Both the position numbers and the translations under genes were made by a program. Of a stretch of DNA of 64,000 nt, positions 1-64,000 are shown one piece after another (the first letter of the stretch is position 1; each line of letters opens with the position of its first letter). Below the pieces are notes generated by a model that made no database searches, had not been told where the DNA came from, and saw nothing but the letters and a program-made list of their open reading frames with translations. Source of the stretch: Guillardia theta CCMP2712 (taxonomy: Eukaryota; Protista; Cryptophyta). Location of the stretch: the NCBI RefSeq assembly GCF_000315625.1, contig NW_005434563.1, forward strand, positions 167,664 through 231,663, in the 5' to 3' direction.

Positions 1-2256
1 TGCTGGTGCTGCTCGGGTACGCGGGGGCGGGCAAGTCGACGCTGGTGAGGAGGTGGGCGATCGAGAAGGGAGAGGCATGGAAGGAGGGGGAGCCGTATCC
101 AGTGTATCTGCATCTGCCGAGGTGCAGGAGCGTGAAAGCGTACATGGAGGAGGCGGCAGGAGTATGTTTCGGAGGCGAGGAGGCATGGCGAGGCTTCATC
201 AGGGCACGATCGTTCTTGGTGGTGCTGGACTCGTACGATGAGATAGGGGAGATGGACAACGTGGTGGCGAAGGTGATGAAGGAGCTCGCGGGCTGCCGGG
301 GAGTGAAGGCAGTCCTCACTTGTCGGAGCGGCTACTTGCAGAAAGAAAACGCGTCTAACCCGCTCCTCTGGCCCCCGGGTACGGGAGGACAAGACGCTGT
401 GCAGGTGGCTTGGGTGTGTCCGTTGAGTCTGAGGGACGAGGGTCGTGTCCGCCGGTACATTGAAGCGCACGCGAGGTCATCGGGCAGGGACTGGAGCAGC
501 GAGAGGTGCAAAGAGGGGATGAGGGCGGTGCAGGAGCTGCGAGATGTAGTGAGCACGCCCTACTCGTTGAAGGTGCTGCTTGTCGCGCTTCCCCGGCTAC
601 AGGAGAAGAAGAGGAGGAGGCCGAGCTGGACCATCTCACGGCACAACATGCACAAGGAGTACGCCAAGGAGTGGTACAGGAGAGAGTGGGAGAAGCTGGC
701 GCAGAGGCAGGAGCTTGCAGAGCAGGCCAAGCAAGCGGGAATGAGAGACGGGAACTACATGGAGTGGTACTCACGCGGGGCCAAGCATGTCTGTCTCTAC
801 ATGCACAGAGAGCAGAGGAAGCATGTCGTTCTCAAGGAAGGCGACGGCTTCTCGTCTGTCGCTCCTTTCAGCTTGCGGATGAGAGGAGGCGACGTGACGC
901 AGCAGCTGGGGTACTGGCTGCTGCGCGGCAGCCTGACTCGCGTGAAGCACAACAAGCGAGAGGGCAGTCTGGAGGTAAGCTTTGTCCACGACCTGTACCG
1001 GAGCTTCTTCCTTGCGGAGGCAACCTTGGAGGAGCTTCGGAAGAAGGAGGACGGGCAGGCGGACGAGGCTGTGCGAGTGCCAGCGAGTCTGTCGGTGCGA
1101 AACCTCCGAGGCGAGGTCGAGACGATCAAGGAGCACGCCATTGTCGTGCAGGGCAAGCGCAAGTACCAGGAGAGGCTGTTTGACGTCATGAGAGCCTCGC
1201 GGGAGGACGGAAGCGAGGAGACGGGGAGGGCGTCAGCGAACGCGGCTACGATCTTGGTGGCAGCGAGCGTGAGCTGGTCGGGTCTAGACCTGTCGGGTGT
1301 GCGAGTGGCAGGGCAATCTTGAGGAACGGCATCTTCCATCGGACGGACTTGAGGTGGGCTGACCTGCGCGGGGTGGACGCGAGCCACGGATACTTTGTGG
1401 AGACGCGGCTGGAGGGAGCGAGACTGGAGGGAGCTGACTTTGGGGAGAGGGCGACAGTGAGGATCGAGTGCAAGGAGGTGAGATGCGGGGCGTTCGAGCC
1501 CGGGGGGATGACTCTAGCAACAGTGTCGGAGGACGGGAAGATAAGGGTGTGGAATGTGGAGACCGGAAGGTGTGTGAGGGAGCTTGGGAGGGGAGGGGAA
1601 GAGATCGATATGATTCGATGGAGGGCTGACGGGAAGAGGCTGGCGTCGGGGTCGAGGAGAGGGAGGATAAGGGTGTGGGACGTGGAGACAGGAGGATGCT
1701 TCCTTGACCTTGAGAGGAAGGAGGAGATAGGGGAGATAGGCTGGGTGGGGGACGAGAGGATCGCTTGGTGGACGCACAGGAGGGAATACTGCATGCAAAC
1801 AATGGACGTGGAGCTGGGAGTGTGCACTCGCGAGCACAAACTTGAAAGGGCTGGGAGACACTCAACACGTTTTGGGCCTGAGGGGCCCGACGGGAGGAGG
1901 CTCGCGGGCGTGTCGGAGTCAGGGGGACGGGTGTGGGTGTGGGATGCAGAGACGGGGAGGGGCGAGGAGCTGCAGGAGGGACCCGAGGGAGGAGTGAGGG
2001 GGGCTGAGCTGGGGGCCGGACGGGCACACTGTTTACGCGGCATATGTCTAATGGGTCGATCAAGACTTGGACATTGAGGGATGAAGGCTTGTTTCTTCTC
2101 ACAGCTGATTTCAATCGAAACGAGAGAGAGCTTGTGTGTCGCTATGCTTCAATCGACCAGTCGCTCTCCAGCCCCGTCAGACGCCTGCTGGAGGAGAGAG
2201 GAGCCGTCGCTCAGGCTAACACACCAACCAGAGGCTCGTGGTGCTGTGTACAGTAG
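1..2256 (+). pseudogene. NACHT NTPase - pentapeptide repeat - WD40 protein (NLR-like), 5'-partial, intronless, frameshifted
   Basis: Walker A GYAGAGKST and Walker B FLVVLDSYDE. Then ANAATILV, pentapeptide repeats (GLDLSGVRV, ADLRG, ARLEGADFGE), WD40 repeats (SEDGKIRVWNV, SRRGRIRVWDV) and a C-terminal LLEERGAV...CCVQ*. The frame breaks at ~1312 and twice at ~2000-2045, so this is either a pseudogene or sequencing error. Confidence 0.8.
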
Positions 2257-2305
2257 AGGTCTTGAGGGAGTGGAGGAGGTTCTGTTCGATTACATGTCAG
2301 GCAGC

Positions 2306-4664
2306 TCAGCGTGTCTCTTCTCTGCCTTCATCTTCCTCTGGCTCCTCGTTTCTGTCGCCTTGTGTGCTCATGTTCTCGAGATCTGGTCCCCCGCTGAGAT
2401 CCATCCAAGACCTCCATGTCCCCTCGCCTCCCACGTCCTGAGCTCCTGCAGTCCTGGTGTCTGCTGCCGCTGACTCTTGCGCATTCCTCCTCCTCCTCCT
2501 CGAGCTCCTGCGCCTCTTGCTGATCCGTGCCTCAAGGCTCGTGTAAGGCAAGCGAGCTCTCGCTGTTATCCTCAGCCCGCTCCCCTATGTCCTGCTTTCC
2601 TTGTCTCCATCCTTCGAGCAGGAGGGGTAGCGCTCGTCCCTCTCTCAGCCACAAGCTCCTGCTCATCCCTCTCCGCGCGGCAACAGACTCCTGCCCCTTC
2701 TCTCCCTCACCATCAGCTTCCTGCCCTTTTCGCGCCTCCCTCACCCATCGCTCCCTCCTTTCCGCCTCCCTCTCGCCGTCTCCTCTCGCAACCAAGCCTT
2801 TCTCGCCCCTCCTCTCCTCACGCCTGTGCCCCTCCGCCTCTCTGCCTCGACATCTGGCTCTGCACAAACACGTTCTTGCTCGACCTCTCGCTCCTCTGCG
2901 ACCTCTGGTTCTCCTCCGCGATCTGAGACCAGTGCATCGACCCGCTGCGAGGAGTGCTGCCCTCCAACCCCTCCGACGGGGCAGCAAGCTGCGGAGCGGG
3001 GCCTCGAGCGGAGCTCTGAGCGCTTCTTGGGGTGAGGACCCTCGACGCCAGCGCAGCGAGCATGTCAGCGCGGGAGAGGGTCTGACTCCTCCTCGAGTCT
3101 GAGTCTGTGAGGGGGGAGGCCTGCCTCGGGGTGACGAGGCGATGAGTGCCTGGCCGAGAGTCGCTCCCTCCGCTCGTCGCCGCCCAGTAGAGTGCGTGCA
3201 GCTGATCGGAGAGCAGGAGAGCTGCTCGGGGACTCGTCGTGCGGTTCCTTCGCACATGGGTCGAGGGCATCTGCGGACGGCAGTCATCTCCTCGCAATTC
3301 ATCGCACAGCAGATACACACGCCCTTGTCCACCTCCTCCTCTCACACCCTTCTCACGTTTGCTCGCAGACGCTCAGCCCGTCCCTTGTCACCCCCTCTCA
3401 CCATGTCCAATGACGGGACGTCGCTCGCCCTGCTGGCCCCTCGCGGTAGAGAGCCTCTGGACTCTACCGTCCTCGGCGAGCTCCTCACTCTATCCGGCGG
3501 GTCAAGGTCCTTCATCTTTGAAAGCTGCGCTCGAATGATTCGCAGGTTCAGCTCGTGCGTCTTGGGGAAGAAGCTGCTCGACCGCAACGTCCCTGCGGCT
3601 GACTCGCTCTTCAAGTCTGCCTGCTCGTCAAACTCCGCATCGCAGTCTGTTTGGACGCTCTCGTTGAGCGTGGATGTCTCTCTGCCACGACTCTGGATCG
3701 TTTGTTGAAGATGTCTGATGGACTCAAGCTCGGACCGCATGCATCTTGGACAGCACGTACACATCCGACTCTGCATCCTCCCCTCCCTCCTCCTCCAGCC
3801 GCTCCAGAACTGCATCCCGCAGCGGATGGTAGTCCCCGGACGCTGTGCTTTCTGTGCGCATCGACTTGTAGTCCGACTCTGCCGTCGGCGAGTAGAGACT
3901 GCCATGGAGGTCGGCGTGGGGCTCCTCTTGGACGAGCCTGGACTGGTCGGGCAGCAGGGACTTCTTCCTGGCTAAGGTCAGAAGGTTGAGCATGTCATCC
4001 TCGGACTCTGCGTCATCGGACCTGTCCAACAACTTGGGTTGGAGCATGTGGGTGAAGCTGCTGTCGGACCCTTGCGACAGGTCGCTCGCCATGGGCTGTC
4101 TGGGAGGTATCTTCGGGAAGATATCCTCCTGCTGAAGCTCGCTCTTCATAGGACGAGAGAAGCTCTCGTTCCTCTCCGACCCTGAATCTGTCTCAAGGAA
4201 GCCTCGCAGACGCTCCTGCCCCTTATCGAGCCCATCCTCCACCCCAAAGTCCTTGAAGCTCTCGAGGTTGTCGGTGTGAGTTGAGTCGTCCGTTGAGTTG
4301 AGGTCACTGCCCGAGGGCTTGGAGGAGGACACATGCTCTCGCGGTCTCCCCAGACATGCTCGGAAGCACAAGACCTTCCTCAGGTCTATCAAGCCGAAGC
4401 ACTGCACCAGGTAGATGATAACTATCATACTCAACAGTACCAACCCTACTTGCACGTACCTTTGCCAGCACATGTAAGGTACCATGGAGAAGAGTCTCTT
4501 ATGCACATTACCATTGCATAGTTGACCTGCTGACAAACTCTTCTCTGTGCTCCTGAAGCGATAATGCAGATTTTCAATGACTTTCAAGTACACAATTTGA
4601 TGCTCTGATCGGAGGTGCTAAGAGAGTCACTGCAGCATGGAGCCTGAGGAATCAGGCAGCTCAT
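2306..4664 (-). CDS. Multi-exon hypothetical protein with one TM helix and a long Ser/Arg-rich disordered tail
   Basis: Consecutive minus-strand open frames (3724-4593, 3342-3905, 2818-3345) with a hydrophobic segment (VGLVLLSMIVIIYLVQCFGLI). No recognisable domain; both ends approximate. Confidence 0.45.
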
Positions 4665-4990
4665 GCGGCTTGTGCGGCGGAGCTTTCGCACCTCAGTGAG
4701 CCCGGTACAAAACCCCACTGAATCCGATCACCATGATGATCATGCTATGCTATCTCCGCCCTCCCCTCCCCACACACACCCCTCTTCGCGCCGCCTTCTC
4801 CTCTTCCTCCTCCCCCTCCCTGCCTCTCAGCTCTCCGTCCTTCACCGCAGAGCCCCCTCCCTCTCGCTCCCTCGGCAAGTCTTATCTTCACACAATGCCA
4901 GGTTTGTATTCAGGTCCTCGGTCTTCTCCACGCTATGTACAAGTTTTAGTAGTCTACAGAGCCTCGGGCGGTCTTGCGTCCTCGTCGCGG

Positions 4991-5378
4991 CTATCTGACG
5001 CCTACCCGAGGCACCTTGAACGTCTGCCCGAAATGAGGCTCCAGCATCTTGAGCTTGTCGAAGCCTCCGACGGATGGTGACGTAGTCGTTGGTGCTGGTG
5101 CTGGCGCTGGTGCTGGCGATGGCGATGTTACGATCATCGTCCTCGTCGTCCAGCAGCAGCTGCCCGACTGTCTCAGCGAGGCGCCTGCAAAAGATGGCGA
5201 CGAGAAGGAGCGTGACGATCAGGAGGTCTCGCCATGACGAGCCGAGGAGGACTTTGAGGGGAGCGAGGTTCAGCTCGGAGTCTGAGAGGAGGGAGGCGAC
5301 GGTGTGCGAGTCGAGGAGGAGGGAGGGGGAGGTATGAACAGGAGGAAAGGGGGAGGAGTTGATGGATGTGTGGAGCAT
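4991..5378 (-). pseudogene. Small TM protein with C-terminal GGFDxxKMLxPxFGQTFK motif; paralog of 37998-38375, frameshifted near 5130
   Basis: TM segment LLIVTLLLVAIF and QLLLDDEDDD are in one frame; SPAPAPAP...GGFDKLKMLEPHFGQTFKVPRVGVR* (motif 4991-5068) is in another. Confidence 0.55.
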
Positions 5379-5535
5379 GGCGGGGGCATACAGCGACAGA
5401 CTCCCTTCCTCGTTTGTAGGGGGAGTATTTTATTTGAAAGGAGCTTATTTCAATGGGACTCGGGAGGAGCAGTGTCAGCAGTCACGGTACCCTCGCACAA
5501 GCGAAGCTCTGACAATCCTGATCAAAGATCATAGT

Positions 5536-6608
5536 ACTGACGGTAGCTGACAGCTGCTAGGAAGCTTTCTGATCCGAAGGCAGAGCATACTCGATAGGCT
5601 TCCCAGGCTTGCTCGTCAAGCACCAGTTGAAAGTCGACAGGTACGCCATGGCGACTATCAGGTCAGCCTGTCGCTCCTCGGTCGACAAGAACTCATTCAA
5701 GTATCGCTCTAGCCGAGACAAGAAGCACTCCGGCCTATTGCTGATCTTCGCCCAGATCTTGTAGGGGCCTCGTTCAATGTCCCCCGGCCCCCACCTCGCG
5801 TTGATCTTCCGCTCGAAGTCCTTCACGTCCGTCGGCCTCTCCACTGAGGTCCCGAGGAGCTTCTCGACTTGCTTGCTCCTCATCAGCGTCTTGAAGTCTC
5901 CGGCTATCAGCTCCGCCTCCTTCATCAAAGCCTTGCCGACCCTCACCACGTCCTCATACTTCACCTTGCCCCTCACGTTCTCCCACGTGTCCCCCGGTGA
6001 GATGTTGTCAAAGGGCTCGAGAGCATCCGACAGCTCCGGCTTGTCGAGGAGTGCGGACAAGATTCGTTGATGTCTCTCTCGAGCAAAAGCCGAAGAGACC
6101 GAGGCAGTAGAGGCTTGCGAAAGAGCTGACTCGCTCCTAGCAACAGACTGAGCGGCATCGCTCCGACTGTCATCAGGGTCTCCAAGGCGATTTCCACCTC
6201 ATGACATTCTGGTGAACTCGGAGGCGGCTGGCGGTCTTGACTGCAGGAGAGAGCAAGTCAGTCAACTTCATCGCCTAGCTGCTTTCAGCTTCACTCGCCT
6301 CCTCGATCACCCTCAGGGGCTGCTTCCCCCATCCCGCCGACCCTCCCGCCATCTGCTGTCCTCGCTTATGTGGGGTTACGTAGTTTGGTGCTGGAGGGGT
6401 TGGCCCCCCGCTCTCCTTCACCTCGAGTCGCAAGTCAGTCAGCTCGCAGCCTCTCGTCCTCTCTCTCTGTCTCTCTCACTCTCCCTCACGGGCACTACCG
6501 AGAGCTTCTTCAGCTCCTCGCCGACTTGAGAGTCGACCTCCTGCTCTCGTCCCCAGACTGTCAGCGCCCCTGCCCCAGCAGCCAACGTTGACGTCAGTCA
6601 TCAGCATC
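5536..6608. repeat. Segmental duplication copy A (3' exons/introns of the caspase-like gene)
   Basis: Direct, partly diverged repeat of 9922-10997. The core ALLDKPELSDALEPFDNISPG...AMAYLSTFNWCLTSK is near-identical in both copies. Confidence 0.9.
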
Positions 6609-8348
6609 CTCCCTCATCAGCATCGGCTCTCACCTCCTCCCTCTAGTTTGCTCATCGCCACAAAACCCTCCTCGTCTCCTCCTACGCCTGCCAGTAGAGC
6701 TCGGAGCTGCTCCGCCTCCTCCTTCTCAAGTCGCTCCTCCAGCTCCCCGTGCTCATGACTGCCAAACACCCACCCACTGCTGCTCACCCACGTTCGAAAC
6801 CTGCCCTCCTCCTCCTCCCCCTCCTCCTGCTCCTCACTATCCTTGTCCAGCCACCCTCACTCTCTTAGCCAGCGCCACGGACAAGCAGGCGCAGCTGAGC
6901 CTCGTCATCTTCAGAAACGTTACGAAGCTGCCGGTCTCGACCACCCGCGACAGCACGTGCACTGCGAGCAGAGGGCTCAGCCTCCCGTCCTGATCTGCCG
7001 TCATCTTGTTCTTGAGGTACCCCTCTGCTTCGTTCAGCGCCGCCTCCTCCGTCATGTCGCCCTCGTAGAAGTCTCGAAGCCGCACGTCCTCCTCCCACAA
7101 GCGAAGCTCTGACCTCGCTTCCTCGGGCATGTGCGAGAGCGACCTCCTGATCTCCTCGCGTACGGCAAAGTCGATCGCTGCTACCGCCGTCTTGCTCCTG
7201 GTCGACGTCCCGTAGGTCTCTTGTACCCACTGCTCTAGCTCCTCCGACCGGATCTCGTTCCTGCTCATATGACCGTTGACAGCCCTGATGAGGTCAGGAC
7301 CAAGCCTCTTCTTCGATCGCGTCTGGTAGTATCTGCGAGTCACTTGAGTCCCGTACCTCGTCCCCTCGTACCTCAGGAACACCAGCACAAACATCGAGCA
7401 CACCCGCCACCGCGGACTCTCTTCTAGCAGGCTGCCAAGACTCTCCTGCAGTAGGCCTAGGATGCTGCTTCGAAACGCGTCTGCTCCTGTCCCAGCTGCT
7501 GCAGGGCTGTATCCAGCTACGACCTCTGCTGCAGGACCCGGGCTTGTCGGCCCTGCTGTTGGATCTTCCAGCCTCCTCGAGCTCTCCGCGACCCTCCTCG
7601 CTCCTTGTTGTATCTGCTGGATGTCTCTTAGGACCGTCGGTTCCGGCCTGATACACAAGTCCTCCGGGATAAGCTCTGTGCAGAACGATACTGCCACCTG
7701 CTCTCTGCGGCGACTTTCAAGCATAGCATGCTGGATGGCCTGCTTTAGCCTCATGTTCCGCGCGAACATCCCATCCTCCTTGTCCAGAAGGTCCCTGAGG
7801 AATGCTGACTCATCATCTGCTCTCTGACCTCTGCTGCATGACAGGAATAACGAAACCTTCATGCTCCTAGTCCTGTTGGTTATCTCTGATTCGATTCTCT
7901 CCCTCCCTTGCACCTCGTCTCTACACGCGTCTATGATGACGATCAGAGGAGGTAGCGCCTCCACGTTCTCTGCCCCCGCAGCCATGGCGCTCAGCACGTC
8001 TCCGACGGTCACCCTGCTCCCTCGTGTCTCCTCTGACACCTCCGGCCTCACGACATCGCATGTCAGCATTGCGATCTCACCCGAGCTCAGCTGTATAGCA
8101 TGCCCGGCATAGAACACTAGCATCAGCTCCGGTCGCTTGGTCTGGCAGTCCATGGCGAGAGAGGAAAGCATGTCTAACATGGACTGTCTCGTCGTCGGGT
8201 TGGCGAGGAAGGAGGAGGAGCAGCCCGAGCTGTCTTCCAGCTCCCTATGCATTCTACGCGCATCTTTCACAGCCTCAACCAATGGCGCGATATGCGTGTA
8301 GGCATCAGCTCCTATGCAGAGAGCCTTGACACGTCCAGTACCTCGCAT
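5557..8348 (-). CDS. Caspase-family (Peptidase C14, paracaspase/orthocaspase-like) protein with long C-terminal extension; probable frameshift at ~6853
   Basis: ALCIGADAY...DARRM, catalytic His in FYAGHA (8100-8102) and catalytic Cys in IIDACRD (DAC at 7923-7931). A shifted frame stays open 6853-6634, then a GT-AG intron leads into the exon GALTVWGREQEVDSQ and further exons ending in ORF 5557-6060. Confidence 0.8.
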
Positions 8349-9878
8349 CTCACTCTGTTGAGCGTACCTGAGAGATTGATTATTGATAGATAGATGGAAC
8401 AAAGTAACATGTGTCTTTCATGGTAGATGGAACATGTCTCTCACAGTCTCTACAAATGAATAGCATGAGCATGAGCATGAGCATGAGCATAAGCTTTGTG
8501 TAAGGCTTATACTTGAGAAGATGCTCTAGTGTGTTCTCTTTGTGAGGACTATCTCAGATCATCTCCTTCATTGCTACCTTGCCTGCTTCTTCTCTCCTCC
8601 CTTCCACCAGCATCAGCCACGTTCCCACAGCCTCCTCTTTGCCTTCCTACGAAGAGCCGGCGACCATTGAGCCCCGCTACCTCATTTCCCAGTAGACCAC
8701 CCTACCCACCATCAATTAGATTCCATCTCTTTTTTACCCCTTCTTTTTAGGTTATTCATACCCCCTCTCCTAGCACCCTTGCAAATCTCCCACCTCTAGC
8801 AGTAGGGGTACCCGAAGCCAAGGCTGATGCGTGTGCCCACTTTAGTTAACCTTGACTAAGGGTCAAAAGATCGGATCGGGCAAACTTTACTCAAAGTTAA
8901 AAGTAGACATGCGCCGCAATGCGGGACAGAATGAAGATCGAATGCGTATGTAAAGGTCATGCTGCACTTGTATGAGGTTCCAGCATCACATATATTGCAT
9001 GATTCTCTCATGTAGTATGCCTGATGCTGTCATGTAGAACATCAACAACATGAAACGGTAAATTATGATGTCTTTTATTGCATGAACTTCGTCACTTCAA
9101 GCGAATGCCCGCGATGTCTGGGTCTTCCATTTAGGATTTGCGGTTCCAATACACGCCTTCCAAAGAGCAATTCACTAGAATCTGCATAGCTTGACAAACT
9201 GATTCTCAGACAGCAGCGACGTTTGCCCGTTCGAATTTCCGCTTTACCTCTGCTTTTTCTTTAACCTATGTATGTTACTGTGAAAACGTGCTGTATGTAA
9301 CCATGTGTTAAGTAAACGATATCATTCGCAAAACTTTAGTACCATTGTCCTCATTGAGCACACCGTAACAGGGAAGCAGTCCTCACTGTTTCAGTGACGT
9401 TCGACGAGCGACTCGAACCGATTATAAAGAGTCGGGGTATGCTCATGCTTGCATACTTGCACGAGTCTAATCTGACAGGATGCGTGTTGACGTCATGTTG
9501 TCAGTCAGATGGGAAGGCCAAGGTACACGACAAGGAGGTCTCAAAGTTAAGTTGCACAAAGTTAAGTTACGAGGCTCAAAGTTAAGTTACAACCAGTGAT
9601 GAGGACAATCATCATAGCCTGAGCCTGGAGTAGACTCTGAGGAGGCTTGACCCGGTCAGTGACACTGCCGCACAGCCCATACATACACGGTCCGATACCC
9701 GGCAAGTCACAGGCTGCCAGAGTAAGGCTAAGTTGACATATACTATGATACACGGTACGGTCCGAGCGGCGGTCGGGCGCGGCCGCCCGGGATCCGGGCT
9801 ACCTTTGGAGCTGGCGGGCAGCCCGCTGACCGTACTAGGCTGTACGCAGTGTAGGCAACTTGCACTGGGCCTATGCCT

Positions 9879-10997
9879 TCATCTGTACGGTGCCTTCAGA
9901 TCTATTTCGGCATCAACGTCACTGACGGTAGCTGACAGCTGCTGGGAAGCTTCAGGCTGATCCGATGGCAGAGCATACCGTTCGAAAGGCTTCCCCCGCT
10001 TGCTCGTCAAGCACCAGTTGAAAGTCGACAGGTACGCCATGGCGACTATCAGGTCAGCCTGTCGCTTCTCGGTCGGTGAGAACTCATTCAAGTATCGCTC
10101 TAGCCGAGACAAGAAGCAGTGCTGCATTTTTTTTACGGTCCCAGTCCAGATCTTGTAGGGCCTTGATGTCTTGTCGTCCGCCCCCCACCTCGCGATGATC
10201 TTCCGCTCGAAGTCCTTCACGTCCGTCGGCCTCTCCACTGAGGTCCCGAGGAGCTTCTCGACTTGCTTGCTCCTCATCAGCGTCTTGAAGTCTCCGGCTA
10301 TCAGCTCCGCCTCCTTCATCAAAGCCTTGCCGACCTTCACCACGTCCTCATACTTCACCTTGCCCCTCACGTTCTCCCACGTGTCCCCCGGTGAGATGTT
10401 GTCAAAGGGCTCGAGAGCATCCGACAGCTCCGGCTTGTCGAGGAGTGCGGACAAGATTCGTTGTTGTCTCTCTTGTTTGTGGTCTCGTTTGGAGCGGGTA
10501 GACGAGGCTGGGATGGTTGGATCCTGCGATGCAGAATCGCTAGTGGACCGAGCGGCATCGCTCCGACTGTCATGCACTGGTCTTCTCCCGGATCTCTTCC
10601 TCCCGGAGGCAGCTGGTAATCCTGCCTGTCAGACAGAGAGAGAGAGCGATTCAGTCGATCGCGCAGCTTCTTTTAGCTTCACTCGCCTCCTCGATCTTCC
10701 TCACCTGCTGTCCTCGCTCATGTGTGGGCACGAGCTTTGCTACTGGAGGGGTTGGCCCCCCTCTCTCCTCCACCTCGAGTCGCAAAGTCAGTCAGCTCGT
10801 AGCCTCTCCTCCCCTCTCTCCCCGCCCCCATCTCCTCTGTCTGTCTGTCTGTCTGTCTGTCTCTTTCTCCCTCTCACGGGCACTACCGAGAGCTTCTTCA
10901 GCTCCTCGCTGACTTGAGAGTCGACCTCCTGCTCTCGTCCCAGGACTGTCAGCGACCCTGCCTCGGCAGCCAACTTTCATGTCAGTCATCAGCATCC
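9879..10997 (-). pseudogene. Segmental duplication copy B: orphan 3' half of the caspase-like gene without the protease exon
   Basis: ORF 9879-10577 and the exon GSLTVLGREQEVDSQVSEELKKLSVVP match copy A. Homology stops inside an intron at ~10997. Confidence 0.7.
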
Positions 10998-13900
10998 ATC
11001 CTGTTCCATGGTTAACAAAAGCCTTTTTTTCTCACTTGGATTGATGTCCTTCACGTCCGATGAATCTTGCATTCTTATTTCCTTTGGCTGGCTGTGAAAC
11101 AAACACTCAAAGGTTTTCCCAGCTTTCATGTCTCTTATTGTCGCTCAGGATCAACTGCAGTAGAAGAGAAAAAGTTGCAGCTGCTACTGAGGTCGATGGC
11201 CATGGTTTCAAAATTAAAGATCCTAACTCAAGACTTGTTCTAGTACATTCTTTTGTGTTTTGTTTCAGAACAATGTTTGCTTCCATCTACTGTTGTTTTC
11301 GCTTCCTTTCTCTTCAATCTAAGTTGTTTCCTCCCTCATCCTCATTCCATAGAGCATCATCAACTTGCATCTTCCAGTACGGTTTGTGCGGGCTGGCACA
11401 TTTTTTTTAGCTTAAATCTTTGAGTACTAAATCTTCATGGAAATCCGTACAATTTTATTAAGTAAAACTCAGTACCAGATAAATCCGGTATCAAATAGAG
11501 CCGGCTCGGACGGGGCCGGCATCTCTGTCAGTGATTTCAGTGAGGCAGGTCTGTTCCGTTTCAAGGAGGTCCAACGGTGATCAAAATAGTCAAAATAGTC
11601 AAAGTGGTCAAAATGGAATCCTGTGTTCGCCATGGCACTCCCATGGCCTTGGGAATTGAAACCAAATTTTCAACCAAATCATCTGTAATTTTCAAAGTGA
11701 AAAACAGTACTCTGAAATAGACTCCACGGTGTAAAGGTCGCAACGGAGCTGCTCTATCTTTAACTCCTAATGCGACCATGGGAAGAAGTGGGGTAGTCAA
11801 TGTGTTATAACAGGGGGTACATCGAATAATTTCATGGAATCAAGGCAAATGTTTTGCAAAATTTTCTTGGAGGGGTCCATTTGTTGAGGTCTTATAGGGT
11901 ACATCTGAATCATAACTGATCAAACTTTGGAAAATCCCAAAGTTAGTCTGGAAATATCTTCGAGAGGGGTACAATGGAACAGTTGTAGCTTCTTGCACAG
12001 GTGGGGTGGTCCAATGCGTCCAAAGAAGGGGAATGCTTCTCCACATCAAGGCCAGCCAGGAGTGCTCTTGAAGGGGGTGGGGGTACAGCAAGTTTCCAAT
12101 TTGGGTACATTTGTCCGTTAAGGGGCTGAGATGACCCGGGTGGAAAAAGGGGATACCAGGGGTAGAAGTACACCTATGGTAACATGTAGCCCTTCTTGTC
12201 CCCATATCCCGATGTGACCTTTCGGAGCCTGTATGGAAGTAGCTAATGTGTAGGGGTACTCCAAATTTGGTAGGGGTGTCGAGGCCGTAGAAGGGGTACT
12301 CTTGAGGGGGTCAAAGTTTTTGAAGCAGAATGAAACGATAAAGGTGTGCACCTTGCAATTATTTGCTATAGTTACAATTGAGAATAATGCTTGCTTTGCC
12401 ATGGTACGAAATTGAAAAGCTCCCTCGGTGGTTTGATCCACTTTGAGTACCCTTCTAAAAATCCGACCTCCAACTGCTATCTAAAGTAGCCCAATTTCTG
12501 ACCACCCTACCCCCCTTTCACCAGTTAACTGATGGTCAACTTCCGGGGAAGCGATAAATGTTTGATTGAAAGGGATACGAAGGGGTACTTCTGTGGGGAA
12601 ATGACGGGTGGAACAATTTGGGAGAATATCTACCAAAATTAGGTCATTTAGTTCCACCCCCTCGACGACGAAAAAAAATGGGGCCGGGACCGGGTCAGTG
12701 GAGACTTCCGACGACCCCCTGAGAGGGTCAAATCAGGGATGTCGGTTGCCTGGGGGTAGGCTGGGGGTAGGGTGGAGTCCCTTGTCCCCTGATGACCAGG
12801 GGCCTGTAGTAAACTGAATTTGACCGGGTCAAAGTTGTTTACAACATTGGTCAGCAGGAAAGGGGCCCCCAGTGGGGTAGGGTGAAAATATTATAGAGAT
12901 AACCGGTACCAAAAAGAATTTGTTTGGGGGTAGGGGTACATATCTGGGAGGGTGGGGTGGTTGCCTATATATTCCCCGTCGAAACATTTCGCCACCATCG
13001 CAGTTTTTGCCTGACATCTTCGTCTGTCCGTATCTCTTCCTCCTCCTGCTGCCGTCTATCCTTGAGCTTCTCCGCCACTCTATTCATCCTCCTCAGACTC
13101 TCTTCGTTCCTCCAGTCTCCTTCCTCCTCCATACTTTCCTTCTTTCTTCCAAATTCTCAAGTACCCTTTCTGCAAGATGTACCAAAGGCTCCAGTTGATC
13201 CTCTTCGTTCTCATTTCCTTCGCTATCGTTTCATGTATGGGATCTTCTTACCATTCGGAAGATTTTCCTCTGCGAGGAAGACAGCTTCTCCGTCAAGACT
13301 CATACTCCCCAACATGTACCCCGAGCAAGGAGCGCGTTTCGCGCCTTCAGCGGTATCCCTCACCCACGGGCAGGGACAGCCGATGGAGGTTTGACTTGTC
13401 ATGCACTCTCGACACGGCCATGGCATCAACGTCCGACTTTCTTGAGAGCGAAGAGAGCGGATGCAGCAAGTATGCTCACAACAGCGGCTTGCGTTCTGCA
13501 ATGGGACAAGTGAATATCTAAAGGCCCAGCCAGCGTGTTCAGTAATCAGTACAGCCATGCAGCCGACCAACAGGACGGCGCGGCGTTGTTTCCATAGATG
13601 AGATGTAAATACAGTTGTTAATACATTAGTGTTGTGATCAAAAGTTGTGCGTCCCAGAGAGGGGTGAGTGGGTTGAGTGGTGACAGAGGTGCTGGCAGGC
13701 AACGTTGATGCAATGAGAAGATGCGAAAGAGGAAGAGATACATCTGAAGGACAATCAGACAATCGAGAAGAATTCACTTCAGGTCACCATCAGGTATCTT
13801 GGAGAACACTTCAGGCCAAATTGGTGACGCATCAGTCACAGTCCGCCTCTCTTATGAATCATGGGGGTTTGGTGATGAAACCTGTGTGTGTACATGTCTT

Positions 13901-14184
13901 TGCCTGCAACCTCCTTGGCCATTGAACATTGTTGGAACTTAACCTTATTAGCTTTGAAGTCGAAAGAGGATCGAATATTGATTCATTGCACGCTATTCGC
14001 TGTAATACTGATGCATTGCTCGCTATTACAGAGTAGCAATGTATCTCAAGTAAACCTGTTGTGAACATAGCACAAAAGGAAAACAAATTCAAAAGTTTTG
14101 TTGGAAACTAAATTGTTAAAGCAAAAGAATATACAGTACACGAGTTCGAGATTCGTGAGAAAGGTGTCTAGAGTACATGTCATA

Positions 14185-15945
14185 TCATGTGCTGACCACG
14201 AGGCTCGCCAAGTCCCTGCATGTTAGTCAGCACCCAATCAACCTTTCATAGATCAACATACCTGCAAGCCTGTCCCCCATGCTTCTTGTTAAATGTTTTC
14301 CTCATCGAGTACTTGGGATCGGGGACGAAATGTGGGTTGAATTCTGAGGTCTCCAAGGGAAAGCCGCGGAGGTTTCTTGGCGAGTCGATACTGAGGGACG
14401 ATGGCTCGCATGGAAGAGATATGGCACGATCCCGCCTGCACAAGAACGATCGTCAGGCATGCAGGAGGAGCGGCAGTGAAGGAGGCACCTGGGCGGGGAA
14501 TAACCCCTGGAAGAGTCGTCGTCGTGTATCTTCTTCAAGATGACAGTAACATCCTGCATGCTCAGGTCACACGTTCCGCAAGAAAGAGTGCGAGGAATTT
14601 ACCTGATCAAGTTTAGTCAAATCCAAGCTCGAAGAGTAGGAGCTCGACTGCTGGCGACGGCTGGGACGAAGCATAAGCCGGGCGGCGGCAGGACAACACA
14701 GTGAAAGGTCCATACCTCCTACGAGCTGTGTGTGGTCGAGGACGAGGTTCCTCCTTCTTCTTCCTAGCCTTCATCATAGACAAGATTCCATGAACTGTCT
14801 CCTCCTCTTCCTGTGTTCTCATTCAACCACACTGCGAGCCCATTCACTGTTGATGACTGACCTCCACCTTCTCTTCATGGCCCAGAAGCGCAGCAGGAAC
14901 GGATTTTAGAGACTCTGGAAAGAATCTCCTCAAGAATGTTGCAAGAACCTGCAGAAATAAGATCACAAACGAAGCCTGAAGTATCAGTACTCACCCTCTC
15001 CAACTTGATCTGCCGCAGATCCGTCTGGCGAAACGTGATTGGACAGTACACGATGGCATTGGACGAATTCTTGAGCGCACAAGCCCAGCAGCAGATTCTT
15101 CCTCCTTGCAAGATGACGGCGTTGGTAACCGTGTGAGTACAGAAGGGGCAGATATGAGGCGACCAGGTGGTCGGGACCTCAACGTGCGACGAAGGGGACA
15201 AGCAGTACTGGAGACGCTCTGCCAGCAGCTCCATCTCTGTGATCACCGAGTAGAGCTCCGACATGTGAAACATCGGAAGCGTCGACACTACCGCCATGAC
15301 CTCATCGCATGTAGCCTGCGACGAGTGCCGCTGGAGCAGCTTCACTGCAGCGGCAGAGTTGAGGATAGCGAAGTTACGGATGGAGTCAATGTAGGTGAGG
15401 AGCTGCAGCCATTCTCTGAGCGCCGTCTGCAGAGCTCCTTCCTCCAGCCGGCTCATGAAGCAGTCGTTGACAAAGTCGGAGAGGGTTATCACTCCCTTCT
15501 TCTCCTTGCAGCCCGACTTCCAAATCTCGAAGAAATCTCGCACGAAGTCGAGATCCTCTTCCGACATGCTCCGATCATCCTCAAAGTGAATTGCAGCCCA
15601 GAGATGATCGGTGCTTGTTGTCGGGCTCTTGCCGAGCATCTTGGTGTATCCTCGTCCCATGGCCGGGGGCAAGTGCTTTGCCTCCCTCTCCAAATGAACC
15701 TCGGCCACAGCATCTACGGCCTTGCTCACATCCTCAAGGCATTCTTTGACATGTGTCTCCTTGGTGAGGTAGAAGTTGTTGGCCTGCTCTATAGCAACTG
15801 TGAGATGGAACTTGAACACCATCTCTAACTCTTCATCATAGTCTCCAACCAGATTTTCAGCTTCGCGTTGCAGGTCTTTATAGCAGATGCAGTGAGTCTG
15901 CCATTCATAGGACAGCTCCGTGGCAAATCGTCGAGTCAAAGGCAT
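14185..15945 (-). CDS. SPX domain + RING/U-box-like protein (NLA/BAH1-type architecture), multi-exon
   Basis: SPX signatures EWQTHCICYKDLQR, IEQANNFYLTKE and IRNFAILNSAAAVKLLQRH, then CPFC...CWAC...CPIT. Intron at ~14951-14993 and several more short introns; 3' end approximate. Confidence 0.8.
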
Positions 15946-18223
15946 CAGGTAAGAAGACTCGACAGTACAAGCTCAAGATCTCCTCAACTCAGTGACTTTT
16001 GACAAGTATTCCAAATCGAGTGGACTAGAATTCAATCTTGTTCCTTGAAGGCCCAAAGGTTGATGGTAGGCAAACTTAGCGAAAGAGGCTCAGCTAAGCT
16101 GCCTGCTCAGCACAGACATCTAGGTGGACGAAGCTAGTCGGTGAAAGCGCGAGCAAGTTGAACCGCAACTTACGGATCGTCGAATCCTGTTTCAAAAGTT
16201 TCGTGCTGCAACACCGCAGCTCGGATACTTTTATGGAGTAAGAATGCCCTGAGGGAGAGGAGAGAAGAGGAAGACAAGCGGTGCTGATGAGGGGTGTACG
16301 TAAGTGTGTGGTGAAGGAGGAGGAGGAGGAGGAGGGTGGTAGGCGGCGGGGAGGCAACGAGGAATAAGGATGGAGTTTGGAGAGGGAAACAGCAGGGGGG
16401 CGGAGTCAGGGGAGGTAGAGGAGGAGGAAAATAATACGCGAAGGGGGGGTAGGGGGAGGGTGTTGGGTTCTCTTGATGGGGGTAGTTTACCTTGAAATGA
16501 CGGGTACTATTATGAATGAAGGGGGTGAGGGTCGAGTGTCGGGGAGAGGGGTGGTTAGACAAGTTTGGGTCGGGTGGGCTTGTTTTTTAAAAAGAGAATT
16601 TAGAGAACTTTCTGACGTTGGTGGTCAACAGGTCGTGAATTTTACTCTTGTAAAATATGGAATGCAATCAATTCGTCCATAAAATATATAAATGTCAGAC
16701 AATTATTTTTAACTTCAATTCTTGATACATCTCAGGAACAGATTACATTTTATGATAATTCACAAAGAGTACTGAATCACAAACCTACATACATAACATA
16801 CATCTGTTTTAGGAATAGTGGAATGTTGACCCAATAATTTGCAACCCTCACATCTATGGACTAAACAAAAAGAATAGAGCGCAAAATGATGAATAGAGCG
16901 CCCACCCTCCTTCAGTGACGTACCATCAATCTGGCCCTATCACTAGACACTACAAGAAGTCTCTTTCCTGCCTCTTGTTATTTTGCTAATCTATTAAGAT
17001 AGTCGTTCTGAATCAAAATACCACCCCCACCCCTGTGATCTTAATTTTTTTATCTTCCTGGGGCCTCAAGATTCAAAGATCCCTTGTAAGAGTGAGAAGT
17101 AAACTTTTCAAGCTCCTTCTGTATCAGAATGTATTCTTTTCACCTCCTGGGCCTCCGGGCAGCCCTCTAAAACGATTTTAGAGATGAGGCCCACTTTCTC
17201 AAACCGAATCTTCTCGTTCTGATACAGCCCCAAAAAGTTTTCCTATGACCCCAGCGTACCGAAGGCTAAGACCGCAGATCTGACCCCTATGTACCTACTT
17301 ACGGTTTTCTCTATGAATAGGTCTAGGAAGGTTGCTAGGACCGTGTACAAATCAAATTAGCTGGCTAACAATATTTTGTAAATTGCGAGATCACTCCTTT
17401 TCGATTTCAGTTTGCTGGAGCAGTTGACCTCTACCCCATCCTTTAACTAAAAGTTGAGGGTGCTAAGGGGGTAGGGTACAGAGCCGAAAGTTCCTCTGTA
17501 ACTCATCGCCCTCACTCACATCCAGCTTCCGGGCCCGGTCCTGGGCCCGGTCACCGGACTTTTATAGGTCTTTGCAGAAACTGAAAGACTAAATGCTATC
17601 TAGATGGCGGGGTGTGTGGTGTATGGCGGCGCTGTGACATCGCTGATGGTAGCTAGAGGCGAGCAGTAAGGTGGTGAAGAGAAGGGAGAAGGAGAGGTAG
17701 AAGAGAGAAGAAGTCAGGGGCAAGCGAAGAATCCAAGTAGAGAACTGAGGACGAAGCTTGGATGTGTGACTGAGATACGAGAGGAATCTCTTGGATGCGG
17801 TTTTCAGTCAGTCAGCAGCGGAAGAACACAAAACGGCAAAGGATTACGAGGGTTGGCTGTGAAAAGTAATGATGAGAAGATGTAGGGGGGTCAGATAGGC
17901 GCTCACCTTATATATGGGACATGCCAATGAACAGTCGGTTGAAAGTCAAGAGGACGAGGGGTGGTACAGTGGGGAAGGATAGGAATACATCATACGTGCC
18001 TGAGTGGAACAAAGAGAAGGAAAGGAGAATTAAAGGAAGAATCGTGGCTGCTAGGAAAAAAGAGGGGCGGATTTGAATCTGGAACAGCTATCATCCCGTT
18101 TTTTTTGTTGTTGGAAACTTCTTGTGAAGATTGCTTGAATTCAGTCGAGTCCGATCTCCTATTGCGTCTTCAAACCGCATGTTGCTGCTCTATGTTGTCA
18201 TAACGAGGAGATGTCAGGGGGCG

Positions 18224-18913
18224 ATGGAAGGCTTTGCAGAGTATTCGAGCGACTCGGACGGTGCGAGCATGGAAATGGAGGAGGGGCAGGAGTTCCAGCC
18301 TCCTCCAGCATGGCAACAGGACGACGACGATGACGACAAGGAAGAAGAAGAGGAGACGGAGAACAAGGATAGAGGAGAGGGGAGGGATGCGTCAGAAACT
18401 TCGAAGGATCTTGAGGAGGCTGAATCAGCGCAGAAGAAACGCAGGCTGCTTCCGAACCCTCTCGACGCGCTTTCCAACGCCACGACCTCGTTCCTCGCGG
18501 CTAGGGAGGAGCAGGAGAAAGAGGAGGAGCTGGAGGATGGAAAAGTTGCGGAGCCTGCGAGGTCGTTGAGGTGTGTGGTGATCACGTGAAACTTACGACT
18601 TGCACTCAGTGGCTCAAACAAGAAGCGGGAAGAGAGCGAAGACAAGCCGGTCGAGGCTCCTCCGACAGCCCCAACGGATGCCCCGGCCTTGTCACGAAAG
18701 GAGATATTTGACAAGAAGAAGGAATCAACACGGCAGAAGAACACTAGTACGCTTCTTTCTCCTTCTCCTTCTCTCCTTCCTTGGGCGGCATTCTCCCATT
18801 GTGACTCTTCATTGTTCTTCTCACTGTCCTCGACAGGAAAGCAGAAGTTCGGGCAGGCAAATTTCACCATCAAGGATAATCGCGAGTGTCCCAGCATGTG
18901 GAACCCCAAGTGA
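18224..18913 (+). CDS. Acidic/basic hypothetical (probably nuclear) protein, 3 exons
   Basis: MEGFAEYSSDSD...KKRRLLPNPLDAL. Spliced end reads KKKESTRQKNTRKQKFGQANFTIKDNRECPSMWNPK*. Confidence 0.6.
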
Positions 18914-19016
18914 CGTGTGCAGGAGCAGGAGCAGGAGCAGGAGAAGGAGAAGGAGAAGGAAAAGGAGAAGGAAGAGGAAGAGACAGGACGAAAACGTTTG
19001 GTGTTTGAATTATTTA

Positions 19017-20115
19017 TCACACAGGCTGCTGGAGCCACTTCGCCCCTTGCCCCTTGTAAGGATCCTTCCCATCCTGCGAGTTGAAATCCATCAGCAGAGG
19101 AGCAAGCGAGTTTGACAAGAACGGGAGGAGAACAAGTAGAGCATCAAGTAGAGCAGTGGTTGTGAGTAGAGCTGTAGTTAGAGCACAAGTAGACCACTGC
19201 TCTACTTGTGCTCTAACTACAGCTCTACTCTTGTGTTCTAGAACTACAGGAGGAGCAGGAGGCATTGGACGGCAAAGACGTGGAGGATGAAAAGGGATAT
19301 CGACGACAGCTGCGATATCGACCACAGCAGTGCTTGATTGAGAGTTTTAACCTGTTGGAACTTTGAAGATGCTCGATTGAAGCCCCTCTCTCTGCCGAGC
19401 AAGTGATAAGATAAGGAAAGGAGAAAGGAGTAGAAGGAGCAGGAGGAGCAGCACCTGTTGTGCCAACAGCACGCCACTGCCCCCGCTCCTCCTAGAATCA
19501 CGGTCCCCGCCACACTCGCCAGGACGATCATGGCATACTGAGGTCGAGGAGGTGGACAACAAGGGAGAAAGGCGTCAGAGGCGAACACGGAGAGAAGAAA
19601 TAGGGGAAGAAGCGGAGGAAGTGCAGGTGATAGGAGGAGAAAGGAAGCAGGGAGTGGAGGTAGAGACCTTGAGCTGTCTGGGTCCATCGTCTTTGAGCAC
19701 ATCATCAATCTCACTCTCTGGCACGTCGTCCCATCTGAGAGCTCTCTTCTTGAGCTCCTTCCTCCTTCGTCTTCTCCTCCCCTTCACACTTCGTCTTCCC
19801 CTCCCCCCCGCCACATCTCTCCTCCCTCTTACCGCTTCCCAAGGCGCTCATGAACGATGGTTATGTTTCGCTTCTGCGCTTTTCTCCCCTGCAAGACACG
19901 CGTGTTAGTCTATGCTCAAGGATATGGTGGATGGACCAAAAGAATGTTTTTGTTTGCATGATTTGACGTTGCTCGGCTCTGGTTCTATCGGCAAGTTAGC
20001 GAGCAGGAGAGGAAGACAGGACAAGCATCACCAGCCCATCAACTTGCTCAAGGTTCAACACTGAGAGCATGCAGAGGACGAGGCAGACAGCCATCTCGTT
20101 GATGGAGCCGCCCAT
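19017..20115 (-). CDS. Small signal-peptide, single-TM hypothetical protein, multi-exon
   Basis: MGGSINEMAVCLVLCMLSVLNL signal-like start; exons ELKKRALRWDDVPESEIDDVLK and the TM segment YAMIVLASVAGTVILGGAGAVACCW; last exon ...AKWLQQPV*. Confidence 0.5.
19164..19230. repeat. Perfect 30-bp inverted repeat with 7-nt loop
   Basis: gagtagagctgtagttagagcacaagtaga (19164-19193) is the exact reverse complement of 19201-19230. Confidence 0.95.
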
Positions 20116-20700
20116 CCCCTCCACGGAATGCCCTGCAAAGAATTTTACAGTCAGGTGGGTGGGAGACTAGGGCGCTTCGTGAAGTCAGGCTCATAAACCT
20201 TCTCTTCACATGTTTTTGAAAGCAAGATATCATAGCACATCAGCAGTTGATCTCGTCGTAAAGAGCAGAAGCAGGAGCTTTCTGAAGTTCATGTGGTGAA
20301 CAACCCAGTTACAATGTCATGTACATGTCCTAGGGCAGAGCTGTCACATCGCACCTTCATACAGCTCTATCGTCTAACACAGCGATCGCTTCGCTCTGTC
20401 TCGTCACTCTTCTTCTATTCCTTGTCTTCCTAGTAGTCACTTTGTGTTTCTTTTTTCGCTCTTTTTTTTTCCTTCGTCACTCTCATAGCGCATCCTGTTC
20501 GGGCCCAAGCAATCCTGGGACCAGCAATGCTAAAAAATATTCTTTATCTTTGAAAACAACAAGAAAAATTTCAATTTCTTTCAGCTACCAGGTTGAATTG
20601 CTATTTGGGAATCCGTTTTTCTTTGGCAAGTCGTTACGAGCCGTTACATCAAGATTTGACCGTTACATGCCCTTGCATTCGTTACAGGCGAAGAGACAGC

Positions 20701-23177
20701 ATGGCTGGCATGGCTATGCCGCTGGCGGCGCTTCCTGCGCGCGCAGCTCTGAGCCCCGCGTCCTCCTCCTCCTCCTCCTCCTCTCGCAAGCGATCACCAT
20801 GGTTCGCGCTGCTCTCGACAGCAGCGCTGCTCATCGTGACCGCGGTTGCCTTGGTCCGCATCCACCCCATGGAGAGCCGTCAGGACGTGCTTGTGTCCTC
20901 GGGGAACCTCTTTGAGACCGCCCTCGCATCACAGCGACGAGATCATGCGAAGAAGCTCAAGGAGGAGGAGAAGGCGAAGAGAGACATGCGGGAGAAGATC
21001 GATCACGACGAGGGCGTTCATCATCATAAGCACCTGTCCGATGCTGCCCTGCTTCGTCAGGCTGTGAAGGCGCAGCAGCGAGACGAGATCAAGGTACCCC
21101 TCATCCAGGCACTTAGGACCCCCTCCATTTCCCCTCCCACCCCTCCATTCCTTCCTTGCCCCTTTCACACGCTTGGTGGGACCTGAATCGACCACAAAGA
21201 AGTGTTTGTCTTGCCTTCATGTAAGCTAGGGCAGGGTGACAGGGCGCGGTTGAGCGCATGCACAGGCTGAAAGGGAGAGAAGGGTGTAGAGCAACAGGAG
21301 AGGTTCTGGTGCTGTGATCTCAGAGGAAACGAGCTCCAGTGGTGGTTCTGTCCCAGCCTTTTTGTTGATTATTTCACTTCCCACTCCGCTCCCTAGGTGT
21401 CTGAGCAGGAGCTTTCCTTTCCCCCCTTACCGTCTCACTCTTCCTCCTCGTTCTTCTCTGCCCTTCTCCCCCCCTTCCTCATCTAGTCAGGGCCTTCAGG
21501 GCTCTGAAGTTTCAGCAGGCGCGCAAGGAAGCCGCGAGCATGAAGCAGCAGCTGAAGAAGAGGAGCGCGAGCGCAATGCCTACCCGGCACGAGTCTCTCT
21601 CGGACGCGAAGCTATACCAGGTGGAGGAGGCAGCATGCCGGAGCCTCAGTCCCTGACGTCTCTCAGGATGCCCTCAAGGAGCAGAAGGAGGACCGGCAGA
21701 AGGTCAAGACGGAGACTAAGAAGACAGCTGCTGTTCAGGCGAAGAAGATCCAGGTAGGAGAAGTCTCAGTGAGATTGGATGGAGATGATGACGACGATTA
21801 TGATGATGATGACGATGACGATGACGACGACGACGATGATGATGATGATGGTGTTATGTGCAACTAAGGCGCTACTTGCAAATGCGTCTCTTCTGATTGT
21901 TTCCCTTCAGAAGTTGAAGGACATGAAGAAGGCAGAGCAGCAGAAGAAACTTCAGGCCGAACTCAAGTTCATCATCAGCGCCTCGGACGTGAGCAGTAAG
22001 AAGGTGATTCTTGCACTGCCTCCCATGCTGTGCAGCCGACACTGACATGAGAAGCAGAGCGTCAAGCATACTGCAGTCGCACATCCACCAGTCAAGGTAC
22101 TTCAAGAATTCGTTTCACGCTTCTCTCTCCTCCTCCCTCCCCTTCCATGTTTCCTCCTCCTTCTCCTCCTCCTCCTCCCTGATACCCTCCCCCTCCTCTT
22201 CCGTATTCCTTGATCGGACTCCTCCTCGCTCTCCTCCCTCCTTCCTTCTACCTCTCCCTGCCTCCTGTTCGCTTCTCTCCCCTCCCCCTCCTTTTCTTTG
22301 ACTTTGTGCTAGAAGCATTCGGCTGCTCATCACAAGTCGCACGGAGACGATGTACGAGCGTCGCCTCTGCTCCTCCCTCCTCTCACTCCCTCGCAGCTGC
22401 TGGACAAGAAGGGGGAGATGAACCTCGTCAAGTATCTCGACAGTCAAACAGGGTCGAGGGTGAGTAAGAAGAGGGAGAACAGGATGAGGCCGGAGGGGAA
22501 GCGGGGGTATGAACAGAGAGCAGAGGTCTGCAGCTTCGTGTACGGAGGACAGAGAGAGTGGAGGCAGTGGGGAATCATGGGAGAATGGGAAGGAGGTGAA
22601 GGGAGGACAGGAGGAGCCATGGGAGGAGGAGCGATTGGGATGCTGAATGAGGGGCAGGCAAAGCCTGTGATCTCGGAGCAGGACGTCACTCGAGAGAAAC
22701 TGCGCAAGGAGGCCGCGGAGAAGAAAGCTGAGGAGGCCAAGGTGAAGAAGCGACATATTACTTTCCCCCTTAGCTCCTTTGAACGTCTTCGACCCTCCTC
22801 CTCCTTCTGCTACTCCTCCTCCAAATTCTTCCTTTCCTTCACCCTCCTTCTTTCCAACCTCATCATCATTTCCATCCTCTTGGTCCTCCCCTTGCCTTCT
22901 CTCTGCTTCAATTAACGTCCTCATGGCAGAGGAAGATGAAGTCTATCGTGCGGCTAGCGACCAAGTACCACGTCTCGAGCAAGCACAGGAAGGCTAAGGG
23001 CGACTGGGCGAGGAAGGCGATGTATGCTGCTGACGTGTCACTCGCGGGGAAGAAGAGCAAACGATCCTACATGAGGTGAGCTGAACCCCAGCTGGACTCG
23101 ACCTGAGCTGCTGCAGGGCTGAGTTTGCACGTGCGAACGCGATCGAGGACTCGCTGCTGAACTCGAAGCTTCGCTAG
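20701..23177 (+). CDS. Type II membrane-anchored, Lys/Glu-rich coiled-coil hypothetical protein, multi-exon
   Basis: N-terminal TM PWFALLSTAALLIVTAVALV, multiple charged helical exons bounded by GT-AG, and last exon ...NAIEDSLLNSKLR*. Confidence 0.6.
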
Positions 23178-23394
23178 AGCTGGAGAGGAAGAGAAGATGC
23201 GCATGGAGGAGGAGGAAGAAGAGAGGACAGGGGGGTATGGGAAGGAGGAAGCAGGGAGAGAGGTGCTAAGGAGGAGTCGATAGGAGTCAACTTTTGAATT
23301 TTTGCTGATCTTGCGTGAGCTGAGAACAAGGACGTTCGTCTCCCTTGCTCTGCCCTCTCCTAGTCTACACGAGGCCTCGACTGCCTCCAGCTAT

Positions 23395-26300
23395 TTACAG
23401 CGAAGCTGCTCGAGATGCTCGAGCTGCTCGGACAAGCAGCGCCAGCAGGAGCAGCGCGAAACTCGCAGCCCCTGCAGCGAGAAGGAGCATCGAATCCTGC
23501 CGCTCAGTCAGCAGAGGCAACAGGAGCAGGAACAGGAACTACCTGCTGCTGATGAGGAGGACGCTGAGTTCTCCTGCTCCACATGAGCTCGAGGGACGAG
23601 CCCTGACGGTCCATGCTGCTGGGAAGCGATAGCTGCATGGCCTCCTTGCGCGATCGATCCGCCCTGAAAGAGCTGTCAGACCGTGTTTCTCCTCTCCTCG
23701 TTCTCCCTCCGGCACTCCTTGTATCTTTCTCCCCCCATTCTCAACTCTCTCGCATTTTCTCTCCTCCTGCTCTCACCATCTCATCTCGAAGTTTGTTGCT
23801 CCAACAGTGTCCAGCTCTCGCTCTCGTTCCATCCGCTCGTGCTCCTTGTGCTTCTTTTCCTCCTGCGACACGTTAGATATCCGTTCCCTCCTCCTCCTCT
23901 CAACTCCTTCCCCGCTTCCTACTCATGTCCTATCTCTCTTTCTTCCTCCTCTCGCATCCAAACTCGCTCAAGTTGCTGCATCTCTTCGCCTTCTCACCTT
24001 CCGCTCGATCTCCTCCCCCATCCGCAGGGTCAGCGACGCCGCGTCCCTTCGCAGAAGATGTCTCTTGGCCTCCTGCGACAAGAGTGAGGCCGGCTGTCTC
24101 CTCCTTTCCTCTCCTTCTCCTCCTCCTCCCGCCCCCCTCGCACCTTCTCGACCCCTCTCCCCTCCCCCTTCCGTCCAAGGTCCCTTCATCCCCCCCTCCC
24201 CCCCCACCCCCTCCTCCCGAACCTTGAGGCGAGCATCGATCTCGCTGTTAGAGATCGCCAGCCCTCCCTGATTGGGCGGAAGTTTGGCGAAAATGGCGAG
24301 GGTGCTGGAGCCAGTGTCGATGAGGACAGTGAAGCTCTGAAGTAGCGATGAGTGTGAGCAAGCGAGAGAAAGTGAGGGAGGGAGAAAAGGGGGGGGGGGA
24401 GGAAGGAAGGGAGAGAGGAGAAGGGAGCAAGAAGGAAGGGGAACAGCGAGGAAGGGAAAAGGAGCAAGGTAGGAGACAAGACGGAACGTCAAGGGGAAAC
24501 GGAGGGAAGGTGGAGCGAGGGGAGGGAGGGACTAGAACAACTGAAGGCTACTGACCTGTCTAGGGGAACCGACGGACACATTGCAGAAGTATTGAGTTCT
24601 CATGCGATTCATCCCCACCGCAACGTGATCGATTCCTTTCCTGCTGCTGCTTCAGCCACATCCTCTTTCGTCTCCTCCTGCTCCCTCCCTGTGCTTTTCC
24701 CCATCCTCCCTGTCGCACTAATGCCCTCCTCTCGCTCCTCTTCTTCTTCCTCCTCCTCCAACCTGGCCGCGTCGTCGGCGCTCTCCTCCACCTCGATCTC
24801 GCCCCGGTGCTGCTTCACGATCGGTAACTTCAGCTCGTCTTGCTCTCCTGCAGGAGATACCGTCAGCGGCTGCAGGAGGAGCCAGACAAGGGAAGAGGAA
24901 AAGACGCCATGTAACACGAGAGACCAAAAGATGGCGTAGAAGAGGAGGAAGGGGATGAGGGAAGGAAAAGAGGAGAAGGGATCCAGAGAGGAGAGAGAGT
25001 GTACAGGTGGAGGAGGAAGAGGAAGTCGAAGAAGAGGAGGACGATGCGCAGTGACAGCAGAAGAGGACGGAAGGAGCGAAGAAGCACCTGGAGCAATAGG
25101 GACATAACGCGGATTCCGGGGAGCGATGCCGATCATGGGTGCCTGCAGCCGAGCCAAGTGAGAGGAGACAGCAAGACGAGGCAGATAAAGGAGGGAAGGG
25201 GGAGGAGCAGGAGAGGGTTGGAGGAGAGGGAGCGGGAGCGGGAGGGAGAACGGGAAAGAGGTGAGGATAGAGGATGGGGAGTGGTAGAGCTGACCTTGGG
25301 TTTTGTGAGATCAAACTCAACAACGAGAGAGCGGAAGACAACATCGCCAAGAAGAATTCCTACAGAGAAGATCAGAAGAGAAGAAGCGAAGATGGAATGC
25401 TGGGAGAGGAGGAGGAGGGATTGGTAGGAGGAGAGGGCAGGAGGAGAAGAAAAAGGTACAAGGAGAGGGCAGGAGGAGAAGAAAAAGGTACAAGGAGAGG
25501 GCAGGAGGAGGGGAGGACCTGCATAGGAGGAGGGAGTCTTCTGCACGCAGGGAGCGTTGTTCTCCTTCTGCCACCAGAACTCGTACGGGATCTCAAAGAG
25601 ATGGCCATCAATGGTAATGTAGAACGACATCCCCTGCCTCCCTTGTCAGTCTCTCCTCCCCAAACTCCTCCCCCCCCCCCCCCCCTACAAAAAAAAAAAA
25701 ACCCTTCTCAGGACTCTCCTCCTCCGGCCCACTTCCAGTCACACTTCATGTCATCTGCTCCTCCTCGCCCCTCCAGCCTCCCCCTCCTCCTCCTCTGTCC
25801 CTCCCTGACCTTGGTCATGATGTTCTTAAACTTGCTGTACGGCCGGTCGCTCACTCTCCCCTCCAGCAGCGTGTCGGGGATCACGAGGCACGTGGTCCCT
25901 GTGTCCATGATGGCAGGCAGCGCCTGCTCCACTGACTTGTCGATCCAGTCCAGCAGCTCGATCCCTCCGAAGCTCAGCGACTGAACTCTCACCGAGTACT
26001 CAGTCGTCGAAGTCGTCGGCACGTACACCATGTCAGCGTCCGTGCTCGCCCTGTCGTATCCCCCCAGCTGCAGCTCACCAGAGTCTGCCGTTGACAGGAA
26101 CGCGAACTTTCGCAGGTGCATGGGGCGCTCGTTGATGTAGTTGGCGCCCTCTAGCCCCCCCCTGTCGTTGGAGATGGCGAAGATCAGCGGCGTGGGGATG
26201 CTGGCGATCGCCGCGTCAGGCATGCCCATGCCCAGGATGCCGTCGATGCCGTTGAACGTCGGATCGTTGCAGTCAAGTGCGCACCCGAGCCTCGTCATGG

Positions 26301-27483
26301 CATAGTAGTGCCCGAGCTGGACTATGTCCTTGCACACGTAGCCTGTCAACACTGAACGATCTGCGTAGGAGACGGAGAAAGTCTCCGACTGCACCTCGAC
26401 GAAGGACAGGCTCTCCCCCGGGTCAAAACGTCTAACCGTCGACATGTCAAATTGACTGTTTTCCGCTTCCCCGCCAGACGTGCTGTTTGCGCCTGGGGTG
26501 TTAGAGGAGTTTCCTGCTGGAAGGTCGCTGGAGTCTGTGAGGGTCGCGATGACCGACGGAGCTTTGTCTCGCTTGGCAGAACCTCTCGCAACCTTCTTCA
26601 TGGTCTGCGCATCCGCATGCTGCTGGTTTCCAAGAGCCGACAAGATGAGCTTCACCTGCTCAGGGTCGATGCTCTTGAGGGCCCCGAGCACAGCGCTGCC
26701 TTCAGTCTGCGACATCTTCTCCAGCACCTTCGCCGCCTTGTCTGGGCTGAGGGAGGCGAGCGAACTGACCTCCCCCGCCAGCCCGCCCCGGTTGATCTGG
26801 ACCGTGTGCGAGGTCGCGTGCTTCATGGCAGCCTTGATGTCTTTCCATATCATCGCCTCGTTGGTAGCCCTCTCGTACGACTCTCGCTCTGCTTTCTTTT
26901 GCAGCCTTCGTTTCGCCTCTGCCTCGGGATCGCGCGCTCCTGCTGTCAGCCGAGCAAACGCGGCCGCCTCCTCCTCTGCTCGCTTCTTCGATCCCAGCTC
27001 CTGCGGCACTCCGAAAGAAATGGACGGGTCTGAGCCTCCACGAGGAGCAGCGCCGCTCCTGGACCTGCTTTCCTTCTTCCACCTCATCACGACTCCGAGC
27101 CCTCCCTCCGGCTCCTCGGAGCCTTTCTCTTGCGCCGGATGCTCAGCCTGTCTCTGGTTGACTGCCAGGGTCTTGTCGGGGCGCCTGCCATGCTGGACAA
27201 GCTGCTGCACTGTCGCATGTGTTGAGAGCTGCTGCCGCGCGAGCAGCTTCTGCGAAAGCTTCTGAGAGGCTTGATCGCTGGCTGGGGTGAGAGGAGAGGA
27301 GAGGATTCGCTCTACTTCATCCAACCCCGAGTTCTGGTTGCTGAGAGCGGACTTGAGCCTCAGTCTCATCTGCGCCGCATCCTTGGAGATGTCAGTCGAC
27401 TTGAGGTCAACATCCAGTGACAGCACTGGAAACGCGAAGATGAATACAAACAACAACGACTGGAGGATGCCGGTATGCGCCAT
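23395..27483 (-). CDS. Pepsin-family (A1) aspartic protease, circularly permuted, with signal peptide and C-terminal TM anchor
   Basis: Phase-consistent exons 27483-25810, 25633-25519, 25359-25295, 25142-25088, 24847-24763, 24640-24556, 24336-24223, plus later exons. Motifs in order: FDP, SYAD, DGILGMG, LGGYD, IMDTGTT, ILLGDVVFRS, IGIAP, then QYFCNVSVGSPRQSFTVLIDTGSSTL. Ends LLLAAGAASFALLLLALLVR...SL*. Confidence 0.9.
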
Positions 27484-28218
27484 GGTGGTCCCTCTTTGAA
27501 TATCAGAGCATGATGTATGGGCCTGACCAACAGAACAAGTCAAAGTTCACTTTCACGACAACGTGGATCTCAAGAGCTACAGGAAAGAGTTCACAGGACT
27601 GAGAGGATGAAACAAGATCCACACCGGCAGACACAACAACGCAAATAATAGAGATAGAGATAGAGATAGAAAGGCATACCTTCAACGTCTCAACTATCAA
27701 CCTGCTCTGACTTTATTGATGTTCACTCCTGATGTACCCACCAAGGCATTGCGACGCTGGCCCATTCCTGCTACCAAAACAGTGTTACAAAGGCCGGCAG
27801 GTCTACCTTCCGTCCTTTCTGTTCTTGAAACATATTGTTTCGTTCATAATCCTCATCATCAAACAACAAAACAACGTTGACATAACCTATTGCAAACATC
27901 TCTACCTTCCCCTCAACTTGTCAACAGGTAATGCTGCCGGCTTTCGTGTATTCAAAACAAAGCTGCTCCGATCGTATTACCCCAATTCAAAAAGCCACAT
28001 ACAAGGGGAGCATGTTAACATAGCAAGAATCGTCTCCAAACTCGATCTCAATTTCAACGATGCAGTTTATATGCCACCTCTACGAGTTTAAATAGAAATC
28101 CTTTTCTTCTCTTTGGAACAAAACTTCATGCTTAAGATTGCTTTCGTCACTGACGGAAATCTTCACGTGTCATGTTGATCATCTCGACTATCTCGACAAG
28201 AGCCTACCTCAAACATTC

Positions 28219-28261
28219 TCCCTCCCTCCCTCCCTCCCTCCCTCCCTCCCTCCCTCCCTCC
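28219..28261. repeat. (CCCT)n microsatellite
   Basis: Perfect tetranucleotide run; a similar run lies at ~35548-35590. Confidence 0.9.
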
Positions 28262-28924
28262 TGCATCGAGTAGATTGTTCCAAACATCCATACACTCTTC
28301 TGTCTAAACCATGAATCTGTACCACCCCACCCACATCAAACTCCTACCCAGGTACCCCTAGTTCATAGCGCAGTACCCATTGATTCCCATCTCTCCACCC
28401 CTGCTGTAGTCTCACCCCTCCCCACCCACCCAGTTCTTTCCATCCTTTGTGCCGCATACATTACCCCCCAACAAACTTTGCTGTTCCGATTTGAAAATGT
28501 TGCATATTCAAATTTCAACATTTGATTGTGAGGTATGCGAAAAAGTTTAAAAATTGAATTCATTTTCATTGCAAACTTTTTGAGGACCCCGTTCCGTAAG
28601 GAACCAGTCTTCAGGACCCCACCAAACTACCCCACTACCCCCTCTGTACAAGGAAAGTACCTCACCTCTACCCCCTTTCCCAACCTTACTACCCCTGCTG
28701 AATCCGAAAATAGATCTGTAACTCCCTGTGATTCATTGACCCCACTCTACCCCTCGGAATTATAACTTTACTACCGTCACCCACTAGATACCTCACAATG
28801 ACCCCCCCCTTTTCCCATCGAACGTCAGCATTCCGAGTGGGACCCTAGGGATCCCTGTCAGTCCCTTTCAGTACCTTCGGTCACTACCAGTTTTTTAACT
28901 TAACTTTGAGTGAATAGTCACGTC

Positions 28925-29520
28925 TTCGCCGGCGGGTGACAGTGACATCACTGCCGTGACGGTGGGCCGGGCCCCGGGCCCCGGCGGTGGAGCATGGAGT
29001 CCTGCGGCGGGCGGCCGGGCGGCGGCACTGCCACCGCCGGCCGGGGTGGCCAGGCCGGGCTCCGGTGATCGGACTCCGTCGGACTGCGCCGCTCCCGGTG
29101 ACGGGCCCGGTGACTCAGTGAGTCACGTACCGGACGGTACCGGGCCGGGCCGCGCGGCGCGGCGCCGCCGGGCCGAGCCGAGGCGTGAACTTGGTGACTT
29201 CGGACGCCGGGTTGAACTTCCGGGACTCAGTGACTCCGGGAACTCAGTCCGAGGAAACCGCCGCGCGGCCGGCGGCGGGCCCCTCCTAGCCTGAGGGCCT
29301 ACGGTACGGTAGCCACGGTACGGCCCGCGGGGCCTACTAGCGGCGAGGCTCTGAGCCCGGCCTCAGGCTTGGCACCGTCACGTACGGCGGTGACGGTCGG
29401 CCCCGGCCGGGCCGCCCGCCGACCGCCGCCGCCGCTGACTGAGTCAGTGCCAGTCACGGTGGAAACGGTTCAGCGGCGAAGTTCAATCCGAATGCCCGGA
29501 CCGTCTCACCCGGCGTACTA
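28925..29520. promoter_or_regulatory. Intergenic GC-rich island (CCGG / TGAGTCA / ACGGTACGG words); related islands at ~9620-9870, ~36370-36895 and ~59625-59990
   Basis: Sharp rise in GC/CpG content, shared short words and a flanking TTAACTT/AAGTTAA box. The regulatory role is inferred, not shown. Confidence 0.45.
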
Positions 29521-29689
29521 CTAGTCCACTGCATCGCCGGAAGCGGGTAAGGTCAATCTCCCTCCGTCGCCGCGAGTCTTTGCGGTGCCAAGTTGTGTCC
29601 ATGTGACTGTTTTTGAACGCATCATGGATCGACAGTACTGAGCCTCCGATACATCTTGACACTTGTTTCATTACCGTGAGACTTAACTT

Positions 29690-29903
29690 CTCTCCTGTAG
29701 ATTCAATCTCCCTCTTCTTTATAGGTTCAATCTCCCTCCTGTAGACTTGGATCCAATCTCTCTCCTGTAGATTGAACTACGTCTCTCGTGTAGATTGAAC
29801 GACGTCTCTCCTGCAGATTGAACGTCTCTCCTGTAGATTGAACGGCTCTCCTGTAGATTCAATCTCTCTCCTGTAGATTCAATCTCTCTCCTGTAGATTC
29901 AAT
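29690..29903. repeat. Minisatellite, ~20-bp unit aatctctctcctgtagattc, ~9-10 variably degenerate copies
   Basis: Identical units at 29861-29880 and 29881-29900; diverged units upstream. Confidence 0.9.
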
Positions 29904-30071
29904 ATCCCCACATGCACTATTGGTCTACCTTTCTGATATCGCAACTCAAAAGTTCGTTGCGCATCCTCGGAACGCTAACATGCTGCGCGTACTTGCGATT
30001 GCTCGAAGAAGGCAGTCACTCCGAGGAAAGGAGCTGGAGCTGGAGATGTTGTTGTGCTTCCCAGCGGCATC

Positions 30072-30404
30072 TCAGCTGTTGGAAAGCAGGTGGGAGGCGA
30101 CGACAGTGATGTAAGCAGAGAGCTGCAAGATCGTTTCCTCCAGCTTCTCATCCTCGTCCAGTTCATCGTCTTCCTCCTCGCTCTCCTCCTTCGTCTCCTT
30201 CCATCCGTTCACGTCGCTTGAAGGCATCTCTCCCATGGGATTTGCATGGTCTCTCCGAGCCGCCGCCTCTCTCTGCTCCCCACTCCTCGCACGTTTCCTC
30301 GGGCTGGCCTCTGCTGCTTCCCTTCCACTCTGACCATCCACCATGGCACCGCCCGCTGTGTCCTCCCCCTCCGTTCGCAAGTCGTTAGATGATCGTTTAG
30401 TCAT
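30072..30404 (-). CDS. Hypothetical acidic protein or first exon with NLS-like PRKRAR
   Basis: 110-aa ORF with ATG start and coding-like composition; no recognisable domain. Confidence 0.35.
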   Translation of the reverse strand: MTKRSSNDLRTEGEDTAGGAMVDGQSGREAAEASPRKRARSGEQREAAARRDHANPMGEMPSSDVNGWKETKEESEEEDDELDEDEKLEETILQLSAYITVVASHLLSNS

Positions 30405-31208
30405 CTCCGGACTAGAAACAGCCTTGTCGCAGATCCTCGCTTCTCTCCTCGCTCTTCCTTTTCTCGCTTCTCGCTCCTCCTTTATTCCTCCTCGCTCCTC
30501 GTGATCGGTCTTCAGGTTCGTCAGTGCATCACTGAAGTGGCCTCTCCTTGGTCGCTCAACCTTCCCTTCAGCGGATCCCCCACCTCAAACTCGCTTTTTC
30601 GGTCCTGCCCGTCCCCTTTCTCACCTCTTCTCAGCTCTACCAACCTCTGTCCATCTCCGCTCCTTTCCTCCCTGCCAGCTCCTTTGCTCCTCTTGATGCA
30701 CCCCGCGATTCTCCCCTCCCTTCCCTTCCTTCCCTCCCCTTTCCTCAGGTGCGCTCCTGCTCCTCTCGCTCCTTGCTCCTTGCTCCTTGCTCCTGCTCCT
30801 GCTCCTCCTCCTCTTCTTCTTCCTCCTCCTCCTCCTCCAGCAATCAGCTGCAGCGTCAGAGTCCACACATCCTCTGCCCCCTCACGTGCTCCTCCCCTCA
30901 CACGCGCGTTCCCTCGCTCATTTTCCGGCTCATTTTTGCATTTTCGCCTGTGGGGCCAGCCTGTGGTCGTCCATCTTCGTGGTTACCCTACGACCGCCTG
31001 ATGGCGACTGGGGAAAGGTGGTGGTGCAGGATAGTAGGGGAGGAGGAGGAGGAGGAAGAGGACAGGACAGGACAAGAGGACTGGAAGGCAAGAGTAAAAG
31101 GAGAGGAGAGGAGGAGGAGGAGGAGTGGGGAAGGGGAGTAGATAGTAAGACTCCCGACTTTCGTCCCTTGAGCAAGGACTTGATTGCGAGCTGCGGTTGC
31201 TGGTAGCC

Positions 31209-31740
31209 ATGCCTTCCTCCAGCGCCATGTCGCCAGCTGCTCCTGCAAGTCCAGACGTCGAGATCCATCCTGCCGAGATCCTCGTGGTTGCCAACGACTA
31301 TGACGAGCAGGCGATCATGCAGTCTGGCTCGGACTATGACCGACAGGATGGGGACGTGCGGGGCAGGGAGGATGGGGCGGAGGACGCGGAGACGAGCCGG
31401 AACTCCGTCAACGTTTCCTTCAAGGCCATCCCGGTGACAGAGGAGAACGTTTCTGCTCTCTCCTGCAGCCTTAGGACAAGGCACGTGCACGACGAGAGGG
31501 GGACGGAGGATGAGAGCGACATGTCGAGCGAGGAGGAGGAGGACATGGAGCGGAAGCCTCTTCGATCAGCAGGGCAGGAAGTGCTGGATAGAACATCGAC
31601 GATGGGGGAGATGATGATACAGAAGATGCAAACCAACCCCGACCAGCTCGTCGTCCTCGTCCTCACCAGCAGCTACCAGGTGAACTCCTCCCATCCACTA
31701 TCATCATCATCGTCATCGTTGTCGTCGTTGTAATCATCAC

Positions 31741-31771
<31 letters not shown>

Positions 31772-33092
31772 TCTTATTTGCCCATCTTTTCTCAGTTTTT
31801 CCCTTTCACTTCTCCAATCTCACAATTCCTTCAGAGTTTTATGAGGAGCGATATGACGAGGTAAAACTTCTTTGTCCCCCTCCTCCTCCCCAATCCTCCC
31901 CAATCCTGCATGATAACCCCTGCCATCCTCCTCCCTCCCCACACCTCTCACTCCCCTTCTCTCCCTCCCCTCGGTTCTCTCTCTCCCCTCGTCTTTCTCT
32001 CTCCCCTCGTCTCTCCCTTCCCTCGTCTCTCGCTCTCAGCACTGATACAGGTACGATCTCCTCACTGAGTGTCGGAGGATGCTTCCTCAACGACAAGAAG
32101 CGCTCGGAGCTTCTCTGCAGCTNNNNNNNNNNNNNNNNNNNNNNNNNNNNNNNNNNNNNNNNNNNNNNNNNNNNNNNNNNNNNNNNNNNNNNNNNNNNNN
32201 NNNNNNNNNNNNNNNNNNNNNNCTCTCTCTCTCTCAACCTCTCTCTCAACCTCTTCCTCCTCATTCTCCTTTCTGGCTTGCTCTTGTTGCTCCTGCGCCG
32301 TCTTCCCTTTCTCTAGCCTACTTTTCCTCCTCTTCCTTCTCCCTGTGCCCCTACCTCTCTCACCCTGTTCTTCATCTATGTACACTTTCTCCTCCTGTTT
32401 CTCCTGTTCCCCATCCTTCTACTTGTTTCATCTTTTCACATTCCCAACCATTAAGTCTTCGGCTCCGCTCCTCCATTGCTCCTCTAATCTTTTCCTAACC
32501 AGAGATCTCCGTGCTCTCCAAGCTGGAAGCGAGTCTGCGCTGCTCGTGCGAGGAGGAGCGATTGTTCTCAGCTGCTCTCCGCTCAACGCTGTTGTGACAT
32601 CGCAGGTGATAGGGAGGGGCAGAGGGAGAGAGGGGGGCGGGAGAGCAATGCGGAGCAAGAGGAGCTGGGTCATGCTGAAGGAGGCGCGGGGGTGGTGGAG
32701 GAGGAGAGGTCCTTGGGAGTGGGGAAGGGGGGGGGACGAGATGCAGGAGACTGATCTTAACTCGACTGCAGCAAGCGTTCGTGGTAGTGCCCGACGGGGC
32801 CGACGACTTGCTGGAGCCGCTGCTGCATCGAGTTCAGAAGCTTCGCGGGACTGAAGATGTGATTTTTTCCTCCTATCTGCTATCCAGATGCTCTCCACCT
32901 CCTTCCTGTCGTTCTCCTGCCCTCTCACGACAGACTGCAGAGCTGCGGCATGATCGACTTCGAATTTGTAGCGCTGGAAGGTGAGAATGAGATCGGGGAG
33001 GACAAGGGAGAACAGGAGGAGCAGGAGATGGGGGTGGAGGGAAAGAGATAAGTGAAAAATGTTTCGAGCAAGCGAGGGAAGACAAGAGCAGA

Positions 33093-33160
<68 letters not shown>

Positions 33161-35500
33161 TGGGAGTGGGAGGATAAGCAGGAGCAGGAGCAGGAGCAGG
33201 AGTGGGAGTGGGAGGATAAGCAGGAGCAGGAGCAGGAGCAGGAGCAAGAGCAGGAGGAGAGGGAGCTGAGCAGCTGAGCAGCACTTCTACTCACCTTGTA
33301 CGAGCATCATCGTCGAATCGTGTCGAAGCACGCGGGTGAGGGAAGAGGAGGACAGGCAAGCGAGTGACGACAAGACAGAGGTAGCGCAGGAGATGCTTCA
33401 CGGAATTAGGAGCCACCTATCCAACGAGGTCCTCCTCCACCTCCTCCACCACCACCTAATCTACTGTCTCCTCCTCCACCTCCTCCACCACCACCTTATC
33501 TACTGTCTCCTCCTCCACCTGATCCACCACCACCTAATCTACTGTCTCCTCCACCACCACCACCACCACCTAATCTACTGTCTCCTTCTCTTCCTCCTCC
33601 TCCACCCCCACCTAATCTACTGTCTCCTCCTCCACCTCCTCCACCACCACCTAATCTACTGTCTCCTCCTCCACCACCACCACCACCTAATCTACTGTCT
33701 CCTTCTCTTCCTCCTGTTCCTCCTCTTCTCCTTCCCTTTTTTCTTCTCATATTTGCACTGAAACGTTTTTCAGCTGTTGAATCGCATTCTGCTCCTCAAA
33801 CGAAAACTTTCCTCAGAGTATGAGGCTGTTCGAGGTATTTCATCGATCTTTCACCTCCTCCTGCTCCTCTCTCCTCCCCTCTCTCTCCTCCGTCTCATTC
33901 TCCTTCTCCCCGTCCTCGTTTCTTGATCCCACTACCCCCTGCTCTCCTTACTGCGTCCATGCTCAGTCTTCTCCTCACCGCGCTCTCCTCCCTCCCCTCC
34001 CCCTCCTTCTATTTCTCTTCCTCCTGATCCTTGTATGGCAGGCGCGCAGATGGCGTTGGAGGAGACGCAGGACGACAAGGACGCCCTGCTGCTCATGTAC
34101 CTCACCCACCACCGCAAGGTCAGCTGCTCCTCCTGCACCTGCCCCATACCCTCTTCCATCTTCCTCCTCGTCCTCCTCCTTCTCCTCCTCCTTCTCCTTC
34201 CCAATCTTTGTGCGTCTCTTTTATCCACGGTGCCATCGTCATATCCAACTCTACTCCTTGCTTCATCCTTTCTCTGCTTCTCCTCTTCCACCACCACCCT
34301 CCCCCCCCCCCCTCTCCTCTCTCCTCCTCCTCCTCCTCCTCCGTCCTCCTCCTCCTCCTCTCCTCCTCCTCNNNNNNNNNNNNNNNNNNNNNNNNNNNNN
34401 NNNNNNNNNNNNNNNNNNNNNNNNNNNNNNNNNNNNNNNNNNNNNNNNNNNNNNNNNNNNNNNNNNNNNNNTCGTCGTCCTCTCACTCTCGCTCCTCCTC
34501 CTCCTCCTCCTCCTCCTCCTCCTCCTCCTCCTCCTCCTCCTCCTCCTCCTCCTCCTCCTCCTCCTCACCCTCCTCCTCACCCTCACCCTCCTCCTCACCC
34601 TCCCCATGCTCCCCTTCTGCCCTCTTCCTACTCTCCTTCTCCTCCTCTTCCTCTCTCCCCTCCCCCTCAGGCTTCTTCGGCATGAATCTTCCTAACCGCC
34701 AATACGCTGACGGCACGGTCCTCCCTGGACAAGATTTTCAGCCCCCGACAGGTCATGTCTTCCTTTATTGCACCCTACTCCTCCCCAGCTTCATTCTCCT
34801 CCTCCTCTTCCTTCCCACTCTTCTCCTTGCGACCTCTTCTCTCACCCTCCTCCCGCCCCTCTCTTTCTCCGCTCTGTTCCATATCTCCACCCTCCTTCCC
34901 ATTCCTGAAAAGCTGAGCAGGAGGCACGAACTATCTTGGTCCTTATGAAGGAGGCCCTTCATGGACTTTCATTGAAGTGAGAGTCTCATCAAGCCCCTCC
35001 CTCCGCCTCCATCTCTTCTTTTCTCCTCTTTCCCGCCCGCTTTTCTCCTGCGCTCTTCCTTACCCTCCACCCTTCTCCTGTCCTCTTGACCCCTGCCATT
35101 CCCCTGTCCCTCCTTTCAACGACATGCTCTTCTGTCCTCTCCTTCCGTTGATATTCCCCTCCTGTTTCCTGATTTCTTTCCTTGTCTCTCTGCTCCACTC
35201 TTCATTTCTCCCCTCCCAACCCCCCCTGTTCTTGAACATCTATTGACTTCTCCTTTCTTACACTTGTTGCTATCATCGCCATCTCCCTCCTCTCCCCTTG
35301 TTTCTTCATCCTCACCCTCTCCTCAGGTCACCGTTATCTCTTCCATTGGTAGTGCCGCGCTTCTGTTCGGGACCTGCTTCTTTCTCTCGTGCTGCGGACT
35401 CCTGCGAACTTGAGCAGCTGACAAGGAAGGAGGACCGACACAGGGCGAGTTGGAGGAGGCGAAGGAGGATGAGCAGAGGCAGTATGAGGGGATTTTGCGG
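31209..35500 (+). CDS. MRS2: Mrs2/CorA-family Mg2+ transporter, multi-exon, spans both assembly gaps
   Basis: RDLRALQ...ALLVRGGAIV...LNAVV, FEFVALE, LLLMYLT, the signature GFFGMNL (GMN at 34679-34687) and a second TM WTFIEVTVISSI. 3' end approximate. Confidence 0.85.
32123..32222. other. Assembly gap (100 N)
   Basis: Run of n. Confidence 1.
33085..33257. repeat. Intronic (CAGGAG)n hexamer repeat
   Basis: Tandem gagcag units with two gagtgg/gataag interruptions. Confidence 0.9.
33430..33720. repeat. Intronic minisatellite, ~36-48 bp unit with core caccacctaatctactgtctcc, 7 copies
   Basis: Repeated ctaatctactgtctcc cores separated by cct/cca runs. Confidence 0.9.
34372..34471. other. Assembly gap (100 N)
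   Basis: Run of n. Confidence 1.
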
Positions 35501-35645
35501 ATTTTGTTTGTCCTTTGTTTGCTTCATGACTATACACAGAATCACTCTCCCTCCCTCCCTCCCTCCCTCCCTCCCTCCCTCCCTCCCTCCTTTTCTCCCT
35601 TTTCCACCATTCCCCCCGGTCTCGTCTTCCACGATCTTCTCTCCC

Positions 35646-36065
35646 TCAAGTGCTGAGCATACTGCACAAAGGCAGCCTGACCTCCTCTCTCCCGTCCTCC
35701 ATGAACTCCTTCGCCTTTCTCCAGTCAACCAGCGGCAGCATTGGCCTATTTCTCCTCCTCTTCATCTCCTCCTCCTCCTCGTTCACGGCAAACAACGAGT
35801 CGCCTCTCCGAACAGGAGCCTGCCAGCCGCCTCCTCTATACAGGTACCTGCAGTTCTCTTCCCCTTTCTTCCCTGCAACCCCCATCCTGTTCGCTGTGCT
35901 CCTGAACTTGCAGCTCGTGGCCAACAGCTCCTGCTGCCTCTCCACCTGCCTGCTGGCGGGCGGCGGAAGAAAGACTCGGGCGCCCCCTATCTCTCGATGC
36001 AGCACCCAATCGGTGGGAGGAGGAGGGCAAGAAGTGGAGAACAGGGAAGGGAGATGCGGAGCCAT
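35646..36065 (-). CDS. Small hypothetical protein
   Basis: 139-aa ATG ORF downstream of a GC island; no recognisable domain. Confidence 0.3.
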   Translation of the reverse strand: MAPHLPSLFSTSCPPPPTDWVLHREIGGARVFLPPPASRQVERQQELLATSCKFRSTANRMGVAGKKGEENCRYLYRGGGWQAPVRRGDSLFAVNEEEEEMKRRRNRPMLPLVDWRKAKEFMEDGREEVRLPLCSMLST

Positions 36066-36898
36066 TGTTTCCTTCTCCCAACCTGATATTTTGAGCTTGC
36101 TGCTCCTCCCCTAGCGATCTCTCCGTCTCAGCAGTCGGTCCCGTGCGTTATAGCCCTTGCTCGTCTTGATCCGAGTCCTCCTTCATTCCTCTAGGCCCTT
36201 AGGCTGAGTCAGTCTTGCAGTGGTAGTCGGCCTCCTACCTCCGGTTCCCCCCCCTCCCTTCCTCACCCTCAGGCCTCCTTCAGCAAGGCTCTTGGGGGCT
36301 TCTGCCGCCTCCTGTCAAGTCAAGTTGACTCAATGTCGGTTACATCGCAAGGTGTGTCGGTTACTCTGTGATCCGGGCACTCAGTCAGCGCGCGGCGGTC
36401 ACTGCCGCACTGAGTCAGCCGGGGGCGGCGGCCGCCGCTTGACAGCCGCCGGTCACTCCGCCGGCCGGGCCATTCACAAGCTCTGACTCGGGGACCGGGC
36501 TCAAAAATCGGCGGGGCCCGACGGCCGATGGGAGCCTCCGGGAGTCGCTGCGAAACTTACTAGCCTGTGAGCCCGGAGCCTCAGTCCGATCACCGTCACG
36601 GACTGCCCGGAATCCGACCCGCCGAAAGACCGCGCGATGCACGGTGCGCCCCCCCGCCCGGAGAGCAAAATGTCATGATGATCATGGTCACTCGAGTCAC
36701 AAGCCTGAAGGCTCATGATCGGCACCGCGCCGGCGGCAAGGCGGTTCCCGACTCTCTTTCGCGGCTCACTGAGTCAGGACGGGGGCCCCGCCGGCCAAGC
36801 CGGGCACGCCCGGCCGCGGGCCACCTGAGGCTTTGCGCCAGCCTCCGCCGTGCGGGGATCCCCACTACTACCGGCAACCCTCGAGTTCGCGGTGGTTT

Positions 36899-38430
36899 AG
36901 GCTCAAGGCTGGTCGAGATAGACTGAGGGTGGTTGGAATGGCGTTCATTCTTCAATACTTAGACATGTACATGTTACCCTGGCTCTCTCTACTCTACACC
37001 CTCAGCACGACGACACTCTCTCCGACTCGCTCGGCATCGCGGCCTTGGCTTGCTCTTCTCCGGGGCTCTCGATCCTCGCGGTCGCGGAAGGAGCAGGCGG
37101 GCTCAGCTGGATCAGCTCTCCCGTGCCGGGCGCCCACCAGGGACTTGCCTGACTGGATGAGGCGGATGGAGGCCTGCAGGGCGGCGAGCTGCTTGGCGCG
37201 GGAGGGGAGGCAGCAGGTACAAGTCATGGCGACGAGGTGAGGGAGAAAGCAAAGATCAAGGAGGAGATGGAAGGATGGGTACAGGGCGGGTACAGGACAA
37301 GAGTCGAAGCGAGCCTGAAAGAGAGGGAGGGAGGGAGGAGACAGGAGGCAAGCCAACGGTGGGGGAGGCTCTTTTGCAGTGGGATGGGAGGACGAAGCAG
37401 TGGGTGGGAGGGGAGGCGCTGGAGGAGGAACAGGCCGGGGAAGCTTCAAATAGACATGGCCAGGGATGCTGACGGGAGAAGGAGCATGGGATCACTGGGA
37501 GGGCTCGGAGATAGAGCCCGAGGCTGACGGATGGAGCATGGGACCACATCGCATGCTCGGAGAGCAAGTCCGACGAGCCGGATCTGGAGGTTCGGAGGCC
37601 TCGAGAAGCTTCGATTCTCGTCTCGAAGGCGCTGGTGGTAAGAGGACCTAACCTCAAGATCCATGCACTCCGGGCCGGATCTGAGGACGGGTAGGGTGGT
37701 CTACTCCGAGGGGAAGCACCCGGGTACTCCTTAGACAAAAGTACCGGTGGCACGACCGGCCACAGCCTCTTGTCTCCCTGCTCACATACACCACAGGAGA
37801 TCACGATACCCCCCTGGCCTCCTTTTCCCCGCCACTCATTTATTAAAAGGTCTTGCCTTGTCTGGGTGCTTCATCAAGCTCCGCGCTCCCTCACTGCTTG
37901 CCCAGCCCTTGAGCCTCTGTCCTCGCCGTCGCTGCTGCTTGAGACCTTGAAAGCTTCCTCCTCCTTCCTGCTCCTTCCTTCTCCTCCCCCCTCCGTCATG
38001 ACCTCTCTCTTGTACGCCTCTCCGGACTGGCAAGCTGCCTCTGCCCAGCCCGCCGATCTCTTGCTCATGCCCGGGGGGTCCAGCGCATCTCTGGCTATGG
38101 GGACCTGCCGTCATGCTGTCTGCCTCAGCCTCAGCCATCTCGGGCATCTCGGCTTTGTGATGCTGGTGCTGGCAGCAGCGCTGGTGCAGTTTATCCTCTC
38201 TGACGACGACTTCAAGGACGGGACGAGCCCGGAGGCGGACCCTCCCAGGCCTGCAGCGGTCGACATGCCGCCGAGCAGCTACTTGAGCGGAGGCTTCGAC
38301 CGACGGAAGATGCTGCAGCCGAGCTTCGGGCAGACGTTCAAGGCGAAGCGAGTGGGAGCATGTCAGGAGGAGTAGGGGGAGCACGGGTATTTGTAAGCTA
38401 GGAAGAAGATGTCTATGTAGAATAAAGCAA
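36899..38430. repeat. Tandem ~1.53-kb duplication, copy 1
   Basis: Near-identical to 38705-40231 (offset 1806 falling to 1801), with only a few SNPs/indels. Confidence 0.95.
37998..38375 (+). CDS. 125-aa single-TM protein with C-terminal GGFDRRKMLQPSFGQTFK motif (copy 1)
   Basis: ATG ORF with an upstream TATTAAAA (~37841), TM LGFVMLVLAAALVQFIL and downstream AATAAA (38421). Diverged paralog at 4991-5378. Confidence 0.65.
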   Translation: MTSLLYASPDWQAASAQPADLLLMPGGSSASLAMGTCRHAVCLSLSHLGHLGFVMLVLAAALVQFILSDDDFKDGTSPEADPPRPAAVDMPPSSYLSGGFDRRKMLQPSFGQTFKAKRVGACQEE

Positions 38431-38704
38431 TGTCACTAAGCAACGCCCGTGCTCGGTCAAGATGACATAGCTTTGTGACTGATCGCAGCGTCTCTACTCA
38501 GGTGGCTCTCGTCCTCTGGCCCCCCCACCTGCCAAGGCTCCAGCTCGGACAAGCGGGCTGACTTGTAGTCTCAGAGGCTTGCGGGGCGGCCTCGAGACCG
38601 GCTGGGCGGCACCGCCCCCGGCTGCGATATAGCCCTCGGTCATGGACGCGGCCATCGGCTTGCTCCTCGCTCAGCAGACGATCGCTCAGCCCCGAAGTAG
38701 GCGG

Positions 38705-40231
38705 AGGCTCAAGGCTGGTCGAGATAGACTGAGGGTGGTTGGAATGGCGTTCATTCTTCAATACTTAGACATGTACATGTTACCCTGGCTCTCTCTACTC
38801 TACACCCTCAGCACGACGACACTCTCTCCGACTCGCTCGGCATCGCGGCCTTGGCTTGCTCTTCTCCGGGGCTCTCGATCCTCGCGGTCGCGGAAGGAGC
38901 AGGCGGTCTCAGCTGGATCAGCTCTCCCGTGGCGCCCACCACGGCCCTGCCTGACTGGATGAGGCGGATGGAGGCCTGCAGGGCGGCGAGCTGCTTGGCG
39001 CGGGAGGGGAGGCAGCAGGTACAAGTCATGGCGACGAGGTGAGGGAGAAAGCAAAGATCAAGGAGGAGATGGAAGGATGGGTACAGGGCGGGTACAGGAC
39101 AAGAGTCGAAGGAGCCTGAAAGAGAGGGAGGGAGGGAGGAGACAGGAGGCAAGCCAACGGTGGGGGAGGCTCTTTTGCAGTGGGATGGGAGGACGAAGCA
39201 GTGGGTGGGAGGGGAGGCGCTGGAGGAGGAACAGGCCGGGGAAGCTTCAAATAGACATGGCCAGGGATGCTGACGGGAGAAGGAGCATGGGATCACTGGG
39301 AGGGCTCGGAGATAGAGCCCGAGGCTGACGGATGGAGCATGGGACCACATCGCATGCTCGGAGAGCAAGTCCGACGAGCCGGATCTGGAGGTTCGGAGGC
39401 CTCGAGAAGCTTCGATTCTCGTCTCGAAGGCGCTGGTGGTAAGAGGACCTAACCTCAAGATCCATGCACTCCGGGCCGGATCTGAGGACGGGTAGGGTGG
39501 TCTACTCCGAGGGGAAGCACCCGGGTACTCCTGAGACAAAAGTACCGGTGGCACGACCGGCCACAGCCTCTTGTCTCCCTGCTCACATACACCACAGGAG
39601 ATCACGATACCCCCCTGGCCTCCTTTTCCCCGCCACTCATTTATTAAAAGGTCTTGCCTTGTCTGGGTGCTTCATCAAGCTCCGCGCTCCCTCACTGCTT
39701 GCCCAGCCCTTGAGCCTCTGTCCTCGCCGTCGCTGCTGCTTGAGACCTTGAAAGCTTCCTCCTCCTTCCTGCTCCTTCCTTCTCCTCCCCCCTCCGTCAT
39801 GACCTCTCTCTTGTACGCCTCTCCGGACTGGCAAGCTGCCTCTGCCCAGCCCGCCGATCTCTTGCTCATGCCCGGGGGGTCCAGCGCATCTCTGGCTATG
39901 GGGACCTGCCGTCATGCTGTCTGCCTCAGCCTCAGCCATCTCGGGCATCTCGGCTTTGTGATGCTGGTGCTGGCGGCAGCGCTGGTGCAGTTTATCCTCT
40001 CTGACGACGACTTCAAGGACGGGACGAGCCCGGAGGCGGACCCTCCCAGGCCTGCAGCGGTCGACATGCCGCCGAGCAGCTACTTGAGCGGAGGCTTCGA
40101 CCGACGGAGGATGCTGCAGCCGAGCTTCGGGCAGACGTTCAAGGCGAAGCGAGTGGGAGCATGTCAGGAGGAGTAGGGGGAGCACGGGTATTTGTAAGCT
40201 AGGAAGAAGATGTCTATGTAGAATAAAGCAA
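38705..40231. repeat. Tandem ~1.53-kb duplication, copy 2
   Basis: Near-identical to 36899-38430. Confidence 0.95.
39799..40176 (+). CDS. 125-aa single-TM protein (copy 2, K>R variant)
   Basis: Duplicate of 37998-38375. Confidence 0.65.
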   Translation: MTSLLYASPDWQAASAQPADLLLMPGGSSASLAMGTCRHAVCLSLSHLGHLGFVMLVLAAALVQFILSDDDFKDGTSPEADPPRPAAVDMPPSSYLSGGFDRRRMLQPSFGQTFKAKRVGACQEE

Positions 40232-40709
40232 AGTCTATTTGTATTGTTTATCTTTGGCTGTCTTTGAAGATGACTTAGCTTTGTCACTTGTTTTTGTTGT
40301 GTTTTTTTTTTTATCTACAATTTGTGTTTGTTGTTTTTTCTTCTTTGCCTCAATTTTTTTCACAATTGGACGTTTTCTTTTTTGATGTTTGATGTTACTA
40401 CCACATCTGAGAGAAGGAGCAAATGTGCATCATTGGTTATTCAAAAAAGCAGCAGATGTTTGTTGGGTGATCAAGAACTTCTTCATATTGGCTTATTCTA
40501 GGGATGTACCTAAACCCGGTTGCCTTTCTTACTCCTCAGTGAATATGTCTTGCAAGCCTCTTTTCATCTATCTGTCGCTGATCGTGTGAGTTAACATCAG
40601 TGCCATCATTTCCTCTTAATGTTGTCACTTCGAATCGAACGATTCTCTTGTTTTTACGTTACACATGATACATTAGAAGACCTGACCTTTCCGCTACTTT
40701 ACATCCTCT

Positions 40710-43675
40710 TCAATCGTCTTTCATCTCCGCGGGCGTGTAGACGAAGCTATGGAGTGAAGCCAGTGAGAAAGAACATCACAATTGAGACGAAAGGGGCAAA
40801 GGCAAATGAGGCACGCGAGTTGGAAAAGCAGAGGAGAGTCAAGAGAGGAGCGACGGAAACAACGAACAAGGTAAACAACCAAGAAGGTGAACAACCAACA
40901 AGGTGATGACGTGGAGGGCAACAACAAGGAAGAAGAACAAGGACAGATTGGGAGATGAAGGATAGGGTGGAGACCAAGAGAGAGAAGGAGGAAAGAGGAA
41001 AATATGGGAGAAATTACCGGATATTCACTTGGGTAATCTGCTCCTTGCCGTTCTTTACGAAATCATTGCCGTCAGGAGTTCGCAGAGAGTACGCTCCTGC
41101 CATGCAACGGCGAGATTACACGAGATCAGAGGGCAGGGCAGGATAGCGGCAAGGAGGATGAGGTGGGTATGGGACAGAGGAGAGGAGAGAACAGGAGAGT
41201 GCATTGGAGTGGCAGACGAAAAGACGACAGGGTCGCACCATCAAGGCTTGACTTGGGCACAAGATCGGAAAGCTGGGGAGGCGGGCTCAGTCGTTTTCCC
41301 TTGGTGCGGATGCTCGGGATCTTCGAGACTTCTTGAGGCGGCTGGCTGTCACTGACGGAGGAGGGATCGGGAGACAATGCGAGCTTAGTCGACTGCCTGG
41401 CGAGCATGGCCGCAGTGACGACAGTCCTGTAGAACGAGATGCAAGCAGAAGAGAAATGAAAGAGGTACAAAACGAGAGCAAGGAGCGGAGGAAGATGAGA
41501 AGAAGAGGAGGAGAGGGAGGAAGAGAGAGAGGGAGGAAGAGGAATTGGAGGAGGAGGAGGAGGAAGCGATTAGACATCACAACTTAAAGAGAGAGCATCG
41601 CGTACGGGGTCGGCTCGTCAGACTTGCGGATAAGGGGAGTGAGGTCGCAGAAGGCACTTCCAATATGATCGTCGTCGTCGAATCTGTCCCAGTCCCACAC
41701 CTGGAGGAGGATGAAAAACAAGGAGAGGAAGGGAGGGTGAGAGGGAGGGAGGGAGGAGGCAAAGGGGTGGGGGTTGGGGCAGAGAGGAGAAACTCACTTG
41801 AATTTCCATCGGAAGAACTTCAAGGTCAGGAGGAACACAGATGCGAAACATCTGAAGACAAAGCAGGTTACTTCAACCATGCTCAAACTGCATTGCTCTC
41901 CCTATCCCCTCGCCTCCTTGTTTTTCCTCGTCCTCCATGTTTGTTCCTCCAGATATCCTCTCTGACCCTCAAGTCCCCTCCCACCCTCCCATCCTCTCTA
42001 TCCTCCATCTGGCTCCCCTCGTTCGCCTCTATTTTTGCTCACCTGATCGAAGTGAGGATCCAACGAGTTCCTGACCACTCTGCTCTTAAACCTGGCACCT
42101 CGTCAACTCGATCCTCCACCTCATCCTCGTTCTCTTCCCTCCTCTTCTCGTTCTCCTCCCCCCTTCCCTGTCCTGCTCCTTCTTCTTTTACTTACTTGTG
42201 GGTCTCCCCGATGAGCAGCACGCAGTAGGCATCACAGGTTCCGAGCCCCGCATCCATCTTGGGCAGGACTGGGACAAGTTAAGGGGGAGCAAGAGAGGGG
42301 GGGAGAGAGCTACAGGAAGCGCTGTCGAGATAAACCTCCAGGTAGTTGATCGAGAGATCGTAGAGCTGAAGACCAACATCACTTGCAAGAGACGAAACGG
42401 GAGGAGAGAGAGAGAACGAAGGAAGGAGGGGTAGGGAAGAGAGGAAGGTGCGGGGCCGAAAGGGAATCAGCAGAGAATGACAATCCACAGAAAAAGAGGT
42501 GGAGGAGTCGGGAAGAACCTTGAAGCAGACGGAGATGGTAGACATGACCCCAGCTTGAACTCCAATGACACTCATGCCTGTCAGCAGGTCTGACGGTCAG
42601 CGAGGCAGCAAGACGCGGAAGCTTGACCGTCATCGCCGGAGAGAAGAAAATCAGAGTCAAGCACATGCCGTCCAAGGGATTTCTCGGTGCCTTTTGACAA
42701 TTTGAGAAAAGGCTAAAGAGAAGTAGGGAGAAAAGCGTCGGACGAGGAGAGGAGGAGTCGGAGGAAAGAGAGGGGAGGGACGACGAGCACGAGCACGAGG
42801 AGGAGGAGGAGGAGGAGAAGGAAGGATCAGCTTGCTCCAATGCTGACCTTCAAAGTTGAGTCCTACTTTGTCTCCATCCTTCTTTGACGCAACCTGGCAG
42901 CCTTGTCAACGTCTATCTCACTTGCTCGTGTCCTGACCAGGTCGTAGGCTCGTGCAGCCTCCTCGGCGGTTTCGAAGAGGTCGACCTCGTCCCCTGCTCG
43001 CAGTTACCTTCTCCTCTTCCTCCTCTTCCGCTGACCTTCTTTGTTGAGTCCGCGGCAGATGGTGTAGATACATCCCCTCTGAGCCTGCAGCAGACGAGTC
43101 AGGCGGCAGAGAAGAACATGTCAAATCATAGCAGGGGTACAGCATATGACAAGGAGGAAGGAGGGAGGAGGGGGGGGGGGGGATGAGCATAATGAAGGGA
43201 AGGTGGTAGCACGGAGGAACGCACGTTAGCCGGGCGATGATAGGCCTGCCACATGCACTCCCCGGTGTCAAGGACGTTCTTTGACACGCCTGCGCTCAAA
43301 TCACCTTTGCTCTCTCCCTCCCTTCCTCCGACCTTTCCAGTTGAGAATCTCTCCGATGGATACGCAGAGAGTTCCTGTCGGCCTGTCAACCTTGACTGGA
43401 TGACAAGAAAGACAGAACCGATTGACATGTCGTCCGCATGCTTCGCGTCGACAGTCTTGGAGTGCATGACGCGGATGACGCAGACCTGACGTTCTGTTGA
43501 GCTTCAGATGTTCACTCTATCCATCTTTACCTGCCAGACGTTCTTGATCGCTGCACTGAACATACAATTCCACACGGGGTTCCAGCTCTTCTTCATCACC
43601 TGCCCTCTTTTGAGTGGATTCGGGCACTTTCTCACCCATGCTCCTCCTCCTCCTCCTCCTCCTCCTCATCATCAT

Positions 43676-43716
<41 letters not shown>

Positions 43717-46000
43717 GCATGTTCTTCTTTCTCCTCCTTCCTCTCTCATCCATCAGACCTCTGTGCGGATAGTCTGGCGGTTCACGTGCATCACGCAGTA
43801 GCCCTGCCATCGTTCGCTCACTTCTTGCCGCAGCACGAGACTCTAAAACTTGCCTGCGGCATCCCAGGACATTCGCCTTGTGTCCCCGCGTTCCAGATCA
43901 CCTTGGGAGGGCTTAAAATGTCGTTGGAGCTGAAAATGACTCCTACCTGCGGCAAGTTTCGTGCGCCTCGGATGGTGACTTCAAGCCTGTACTGGCAGAG
44001 GGCGGGAGCGAAGCTCGGGAGGCGCGAAATGCCGATAGACGGAGCCTCCTGTGCCCCCGAGATGAGCGAGCGAGACGAAGGGACGAGCAAGAGGATGAGG
44101 TCTTGGAAGATGTTGTAGTGAATCAGCGAGGGAAAGGCGGTGTTCACCTCATTGGTAGTGTCGGCTGGATCTGTGCTGGGGTCGGAATCCTGGTGACTTT
44201 AAGTCATCAAAAGAGTCGGTTGCATGCGATCACCTCCGAAAGCTTCTCGAATGGCTTTTGAAACCTACAAGAGCAAGTCAGCTTTTGCATTTCACATCTC
44301 TTATGCCCTCCATTGCGCCCTCCAATGTCTTTCCCTTCCTTTCACCCTCCCTCCTCTCTCGTTGCATTTTACTTGTTCATCGACTGTCGCAGGTTGCGGA
44401 GACAACACTTCTTCAAGTCCAGCAAAGCCTGTAGTGACAATCAGAACGGGAGACAAGACAAGAAAAGACAAGACAAGAAAAGACAAGATTGAGGTACCTC
44501 CACGACGTAGTCGGAACGTTCGCCGCTGTAGTTCCAGCGCAAGTCCAACTCTGTGAGAGTTTTGTTTTCATCCATAGCGTCTGCGAGCGCACAAATCCCT
44601 TCATGGTTTGGATCAGTCGCTCACGAAGAGTGGGGGCTGAAGCATGGCAAGAGAGAGCAACCTGTTCCCCGTATGCCGTTCGATCGGAGGTCCATAAGCA
44701 GAAGAGTTGTGTTTGATTTCAGAACCTGAAAAAAGTATATTTGAGTTCAACTAGACCGACCGTTCCTCGCTGACCTCCGCCATGCTTGTAGCTCCAACGG
44801 ACGTGAGCTGGTTGTTTTTCATCCTCAGCTCTACGGACGCCGTTAGACTTTCGCGACCGTATCATGCCCGTTCACCTTGCACTGATACATTCTGCGACAG
44901 GCCGATAGCAAGAACTCGCGCCTCCGATGACTTAATCTGCAACTCAAGAATGAATTTGATATTCCTTGACGTTGATCATCCTATGCCTGAGTGTTGGAAA
45001 GGTCCAAGACTATCAGAGCTTTGATGTAACTCAACATTTGAGCAATCATGAAGAACCTGTACGGGATGCGTAAATCGAGGATCATTCAGTATTGATGACG
45101 CTTACCCTCCGATGCTCACTTCAGGGTTGATGTTCATACGGATACCATGGATATGCTTTCCTTGAGCTGTTTGTAAGGTTGGCAGCCTGGCGAGAAGTAA
45201 GAAGCAAGAAGAAAAAACAAGAAGGTCTTGTTCCGACCAACTGTCCTCCGTAGAGCAATGACAAGCATGATTGGGATCCTGTTCAATCATCATGCTAAAT
45301 AGCACAGATTGCCACATTGCAATTACCTCAAGCCTAAGAAACTCGTCACAAACTTTCCTGATTTTGATGTTGTCTAAGGTATGCGATTTAAACTATAGAA
45401 GAGCGTCGTCAGAAAACAATACAGTGAAGACAATCACAGCGTACTGCTCGAATTTCTAGTTTTGGCTTCTTTGGAGGCAAATTGGAGAAGGCTTCAATGA
45501 CATCGTTGGCCTTTGCAGACTCGTCAATCTTTCGTCTCAAACCTCACGAGCTCTTTTGAGCATACCTCGGGTGAATCTCTCGCACTGCCTAACATAGCAG
45601 CGAAGTTGATTAGAAATCTCGCGTATTCGTGTTGCAGTTTTGCAAACAGAGAGGTCTTGGTGGGTTCTTCCGGTTTTGGGCTTCCACTTGAGGAGATGGT
45701 TGAGAAACTTGACATCACTGAGTCTACCCCGTTGCTGCCGAACGAGGGATGTTTTCCGTTGTCGTTGTCCGTCACGTCTGAGAGCCTCTTGTGTCGGAGA
45801 GGCGCGATCACCTCGTCTTCTTCAAGTTCGTCATCTTGGTTGTTGGTGTCATGAGGTTCTTCCTGGTTGTTGACATGCGTCTCGTTCTCATCGGTGTTGT
45901 TCTCATCATGGTTGTTGTCATGCTCATCATGGTTGTTGGCTCTTTCTCCTTCAGCCTCAGCTAGTATCACGGGCGCCGAGGTCGATGCTCCGCAGCCCAT
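40710..46000 (-). CDS. N-acylated (MGCGAS) protein with RNI-like LRRs and two C2 domains, many exons
   Basis: MGCGAS start. LRR exons LIVLDLSNTQ, ELRMKNNQL, LLMDLRSNGI and LTELDLRWN. C2 motifs LEVTIRGARNLP, KKSWNPVWN, LPKMDAGLGTCDAYCV, VVRNSLDPHF and VWDWDRFDDDDHIG. 3' end approximate. Confidence 0.8.
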
Positions 46001-49000
46001 TGAAGTTCAAAGTTCGTAAACCTGAAACGATTTCCCCTTACCTTGCATGAAAGTGAGCTTGTGAGGGACAGCCTTATGATTTCATGTAGGTATATGCCTT
46101 ATGCCCAATCTGCAATCTTGAACCGAGAGACCGATGTCACCTGGAGTAAAATCAGAAACAGAGAGCCATCACAGAGCGTCACGAAGAAATGCATGAATCT
46201 GACTGCATCTCATGGAGACAATTACTTGAAACCCCGCAAACATAAAAATCAATCACACTCGTGAGCCGCAGGTTCTGTCGACATTCATGACAAACAATCA
46301 AGTTACACTATACATCTTGCGTTTCGTCCTATCTATCTATAAGGATCGATAAATAAGTAGACTAAAGCTAAGTCATTTGCCAGTTGAAGGCTGAATATGT
46401 CACATATTGTTTTCGACAACAAGATAAAGTGAAATCCACATACAACACCGCTCTGCCCCCGGTATGATCAAACGCAAACCTTGTTCTATCTCTGCATTCT
46501 TTCCCCAGCTGTTTCAGCTCAGCCCCCGGCTCTTGCGTTCCTGTTGTCTCTTTGTCTTTCTGATCTCATAGCGTTCGCTAAATCCATTCTCCTTTCCCTC
46601 TTCTCCTCCTCGTCCTCCTCCATCTCTCTTCCGCCGTCTGGTTGCATGGACGTTGATTTCATGAGACCACCCCTACCCACAAGGACCCCAACATATCTCC
46701 ACCCCTAGTTCAAGAAGTGAATGTGACCCCTACCATCCATGTCCCAACCGACTCAACTACCGTAGTACCCACCCCCTAGTCCAAGTCAAACTTCTAACCC
46801 GTATGGAAGTTCTTATTCAGGCCCTAGTATCGTTGTGTATCCCCTATCCCTTCTCCAATTAGCCTACCGGTCCGTATCATTGATCCTTCAAACAACCCCC
46901 CAAAATCATCTACCGGTTACCACAACCACTACCAACCGTGAACCCATCGAGGGACTGTAAATTGGTGGGTACAGGGAATGCAAACCACCCCTAGTTAGCG
47001 GAATTGTCCAACCCTGGACCCCACCCCCACCTCCTCTCTCAAGGGTGGAATGGAATCTTTTTTGATTCAGTCCAGGAAGCCACCCCCCACCCCTCCATAG
47101 ATAGTGACTCCACCGCTCGACTGACCCTACCCCCTTTGCCTCACTACAAAATAGTTTTTTTTAATCCTCCCCTCTTTCCTCGCATTTCACCCTTTGGACC
47201 ACCCGTCCTCTCCTCATCTGCTGACATTGACTAATGTATTTGATAGCACTAGCGGTTGCTTCAGGCGGGGCGACCACCCTACCCCTGAATACCTGGAAAG
47301 CATTTGGTACCAGTGGCCCCAGGACCACCCCTCATCAGATCAACTTTACTGTTTTTGCTTTTTTTACTTATCTATGCGGGCCCGGTGAGCCGGAATCCGG
47401 CCCTCAGCCAATCTAGGGGGTACCCCACCCCTCTATTGCAGGGCACTACAGTACCTCTCTATTAGAATGAAGAGGGGTAGTGGGGTACTCAAGTTGCCAG
47501 CCTTCTCAACTGCCGGGTCATTTTTTTTTAGGCTGCTGGTAGTGAGTCTTTACTCAAAGTTAAAATTAAGTTAAAATTAGTCTGGTTCACGTCCCCTCTG
47601 ATTCTTCCGGATAGTCCCCCGGGTGGTTTCGACCGGGCCCGGATGATCTGGGCCGTTTGACTTTTTTTTTTCCTTCTGTCACATGCACCGAACACGCCCG
47701 ATATGTTGACCCTGACAATGTTGACAGTCGTATGAACTCGGAAGAGCGAAAGCAAGGAGACTTGAAAGGGGTCAGGATAAGAGGATAAGAGGATAAGAGA
47801 AGGAGAGGAGAGGAGAATGAGATGGAGAGAGAAGAGAGAAGAAGACAAATAGGAAAGGCGGTATTGAAAGTAGTGGTATGAAACATGAAGAGAATGGGAT
47901 GATCAGGAGAGTTCGCATAGAAATAGTATGAAGAGGTGTTGGGCTGCGTGAGTGGGCGGAGAGAGAGGAATTGAGTAATGGTGTGGAAGTTGGTTAGAAC
48001 GTAAAGGGTTGACAAGATCTGACTGGATTGTAAGAGGGGAGAAGTAGAACAGAATGTTTAAAGTCGAAACTAATGCGTTCAGCAGATGAATGAGGACGAC
48101 GACCGGGAGAATCATAAGCACTGAGGGATGTGTGTGTTGCTTGAGTCATGCTGGGCGGGATAATTTACACGACGGGATGGGAAAGGATTCACTGGGCAGT
48201 GCTGGCTGCTTGAGGTGAGGGCAGAAGTCACATGGCAAACGATGGGGAGGGTTTGGCGCGAGGCATTAACCTCCTCTCAAAGATCACGTCCATGCGAGAA
48301 GCAGTGCACTACATCAACGTTTGCCATCCCCAAGGTAGGATGACGACAATCCAACATGACACAGCGCCCGGCTTATGCTGTCGTATCCTTTCATCATAAT
48401 GCCGCTCGCTAGCGTTTACTTCATTCCATGTTGCAATCTGACTGACAGCCTTTAGGTCTTATCAAAGACCAGACTCGCGCCTTCCCCCTTCATCCCCTGC
48501 AAAGCCCTCCCAACCTGCCTCAGCAGCCGTTCCGGTCTCCCAAACCGCGAATACCTCCTCTGCAGCTCCGGGCCAATGGCGCTTCCAAGGTGTCAAAGAG
48601 TCTGACGTCGAGAGAGCGAGTGCAGGAGGAAGAGGCGGAGGAATGGTTTTCCAACATGCGCGGGATTTCCTTGCCTCTGTCCTCTAGCAGGTTTTTTTCC
48701 TCCACACCAGGTTTGTGATCTCATCAGTAGGAGAACTTTGAAACGAGTTGCAGAGCTCTCGCCTTGCAGCTCCCCGACTGACAGCGAGTGCATCACGCCC
48801 AACGGCAAGAACAGCTTGAAGTGCGACGTCAACTTCCTAGACTTCAACGATCTCAGGCATTCCAACAGCTCTGCAGCCATACAGGCGCGTGGCCAGCCGT
48901 GACGTGTGAAAGTTATGTTCCACCGGACTGACACGTTTGATGCTGCACAGTTGAGTCACTGTCTGAACCAGAACTTCAGCAACGATATGATTTCACCCTG

Positions 49001-49388
49001 GGTATGCTTGCTACGAGTCTCTTGATGCTTATTTTGATATGGTTGCTGCAAGAAACATCACAATGCACATGATGCCACTTCATTCAAGCGTCGAAATCGC
49101 AGGCTCGGCTAATTTTTCATCTTCTTGCCTTGCTGCTCATACCAGCAGCAGCTTCTTTCCTTCACTATCTCCCAGCAGAATTCCTCAAACGCAAAGGTCG
49201 GGAAGTGAAGGTCGGAACTGAGCTGAGGTCTGACCAACGGTTGTGTCTTTATCTACCACGGCAGAACGTCAAAGCTGGCAGATCGCTCTCTGGCAGGCCA
49301 AGAAGTCAAAGAGAAGTAAAGCGGATGCTGACCTCATCTCTGTCTCTGAGATCATTCGCTGTCAAGATTCCTAGGCGACGGGGCCGTG

Positions 49389-49394
<6 letters not shown>

Positions 49395-49484
<90 letters not shown>
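49395..49484. repeat. (CAG)30 trinucleotide repeat
   Basis: Perfect 90-bp run. Confidence 0.95.
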
Positions 49485-49487
<3 letters not shown>

Positions 49488-49691
49488 GTCGGTTTCAGTC
49501 TTGGCAGCTTGAGGCACAGGCAAAGCCTCAGGCACAACCATACCGCTGAGGGTCAAGCGACGTCAAAGGTGCCTGGCTAGTCCCGTAACGGATCTAGAGG
49601 TCTGACACCCGTCGCTTCAGACGCTCATCCGTGAAGACCTCGAGCTCGAGTGTTTGTCTGCGGTCACGTGAGTCGTATGATCTCAAGGGGG

Positions 49692-51279
49692 ATGAAGTTT
49701 CTGCAGGACTGCGGGTACAGACATGCGATCCTAGTCGAGGGTGACGCGAGCGAGGCTTGTCGACGAGTCCTGACGATCCATTGCAGCCGATGGAAAAGTC
49801 TCGGCATTTGGCGACAACAGCATGGGGATCCTCCCGATGCCTGAGCTGACGTGCGAAGTGACTCTGAGCTGCCGGCAATGACGGTCAGCAGATTCTACGA
49901 GCAACCTGTTGACATCTCCCATTACTTTCCTGCTGCTGCTGAGCTTCAGGTCCTTCGCCTTCCTCCTCCTCTTGTCTCATCCTCTCCTTCAGATCCGTCA
50001 AGTTGCATGCGGCGGATTTCACACGCTGATGCTGAGCGAGGACGGGAGGATCTTTGTGTTTGGCAGCAACTGCTTTGGTCAGGTGCTCGCTCTCCTCGCC
50101 CTCCTCGCCCTCCCTGACTACCTGCCCAGCTGGGTCTCGGGCTGCATGCAGGGAGCACAGTCTCACAGGTTTCCGTGTCGCTTGACAGGCTCGAGCTGAC
50201 GCCCAGCTCAGCCAGCTCAAGTTGCTCTCTCCTCAGAGCTTCAGAGATACGAGTGATAACCCTCCTCCTCCTCCTTCTCATTGCTGACCGTTAAAAGCTT
50301 TCGAAGAATCGCTTGCGGACAATGGCATAGCCTCGCCGTGACTTCCGATGGCGACTTGTTCTCATGGGGTAGTGAAGGAGCAAGAGGAGGGAGGGTGGTA
50401 TGGAATAGAGAAGATGGGATGGGCAGGGGCGTAGCTGAGAAAAACGAGCAACATCAAGTGTCTGATCTACGTCCAGGGAACAACGAAGATGGACAGCTAG
50501 GCGTTGGTTTTCGCTCACACCTTTTGAGGTGAGTTGTAGTAGCAGTGAAGGGAGCAGGAGTAGGGGAATGATCTCGAGGAGGAGGTGGGGCGCGTTGAAG
50601 AGACAAACTGGCGCGTGGAAGGTATGGGAGCAGACAGCAGAGGGGAGTTGAAGGCTGTTGTAGTGGCGGAGGTCAGTGCGGAGTGCTTAATCAGACTGCA
50701 GCGAAACCCCTCAACGTGTTTCGTTGCCTGCAGATGAGAAATGTCTGGATGCTCGGGGAGGCTTGAAGCACACTGTGAGCTGCAAGTCATGCTCTCTTCT
50801 TCTCCTCTCACTTCTCTTTTTCCTCTCTCTCGTGACCGCCATCATGTTCCTGCTTTCCCTGTCTTCTTCTCTTCCTCTTCTTACTGAATTCTCTCCTTCT
50901 CATCTCAGATTTGTCTCACGATGTGCGGGCCTCCATTGGCTGCTGCTTCGCAACGATGGTTTGCAAGGAAGTCAGTGTTTGCATGCGGGGAAGGGAAGTA
51001 CGGTCAGCTCGGGTTGGGGGGCAACACCAGCTCGACGTTTCCTCAGCGGCTCCGAACGCTCAAGGGGCTGCAAGTGACAAGGTTGACGTGTATGACGCCT
51101 CACCCCGTTCTGCCTGCCTCCTTCTTCCCCCCCCTTCCCCCGCCTCACCTCGGTCCTGCCTCACAAGCTGCAGGATCGAGTGTGGGCCCATGCACTCCAT
51201 CGCTGTGGTCAGCATCGCCGACCTATCGGGTCAAGACGCGTCGCAGGAAGCAGAAGGAGGAGGAGAGGCTTCAAGTTGA
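49692..51279 (+). CDS. RCC1-repeat beta-propeller protein, multi-exon
   Basis: QVACGGFHTLML..GRIFVFGSNCFGQ, IACGQWHSLAVTSDGDLFSWG-NNEDGQLG, VFACGEGKYGQLGLG and IECGPMHSIAV. Start uncertain. Confidence 0.85.
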
Positions 51280-51592
51280 CGCATACTCTCTAGGCTTACG
51301 TGTGGGGCATGCGGGTGGATCGTGCGGTCCTTCCTTTCAACCCGGTAGCTGCTTGCAGTCTCTCTGGTGGTTTTGATTTGTCGAGCAGGAGCGAATCTAT
51401 CTCCAACCAACGCCTGTTGACTATTGCATACTCAACACTATCAGCAAGTTTCCGGTCAGCTCTCCTCTTTCGCACTCCTAGGGTTCCCTCTTCGGCCAAG
51501 TCACTCTCTACTCGATGACTTGTGTCATCAGGTTCGGTTCTGAGCAGCAGCATGTGAACTAGTTCATTGTACACGAACATGAACGCCTCTGC

Positions 51593-52896
51593 TTATGCCT
51601 GCGCTGCTTCTGCTTCACCCAAGAATTCCTCCCTGAACAATCCTCAAACCTTCATGTCACAATAGATCAAAACTCTCACCTTTCTACATCCGTCATGTCA
51701 CAATTGAAAACTTTTTCGATCCATCGCACAATACGTTGACGAGTAATCTCCTTCTCCGCCCGGAGACCAGGAATGTAGTAAGATTGGTTCATGCCGTCTT
51801 CGTCTTTCTCCGACTTCTTCTCCAGGTACATCATGTTGCACAGCTGCTTCAAAACAGTGTTGGAATCTCCATGGATGGGGTGCGCCTGTTCATTCCGAAA
51901 GCCAAGGCTCTGCATCGCCTCCAGCAATGCTGACTCCTTCGCCTTGTACTTCTCCATGGCAACGATCCCAAGCACGCTCTGAGCACACCATCAGCGCCAT
52001 CAACTCTCCTCGAAATCAACGACCATGGTCAGCCCTAAGGACGGGCCAAGGGAGCTCGAGGCGAGTCCAACCAACTCGGCCCTGGTCCACATGGCGTTGT
52101 CGTGATAGACATCTCCTCCGTTTTCGTTGTTTTCTTGTTGGTCGTCAACTGCTTCTGCAGGGACTTTCAAGGCATTTACTAGAAAGTAATGCTTGACTGA
52201 GTTCTGAGAAACCTAAGGGAAGCGTGAGAAGAGTCCAACTCAGAGAAGCTGCTGACCTGGCTACTTTGCGTTTTCTTCACATCAGAGTAAAGTTCAGATT
52301 TTGATCCTTCTTTGAGTTCGAAGCCGAACACAGACTTTAGTTTGATCTTGACAGTCTTGAGAACCTCGTCGGCAGCCCGCGCTCCACGATCCCCTAGTTT
52401 TGATTTCAAAACTTTCAGAATCTTGTCACGAGGAACGGCAAGTTTCTGCGTATCTCTGCAATGCAGGTCATGAACACGAGAGCGAGAAAGAATGACGCGC
52501 CTCAGAAGCAGAAGTTGAATGATCTTGTTGACACAGGGACGAAGCTCGGAACTCCCGAACGAAGGACGTGAAGCTTTTTGCGAATATGCTTGCGACGCTG
52601 CCTCATCCGATCCTTCAGATTCATCATCGGAGTTTGAAGGTTTCGCCTTTCGCTTCTTTCCTGTACTTATTTTAGCACGAAGTTCTATCACCATGAGCCG
52701 CCGTCTAACCGTTCTGACTGCTAGAAGTGCCTTGTGTGCTGGATCGAGCCATAGTGGAGCCTGCTGACAAGAAGCGAAGGTGAGAATGGACGGGGCGCAG
52801 CCTCTGTTTCAGCCTCATCGTCATCTTTGAGTCTCTTCTTCGTCTCTATGCATCACCTTTATCTTCCACCATTCTCAGCCGTAGGAAACTTACCAT
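51593..52896 (-). CDS. NSE3: MAGE-homology-domain protein, NSE3 subunit of the SMC5/6 complex
   Basis: VNKIIQLLLLR, LKSVFGFELKE, HYFLVNAL, LGIVAM..ESALLEAMQSLG..HPIHGD and YLEKK..PGLRAEKEIT. ATG is followed directly by a gtaagt donor. Confidence 0.85.
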
Positions 52897-54077
52897 TCTA
52901 GCTTTTAGAATTTAGTTTGGCTGTCTACCTCGCTCAAGTTGATTATCAAGCTCCTTGCATCCTATTACTTATCTTGCATGTTTGTCTGGCATTTACGTAA
53001 ACCTTAAACTCTACCGCCCCCTCTCCTTTCGCATCTCTAACATCCTCCCTCTTCGTTTCTCCTTTCCTCCATCACCCGCCTTGGTCGCTTCTTCCCTTCC
53101 CTTCCACTTCCCAGCATTGCGCGGGAAATAAGCAAAGTGTGGTACCAGTTGTAGACTGCAACGAGTGGGTGGTTCAATAGAAGTACCTGGGAAATTAAAG
53201 GGGTAGGGTGGTGGTCTCGGGGCACTTTCAAAAATAAGCCGCCTGGTATGGGAGGGGATGAGGGCAATGGGTACAAGACTGAAATAGACGAGAGAGCAGG
53301 TTGAGCAGGGAGGAGCTGCAAGAAGGAGTCCGTCATACAAGGTCGAGGGAATTAATCGACAGGAAGCAGAAGAATACGACGAATCTTGCGCAGTTGGTGT
53401 TGAAACCGAGGAATGTTCCAAACGATTACTAAGGTCAGAACATTGTATGTTTCGTATACATGTGCATTTCATAGCTCCTATATACCTGTTCTTGAACTAA
53501 ATACTGATGTTCTGTAGTTGTGGGCAAACCTGGGAACGCTAAATGGAATTAGCGATCCAAGAAAAATCAACTGGTTGGAACCTTCGAGAGGAAATGCTCA
53601 ATACCCAAAGTCAGGGGAAAACGATACTATTGAAACTTGGGCTGAAAAATATAATGTAATTAGTTGCATTCTTGCACACGTGGTGCCAACATTAAGGTGT
53701 GATTGAAAAAATGCCAGGCGTTGGGTTTAACACCAAATTCTCACTGCACAATGATTGACTGCGGCGGACAAGCTGTAAGGCTTGCATTGAAGTGCAAACG
53801 TGATTTGACCACCACTTGCCATGCAGGGCGATATCTATGGTAGTGGCTTCTCAGGAATCTGACCTAGGTCTCAAATAGGAGTTTCTATTTCTATCAACGC
53901 GTAATGCGCAACACGTTGTACACGTTATGAGATCTTTGTACAAGATGTTGGAAATTTCAATCCAGCAGCTTTTTGTGTATCTTTAATGAAAGGATCCGCG
54001 TGACGTCATAGACTTCGAGACTTTCTCTCTGTACTTCGCAAAAATCTGATCCAAGCAAGGTTTGATCTGCAAAGTGG

Positions 54078-54620
54078 CTAGTCAGAAATTGTGTTAGGCA
54101 GTGACTTCGCCAAGAGGTGAACAAAGGAGGCAAGGTGATCGGCAGACATCGAGTTCAATGATATGATATGAGCACCTATGTTGTGCAGTGAGCTTCTCCA
54201 CTTCCTGCCATAATGTTGTAAGAACTTCGATGGTATGACAAGAGGGTAGTCTACATGTTTTAAACGCGCCAAATCTTCTTGATTCACTTCGTCAATCACC
54301 ACTTCAGTGCATCCGAAATCAATTGATTCCACGTCCAAATTGAACATGATATTGTCTGTTGTTATCATCTCAGGGATTTTTACATCAAACTTTGCGGACA
54401 AAGCACCTCCCGGTACTTTCGAAGTATGCAACATTTGGAAGGACTGTTCCTTGAGCAGCGATAAAGGGAGTGGAAAAAGCTCCTCGTTCAAGCTGTTCTC
54501 TTCGAGTCTTTTGAGAGCCTGTGACCTTTCCACTTCTAGTGATGCCATTGTGGATTGCAGCGAGTTGGTTTCTACAGAAGCAACATGTGTCATCCAAAAG
54601 TTGAAAGAATGAACAAACAC
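54078..54620 (-). CDS. Hypothetical protein, large last exon (upstream exons probably to ~55100)
   Basis: 180-codon open frame with globular-protein-like composition. Confidence 0.45.
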   Translation of the reverse strand: MFVHSFNFWMTHVASVETNSLQSTMASLEVERSQALKRLEENSLNEELFPLPLSLLKEQSFQMLHTSKVPGGALSAKFDVKIPEMITTDNIMFNLDVESIDFGCTEVVIDEVNQEDLARLKHVDYPLVIPSKFLQHYGRKWRSSLHNIGAHIISLNSMSADHLASFVHLLAKSLPNTISD

Positions 54621-56254
54621 ATTTGAATACCTCGACTCAAAGCTAGAAGTAATTCATTTTGGATCGAACTTTCAGTCTGAGTTAGAGTCATCGACGCGAT
54701 AGACCGAGAAGACGCGATGGAAAGAGACGAGCTGATAAAAGCAAATCAGTGCTACAGCCACAGAGCAACAAGATTTCGTTTCTCACAGGCCAGATATGCC
54801 CAAGCCAAGGGGGCGAGAGAGAAATTTCTTGCATATCACAAGATTCGTTTGGAAGGGTTGAGAAAACTCAATTTGCAATGCCAGAACCAACGCGTAAATA
54901 CAGTTCTCCGCCTTAAAGTTTCGGTACACCATCTGTACGTCGACAAGGAGACGAGAGTAGTGATGCTCAGAGAGTCTGACGAGGAGACAGCTTCATCCGG
55001 CAAGTATGACTTGCAGAGAACGATGGCAAGCTGCTTGCTGCGATTGATAAATCTTCCTCCTCTGCTCCCCTCGCAACTACTCCACCTCCTGCATGACGCC
55101 CGCTCCGGACCAAACTAAGCTTTGTGTCAGAGAAAGGGACAAGATTGTGCGGTCAAGGTTAGTGATTTTACAATTATGTCAATAGCAAATCTGCGTGAGC
55201 ACCGTACCCTCGCTTTCAGACTTGCCACCCTCTATGCTCTTTTTGTTACCACCCCATCTTGATCATCCACCCCCCTGCATCATTGTCATATTCCCCTGCA
55301 CCCCCCACTTTGGGCAATGCAAGGTCTTGTTTTCAACACTACTTGCCTGTAAATTCAAAATCAAAGAAGATAAAGGGAAAAGTAGACATTATCTTTGAAA
55401 TTCAGGGGTTGATTTGGAGTTCAACCTAATGACACATAAGCCCTCATCCCAGACTCTAGGGCTAGGAGGGAGGGGTGGGTAGTCCGTACTACCTGGTGAT
55501 TTACTTTATTTACGCTGTAGAAAGAAGGGTAGGGGTTGAAAATGGATTGTACTCTGTATGGGCTTGCATGGGGTACTGAGTTGTGACCGATAGGTGCTTC
55601 TGCGAACGAAAGAAAACTATTGTGTACTAAAATAGAAAAATACGACAATAGTACGAGGCATCATTGAAAATTAGTACTGAAAATATATTAAGCAAAGTTC
55701 TCTCATAAAATCGAGCGGAGGAGGCTTGTTGAGCAGCTCCTAAAGGACAGGTAAAGTGCGACATGGTAGTTGAAATGCAGGAGGCAAAAAGCCATACAGA
55801 GGAAGAGAAGGAGGAAGGGGTGGAGGATATGGCGCCACGTATTCTTGGTAGCAAGAGGATTTGAGCTGTACTTGTCCAATACCATTGATCGCAGTAGACC
55901 TGCACGAGTCACAACCATCTTGGCGCAAAATTGTTGACTACAGGCAAATTGTTGTTGGCAAGAGTGCGTTGGGCGGGGTTTCATGTCAAAACCACGAGAT
56001 AGTTTTACGAAAACAAAAAGCATCAATACCAAGGAATTTGTATTTGATATGGGCTTAGTGTCGCGTCAATGTTTCCTTAGCTTGGTGGAGATGTTGGCCA
56101 GCCAGTATGAGCTTAGTTATGTGGGTATTGTGTGTGCGTCTCGAGCCGATCATGTAATTTTTGGGATGTTCACTATTTGTGTTTTCATTTTGAATTGCCT
56201 TGAAGCCTCCAAGTGCCCGTATAACTCAGTGCCGTGATTGCAGTCTAAGTCAAG

Positions 56255-58170
56255 ATGCTGCCATCGTGGAAATGCAGTTCTGTTGTGCTGCTTATCTTTT
56301 GCGGGCAATCTTGGCTGCATCCTTCTCAGGCGTGGGTGGGAAATGTCGGGGTCCAGGTGCGGCATTCTTCTCTTTTCCCTCTGAGACCGACAAGCGCGAT
56401 GGACAAGGTAAACAGTGCTGTTTGATCGTGAGAATCTCTGCTGTTGTTGCTTGGTCACGCACATACAGTTATCTCTGTTCTGATTTTTGTTTTTGACTGT
56501 AACTTAATCCTCTCTTGCTTGTCATTTACACGTCTTATGTCATGACCCGCCTGGTTTGAACCAGGTTGCCCGGAGCAGAGGAATAGTGATGACAGCCACC
56601 AAGCCAACGTCCAAGCTATCTCCGGAGTTTGTTGATGCCAAACTTGAGGATGGTCCAGATCCGATGCTGGTTGTTCAGGTCCACAGGCAATGTAAAGGTG
56701 GCAGAGGTGTTTAACTTTAAGCAGGAAGACATGAAGCTTCTAAAAAAGAAGATCCGAGGGGTGATCGAGCGGAACCTTGGTTCTGGTGAAGATGCGTGAG
56801 TACATGCGCAATGAAATGATGTCATCTTGATTTTGTTTCAAGACACCCAGCGCTCAAGTCATCCTCAAAAGAGTTTTTTGAGCGTCCTGAAAAGACTTGG
56901 AGACCGATGGTCGCTCTTCTTCTGTATGTTTATGATGTTTCTAGTAACAAGTTGCTGGGTTCTGATCTTGAAGCAGATCGAGAGCCATCAAATCACTCAA
57001 GGGCGAAGACTATAATGCTCACCATGGTGATCTTACAAGTGCTGTCTGTAGCAATTTGACACCAAACAGGCGATGCGATGGTAATCGCTGAGATCATAGA
57101 AATCATGCATACATCAACGATTATCCATGACACGGTATCCCTCATCTCCAACGCTCTTACTACCAGATTCTTGATGCTCTCGATAGGTGCTTGAAGATTA
57201 CGATGCTCTCGAGAAGGGCAACGCTGCTCATCGTATCTACGCTTCTTCGGTTGCTGGAAACAAGATTTCGATTCTTGCTGGGGACTTCTTGTTGTCGAGG
57301 GCATCTGTTCTCTTGTCGTCGCTGAGAAACACAGCTATCGTGGAGATCATGGCGAGCGCGCTGGAGGCCATCATGAAAGGACAGATGCAGCTGCACCGTC
57401 CTGTCACCCAGAAGTTTGGCATGGAGACCTACCAGAAGAATCTTGCGACACGTACAGGCAACTTGCTTGCCTCGGGCTGTCAGTGTGTTGCTCTTGTTGC
57501 AGGCTATGAGAGGGGATCAGAGGTTGCGAAGGCAGCATTTGACTACGGTATGCACATCGGGATTGCTTATCAGATGATGAAGGACTTGAAAATCACTGAG
57601 AAGAACTACGAGAAGCTTCTGCTAAAGATGAAACAGTGCCTGGATGGTGGAGAATGCCCTCCATTTGACCCCTACGAGCTCAATGAGCCTCTGCAGAGGG
57701 CTGGAGCGCTGATGTTTGCAATCGATGCTGAGCCAGAGCTGGAAAAGTATGCGCGGGATGGGTTTGACAACATTGACTCTCTATTGATGGTTCGAGAGAA
57801 GATTGTCGAATTCAAGGCGGTCGAGGGTGTTCAGAAGTGCGCTGAGAAGCACGTGGAGGAAGCTATCCAAGCTCTTTCTATTCTTCCTCAGAGCGAGCAT
57901 ATTGCCGCGCTTCAGAACCTAGCCTACATGCTTGTCGAGCCCAGCCAATATCGTATTCAGCGAGCAAGCTACGATTCGAAAGGAGCTCTCATAGCACGAG
58001 GAAAGGCAACGGAGAAGTCAGGAACTCAGGTTGTGCAGTTGCTCAGGTCTGCTCGCCAGGGAGCACGCCTTGGATTGTTCAGCATGGGGGAGCATGTGAA
58101 AGGAACTATCGATCGCATGTCAGAACGTATTAGGAGAGCGGGCAAACAGAAAGACGGGGAGAACAAGTGA
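56255..58170 (+). CDS. Long-chain trans-prenyltransferase (SPS/PDSS family) homolog with degenerate Asp-rich motifs; bipartite plastid-type presequence
   Basis: KTWRPMVALL, IAEIIEIMHTSTIIHDT, GNKISILAGDFLLSRAS and AFDYGMHIGIAYQ. First exon 56255-56407 encodes MLPSWKCSSVVLLIFCGQSWLHPSQA-WVG. Confidence 0.85.
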
Positions 58171-58479
58171 GGAGGGAGGCTGGCTCAGGTTACTTGTATC
58201 AACGACCAATATCAATTGCTATGGTGCTGCACTGAATCAGGTCTCCTTTGTTGGTTGTATTATTTTCCTTCCTCCAATCCGTCACAGCTAGATGAGAAAG
58301 CACTGTATATTACTGAGAATACAAATAAAACAGGGATGATAATGATTGATTCCTCTTGTGTTTCAGCAACAAAATGATTTGCTGACTGCATGCTTGTTAA
58401 TGGCAGCTGAAACTTTGAGAGGTGAACAAGTTCACTGGCGACAGATTATATGGACAACTTGGGATTTGGTTTCATTCCT

Positions 58480-59327
58480 CTAAATTTCAAGGAGCTTGTT
58501 TACAACGATGGGGTATGCTACCTCATCATTCTCATCCAAAGCTCCAAAGAGCTTCAGCATGTAGTCAATGTCTTGTGCATCACATGTTTCTGCCATTCCA
58601 CAGAAAACGTAATAGAATTGGTCCTGATTTGAAGTCAACTCTTAACAAACATTGCTTGTGCGCCTCTCACCTTAGACAACTTTCCTTTCTTCGCAAGGTC
58701 AAACTCTTGAAACGCGGCTAACAATTCTTCTTCACAATTGATTGCTTCGGATTTTGACACGATGAGAGCAAGAAATTCATCAAAATCAATAGTTCCGCTC
58801 TGAATAAGGTGTTAGTGGCTAAAATTTACATAATTGACGTATGACGTTGTTCTGATCCACAGATGTTATCAAATCTTTGATCTCATCGTCTGTCAGGTTT
58901 TGGCCAAGAGCTCGTAGACAGGCGCCCTGTGAACATGTACAATGTCAGGCAAACCCAACTTTCACTGAAACCCATTCTTCTTCCAATCACATCAACCGAT
59001 TGATGAACACTAATTTTCCTATACAAAATACAAATCTGCAGCATGACTTTCTGTTTGCAGTCCTTGAAATTCGAATTTTTGGTCACTAACAATGTGATAT
59101 GTTCACATCTATTAGTGCAAGGTTTGATATCAATTCGCAGTTGCTACAACCATCTAAGACGATAGCCTAAAGCGCATGTTTGGATTCCGTCTCATTCATC
59201 CATCGAGACATCAGTGTTCATGGCGTACCAGCTCATCAGCATCGATGGAACCTGAGCCATCCTGGTCGAAGACGGAAAAAACTTCTCGGAAGTGATCCAC
59301 TTGCTCAGCCGTCAGATGGTTCGCCAT
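58480..59327 (-). CDS. Calmodulin-like EF-hand protein, 150 aa, 4 exons
   Basis: Exons 59327-59229, 58926-58846, 58799-58671 and 58623-58480 (all phase 0) give MANHLTAEQVDHFREVFSVFDQDGSGSIDADELGACLRALGQNLTDDEIKDLITSVDQNNSGTIDFDEFLALI...KLLEI*. Confidence 0.9.
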
Positions 59328-60247
59328 TCCTCTCCTGGTTCGGACCACCCGTGGGTTCCTTCACTTCAAGTAAGTACCCCGTCCCGCCCCATGTATCAAC
59401 CAAGTATCAATGGTGTGCTGACCACCCCTACCCCCAAGTCTACGCAGACAGGACCTATCAAAGCCTGAATCTATATCGGGAAGCCCCTTTCAGTTTCAAG
59501 TACTACTAGCCGGCTGCACTGATAGAGTGTCAGTGGTACTGGCAATTCTTTACTCAAAACGTTTAAGTTAAAATCCATACTCAGCAAAGTTCACTGTCAA
59601 GTAACTTAGTAACGTTGAACGTCACTGCCGGACACCACGAAGTTCGCCGAAGTTCGGCGGGGACGGTGGCAGTACGGAGCCTGGCCGCCCGGCTGAGACT
59701 CGGCCCGGCCCGGGCCCGCCGGGCCTGGGGACGATGATCGGACCGTTTGCCGACCGTACTCTGACGGCGGAGCCGGGCGGAGGCCGGCGGCCGGCGGGCC
59801 TAGTACTACGGTACCACGCGCGGGCGCGCGGCCGGCGCGCCCACCGCGCCCACCGCGGCGTTCCGAAGTGTGACGGCCGCCGGAGCCCGCGCCCCCGGGC
59901 CGGTCACCGGCCCGGGGGCACCGGGTGCCACCTGGCGGCCGACAGGCCCGCGGCGCGGCCGTTGGCCGCGCTCGCCGGGACTTGAACTTAACTTTGGGCT
60001 GTCCGGCGGTCGAACACTGAACTCGTTAAAGGGGTGGAGCTGAAATCCCCCAGTCATCAATGTCAGTTGGTCCATTGACGGGTTCAACATGGCATGATGC
60101 GGCAAATGAATCAGTCCCAGCTTGGCAATTCACCGTGACGCCGGTGGAATCAAGGGCCTGCATACTATGATTTGATCATTTCATTCCGACTGACTCTCGG
60201 AAAATTACCATCATTGAGATGAAACGGGTCAATCTAACTCTAAACCG

Positions 60248-61804
60248 TCAAACAGCGATCTCCTTCGAGCCCTGATCACTCAGCTCTTCGAACTTGACGA
60301 AACCTGATTGAACCAGGCTTCGAGCTAGCGTCTCACCACCTAACGCTGCCACTGGTCCCAGGCCGGCTCCTGCCTCCACATCCACCTTTGACGATGCCTG
60401 GCACGAGCGAGCAAGCAGACAAGCAACTTCACCATGGCAAGCAGCCGTGAAAGCGACGCCGCCGTCTCCTAGACCCCGCATCCTCACTACAGCATGCTTC
60501 TCATCGTTACCAACCATGCCTGATGCAGCAGCGAGGAATGAAACAGCGCCTGTGAAGCAGCGCTCAAGACTGACAGCATTCTTGCCAGCATCTTCTCTAG
60601 GCAAGGCTCCAATAGTCCTCAGGAATTGTCTAAGAGGGGGCAGCAAAAGCCAGAAGCCTCCTATGCCGTAGATGAGCGACAGTGCCAGGATGCCTGCAGG
60701 CAAGTTCGGAGCGTTGGCGCGTTCAGTGTAGGTGATGTTGCTGATGTAGCCGCGTCGAGCCACCGACCGCCGCACAGTCGCACTGTTGATGGGAGCCATG
60801 ACGAAGGGGATGCTCCATCGTTTGGTCGCCCTTGACCGCACCAATGGCGAGAACAGGCTGACTACTTTAACAGTTCCTCGTCGAGTTTGCTCCCCTTGCG
60901 GCTCAAGAAAGTCCGGGGGAGACTGAAGCTTGTGCAGGCCATCTGCAGACCCCACGAGAGTGTTGAGAGTGCCTCCAGGGAGAGCGCCTCCGTTCGCTCC
61001 GTCCAAGCAAACTTCAACGTGCGAGGGAGAAGCGGCGGGGAATCTTTCTTTGAAGAGCTTGCAGGACATGAAGCAGCCGATCTCGCTTGGCACAGAGTCA
61101 AAGCCGCAGCAGCTGACAAGCGAGGCTCCAGTCTTCTTCGCCACGCCCTCGTACATGGAGCCCATGTGCTTGACCCAGTCAACCTCTCCAGTGATATCTG
61201 CGTAATGGGTTCCCGTAAACGCGCAAGCATGATAAATTAGATTTCCCAGCTTCTTGTACGGTCCAGCTGTAGATGCGACAACTTTAGTCTGCTTGCACAT
61301 GTCAAACAATGACTGCAGGTTGGATGCATCTGCTATGATGATTTGACACTGAGAAGATGGGATTCCCAGCTCGTCTCGCGTCGCCTCGAGTTTCTTTAAA
61401 GACCTTCCTGCCAATGCAATCTTCATCTCGGGGTGAATTTCGCTCAAATATTGCGCAAGAATCTTTCCCGTCAAGCCTGTGGCCCCCATGACCACGATGT
61501 CAATCGGACGGTTAGCCCTTTCAGGCGGAGGGCTGAGTTGTTGCGTAAGCCTCTTGACTTCAGGGGAGGTAAGGATGTCATCCCTCATCACTTGAGCAGG
61601 CAGAGCCATTCGCTTGATCCCTGTGAAGAGAGCAAATGGCAACACGAACAGGAAATGGGCAGGCAGAGCAACCAAGGTCACGAATGTAGCGAGCGGCCAA
61701 AGCAAGACGGGGCTGGCGTTTGGTTCCTGGAATCTAACGGGATCAAACGAGTTCCTGAGCTTTGAAAACGAGAGCTCGGGCTTGGCAAGGTTTGCACCCT
61801 TCAT
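60248..61804 (-). CDS. Saccharopine dehydrogenase-like oxidoreductase (SCCPDH family), intronless, N-terminal TM
   Basis: Rossmann motif DIVVMGATGLTG, then ALAGRS, AGPY, THYADITGE and CGFDSVPSEIG. Confidence 0.9.
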   Translation of the reverse strand: MKGANLAKPELSFSKLRNSFDPVRFQEPNASPVLLWPLATFVTLVALPAHFLFVLPFALFTGIKRMALPAQVMRDDILTSPEVKRLTQQLSPPPERANRPIDIVVMGATGLTGKILAQYLSEIHPEMKIALAGRSLKKLEATRDELGIPSSQCQIIIADASNLQSLFDMCKQTKVVASTAGPYKKLGNLIYHACAFTGTHYADITGEVDWVKHMGSMYEGVAKKTGASLVSCCGFDSVPSEIGCFMSCKLFKERFPAASPSHVEVCLDGANGGALPGGTLNTLVGSADGLHKLQSPPDFLEPQGEQTRRGTVKVVSLFSPLVRSRATKRWSIPFVMAPINSATVRRSVARRGYISNITYTERANAPNLPAGILALSLIYGIGGFWLLLPPLRQFLRTIGALPREDAGKNAVSLERCFTGAVSFLAAASGMVGNDEKHAVVRMRGLGDGGVAFTAACHGEVACLLARSCQASSKVDVEAGAGLGPVAALGGETLARSLVQSGFVKFEELSDQGSKEIAV

Positions 61805-62181
61805 CGTTGAGAGATGACTTTTGTTTCTGGGCGTCCACAGCTGAAGATGCGGTCGAGGACTAAAGCTCTGTAACTTGTTTACAGAGAAGGAGACAGAGGG
61901 TACGAAGGATGTAAGAGGAGGACGATGGACTGAAAGAATGATTTCGAAGAAGAAAGAGCGCCAAGCGCTCGTCTCAGTACAAAGTCTTCAAGCTTACTGC
62001 TCTTTGTCCTCGTGCTTCTGCAGCGTTCCCCCAGCTTCCGCTCCTTGTGTGCTATGCCACCGTTTAGTTATCTGGCCAAGGTTCTAACCTAAACCGGGTC
62101 ACCTGGGTTGAGGGATCATCGGATTGTGTTTCAACGGCCCGGTTACTGAGCCAGTAGGGTGTGACTAGTAGGGGTATCCAC

Positions 62182-62230
62182 TTTAGGGTTTAGGGTTTAG
62201 GGTTTAGGGTTTAGGGTTTAGGGTTTAGGG
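62182..62230 (+). repeat. Telomeric repeat (TTTAGGG)7
   Basis: Seven perfect units. Confidence 0.95.
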
Positions 62231-62527
62231 CCGGCCCTTAGTAAGAGCATGCTGCCCTGCGGCGCGTAGGGAGAGCGCAAGGGGACCGGTGGAAGCTGCG
62301 AGCAAGAGGTTTGTATCGTTCAAAAAGCTTTCTAAGCATGGTACTACAGTATGATGAGAGCGTTCGCAACCTGCTGTATCGGAGATCATGCCAATACACG
62401 CAGGGTGAGCGCTCTGGAGGCCACGTCGAGGAGCGGCCGCCGACCTCGTTGAGAAGGTGAAGATCGGAACTTCACCAAGCGTTATCCGAATAGTCGGACA
62501 GCTTATGCTTGCAGAGCTGAGGGGGGA
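62231..62527 (+). mobile_element. Degenerate, 3'-truncated fragment of the telomere-associated element
   Basis: Encodes MVLQYDESVRNLLYRRSCQYTQ...KRYPNSRTA, homologous to the ORF from 62946, with frameshifts. Ends abruptly in telomeric repeats. Confidence 0.7.
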
Positions 62528-62660
62528 TTTAGGTTTAGGGTTTTTAGGGTTTAGGGATTAGGGTTTAGGGTTTAGGGTTTAGGGTTTAGGGTTTAGGGTT
62601 TAGGGTTTAGGGTTTAGGGTTTAGGGTTTAGGGTTTAGGGTTTAGGGTTTAGGGTTTAGG
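62528..62660 (+). repeat. Telomeric repeat tract (~19 TTTAGGG units, first few imperfect)
   Basis: Seen directly. Confidence 0.95.
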
Positions 62661-62751
62661 AAGGCGCCGTTATTTTCGGCAAGGCGCCGTTATTTTCGGC
62701 AAGGCGCCGTTATTTTCGGCAAGGCGCCGTTATTTTCGGCAAGGCGCCGTT
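62661..62751 (+). repeat. 20-bp tandem repeat aaggcgccgttattttcggc x4.5
   Basis: Perfect units lying between two telomeric tracts. Confidence 0.95.
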
Positions 62752-62796
62752 AGGGTTTAGGGTTTAGGGTTTAGGGTTTAGGGTTTAGGGTTTAGG
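62750..62796 (+). repeat. Telomeric repeat tract (~7 units)
   Basis: Seen directly. Confidence 0.95.
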
Positions 62797-62853
62797 AGCG
62801 CCGGTTATTTCAGGCAGCGCCGGTTATTTCAGGCAGCGCCGGTTATTTCAGGC
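62797..62853 (+). repeat. 19-bp tandem repeat agcgccggttatttcaggc x3
   Basis: Three perfect units directly upstream of the element's coding region. Confidence 0.95.
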
Positions 62854-62945
62854 ACCATGGCTGCACGCGTGGTGTAGGGGAAGCTGCCAGGGCGCCAAGG
62901 AAGCTGCAAGCGAGAGGTTTGTATACTTCAAATAGCTTTCTAAGT

Positions 62946-64000
62946 ATGGTTCTTCAGTATGATGAAAATGTTCGCAAACTGCTGTATCGGAGATCATGCC
63001 AATACACGCAGAGCGGACTTGTGGATGCCTCTGTCCTCGAAGCTGATCTCGTCGAGAGGGTGAAGAGCTTCGCGAAGCGTTATCCGAACAGCAGGACAGC
63101 CCAGGCTTGCAAGGCTGTGGAGGGATGCACCCCCGACGCTATCGCAGAAGCCATCCGCTCGACATGTCAGCAGGCACGACGTGAGCTTCTGCAAGAAGCG
63201 ATGACTGGATGGAGTGACGCATCCAGAGAGTGGTTTATGCAGCAGATTGAGGAAGCCAAGACTCGGGAGAAGGTCGAGACATACACCGCCTCAGCAGGCA
63301 ACGAGGTAACTTCCTTCATCTCCATGACTCTCCTGGGCATCTCCTCGGTGTATGTCAACCATGAAGAAAAGCTGAAGAAGAAATTTGAAGAGATCGGACT
63401 GATCGTAGACTCAGTGCAAGAGAGTAAAGCAATCATGTGGAAGGCTCCGTATAGACCCGAGATAGCGAGTGCTGAGGAGATCCCGGTGACTGTTTCCTTC
63501 CTCCGCAATGCACAAGCGGAGAAGCTCTGGCAGGGAAGAGAGGACTTCGCGATCGATGGTCGCAAGTTCACAGCTGTACATGTGAGCATCGTGCACGATC
63601 GATCTTTCAAGATTCGAGCCAAGAGAGGACCCTGGGGCAAAGGGGGCAGCTTGGCAGAGCTGACTCACCTGCTAACCTTGGGCGGCATGACAACGGCTGA
63701 GATAGCTGCCGTCTATCGCTATCAGCTGCTGCGCCAGTCCCTTGCAGCGGTCCAACTCCAGCCGCTGGCAGGCATGCTGGTCGCTGGGGCGCCAGGACAG
63801 CAAGTCCACAAAGGCTTAGGTCAGAAAGGCTTCATCGCTGTAGGGGCCAACGTCATCTGGAGACAGAGGGAGGTGGAGTGGATCGTCTCCTCGAGCTGCC
63901 CAGAGGCGAATGATACAGCATTTCGAGCTTTCCGAGAGAGCGAAGCGATGGAGGGAGTACACCTGACTCTGTTCAGCGAGGACCCGAAGATCAGAGAGGC
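62946..64000 (+). mobile_element. Intronless ORF (>350 codons, 3'-partial), probable ORF1/gag-like protein of a telomere-associated retroelement
   Basis: Open from ATG 62946 to the window end and absent from the ORF track. RRM-like pattern ISMTLLGISS..EEKLKKKFEEIGLIVDSV..VTVSFLRNAQAEKLW..FAIDGRKFTA. No RT domain is visible in the window. Confidence 0.6.

What the first reader, a model, noticed from the sequence alone, without database searches (positions are those of the whole stretch)
23395..27483. Naturally circularly permuted pepsin-family aspartic protease
Known: A1 proteases run prosegment, Y..I.IGTPPQ.F.V.FDTGSS (Asp32), FDP..S, flap Y, DGILG, LGG.D, DTGT (Asp215), ILGD, IG.A (C-terminus). 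Seen: after a signal peptide and ~330-aa extension with no DTG, the fold starts at RRFDPGES and runs through DTGTT (25891-25905), ILLGDVVFRS and MIGIAP. It then continues in frame through phase-consistent GT-AG introns into a prosegment-like strand (ELKLPIVKQHR) and the missing N-terminal segment QYFCNVSVGSPRQ|SFTVLIDTGSSTLAIF (DTGSS at 24304-24318), then a charged stalk and TM anchor. Each catalytic motif occurs once, in reversed order, and the two pieces are complementary, leaving out only the loop between DTGSS..L and FDP. Inference: permutation by tandem duplication and trimming. It is plausible because pepsin's termini meet in the interdomain sheet. The remnant prosegment is now an internal linker, implying a different activation mechanism and tethering of the Asp32 strand to the membrane. 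I know of no described natural example, but have not searched.
Basis: partly seen in the sequence, partly recalled or inferred. Interest (0 to 1): 0.92.

Follow-up and report, generated by a model that had tools for sequence, protein, structure and literature searches.

The report
Circularly permuted pepsin-family protease family
This alga makes a pepsin-type protease whose first ~40 residues, carrying one of the two catalytic aspartates, have moved to the end of the chain; the rearranged form is expressed, is shared by a whole protein family, and was not found described in the papers searched.

Summary
The window is from Guillardia theta CCMP2712. An 11-exon, all GT-AG gene on the minus strand (27483-23395) translates exactly to the annotated 858-aa protein. 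Intron-free contigs from three studies carry all exons in one transcript.

Pfam Asp positions 37-309 match residues 345-618. Positions 1-30 match residues 681-710, downstream. Against human pepsin, the family profile covers residues 49-324 first and 1-41 second. Only the 42-48 loop is missing.

AlphaFold gives one pepsin fold (pTM 0.86; Z 23 to pepsin). In a controlled docking test the tail binds the body (0.88 vs 0.39) with canonical contacts.

It is a family trait. At least nine G. theta paralogues encode the same order in single uninterrupted ORFs, and no canonical-order copy was found in the genome. 170 of 296 retrieved proteins are permuted: five cryptophyte genera and one jakobid. They form one side of a 100%-supported branch. 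Both catalytic Asp are invariant in 36 of 36 members.

The "prosegment-like" reading of the linker is not supported. Activity and the evolutionary route are inferred. The scan's first readers flagged the same idea on seven other pieces of this genome.

The parts
23395..27483 (-). Coding region of the permuted A1 protease gene. It has 11 exons: 27483-25810, 25633-25519, 25359-25295, 25142-25088, 24847-24763, 24640-24556, 24336-24223, 24072-23998, 23862-23777, 23663-23543 and 23496-23395. It encodes 858 aa plus a stop.
   Evidence: The translation equals P0001 exactly and all introns are GT-AG. Spliced contigs from three studies carry all exons.
27415..27483 (-). Signal peptide (about aa 1-23).
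   Evidence: A hydrophobic N-terminus read directly from the sequence. No predictor was run.
26452..27414 (-). N-terminal extension (aa 24-344), with no DTG motif and no significant family match.
   Evidence: Pfam gives only sub-threshold MgtE_N and FliG-like hits. The extension is conserved in orthologues P0002-P0006.
25113..26451 (-). Body of the fold (aa 345-628, crossing introns 1-3), equivalent to pepsin residues ~47-326. It holds the flap Tyr373, DGILG at 414-418, DTGTT at 527-531 and ILLGD at 598-602.
   Evidence: Pfam Asp profile 37-309. Family profile against 1PSN residues 49-324. VIA Z 23, rmsd 2.1 A over 251 residues.
25891..25905 (-). DTGTT, the Asp215-equivalent catalytic motif (D527).
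   Evidence: The Asp is invariant in 36 of 36 family members.
24765..25112 (-). Linker (aa 629-664, crossing intron 4) that joins the ancestral C-terminus to the ancestral N-terminus. It includes the ELKLPIVKQHR stretch.
   Evidence: pLDDT is below 50 over P0001 residues 640-665. No propeptide match was found. Family linker length has a median of 44 and a range of 17-246.
24283..24764 (-). Relocated N-terminal segment, the 'tail' (aa 665-711, crossing introns 5 and 6), equivalent to pepsin residues 1-41.
   Evidence: Pfam Asp profile 1-30 at E 3e-7. Family profile against pepsin 1-41 at E 3.9e-8. Four strands at pLDDT 86-95. The tail docks on the body at 0.88 against 0.39 for the best control.
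24304..24318 (-). DTGSS, the Asp32-equivalent catalytic motif (D700).
   Evidence: D-T-G-S is invariant in 36 of 36 members.
23488..24282 (-). Charged stalk (aa 712-828, crossing introns 7-10).
   Evidence: Read from the sequence. No family match was found.
23431..23487 (-). C-terminal transmembrane helix (aa 829-847), followed by an 11-aa basic tail.
   Evidence: The Kyte-Doolittle 19-residue mean is 2.67. 110 of 155 permuted relatives have such a segment after the tail.
27523..27679 (-). Intron in the 5' UTR.
   Evidence: The contigs of X1, X2 and X5 join 27522 to 27680 (table 8).

Best explanation
The gene encodes a type I membrane-anchored pepsin-family (MEROPS A1) aspartic protease whose chain is circularly permuted. 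After a signal peptide and a ~320-aa extension, the chain enters the fold at the equivalent of pepsin residue ~47. It runs through the rest of the N-lobe and the whole C-lobe, including Asp215 (D527). It then crosses a ~35-aa flexible linker and ends with the equivalent of pepsin residues 1-41. That last piece is the first interdomain strand plus the hairpin carrying Asp32 (D700). A charged stalk and a TM helix follow. The relocated segment packs back into its ancestral place, so a normal two-Asp active site forms on the luminal or extracellular side. The arrangement is inherited: it defines a family that probably arose once, and it is the only A1 form found in the G. theta genome. Shown here: the gene structure, the single transcript, the swapped homology, conservation of the catalytic residues, the single branch in the tree, and the predicted fold and contacts. 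Inferred: enzymatic activity, membrane topology, and the absence of a classical N-terminal zymogen mechanism.
For: - Gene and transcript: the exon model equals P0001, and intron-free contigs from three studies carry all exons.
- Swapped homology: Pfam Asp profile 37-309, then 1-30. The family profile matches pepsin 1PSN residues 49-324 and 1-41 as two complementary pieces.
- Independence from splicing: nine paralogous loci hold DSGTS...ILGD...DTGS in one open frame.
- Whole genome: all 10 detected profile-1-3x pieces lie downstream of a body piece and none lies upstream.
- Family size: 170 of 296 retrieved proteins have body-then-tail order.
- Named members: Guillardia, Hanusia, Rhodomonas, Hemiselmis, Baffinella and Andalucia godoyi.
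- Tree on the body region alone: 44 permuted rows against 17 canonical rows are split by one branch, SH-aLRT 100.
- Conservation: D527, D700-T-G-S, G415, G418 and G601 are 36/36; the flap Tyr is Y in 26 and F in 9 of 36.
- Structure: AF2 pTM 0.86 with the tail at pLDDT 86-95; VIA Z 23 to pepsin residues 47-326.
- Docking of body plus tail as two chains: 0.88 against a best control of 0.39. This mark was reached by 51 of 78 solved complexes and 2 of 108 mismatched pairs. The runs agree in at least 88% of contacts and the partner pLDDT is at least 77. Contacts: 417/418 with 699/700; residues 525-532 are in the interface; 353 with 709/710; 633-639 and 667-675 are both in the interface.
Against: - No enzymatic or structural experiment exists.
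- The docking pass may partly reflect the model's memory of solved pepsins.
- The RNA status of the contig runs is a guess by the index; splicing is inferred from the missing introns.
- One junction (24640/24763) is supported by length arithmetic only.
- The canonical sample in the tree is small (17 domains from about 10 proteins) and was chosen by similarity to the permuted profile.
- The Andalucia member has DSA in place of DSG and sits on a long branch.
Confidence: 0.87

Rival explanations
1. It is an artefact: a misassembly, or a gene model that fuses the 3' part of one A1 gene with the 5' part of a neighbouring one.
For: Tandem A1 genes are common, and some annotated proteins do show tail-body-tail-body order (P0121, P0131, P0139, P0173). 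The tail lies on separate exons in this gene.
Against: Spliced contigs from three studies carry all exons in one molecule. Nine paralogues encode the same order in single uninterrupted ORFs. Homologues in other genera, some from transcriptomes, have the same order. There is no signal peptide or start codon in front of the tail, and no body follows it.
Confidence: 0.01
2. It is a permuted but non-catalytic pepsin-fold protein: a pseudoprotease used as a binding or surface protein, like the xylanase inhibitor TAXI-I or the pregnancy-associated glycoproteins.
For: Activity is untested. Pfam also gives TAXi_N hits. One family member has DSA instead of DSG. An earlier scan note calls another paralogue catalytically degenerate.
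Against: In this protein both D[TS]G motifs, the flap Tyr, DGILG and ILGD are all intact. Across 36 diverse members both Asp are invariant, which is the pattern of purifying selection on catalysis.
Confidence: 0.08
3. The mature enzyme has two chains. The disordered linker is cut, autocatalytically or by another protease. This would leave a soluble body bound non-covalently to a small membrane-anchored chain that carries Asp32, so the linker would act as an internal activation segment.
For: The linker has pLDDT <50 and its length varies from 17 to 246 residues across the family. Body and tail dock as separate chains. By general knowledge, some canonical A1 enzymes such as cathepsin D are processed into two chains.
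Against: No evidence of cleavage exists. There is no detectable homology of the linker to A1 propeptides. This reading refines the main explanation and does not replace it.
Confidence: 0.3

Closest known systems
Pepsin, cathepsin D and renin (MEROPS family A1, subfamily A1A)
   Same: Same bilobal fold (Z 23, rmsd 2.1 A over 251 residues). Same two D[TS]G catalytic motifs, flap Tyr, DGILG and ILGD psi-loop motifs. Pfam Asp scores far above its cut-off.
   Different: The chain order is body (47-326) then residues 1-41, and the 42-48 loop that holds the Cys45-Cys50 disulfide is deleted. No N-terminal prosegment was detected. A compact paralogue such as P0029 has only about 15-25 residues between the likely signal peptide and the fold.
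BACE1 (memapsin 2), a type I membrane-anchored A1 protease
   Same: Signal peptide, luminal A1 domain, single C-terminal TM helix and short cytosolic tail. BACE1 appears among the PDB matches.
   Different: BACE1 has the canonical order and an N-terminal propeptide. In the permuted protein the strand carrying Asp32 is the part nearest the membrane anchor.
Plant-specific insert ('swaposin') of plant aspartic proteases
   Same: It was the only circular permutation tied to aspartic proteases that the literature search returned (PMC8683733).
   Different: There the inserted saposin-like domain is permuted relative to saposins. The protease fold itself is canonical.
Tandem-domain A1 proteins (tail-body-tail-body order), e.g. 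P0139 of Cymbomonas and P0131 of Spathaspora
   Same: They show the kind of head-to-tail A1 duplication from which trimming both ends would give body-then-tail order.
   Different: They come from unrelated taxa, may be gene-model fusions, and fall on the canonical side of the tree. They are not specific intermediates.

Membership tests
MEROPS A1 / Pfam PF00026 (pepsin family) | Sequence match to the family model above the curated threshold | tested here: met
   104.7 bits against a cut-off of 19.9, in two stretches.
MEROPS A1 / Pfam PF00026 (pepsin family) | Two catalytic Asp in D[TS]G motifs, one per lobe | tested here: met
   D700 (DTGSS) and D527 (DTGTT). Both are 36/36 invariant across the family.
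MEROPS A1 / Pfam PF00026 (pepsin family) | Bilobal pepsin fold | tested here: met
   AF2 pTM 0.86. VIA Z 23 to pepsin, chymosin and renin. All top Foldseek hits are A1 enzymes. This rests on a predicted model, not an experimental one.
MEROPS A1 / Pfam PF00026 (pepsin family) | Flap with Tyr75 | tested here: met
   Y373 lies in the SVSYAD stretch, the segment that aligns with pepsin's flap region in the family profile. Across the family it is Y in 26 and F in 9 of 36.
MEROPS A1 / Pfam PF00026 (pepsin family) | Canonical order: Asp32 segment, then the rest of the N-lobe, then the C-lobe | tested here: not met
   Profile 37-309 precedes profile 1-30. Pepsin 49-324 precedes 1-41. This is the variant feature.
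MEROPS A1 / Pfam PF00026 (pepsin family) | N-terminal prosegment (zymogen), PF07966 | tested here: not met
   No A1_Propeptide hit at E<=10, either in the full protein or in aa 630-740. Many A1 members also lack a match to this model, so this test is weak.
MEROPS A1 / Pfam PF00026 (pepsin family) | Pepstatin-sensitive endopeptidase activity at acid pH | not testable with these tools
   This needs the recombinant protein.
Natural circular permutant | Two segments, each homologous to a contiguous canonical sequence, complementary and in swapped order | tested here: met
   pepsin 1-41 and 49-324 are covered once each.
Natural circular permutant | Ancestral termini joined by a linker, and the new termini adjacent in space | tested here: met
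   Residues 633-639 and 667-675 are both in the predicted interface, and residue 353 touches 709/710. This is a prediction only.
Natural circular permutant | Heritable and under selection, not a one-off rearrangement | tested here: met
   170 permuted proteins were retrieved, they sit on one side of a 100%-supported branch, and the catalytic residues are invariant.

The most novel reading that the evidence does not exclude
The permutation happened once, early in eukaryote history, or spread by gene transfer between a jakobid and the cryptophytes. It then replaced the canonical A1 form entirely in cryptophytes. With the classical N-terminal prosegment lost, these enzymes would be controlled in a new way. 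The disordered internal linker would serve as a built-in activation segment, and its cleavage would yield a two-chain protease whose Asp32-bearing small chain stays anchored in the membrane.
Probability: 0.2. Interest if true: 0.85.

Novelty: new variant of a known kind. Interest (0 to 1): 0.72.

Why it matters
The pepsin family is one of the most studied enzyme families, and to my knowledge its chain order has been treated as invariant. A natural, conserved permutation cuts inside the N-lobe, between the Asp32 hairpin and the rest of the lobe. This shows that the fold tolerates that break and that the ancestral termini can be joined. It also gives a natural test case for three questions:

- How does the bilobal fold form when the Asp32 hairpin is made last?
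- How is activity held in check without an N-terminal prosegment?
- How do circular permutations become fixed across a whole gene family?

There is a practical point too. Domain-order-aware annotation currently labels these proteins simply as "Peptidase A1 domain-containing", which hides the rearrangement.

Tried and rejected
- Misassembly or gene fusion: rejected.
- First guess for the last acceptor (23471): wrong, because the frame broke. The contigs and P0001 use 23496.
- Alternative acceptor at 24869: it breaks the frame and the contigs do not use it.
- Prosegment homology of the linker: no support.
- A duplication remnant in paralogue L002, whose tail matched the Asp profile out to position 74: on reading it, the extension is a weak alignment into a stalk followed by a TM helix, so it is not usable evidence.
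- Tandem tail-body-tail-body proteins as specific intermediates: they come from sheep, yeast, Cymbomonas and a Mortierellaceae fungus, rank high partly because several domains add up their scores, and fall on the canonical side of the tree.
- ESM Atlas by features and by structure: only canonical A1 clusters came back, and none covers the tail. The Atlas holds only clusters of 50 or more members, so this says little.
- Pfam on the N-terminal extension, the stalk and five neighbouring ORFs: nothing significant.
- Word-index search with the Andalucia protein: only one further relative was found.
- Literature: six searches and one paper look-up found no description of a permuted pepsin fold. The library lacks most subscription journals, so absence is not proof.
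- Measuring the Asp-Asp distance: not possible, because model coordinates are not exposed.
Full report
**What is there**

The window comes from Guillardia theta CCMP2712, a cryptophyte alga. Exon 1 is 100% identical to the annotated protein P0001, "aspartic endopeptidase, secreted", 858 aa.

On the minus strand I built an 11-exon model from 27483 to 23395. All ten coding introns are GT-AG, and the translation equals P0001 residue for residue.

**One transcript**

I laid public runs on 23000-27800. Single intron-free contigs from three different studies carry the 5' UTR, exon 1 and every later exon down to the 3' end: X1 (3987 nt), X2 (4049 nt) and X5 (2343 nt, plus a second contig for the 5' end).

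- Nine of the ten coding junctions are listed explicitly as joints with CT..AC ends on the + strand.
- The tenth (24640/24763) lies in a masked purine-rich repeat and is not listed. However, contig positions 1372-2172 hold 801 letters, exactly the sum of exons 2 to 10, so the 85-nt exon 5 must be present and joined as modelled.
- The index only guesses that these runs are RNA. The missing introns are what show splicing.
- Raw 3'-biased RNA reads (X19) give a poly(A) site near 23287.

**The order really is swapped, and the pieces are complementary**

- Pfam Asp (PF00026) matches P0001 at 104.7 bits in two stretches. Profile positions 37-309 fall at residues 345-618. Profile positions 1-30 fall at residues 681-710 (E 3e-7 when scanned alone).
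- A profile of 36 family members against all PDB sequences hits human pepsin 1PSN in two pieces. Profile 337-377 matches pepsin residues 1-41 (E 3.9e-8). Profile 4-283 matches pepsin residues 49-324.
- Only pepsin residues 42-48 have no counterpart. By my own knowledge of pepsin, that is the loop with the Cys45-Cys50 disulfide.

**Predicted structure**

AlphaFold2 on the domain (P0001 343-723, with a 36-sequence alignment) gives mean pLDDT 86.6 and pTM 0.86.

- The relocated tail forms four strands at pLDDT 86-95. Their spacing matches the first four strands of pepsin as I recall them.
- Only residues 640-665 of the linker and the last six residues fall below pLDDT 50.
- All top Foldseek hits are A1 enzymes.
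- VIA aligns model residues 1-286 to pepsin residues 46/47-326 with Z 23 and rmsd 2.1 A over 251 residues.

As a controlled substitute I submitted the body (343-640) and the tail (662-723) as two chains.

- The score was 0.88 against 0.39 for the best of three controls. In the tool's calibration this mark was reached by 51 of 78 solved complexes and 2 of 108 mismatched pairs.
- The runs agree in at least 88% of contacts, and the partner pLDDT is at least 77.
- The lowest-error contacts are those expected of a canonical pepsin:
  - Tail residues 697-700 (ending in the catalytic Asp) pack on residues 415-418 of the DGILG strand.
  - Body residues 525-532 (the DTGT loop) are in the interface with tail residues 695-714.
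  - Residues 633-639 (the body's C-terminal stretch) and the tail's first strand (667-675) are both in the interface.
  - Tail residues 709/710 touch F353 at the start of the body, so the two ends created by the cut are adjacent.
- The tool warns that a pass can come from memory of solved relatives. I read the result as "this is arranged like pepsin", not as an independent measurement.

**It is a family, not a single gene**

Within the G. theta genome:
- A six-frame search with a compact paralogue (P0029, with UniRef and MMETSP among its sources) gave 41 matches at many loci.
- In nine fetched loci, one uninterrupted open frame holds DSGT[ST], then the ILGD-type motif where my pattern found one (seven of the nine), then DTGS. 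The order therefore does not depend on splicing or gene modelling.
- A PF00026 search of the whole genome scored all 37 candidates. Every body match starts at profile position 37 or later. All ten detected pieces matching profile positions 1-3x lie downstream of a body piece, and none lies upstream. No canonical-order A1 gene was seen in this genome.

Beyond this genome:
- A profile search of 1.84 billion representative proteins gave 5167 hits at E<=0.001 and 104 at E<=1e-30.
- I built separate body and tail HMMs and recorded their order. Among the first 179 proteins, 86 are body-then-tail and 10 are tail-then-body (the first of these at about rank 121). The rest are fragments.
- Named members come from Guillardia, Hanusia, Rhodomonas, Hemiselmis and Baffinella, all cryptophytes by my own knowledge.
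- One more named member is P0109, tagged ANDGO_05950. I read the tag as Andalucia godoyi, a jakobid. It is only 25-31% identical to the cryptophyte proteins, so it is not contamination from them. It has DSA in place of DSG in the C-lobe motif.
- Two unnamed metagenomic members sit on contigs whose neighbouring genes include RCC1, LRR and MA3 domains, which point to eukaryotes.

**Single origin and selection**

A maximum-likelihood tree of the body region alone puts all 44 permuted rows on one side and all 17 canonical rows on the other side of one branch, with SH-aLRT 100. This fits one origin. The canonical sample is small, it was chosen by similarity to the permuted profile, and the tree is unrooted.

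Across the 36 aligned permuted members:

| Position | Conservation |
|---|---|
| D527 | 36/36 |
| G529 | 35/36 |
| D700-T-G-S | 36/36 |
| G415, G418, G601 | 36/36 |
| Flap position 373 | Tyr in 26, Phe in 9 |

This is the pattern of an active enzyme.

**Architecture and likely working**

The protein has a signal peptide, a 320-aa extension of unknown function, the permuted catalytic domain, a charged stalk of about 117 aa, a TM helix (aa 829-847) and an 11-aa basic tail. Among the permuted relatives with enough sequence after the tail, 110 of 155 have a strongly hydrophobic 19-mer there (this count includes close cluster members).

I infer a type I membrane protein with the protease domain facing the lumen or the outside. 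In general layout it resembles BACE1.

Compact paralogues start the fold a few residues after the signal peptide, and no A1 propeptide is detectable. The classical zymogen mechanism therefore probably does not apply. In that mechanism, by my own knowledge, an N-terminal prosegment strand occupies the place of the mature N-terminus. Whether the linker has a regulatory role is open.

**The prosegment claim**

The stretch ELKLPIVKQHR does look like the first strand of pepsinogen's propeptide. However:
- It gave no match to PF07966 at E<=10.
- The profile search reported no alignment reaching into a prosegment.
- It is predicted to be disordered.
- It is conserved only among the close orthologues, not across the family.

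I treat it as a resemblance only.

**Origin**

Duplication followed by trimming is the textbook route to a circular permutation. Tandem A1 proteins do exist, but those found are from unrelated taxa and fall on the canonical side of the tree. They show that the raw material is common and nothing more. I could not test the route.

**Novelty**

Six full-text searches and one paper look-up found no description of a permuted pepsin fold. The only permutation linked to aspartic proteases was the saposin-like plant-specific insert. The library lacks most subscription journals.

The scan's own first-stage readers flagged the same idea on seven other pieces of this genome, and none of those notes had been followed up. 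These notes fit the paralogues I found independently, but I did not map them one to one.

Circular permutation as a phenomenon is well known, and this is still an A1 protease, so I class it as a new variant of a known kind.

Noticed in passing
window 26452-27414 (-), P0001 aa 24-344: The N-terminal extension of about 320 aa is conserved in orthologues (P0002-P0006). Many metagenomic proteins (P0018-P0026) match it together with the start of the body. Pfam gives only sub-threshold MgtE_N and FliG-like helical hits at aa ~242-293. Its function is unknown; it could be a regulatory or pro-domain.
   Followed up: partly
window 23000-23330 (+): A convergent gene on the + strand ends about where this gene's 3' UTR ends, with the poly(A) site near 23287. 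It has a 41-nt GT..AG intron at 23074-23114. The X1 and X2 contigs run on across both genes. ORFs in that region gave no Pfam match.
   Followed up: partly
window 25686-25710 (intron 1): A T-run followed by a G-run in intron 1 collects RNA-read ends (19 molecules end at 25710) and loose A-runs. This looks like internal oligo-dT priming on unspliced RNA, not a real transcript end. T>C differences were seen at 25686 and 24197, and a 1-nt deletion at 25027. All three lie in introns.
   Followed up: no
P0109 (Andalucia godoyi, ANDGO_05950): A jakobid protein has the same layout: signal peptide, body, linker, tail, TM helix. Its C-lobe motif is DSA instead of DSG, and it sits on a long branch inside the permuted group. 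This is either an ancient origin or a gene transfer.
   Followed up: partly
P0121, P0139 (tandem canonical A1 proteins): In each of these proteins the two A1 domains are identical over the columns kept for the tree. That points to a very recent duplication or an assembly or annotation artefact.
   Followed up: no
L002:2416-2796 (G. theta paralogue on contig C9): The tail's Pfam Asp match runs on to profile position 74, past DTGST. On reading it, the extra part is a weak alignment into the stalk. I did not accept it as a remnant of a second copy.
   Followed up: yes
G000 contig C107:170900-176100 (-): The gene for paralogue P0029 is split into at least twelve short exon-sized matches at 57-97% identity. 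This contrasts with the intronless paralogues elsewhere in the genome, so intron load differs greatly within the family.
   Followed up: no
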